Part shown: positions 1-13,985 of the stretch, piece after piece
Layout: each line of letters starts with the position of its first letter
Numbering within the stretch: the stretch's first letter is position 1
Source of the DNA: Aquificaceae bacterium
Lineage (GTDB): Bacteria > Aquificota > Aquificia > Aquificales > Aquificaceae
Length of the DNA stretch: 13,985 bases
Direction: 5' to 3'
NCBI GenBank assembly: GCA_037924335.1
Contig: JAXSMZ010000032.1
Location: 1-13,985 of the forward strand
Program-made: the position numbers and the translations under genes
Notes under the pieces: model-generated
Databases searched by the model: none
Told to the model about the DNA's origin: nothing
The model's input: the letters and a program-made list of their open reading frames with translations, nothing else

Positions 1-68
1 ATGACCTCAGAGACGATGTTAGCTTTTTTCTCTGTCATAGGGCATGGGACCTCAATAGCCCTATACAT
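1..68 (-). CDS. 5' end of an unidentified gene (MYRAIEVPCPMTEKKANIVSEV...), truncated by the window edge; possibly TnpB/Cas12-like
   Basis: ATG at 68 on the minus strand, frame open to base 1. A perfect TATAAT lies 6 nt upstream (75-80), the same leaderless layout seen at three well-supported genes in this window. Only 22 codons are visible, so identity is speculative. Confidence 0.5.
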   Translation of the reverse strand, partial: MYRAIEVPCPMTEKKANIVSEV

Positions 69-74
69 AGGAAT

Positions 75-80
75 ATTATA
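75..80 (-). promoter_or_regulatory. -10 box (TATAAT) of a putative leaderless promoter
   Basis: Minus strand reads gcTATAATattcctATG; no Shine-Dalgarno before the ATG at 68. Confidence 0.55.
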
Positions 81-139
81 GCTTTTGTTTGTGAGTTCAT
101 GCGTGTATTGGGTATAAATGTCAATATTTTCAGATACTA

Positions 140-237
140 GTCGCCAAGACCTAATTATGGCAAGTCCTGAAAGAGTTTCTCCTTCAGGACGGAGAGGTCT
201 CTTAAAACCCTCTCAGGAGAGAGCGCAGTCTTGAAAC
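140..237 (-). ncRNA. Putative structured non-coding RNA or IS200/IS605-like end element
   Basis: Minus strand: GTTTCAAGAC (237-228) pairs with GTCTTGGCGAC (150-140). Inside are a 12-bp hairpin GTCCTGAAGGAG-AAA-CTCTTTCAGGAC (190-164) and a second hairpin GAGAGG...CCTCTC (214-192), alternatively CTCTC-TCCT-GAGAG. Most imperfect pairs are G-U on the minus strand but A-C on the plus strand. TATAAA (250-245) lies 7 nt before G237. Strand and function are inferred. Confidence 0.45.
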
Positions 238-255
238 TTATCTTTTTATAATTCA

Positions 256-1035
256 CTATACCTTCCTAAACTCTTCTGGTAACTCTCTTGGTGGAACTCC
301 TATGTACTCTGTCTCTGTTCCCTCATTAAGCCTTTTGGAGAAGGGCTTTTCTATGGTTAATTCTTCATAAACATGAGCAACAAGACCAGGAACTCTCCCT
401 ATGATGAAAAAGCCCTTTCCAAGCCTCCAATCAAAGCCCATCTCAGACGCAATTGCAGCTATAGCACCGTCAACGTTAAGAACAAGTCTCTTCCCCTTTT
501 GCCTTTCTATCTCTTCTGACACAGCCTCCGCAAACTCACAGTGCTTACTATAAAAACCAAGGCTTTTTGCTATATCCATGAGCCTTTTAGTCCTTGGGTC
601 AAAGTCTTTGTAGTACCTGTGGCCATACCCAGGTATGGGTTTTTTAGCCTGCAGGTATTCTGATACTACATCCCCTACGCCTTTCCCGCTTGAGACTCCT
701 TCCTGAATGAACTTCATAGCATCCTCCAAAGCACCCCCATGGGCAGAGCCAAAGGCTAAAACTCCAGCAGCTACCCCAACGTTTAGAAAATTACCACCCG
801 AGGTAACAGCCCTTGCCGCTATGGCAGATGGTGGAGCTATGCCATGGTCTATAATTGAAACAAATATGGCTTCCATCATCTTAGACTCTTTCTCGTTTGG
901 TAGCTCTCCCTTGAGTATAAGATACGTAGCCTGTGCAAAGGAAAGATTTCCTACAAGGTCAAGAAGCCTGTAGCCTCTTATGTAAGTTTCATGTCCCACG
1001 TGCTGGGTTATTCCAGTCCTCCAGATCTTTTCCAT
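256..1035 (-). CDS. ccl: Citryl-CoA lyase (reductive TCA cycle; citrate synthase-like fold)
   Basis: 259-aa stand-alone citrate-synthase-like protein with DHG..PPS, G.AHGGA, IPGYGHR..DPR and LNVDGAIAA motifs. N-terminal WRTGIT...IRGY is typical of citryl-CoA lyases. Start placed at ATG 1035 behind AGGAGG rather than at TTG 1041. Confidence 0.88.
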   Translation of the reverse strand: MEKIWRTGITQHVGHETYIRGYRLLDLVGNLSFAQATYLILKGELPNEKESKMMEAIFVSIIDHGIAPPSAIAARAVTSGGNFLNVGVAAGVLAFGSAHGGALEDAMKFIQEGVSSGKGVGDVVSEYLQAKKPIPGYGHRYYKDFDPRTKRLMDIAKSLGFYSKHCEFAEAVSEEIERQKGKRLVLNVDGAIAAIASEMGFDWRLGKGFFIIGRVPGLVAHVYEELTIEKPFSKRLNEGTETEYIGVPPRELPEEFRKV

Positions 1036-1037
1036 CT

Positions 1038-2366
1038 TCAACCTCCTTTTATAACTTCCTCATTGACCTTAATCTTGGCTTTTCTCAAAAGACTCTCTAT
1101 AAAGTAGTTGACTACAGCATTGGATTTTACGTTCAGTATATCCTTAGACAGCTTTTCCATCTGTTCCTTATCCATCCTTTTTTGCTTCCTTTCTGTTATC
1201 AAAAAAACTCCGTAGCCTTGCTGTAGCTCATAAGGACCAAACACCCTTTCCTTTGATAGCAAAAAACCAATAAGTTGATCCTGACCGACTCTCGCTACGT
1301 TTACAATTTGCTCTGCAGGTGTATCGTTAAAGTTTAGAACCCTAACGTTTTTGACTTCCTTCCTACTTTTAAGCTCTGTGTAAACCCTTTGAGCCTCATC
1401 TTTCAACATTTCTACCCTTTTCCTGTTTACAAGCATATCCTCTATCTGCCCGCTCACCTCTTCAAAGCTTTTTATACCAGCAGGCTCAAGTCTGTAAAGA
1501 TATACAAGGACATAATCCTCACCCTCCTTCGTTAGAGATATTCTGTTTTTATCTGTAAGACGGCTTACCTCGGATAGTAAGGTCCTTGACATTTTCCCTT
1601 CCTCATCTGGGAGGGTGTACTCTTTATAACCGCCAACTTCCTTGCCATTCTTTATATCTTTGTACAACTCTTCTACTTTCAATTTATTCTTCTCTGTCCA
1701 TACCCTTACTATTCTTCTCTGATGGCTCCTGAACATATCTTTGTTTTTCTCATAGAAGCTTAGTATCTCCTCTTTTGTAGGTTTGTAGTTTATACTCTCG
1801 GGCGTTAAGATGTAAAGCTTTCCAGAGAGGAGGGTAGACTGCACCAGCATATTGACCTTCTCTTCCTTTTCTGACATGTAAACACCGTTTGAGATCAGCG
1901 TCAGAAGTTTCTGTACAGTCAACATTTTCCTTATGTATTCCTCGTACTCCTCTGGCGTCAATCCTATCCTGCTTAAAAGCTCCTTGTACTTGGAAAAGCT
2001 AAAAAAACCCTTTTCTTGAAAAGTTGGGTCTGACTTTATTACTTTTACAACCTCATCATCAGAAGCCAAAAAACCTAAGGACTTAGCCTTTTGATAGAGC
2101 AGCTCCTGCACTATGAGGTTTTCAAGCACTTGCTTTTTTATAGTTTCTTCCATCTCTCTGTTCTGTATATTGGAAAACCTAAGCATCTCCCTTCTGTAGT
2201 CCCTCAAGTTTATGCATGATCCGTTCACCTCAGCCACGCATTTTTTACCCACAGAGAGTATATCCCTTGCACTTCCAGCAAAGAAGAGCCATAGGAAAAA
2301 GGCGCCAGATGCCAAAGCGACAATGGCAGCAACCAAGGTTTTATGCTTTTGAAGCAGAACATACAT
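1038..2366 (-). CDS. PpiD/SurA-N-domain membrane-anchored periplasmic folding chaperone
   Basis: N-terminal TM helix, VAEVNGSCI (SurA_N VA.VNG..I motif), helical 'VLENLIVQELLYQKAKSLG..SDDEV..I...P.FQ..G.F....Y' region characteristic of PpiD, and 'EEI..FYEKNK..F'. Start moved to ATG 2366 because TGnTAAAAT lies 8 nt upstream. Confidence 0.78.
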   Translation of the reverse strand: MYVLLQKHKTLVAAIVALASGAFFLWLFFAGSARDILSVGKKCVAEVNGSCINLRDYRREMLRFSNIQNREMEETIKKQVLENLIVQELLYQKAKSLGFLASDDEVVKVIKSDPTFQEKGFFSFSKYKELLSRIGLTPEEYEEYIRKMLTVQKLLTLISNGVYMSEKEEKVNMLVQSTLLSGKLYILTPESINYKPTKEEILSFYEKNKDMFRSHQRRIVRVWTEKNKLKVEELYKDIKNGKEVGGYKEYTLPDEEGKMSRTLLSEVSRLTDKNRISLTKEGEDYVLVYLYRLEPAGIKSFEEVSGQIEDMLVNRKRVEMLKDEAQRVYTELKSRKEVKNVRVLNFNDTPAEQIVNVARVGQDQLIGFLLSKERVFGPYELQQGYGVFLITERKQKRMDKEQMEKLSKDILNVKSNAVVNYFIESLLRKAKIKVNEEVIKGG

Positions 2367-2374
2367 GATAGAAA

Positions 2375-2383
2375 ATTTTAGCA
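2375..2383 (-). promoter_or_regulatory. Extended -10 (TGcTAAAAT) leaderless promoter for the ppiD-like/ccl pair
   Basis: Minus strand gTGcTAAAATtttctatcATG; no SD before ATG 2366. Confidence 0.55.
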
Positions 2384-2457
2384 CAAAAAGATGTGTAGCA
2401 AAAGACTTGTTATGGATTATATTATTTTCCTTACAGCTTTATGATAGGAGGTTAGAA

Positions 2458-2901
2458 ATGCTCAAGAAGAAGGAACTTGGAAATCTAAGGTCTAAACTTT
2501 TAGAGGAAAAGGGGAAGCTGCTATACAGGTATCGCAAGAAGGAAGATACGCAGGCTAGGATAGGCGAAGAGGTAAAGGAGCCAGGAGATTTGGAAGACCT
2601 CAGCCAGATGACTTACACCCAAGAGCTGCTTGATACCCTCACAACACGGGAGATGTTCATCCTGAGAGAGATAGACTATGCCCTGCAAAAGATGAGCACT
2701 GGTTCCTATGGCATATGCGAGTACTGTGGAGAGGAGATACCTTACGAGAGGCTTTTGGCTATTCCCTGGACAAGGTACCATGCCCACTGTGCTGAGAAAG
2801 TCGAGGAGGAGGGTATAGTTCCTACATATCCAACGCCTACCTTTGAAACCACACTACCCGAGGAGATAGAGATCCAGAGGGAAGATATAACGGAAGCATA
2901 G
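2458..2901 (+). CDS. dksA: DksA/TraR family zinc-finger RNA polymerase-binding protein
   Basis: Coiled coil with D-x-x-D tip (GDLEDLS), then IDYAL..M..GSYGICEYCGEEIPYERLLAIPWTRY. Start at ATG 2458 after AGGAGG (2446-2451), not at 2365. Confidence 0.85.
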   Translation: MLKKKELGNLRSKLLEEKGKLLYRYRKKEDTQARIGEEVKEPGDLEDLSQMTYTQELLDTLTTREMFILREIDYALQKMSTGSYGICEYCGEEIPYERLLAIPWTRYHAHCAEKVEEEGIVPTYPTPTFETTLPEEIEIQREDITEA

Positions 2902-3246
2902 CTATTCGTAGTATTCTGCACCACAGTTTTCAGTCTCCCAGATAACGACCTTCTCCACATTAGGGTATCTCTCCTTTACTTTTTTGTATAGCCACCTTGC
3001 CACGTTCTCAGCACTAGGGGAAAAGTCAAAAAGGTCGTTGAGAAGTCTGTAGTCTGGAAGGGTCTCCTTTAAAAAGTTATCCACTTCCAAGAAATCTATC
3101 CCCATCCCCCCCGCATCTAGGCTTTCTACTCTAATGTAGACTTCAGCCATCCAAGTGTGTCCATGAAGAGGCTCTGGCTTACCATGGTAATCTGTAAGAA
3201 AGTGTGCAGCGTTAAACTTCTTCCTTACCCTTATTATCCATGTCAT
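2902..3246 (-). CDS. 6-pyruvoyl-tetrahydropterin synthase/QueD family (COG0720) protein with PTPS-III-type E-x2-HGH motif
   Basis: F.AAH, LHGH, GM.IDF, LLN, PSAEN.A and V.IWET motifs. Start taken at ATG 3246 (MTWIIRV...). The queD symbol is withheld because the catalytic Cys motif is absent. Confidence 0.85.
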   Translation of the reverse strand: MTWIIRVRKKFNAAHFLTDYHGKPEPLHGHTWMAEVYIRVESLDAGGMGIDFLEVDNFLKETLPDYRLLNDLFDFSPSAENVARWLYKKVKERYPNVEKVVIWETENCGAEYYE

Positions 3247-3949
3247 TGTAGTGCCTTTTATCTTCGTACATCCTTTTACTTGCAACCTTTATAAGGTCTT
3301 CTACGTTAGAGCCATCCTCGGGATAAAAAGCGTAACCTATGTTGACTCCAGTTGTCAAGTCATTGACTTTAAAGCTCAAGCTATTTCTTATCCTGTCTAC
3401 AATGGTATCCAATTGGTCCCTCTTTACTTCTTTTAAAACAACAAGAAATTCATCCCCTCCGTACCTCACAACAAAATCATCTGACCTCACGGCCATTTTA
3501 AGCCTTTTCCCAATCTCACTCAGCACGTTATCGCCAACAGTGTGTCCATAAATGTCGTTGATATCTTTAAAGTTATACATGTCAAGAAAGAGCACGCAGT
3601 AATGAGTGCCAGCATCCTGGTAAAGTCTAAGCTCATTTTTCAGCACATCTTCAAAAAAGTTTCTGTTGTTTACTCCAGTCAATGAATCCATGTAAGCTTT
3701 CTTATACAGAGCTTTTTTAAATCTCAAAAGGCGTATGCTGTAGAAAAAAGCCACAAGCACTAAGGTATAACCTAAAAAAAGCAGGATAAACTGGGCTAAC
3801 TTTTGATTTAAGAAGCTTGAAACAACCTGGAGCATAAAAAATATGCTGAAAAGTCCAGATATCTGCTTTATAAGCCTATCTTTGAATCCAAGAGTAAAGC
3901 TTGCAAACAAAACAGCAAAGCCTAAAGCCAAGTATTGGTCATAGCTCAT
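3212..3949 (-). CDS. Membrane-bound diguanylate cyclase (about 3 TM helices + GGDEF domain)
   Basis: Hydrophobic N-terminus, DSLTGVNNR, D..NFK.IND.YGH.VGD, RxxD I-site (RSDD) five residues before an intact GGDEF, and G.A.YPEDG...ASKRMY. Confidence 0.92.
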   Translation of the reverse strand: MSYDQYLALGFAVLFASFTLGFKDRLIKQISGLFSIFFMLQVVSSFLNQKLAQFILLFLGYTLVLVAFFYSIRLLRFKKALYKKAYMDSLTGVNNRNFFEDVLKNELRLYQDAGTHYCVLFLDMYNFKDINDIYGHTVGDNVLSEIGKRLKMAVRSDDFVVRYGGDEFLVVLKEVKRDQLDTIVDRIRNSLSFKVNDLTTGVNIGYAFYPEDGSNVEDLIKVASKRMYEDKRHYNDMDNKGKEEV

Positions 3950-4175
3950 CCATGTTCTCCCCCCTTAACAGCCTTTGTGTATAGTTTACCACGCTTAATA
4001 CGGCAAACAGTAAGGCGTGGTTTTCAGTATGGCTCAAGTTTTCCTTTACATAAAGGTTCCCATCCTCTGCCTCAACTATCTTTACATACTCAAAAGCTTT
4101 TAGGGCAAGCTCCTTGTTTTTAAATTTCTCCATTATCTTCTTTTTTATCCACTCGGGTAGGGGTTTTTCTACCAT
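3939..4175 (-). CDS. Small hypothetical protein (78 aa)
   Basis: ATG preceded by GGAGGT, overlaps both same-strand neighbours, normal protein-like composition. No motif recognised. Confidence 0.65.
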   Translation of the reverse strand: MVEKPLPEWIKKKIMEKFKNKELALKAFEYVKIVEAEDGNLYVKENLSHTENHALLFAVLSVVNYTQRLLRGENMDEL

Positions 4176-5196
4176 AGCCTACCTCCAAGCTCGTTATAAA
4201 TAGGGGACTAAGTCCTAAATATAAGTTCCCAATCTTAAAAGAGTATGTGTAGGCGTATACCATGTAAAGGCCTTCTTCCAACTCTGTCCAAGCGCTACTT
4301 CCTCTAAGGCAGACAGACTCCTTACCAGATGATAGAAATATCAATGAGTTTTCAAAAGGTGTCTGCACGAAAACTTTCCCATCCTTCTCCCAAACTAAAG
4401 AAGGTTTATTTTGGAAGGATACTATGGAGAGCTCAGTGTTTAAAGCATCTAAAAAGTCTTCACTGGACTTGACTTTTCTTCTGCTTATCAGAAAATTTCT
4501 CATAATGCTGAAAGATACCCTGTAACTGGGGAATAAGAACCTTATGCCCACCTCCCTTATGTAAACCTTTACATGATGGTCAAGCCCACCCACAACCTTG
4601 TTTCTCCAACCATCTTTGAAATAAGCCAAAGCGTACTTTTCTATGTTTACGACTCTTTTTAGAAAGTTTATAGAGTTTCTCCTCAAAAAGGGGTAGAGCA
4701 TGGCCATGTAAAGAAGAAAAAGGAAAAGCTTTACTTTGTTATCCATAAGAGCATCCTTTAAATTTATAAGCTCAAGGAGATGTTCTTTTTCCCTGCTCAG
4801 TTTCCATCTGTATTTTTCTTTAAAAGCGTGCGCTATAACCTTTACACTGCCAATCTCTAAAAGGTCTCCCATGATAGACCCTTCGCTGTCGGTTATCTTT
4901 CTCTCTATCCCAGCTATTGCCCCATCACTACAAAAATGCTTTATAGCATCGTTCTCGTGGTCTGTAACCAAAACATAGTCTATATCTTCTTTCTCCATGC
5001 TCTCGGCCAAATCCTCTGGCTTCCCCAACGAGTCGTAAGAGAACTGAGTATGAAGATGGATCTGATAAGAGTATACGTAAACATCTGGAACATCTTCAGG
5101 TAACTTTCTCTCCTGAGATTTTAAAAGTCTGAAGGGGTATAGGCTCATAAAAACCAAGAAGACGAGAAGGGCTATGGCCATTGCCAAGGTTATCAT
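4120..5196 (-). CDS. PHP-domain metal-dependent phosphoesterase with N-terminal membrane anchor/signal
   Basis: HLHTQFSYDS (HxH..S.D), VTDHE, GIE, IAH and GGLDHH (D-x-H) PHP motifs. Hydrophobic residues 1-21 and a second hydrophobic stretch. ATGA overlap with the trpS stop. Confidence 0.8.
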   Translation of the reverse strand: MITLAMAIALLVFLVFMSLYPFRLLKSQERKLPEDVPDVYVYSYQIHLHTQFSYDSLGKPEDLAESMEKEDIDYVLVTDHENDAIKHFCSDGAIAGIERKITDSEGSIMGDLLEIGSVKVIAHAFKEKYRWKLSREKEHLLELINLKDALMDNKVKLFLFLLYMAMLYPFLRRNSINFLKRVVNIEKYALAYFKDGWRNKVVGGLDHHVKVYIREVGIRFLFPSYRVSFSIMRNFLISRRKVKSSEDFLDALNTELSIVSFQNKPSLVWEKDGKVFVQTPFENSLIFLSSGKESVCLRGSSAWTELEEGLYMVYAYTYSFKIGNLYLGLSPLFITSLEVGYGRKTPTRVDKKEDNGEI

Positions 5197-6377
5197 CTGA
5201 GGTTCATCTTCTCTCTGACTTCCTCGAGCGTCCTTTCTGCTATTTCTCTTGCAACCTTTGAACCTTCTTCGAATATATCTATAAGGTCCTTTATTCGCTT
5301 TTTGAGCTCCTGCCTCCTTTCTCTTATTGGCATAAGCTCTCCCTCTAATCCTTCAAACATGATCCTTTTACACTCAACGCATCCTAATTTTCCGCTCCTA
5401 CAATCCCTTTCTATCTCCTCAACCTTTGCATCTTCTGTAAAGAGCTTATGGTACATAAAGACGGGGCATATCTCTGGCCTTCCAGGGTCACCCTTTCTCA
5501 ACTTTTGCGGGTCTGTAAAAAACCTCATTACCTTTTGTTCCACTTGGTCCTTCGTATCTGCAAAGTATATGGCATTACTGTAAGATTTGCTCATCTTCCT
5601 TCCGTCTATACCCAGAAGCTTGGGAGTCTCTGTAAGTAGAGCATCTGGTTCTGGAAAGGTATCACCGTAGAGATAATTGAAGCGCCTTGCTATCTCCCTT
5701 GTTAGCTCTACGTGGGGAAGCTGGTCTTCACCCACTGGTACAGCATTCGCCTTGTATATTAGTATATCAACAGCTTGAAGAACAGGGTATCCCAAAAAGC
5801 CATAAGTGTCCGTCTCGTAAAAGTCTCTTTTGGATACGTTCAGCTCTTTGAGCATGTGGCTTTCCATATAACCTTCAAAAACTGCACGGACAAAGGATTC
5901 GGAAAGTTCATCAAGAGTAAGCTCTTCAAGGGCCTCAATGTCTTCTACCTTATAGGGAAGCTTTGATACAAACTCCTTTACAAGGTCCCTTATACCCCCC
6001 CTGAACTGAAGCTCCATGTCCGTTATTTTAAGAATGTTATACTTCATGTCCTTGTAAGTTGGGTTCCATTCGAGCCAGCTTTTTGGTGTTATCATGCTAA
6101 AGAGTAAAAACAGCTCAGCATGTTCTTTAACCCTTGACTGTATAAAAAGGACACTCCTCTTTGGGTCAAGTCCAAGGGCTATCCAGTCAAGCATAACCTC
6201 CTCTATGTTCTGCCTTAGCTCCTGTGTTCTTTTGTAAGCTGTTGTGAGGGCATGCCAATCCGCAATGAAGAAAAAGGTCTCATGCTCCTCCTGAAGCTTA
6301 ATCCAGTTTTTTATAACGCCAAAGTAATGGCCCAAATGGAGCTTCCCCGTTGGTCTCATCCCGCTTAGCACTCTCAT
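5193..6377 (-). CDS. trpS: Tryptophan--tRNA ligase
   Basis: SGMRPTG.LHLGH (HIGH), [34 protein letters not shown]. Start ATG 6377 overlaps the cysS stop (ATGA) with GGAGG upstream. Confidence 0.97.
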
Positions 6378-7828
6378 AGCTTCCTCCACCTAGTCCCAGC
6401 CGGTGTATCTTCAAGTACTATACCCAGCTCTGAGAGCTTATCCCTAATGTAATCGGCTATCTTGAAAGCTTTTTCCATCCTTGTCATGTTTCTCACTTCC
6501 AACAATAGGTTTATGAGGTTTTCGTCAATTTCCTTAGCTTCGGCACGCACCACCTCACGCTTGGGGTGTAAGACCTCAAAGAGGCCAAACATGCCTCTCA
6601 TGTGCTTTATGATGGATTGGGTTGCAAACTCATAAGCTGATAAATCCTGCCTGCTTATTTTACCTTCGGATAGGGCAAGGTTTTTTATTTTGCCAAGTTC
6701 ACCCACAAGGCTAAATATACGTGAAAGGGCCGATGGTGTGTTAAAGTCATCACTTAGGTCCTCAAAGAAGGCTTCTTCAACCTCTTTTACTCTCTCGTAG
6801 AGCTGGCTAGTGCCTTTACTATCTGTTATACTGAGTTTCTTAAGCGTTTCAAGGTATTCCAAAGCTCCCTTAATTCTCTCATAAGCCCTCTTTGTTTCCT
6901 CCATCTTCTCCCAAGAGAAATCTAAAGGACTCCTGTAATGAGTAAACAGAACCAAAAGCCTGAGAATATCTGGATGGTACTTGGTATAAACCTCCTTAAG
7001 TGTTATGTAATTTCCCAAGGATTTGGACATCTTTTGACCACCTACTGTAACAAGGCCATTGTGCATCCAATACCTAGCAAAGGGCTTGCCAGTTAGAGCT
7101 TCGGCTTGAGCTATCTCGTTTTCGTGATGGGGGAAAAGTAGGTCAAGGCCTCCACCGTGTATGTCTATCGTCTCACCAAGATGCTTGAATATCATAGCAA
7201 CGCACTCTGTATGCCACCCTGGCCTCCCCTTCCCCCATGGGCTATCCCAAGCTGGTTCTCCAGCCTTTGCAGACTTCCAAAGGGCAAAGTCCAAAGGGTC
7301 TCTCTTCTTCTCAGATGGCTCAACCCTTGCCCCGACTTCCATCTCTTCAACGCTCCTTTTGGAGAGCTTTCCATACTCTGGAAAGGACTTGACAGAAAAG
7401 TAAACGTCACCCCCAGATTCGTAAGCAACCCCCTTTTCTATGAGCCCCCTTATAACTTGTATTATCTCGCTTATGTGCTCAGTTACCCTTGGCTCCACAT
7501 CTGCAGGCTTTACGTTTATGTTTTCCATGTCTATGTAATAGCTTGCTATGTATCTGTTGGCTATTGTCATAAAATCCGTGTTCTCTTCCTTTGCTCTGTT
7601 TATGATCTTATCGTCCACATCAGTAAAGTTCCTTACGAACTTAACCTGGTAGCCTAAATGTTCCAAGTACCTCCTGAATGTATCAAAGACTATAAGGCTC
7701 CTACCATGGCCTACATGGGAATCGTCGTAGGTTGTTACACCGCAAGTGTATATGAGAACGTTGGGTGGATTTATGGGAACGAACTCCTCAAGCCTACCGC
7801 TGAGTATGTTATATATTCTCAAGCTCAT
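6374..7828 (-). CDS. cysS: Cysteine--tRNA ligase
   Basis: [73 protein letters not shown]...GI.LED. Confidence 0.98.
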
Positions 7829-7867
7829 TTAGTATATTCTAATCCAAATTGAGTTAATATATATACG
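7829..7867. promoter_or_regulatory. Compact divergent (bidirectional) leaderless promoter region for cysS and gatB
   Basis: 39-bp intergenic region. Minus TAGAAT (7841-7836) is 7 nt before the cysS ATG; plus TAATAT (7855-7860) is 7 nt before the gatB ATG. Neither gene has an SD. Confidence 0.6.
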
Positions 7868-9283
7868 ATGGAATTTGAACCAGTCATAGGTCTTGAGATA
7901 CACGTGCAGATGGATACTAAAACAAAGATGTTCTGCTCATGCCCTGTGGGATTTGGAGCAGAGCCAAATACAAAGACTTGTCCTGTATGCCTCGCATTAC
8001 CAGGTAGCCTTCCCGTGATAAATAAAAGAGCTGTGGAGTATGCCATAAGAGCAGCTTTGGCCCTTAACTGTGAAATAAAGGAAAGGTCCATCCTTGCAAG
8101 AAAGAACTACTTTTATCCAGACCTTCCTAAGGGTTATCAGATATCTCAGTACGAAGAACCGCTGGCAGTCAATGGATGGATAGAGATAGAAGGTAAAAGG
8201 ATAAGGATAAGAAGGCTACACATAGAAGAGGATGCTGGGAAAAGTATACACGAGGGTGACAAAACTTACATAGACCTAAATAGGGCAGGGACTCCACTTA
8301 TGGAGATAGTAACAGAGCCAGACATAAACTCCTCTGAGATGGCAAAGCTTTTCTTGGAAGAGCTTAGAAACATCATGAGATACACAGGGGTATCAAAGGC
8401 AGATATGGAGAAGGGACAGCTAAGGTGTGATATAAACGTATCCATAAGGCCAAAAGGGTCAGACCAGCTTGGTACAAGGGTTGAGATAAAAAACGTAAAC
8501 TCCTTTAGGTTTGTACAGAAGGCTATAGACAGCGAGGTAGAAAGACAGATAGAGATCATCATGTCTGGGAATGCGGTAAAACAGGAGACAAGGACCTTTG
8601 ACCCAGCTATAGGCATCACACACCCCATGAGAACAAAGGAAGAAGCTGAAGATTACAGGTACTTTCCAGACCCTGACCTTCTTCCTCTCTTTGTCAGTGA
8701 GGATTGGGTTGATGAGATAAAAAGAAGCATGCCAGAGCTTCCATACCAAAGAAGAGAGAGGTTTGTAAAAGTTTACGGTCTTACACCTTACGAGTCCAAA
8801 GTCATGACAGACATGAAAGAGGTCGGTGACTTCTTCGAAAGGGCTGTAAGACATTACAGCGAGCCCAAGCTCATAGCAAATTGGCTACTAAACGACCTTA
8901 TGGGGTCCTTAAACGAAAGGCACATCAGCATAGAGAGTTCGCCAGTCTTGCCCGAATCTCTGGCAAGGCTTGTGAAGCTGATAAGGGAAGGTGTCTTATC
9001 TTCAAAGCTTGCAAAGGAAGTTTTAAAGCTCATGGTAGAAACATCAAAGGACCCAGAGGTCATCGTAGAGGAAAGAGGTCTAAGGCAGGTGAGCGACGAA
9101 GAAAGCATAAGGAAGCTCGTTGAAGATGTTCTTAGCAAGCATTCCAACGAAGTAGAAAGGTACAGAAAGGGAGAAGAAAAGCTGATTGGCTTCCTTGTGG
9201 GTCAGGTTATGAAGGAAGCAAGGGGAAGGGCAAACCCACAGGTGGTAAACAGAATGATAAAAGAGTTGGTAAAAAGTCAGTAG
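7868..9283 (+). CDS. gatB: Asp-tRNA(Asn)/Glu-tRNA(Gln) amidotransferase subunit B
   Basis: [86 protein letters not shown], and C-terminal GF.VGQVMK...G.ANP. Confidence 0.98.
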
Positions 9284-9284
9284 T

Positions 9285-10658
<1,374 letters not shown>

Positions 10659-10698
10659 CTAATCGATGGTTTTATAAATATCTTCCTTCTTTTTGTGG

Positions 10699-10728
10699 TT
10701 GCAATATGATCTTTCACCAGTTTATAAT
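10699..10728 (+). promoter_or_regulatory. Putative sigma70 promoter for the M23-bactofilin pair
   Basis: TTGCAA (10699-10704), 18-nt spacer, TATAAT (10723-10728). SD AGGAGG at 10741-10746 precedes ATG 10755. Confidence 0.5.
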
Positions 10729-10754
10729 TTATCAAACTCCAGGAGGGCAAAACC

Positions 10755-11585
10755 ATGAAGGAGTATGTTAGCATTATAATAGCCTATCATGAAGGTAAGA
10801 CTCCAAAGACCCTTAGGGTAAAAAAATCCCACCTAAAAGCCTTTGCGGTTTCTGCTGTGAGCTTCCTCTCTTTATCCATCGCATCCTACACTCTCAACAT
10901 GACTCTACTGTCTGAAAAGGAAAAGCTTAAAGCAGAGGCAGAAAGGCTCCGGATGGAGAGGCATGAAACTTTAGCAGAGAAAGAGAGGTTAAAGCAAGAG
11001 AGGTTAGTTATAAGCAAGAAACTAAAAGCTTTAGAAAGCAAAATGGCAATGGTTGAGGACCATCTCGCAAAAAGAGGGATTATAAGAAAACCCTTGGCAG
11101 TTGGCGGAGCATCTTACAAGTTTGATTATCAGGACTTATCCCGTCTGGATTTCTTAAAAGAACGCAGCGACTATCTTCTGTCCAAAGTAAAGGGTACTCC
11201 CTTAGGATACCCTATCTACGGTAGGATAACATCCCATTTGGGCTGGAGGAAAAACCCATTTGGTAGGGGTTACGAGTTTCATTCGGGTATAGACATAGAA
11301 GCACCTTACGGGAGCAAGGTTGTAGCTACAGCCGATGGAGTGGTTGAGTCTGCCGGCTACTATAGGGACTACGGTAAGGCAGTCATAATCAAACATCCGT
11401 CTGGCTACTATACTCTCTACGGACACCTTTCTAACATATCAGTTGAAGTAGGACAGAATGTAAAGGCAGGTGATGTTATAGGTCGTGTTGGATCTACTGG
11501 AAGGTCTACGGGACCACACCTTCACTATGAAGTGCTTTTTGAGGGAAAGCTAAAAAATCCAATAGACTACTTGGTCTGGAGGTGA
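10755..11585 (+). CDS. M23 family peptidoglycan endopeptidase (TM + coiled coil + LytM domain)
   Basis: HSGID (HxxxD), YGHL, VG.TGRSTGPHLHYEV (HxH) zinc ligands are intact. TM segment at about residues 29-47, followed by an E/K/R-rich coiled coil. Confidence 0.93.
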   Translation: MKEYVSIIIAYHEGKTPKTLRVKKSHLKAFAVSAVSFLSLSIASYTLNMTLLSEKEKLKAEAERLRMERHETLAEKERLKQERLVISKKLKALESKMAMVEDHLAKRGIIRKPLAVGGASYKFDYQDLSRLDFLKERSDYLLSKVKGTPLGYPIYGRITSHLGWRKNPFGRGYEFHSGIDIEAPYGSKVVATADGVVESAGYYRDYGKAVIIKHPSGYYTLYGHLSNISVEVGQNVKAGDVIGRVGSTGRSTGPHLHYEVLFEGKLKNPIDYLVWR

Positions 11586-11588
11586 GGT

Positions 11589-11984
11589 ATGTTTGGAAAA
11601 AAGGAAGAAGTAAAGAGAACAAACCAAGATATTAAAACCCTCATAGGTGTTGGGTGTGTTTTTGAAGGAAATTTGACCACTTCAGAAGGACTAACGAGGA
11701 TAGATGGAGAGATTATTGGAAATGTGAGCGGTAATGGTGGGGTTATCCTTGGAGAGCGTGGAAGTATTAAAGGTAACGTAAGCCTTGAAGAGGTCATAGT
11801 GTACGGTAGAATAGAGGGAGATATAATAGCCAAAAGCGTGGAGCTAAAGTCCGGAAGCAGGGTGGATGGAAACATAAGAGCAGAAGAGCTTTTAATAGAA
11901 AAGGGGGCTGTATACAACGGAGTGTGTAGGATGGATCAGTCTTCCAGCGTGGATATGTCTCCAACGGGAAGTCCAAGCTCCTGA
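11589..11984 (+). CDS. Bactofilin (polymer-forming cytoskeletal protein, CcmA/BacA-like)
   Basis: N-terminal MFGKK membrane-targeting-type peptide, TLIG.G..FEGNL, RIDG.I.GNV, I.G...V.G.I.G.I.A..V.L.....V.GNI....L.IE.GA...G.C.M beta-helix pattern. SD overlaps the M23 stop. Confidence 0.92.
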   Translation: MFGKKEEVKRTNQDIKTLIGVGCVFEGNLTTSEGLTRIDGEIIGNVSGNGGVILGERGSIKGNVSLEEVIVYGRIEGDIIAKSVELKSGSRVDGNIRAEELLIEKGAVYNGVCRMDQSSSVDMSPTGSPSS

Positions 11985-13831
11985 GCCTTTAGAACTCTTC
12001 TCATTATCTTCCCGCTTCTTGTCTTTGGTAGCTTCTCTACAAACTCTATCTCGTCAGGTACAGCTATGGCACCTAGCACATGCCTTACGTGATGCTTTAT
12101 ATCCTCCTTGAGTTCATCCGATGGAACAGTTCCCTTTTTGAGTATAACAAAAGCCTTTATGGATTCACCCTTAATTTGGTGTGGCTTACCTATAACTGCA
12201 GCCTCTGCAACTGCCGAATGGTCTACCAGAGCACTTTCCACTTCCATTGTACCTATCCTATGACCCGCAACGTTGAGAACATCATCAGCCCTTCCAAGGA
12301 TCATGATGTATCCATCTTCATCGTAAGAAGCCAAGTCTCCCGTAAGATAATAACCAGGTATTGTGTTCCAATACTTTTCGTACCTTTCTGGTTCACCCCA
12401 GCATGTTCTAAGCATGGCAGGCCATGGAGTTTTTATGACAAGATTTCCTACGGTATTTGGGGGGAGTATGTTGCCGTTTCTGTCAACAACGAAAGCCTCT
12501 ATACCAAAGAGAGGTTTTCCAGCTTTACCGGGCTTTGCTGGGTAGGATGGTAGGGTTGTTATCATCTGCATGCCTGTTTCTGTCTGCCACCATGTGTCTA
12601 CTATTACGCATTTTTCCCTTCCTATGCTCTTAAAGTACCAAAGCCATGCCTCCGGATTTATAGGTTCACCAACGGAACCAAGTATTCTCAAAGAAGAAAG
12701 GTCATACTTGGATGGCCACTCTTCTCCATACCTCATGAACATTCTGATAGCAGTTGGTGCAGTGTAGAATATGTTGACCCTGTATTTTCCCACATAGCTC
12801 CACCACCTTCCAGGGTCTGGATAATCAGGTGCACCTTCAGCTATAACGGATGTAGTTCCTACTGCAAGAGGACCATAAACTATATAGCTATGGCCAGTAA
12901 CCCAGCCTATATCGGCAGTGCACCAGTAAATATCGTTTTCTTTTATATCAAAAACAACCTTCATTGTATAGTAGGTTCCCACCATATAGCCGCCCGTTGT
13001 GTGGAGTACGCCTTTTGGTTTTCCAGTTGTCCCAGATGTGTAGAGTATATAAAGGGGGTCTTCAGAGTCCATAACTTCCGGCTCACAACTGGGAGAGCTG
13101 GAGTCTACAAGATGATAAAGGTTTACAAAGCGTTTGTTCTCACCGTTTAAAACATCTCCATCCCTATCCCAAACTATTACCTTTTCAACAAACTCAAGAC
13201 CGTCAATGGCCCTTTGGACTGCTGCAAGAAGGTCTATCTTTTTCCCCCTTCTTTTTGTATAGCTGGTCGTTATTACAACCTTAGCCTTTGCATCCTCTAT
13301 TCTAAGCTTTAAAGCTCCTTCACTGAAACCGGCAAACACTACGCTATGTATGGCACCTATTCTGGCACATGCAAGCATACAGGCCACTGCCTCTATAGTG
13401 TTTGGCATATAGATACTCACCCTATCACCCTTTTTTACTCCAAGGGTTTTGAGTCCGTTGGCAATTCTGCTGACTAGCTCCAAAAGTTCACCATATGTTA
13501 TCTTCCTTTCTCTGTTTTCTTCATCTACCCATATGTACGCAAGCTTGTTCCTTCTACCTCCCTTTACATGCACATCAAGACAGTTATAAGTTATGTTTGT
13601 CTTTCCACCTACAAACCACTTAGCATAAGGATAATTCCACTCTAAAACCTTATCCCACTTTTGGAACCAATGAAGTTCCTGTGCAACTTTGCCCCAAAAA
13701 CCCTCTTTATCCCTTATGGATTCTTTATAGAGGCTTTCGTAATCTTTTACCCATGCAGATTCTACAACGGAAGCTGGTGGTATGTACTTTTCTTCCACCT
13801 TCAAGAGCACTTCAGACCTTTCTTCTATCAT
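11936..13831 (-). CDS. acs: Acetyl-CoA synthetase (acetate--CoA ligase, AMP-forming)
   Basis: LYTSGTTGKPKG AMP-binding loop, AD.GWVTGHSY..YGPL, GSVGEPINPEAW, DTWWQTETG, GR.DDV.NV.GHR.GT.E.ES and LPKTRSGKIMRR. SD-like GGGGG upstream. Confidence 0.96.
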   Translation of the reverse strand: MIEERSEVLLKVEEKYIPPASVVESAWVKDYESLYKESIRDKEGFWGKVAQELHWFQKWDKVLEWNYPYAKWFVGGKTNITYNCLDVHVKGGRRNKLAYIWVDEENRERKITYGELLELVSRIANGLKTLGVKKGDRVSIYMPNTIEAVACMLACARIGAIHSVVFAGFSEGALKLRIEDAKAKVVITTSYTKRRGKKIDLLAAVQRAIDGLEFVEKVIVWDRDGDVLNGENKRFVNLYHLVDSSSPSCEPEVMDSEDPLYILYTSGTTGKPKGVLHTTGGYMVGTYYTMKVVFDIKENDIYWCTADIGWVTGHSYIVYGPLAVGTTSVIAEGAPDYPDPGRWWSYVGKYRVNIFYTAPTAIRMFMRYGEEWPSKYDLSSLRILGSVGEPINPEAWLWYFKSIGREKCVIVDTWWQTETGMQMITTLPSYPAKPGKAGKPLFGIEAFVVDRNGNILPPNTVGNLVIKTPWPAMLRTCWGEPERYEKYWNTIPGYYLTGDLASYDEDGYIMILGRADDVLNVAGHRIGTMEVESALVDHSAVAEAAVIGKPHQIKGESIKAFVILKKGTVPSDELKEDIKHHVRHVLGAIAVPDEIEFVEKLPKTRSGKIMRRVLKAQELGLPVGDISTLED

Positions 13832-13865
13832 ATCTAACCCCCTTTAGCTTCTACGCATATACTGT

Positions 13866-13871
13866 ATTATA
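13866..13871 (-). promoter_or_regulatory. Possible -10 box (TATAAT) for acs
   Basis: TATAAT on the minus strand about 35 nt upstream of the acs ATG; no convincing -35 at canonical spacing. Confidence 0.35.
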
Positions 13872-13985
13872 ATCAAATAAGTCGGGTAAAAAATTCCTTT
13901 CTTTTAGGAACAAGCTCTACTCATAGTTCCTCATCCCATAGAAAAATATTCCACAGAATGAGGTTTCGCAGGCAAGGGGACTATA

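Follow-up and report, generated by a model that had tools for sequence, protein, structure and literature searches.

The 250 bases behind ccl are very probably layered mobile-element debris, made up of the left end of one transposable element (family A) and an omega-RNA fossil of another (family B). The window, i.e. the whole stretch of DNA analysed here, spans bases 1 to 13,985 of contig C32, which belongs to a 1.53-Mb genome (G000), and the truncated ORF discussed below ends at the contig start. An earlier note on this DNA had tentatively interpreted the region as a structured RNA upstream of a TnpB/Cas12-like gene, belonging to an RNA-guided or IS200/IS605-type system. In our reading the arrangement is an accident of nested insertions and thus does not represent a new RNA-guided system.

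The host gene, named correctly in the earlier note, is ccl (256..1041, minus strand), which encodes citryl-CoA lyase and scores 434 bits with NF004869 (cut-off 212). It is present in 40 of the 41 genomes searched; the closest homologue is 88% identical, and the genes downstream of ccl vary among relatives. An empty site after ccl, for which a search in relatives had been suggested, was found neither among the relatives' loci nor in metagenomes, and no metagenome contig matched a 22-nt pattern of the ccl end, in a searched set from which near-identical genomes may be missing. Since no empty ccl site was found, we infer the order of the insertion events. Farther along the window, at 10755-11984, lies what we take to be an M23-peptidase-like gene followed by a bactofilin-like gene.

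Origin of the fold at 140-237

On the minus strand, 140-237 folds with an energy of -39.1 kcal/mol (z -3.56), which none of 200 shuffles equalled; the plus strand is unremarkable (z -1.54). As had been observed, the region is GC-rich and its flanks are AT-rich (GC 0.49, against 0.29 at 67-139 and 0.11 at 238-255). It had been described as one self-closing fold of ~98 nt. The minus-strand fold is indeed significant, but 140-237 folded alone consists of three side-by-side hairpins, and the helix that closes it, which pairs 233-228 with 145-150 (p ~0.89), is seen only in folds of the longer stretch 120-250. The interval is also composite: it crosses a transposon boundary at 148-150, and its DNA has different origins. 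The fold was rightly said to lack a terminator U-tract, and no terminator-like site was found in window 1-400. The two -10-like hexamers, TATAAA at 250-245 (7 nt before G237) and TATAAT at 80-75 (minus strand, 6 nt before the ATG at 68-66), are present where they had been placed, but promoter calling recognised neither. A transcript over the fold, if there is any, would most likely come from ccl read-through. None of the 8 sequencing runs listed as holders was an RNA run; this has no bearing on expression. A proposed Rfam check of the fold region gave no match: nothing relevant was found in window 1-1500, and 7 loci with family A or B 3' regions returned two tRNAs only.

The middle of the interval, 161..230 (minus strand), is a 70-nt internal fragment of the family B 3'/omega-RNA region, with hairpins at 223-210 and 190-164. 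It is 90-91% identical over 70 nt to family B loci L076 and L153, stops 91 nt short of the family B right end, and lacks the gene, right end and guide of that family. Beyond it comes a 10-nt linker (151..160, minus strand), at which, by the alignment, family B would continue differently, and then the family A left end, with no variable guide. We regard the fragment as omega-RNA-type sequence, its function being suggested by position and covariation, and presumably as an orphaned, non-functional fossil. An unrelated family B element once sat behind ccl; 230-161 is the remaining piece of its omega-RNA region and folds because of this descent.

Of the 28 pairs predicted for the family B 3' region, 15 have double-sided changes among 18 such regions. 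For the hairpin that corresponds to 190-164, 13 distinct homologous versions were extracted and all of them fold (-6.0 to -18.5 kcal/mol), a comparison made on fold energies only; the hairpin is also kept, with new sequence, in gene-less family B elements of ~310 nt. A 13-row alignment of the 161-230 fragment alone, in which an indel of 1 nt in a loop shifts the register, has a double-sided change in only 1 of 11 pairs. Homologues and covariation had been proposed as a check of 140-237; homologues do exist for 161-230, and covariation for the family B region from which it derives, whereas the interval as such is a composite. Likewise, the suggestion that the fold is a TnpB-linked structured RNA holds in so far as 161-230 derives from a covarying omega-RNA, but this RNA belongs to a different family and is truncated at both ends.

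Two other readings of this DNA were rejected. A 33-codon reading of ~256-155 matched a ~500-aa ORF in 7 places in genome G048; the match is to a C-terminal extension of the family B tnpB, and 256-155 was dismissed as a gene of its own. A REP-like repeat was also considered for the fold, and its short matches in other genomes proved to be unrelated coding DNA.

Family B homology stops where a left-end-like string begins (228..250, plus strand), immediately at a GTC (228-230). Scored with a matrix derived from 20 left ends in other genomes, this string reaches 16.7 bits and ranks 25th among 153,848 GT sites, after the known ends and on a par with a few sites apparently due to chance. Although noticed post hoc, it is probably a second, oppositely oriented IS607-type left end, the scar of an inverted insertion. 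The 5' side of the family B fragment would then have been cut off, probably by another IS607-type insertion at GTC. Two related left ends facing opposite ways probably also account for the helix that closes the fold, with 228-250 supplying its 5' arm.

The hairpin at 190-164 might have been co-opted to serve ccl as terminator or stabiliser, or to insulate tnpB, as its 12-bp stem lies 65 nt past the ccl stop and has slightly more Watson-Crick pairs than the closest family B relatives (-18.4 against -17.1 kcal/mol). However, the stem is inherited from family B and lacks a U-tract, and by inspection no such hairpin was seen in the first 170 nt behind ccl at 29 relatives' loci. We consider co-option unlikely and continue to read the hairpin as part of the fossil.

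On another contig of the same genome, C28, a family A remnant has a guide derived from its flank that is nearly matched by window 200..219 (plus strand), with 18 of 20 positions identical after GAGGTC; the chance expectation for a GTC with no more than 2 mismatches over 16 nt is 0.015. The near-match arises because both sequences are family B DNA. The remnant on C28 (G000:C28:8969-9334, L030) lies inside a family B remnant, at GGTC/TCTTA, and the C28 scaffold is itself truncated. No intact family B gene was found in G000, remnants only. With all its B copies decayed, it is conceivable that family A cut family B there in the past.

The truncated gene and the family A element

The 22 codons visible at the window edge (3..68, minus strand) had been read correctly. 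They match the N-terminus of a 493-aa TnpB from genome G017 (12 of 22 residues identical, 18 of 22 similar), the gene being cut by the contig end. The G017 protein passes the NCBIfam model guided_TnpB (105.2, cut-off 100) and has the RuvC residues D, E, D and a zinc ribbon, with motifs at aa 245, 329, 387/406 and 415. This bears out the TnpB-like character proposed for the truncated ORF (68-3, minus strand), which we identify from these matches as the start of tnpB. A Cas12-like effector had been proposed as well, but the G017 copy scores only 59.5 with Cas12f2 (cut-off 450) and sits in a mobile multi-copy element. With the narrow IS607_TnpB model it scores 42.8, far below the cut-off of 350. 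Among 151 genomes of the phylum, relatives of the family A TnpB at E <= 1e-60 occur in 23; a copy on contig C7 of G000 is frameshifted.

Sequence matching window 22-152 recurs at 7 places in G017 and at 2 further places in G000. Four of the G017 copies are full-length and 94-96% alike in DNA over 1.6 kb. By comparison with such copies, window ~147-1 comprises the left end of a multi-copy element without a transposase, together with the start of its tnpB; the element measures ~1.6 kb in relatives. The left end proper (69..147, minus strand) is delimited by flanks that differ among the matching copies. On the minus strand it contains TTGACA (124-119), the end motif GACATTTAT (122-114) and the TATAAT mentioned above, and relative to the copy on contig C2 of G000 it has a 26-nt deletion between 106 and 105. 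By simple count, the motif GACAwwTAT occurs once in the family A left end and twice, inverted, in the right end. Only 79 nt separate the end of the window's element from the tnpB ATG; there is no room for tnpA, and hence this copy is a non-autonomous derivative.

The element adjoins a target GTC (148..150, minus strand), of which TC (149-148) is common to the right end. Family A copies start GTC-TT and finish ACTC between unrelated flanks, with no target duplication (7 G017 elements, by inspection), and neither terminal inverted repeats nor target-site duplications were found in 7 G017 flanks and the C2 junctions. On C2 (L028, G000:C2:69,780-69,951) the left flank occurs twice across an N gap, once with the element and once with host sequence, and the filled and apparently empty junctions have GAGGTC(T) in common. 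They are possibly filled and empty alleles, perhaps from a mixed population; a scaffolding artefact could also explain the repeat.

Metagenome contigs also change at this boundary. Summed over contigs, the depth in four hot-spring metagenomes, other organisms included, is 687, 2239, 865 and 575 in bin 121-160 and 7.8, 16.2, 8.3 and 49.5 in bin 161-200, a 12- to 138-fold fall, with loose contig ends at 152/154. No metagenome contig ran from the ccl flank past base 62.

Derivatives of family A were seen elsewhere. Two (L027:2743-3040 and L117:1995-2291) are ~300 nt long and lack tnpB, with both ends and the hairpins of the 3' RNA retained. A family A 3' remnant at G000:C4:54,570-55,300 is split by another small element and adjoins a remnant of a third family (see below).

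Affiliation of family A with IS607 elements

Intact serine TnpA genes (195-197 aa) lie directly upstream of ~41%-identical TnpB homologues at L134, L135 and L137, and the L134 TnpA scores 183.9 with NF033518 (cut-off 110). Eroded tnpA starts (stubs) precede several other family A homologues, and the same pair of serine TnpA and TnpB is carried by the Thermus plasmid NZ_AP025618. On this linkage the family A lineage is classed as IS607-type, and the IS200/IS605 assignment of the earlier note does not stand.

G000 yielded no IS607 TnpA, and G017 none over the cut-off, despite its four full-length copies; the enzyme that moved the family A copies is thus not located. Taken alone, a tnpB-only element inserted 3' of a short motif with no duplication would also suit an IS1341-like derivative of IS200/IS605, placed 3' of GTC by a Y1 TnpA, with the hairpins as subterminal structures, and G017 does contain Y1 TnpA sequence. 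That sequence is in two separate pieces away from the family A copies, and no Y1 TnpA was found in G000; the screen of the regions upstream of family A copies covered serine TnpA. Against such a derivative also stand the physical link of the clade to serine TnpA, the position of the strong hairpins outside the element boundary, and an end dinucleotide that switches at both ends together. We judge it very unlikely and retain the IS607-type affiliation. ISDra2 and IS608 of the IS200/IS605 group do share with family A an RNA-guided RuvC nuclease and a flank-derived guide, but for family A no Y1 TnpA link was found and the core is matched at both ends. By the tests applied, family A is neither IS200/IS605 nor Cas12f.

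The dinucleotides were compared in 24 distinct elements with both ends readable, from 62 loci examined; three spurious end rows (L021:4828, L029 and L069:1783) were left out of the counts. Left and right ends agree in 22 of the 24, with 14 TC/TC and 8 TA/TA, among which kin are not independent. The two exceptions are L148, which reads TT/TA, and L022, a pattern mis-pick otherwise read as GTC. GG was found at the ends of none of the 24. In a tree of 27 proteins the TC/TA label needs 2 changes, in all 200 bootstrap trees, and the starred branches alone force one. In 21 of 26 right ends (two spurious rows removed) a T follows, so that the crossover could also be CT/AT; neither reading is GG. The target dinucleotide agrees with the ends, as known from one apparent empty site (C2). 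A third, high-copy family in G000 has GTA at 17 of 17 left ends and TA at 20 of 21 right ends.

In the available text of PMC6188088, PMC10711439 and bioRxiv 2023.11.20.567912, IS607 is described as having a GG core and no target duplication, and that of PMC13565253 states that "most" IS607 members end in GG. TAMs reported for IS607-type elements are TGGG, GGG, AGGAG and GAGGG in the portions available of several sources (including PMC10711439 and bioRxiv 2023.11.20.567912). No IS607 group with a TC/TA core was found in the literature searched, although ISfinder and Additional Files 10-11 of PMC10691335 may list such ends. If the core is TC/TA, a GTC/GTA-type TAM is predicted for family A, unlike those reported, as far as the text of these sources is available. 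We somewhat favour the view that family A is an IS607 branch off the GG rule, in which a T[C/A] core switched at both ends at least 2 times and the TAM of TnpB switched with it to a GTC/GTA type.

In other respects family A resembles the IS607 family (IS607, IS1535, ISC1926, ISXfa1 and CboIStron), for which the text available likewise describes a serine TnpA and TnpB, as in the intact relatives of family A, no target duplication, asymmetric ends with short common motifs, for which GACAwwTAT would be a candidate TnpA-binding motif in family A, and a structured 3' RNA. Both have one dinucleotide in the two ends and the target, which in family A is TC/TA (or CT/AT) and in the known members, as described there, GG. 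The window's copy differs in having lost tnpA. The family A TnpB has ~490 aa, against ~390 aa given for the RAGATH-18 group in the text available. The available part of PMC10691335 describes solo TnpB elements moved in trans, stand-alone omega-RNAs and DDE-borne TnpB. The solo elements mobilised in trans likewise carry tnpB alone, are multi-copy and have ends like those of transposase-bearing elements, whereas for family A no matching transposase was found in G000. Family A is best filed as a non-autonomous, non-GG variant of an IS607 OMEGA element.

By analogy with IS607 biology, a transposase-less family A element would be moved in trans by a serine TnpA via a short common core, without target duplication. 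TnpB, with an omega-RNA formed from the element's 3' end and right flank, would cut empty sites and so restore the copy. The core would lie within T-C-T or T-A-T, most simply as TC or TA, giving a GTC/GTA-like TAM. According to the portion available of one IS607 paper, changes of the core reprogram IS607 TnpA only partly. A natural lineage with a TC/TA core and intact transposases makes the co-evolution of core and TAM directly testable. If there is such a non-GG branch, L134, L135 and L137 would be a natural test of TnpA target choice against the TnpB TAM, and the lineage would offer heat-adapted nucleases from hot-spring bacteria with a TAM class absent from the literature searched.

The RNA of family A and the proposed guide

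Family A has its own covarying RNA at the 3' end, as usual for TnpB elements: 14 of 39 predicted pairs have double-sided changes in 13 family A 3' regions. The unusual arrangement assumed in the earlier note, with the RNA upstream of its gene, accordingly disappears. This bears directly on the idea that the downstream TnpB uses 237-140 as a stand-alone scaffold and 139-120 as the guide. The fold is significant and omega-RNA-derived, and trans-acting stand-alone omega-RNAs are known from the available text of PMC10691335. However, 139-120 is inside the family A left end and conserved among copies at different sites, and is consequently left-end DNA and not a guide. Moreover, the fragment comes from another family and its last 91 nt are missing, and the fold is upstream in none of the 7 G017 copies. 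We find a stand-alone scaffold scarcely credible. The locus is a caution that a fold preceding tnpB may be significant and covarying and yet be the fossil of another element.

An assembly chimera between ccl and tnpB, conceivable for a locus at a contig start and at a repeat, can be practically discounted, as single metagenome contigs from three runs, which may include the source sample, bridge 62-433, 106-433 and 123-433 with 0, 1 and 0 differences, respectively.

At its other end (~13,900-13,985) the window carries the right end of the third high-copy IS607-type family, of which G000 has 21 right ends. This is probably the reason why the contig stops there.

Family B and its carriers

Judged by protein matches, family B is a second TnpB family, unrelated to family A. 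Its protein is above the cut-offs of TIGR01765 and TIGR01766 and below that of guided_TnpB, and lacks the C4 zinc ribbon, in which it is like the zinc-finger-less, RIIIr-4-like TnpBs in the available part of PMC10691335. The subclade nearest to the fragment (G048 loci L076, L080, L083, L085-L088 and L213-L214; G098 loci L215-L218; G071 locus L189) combines inverted repeats with exact duplications of 9-10 bp (5 of 7 G048 copies), a likeness to the DDE-associated TnpBs with inverted repeats described there. Family B is assigned to these clades by resemblance, not by a tree, and differs in having ends common to an element that encodes an IS982-like protein.

That element is 1,265 bp long and has the same inverted repeats as the subclade; the match of its protein to IS982 is weak (28.4 against 130). 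In more distant family B members, an IS607 TnpA is upstream in 7 of 30 loci. The comparison suggests that the TnpB-omega-RNA module of family B may have changed carrier. A pairing of TnpB with IS982 was not found in the literature searched, and B-type repeats do not lie beside the IS982-like ORF on contig C2 of G000.

Five gene-less elements of 292-317 nt (L214, L215, L216, L217 and L218) have inverted repeats of the B type and a promoter-like 5' end, and their scaffold still folds although its sequence is rewritten; 2 of the 5 have exact 10-bp duplications. They are candidate stand-alone omega-RNAs. Genome G098 contains 117 matches to the B-type repeat.
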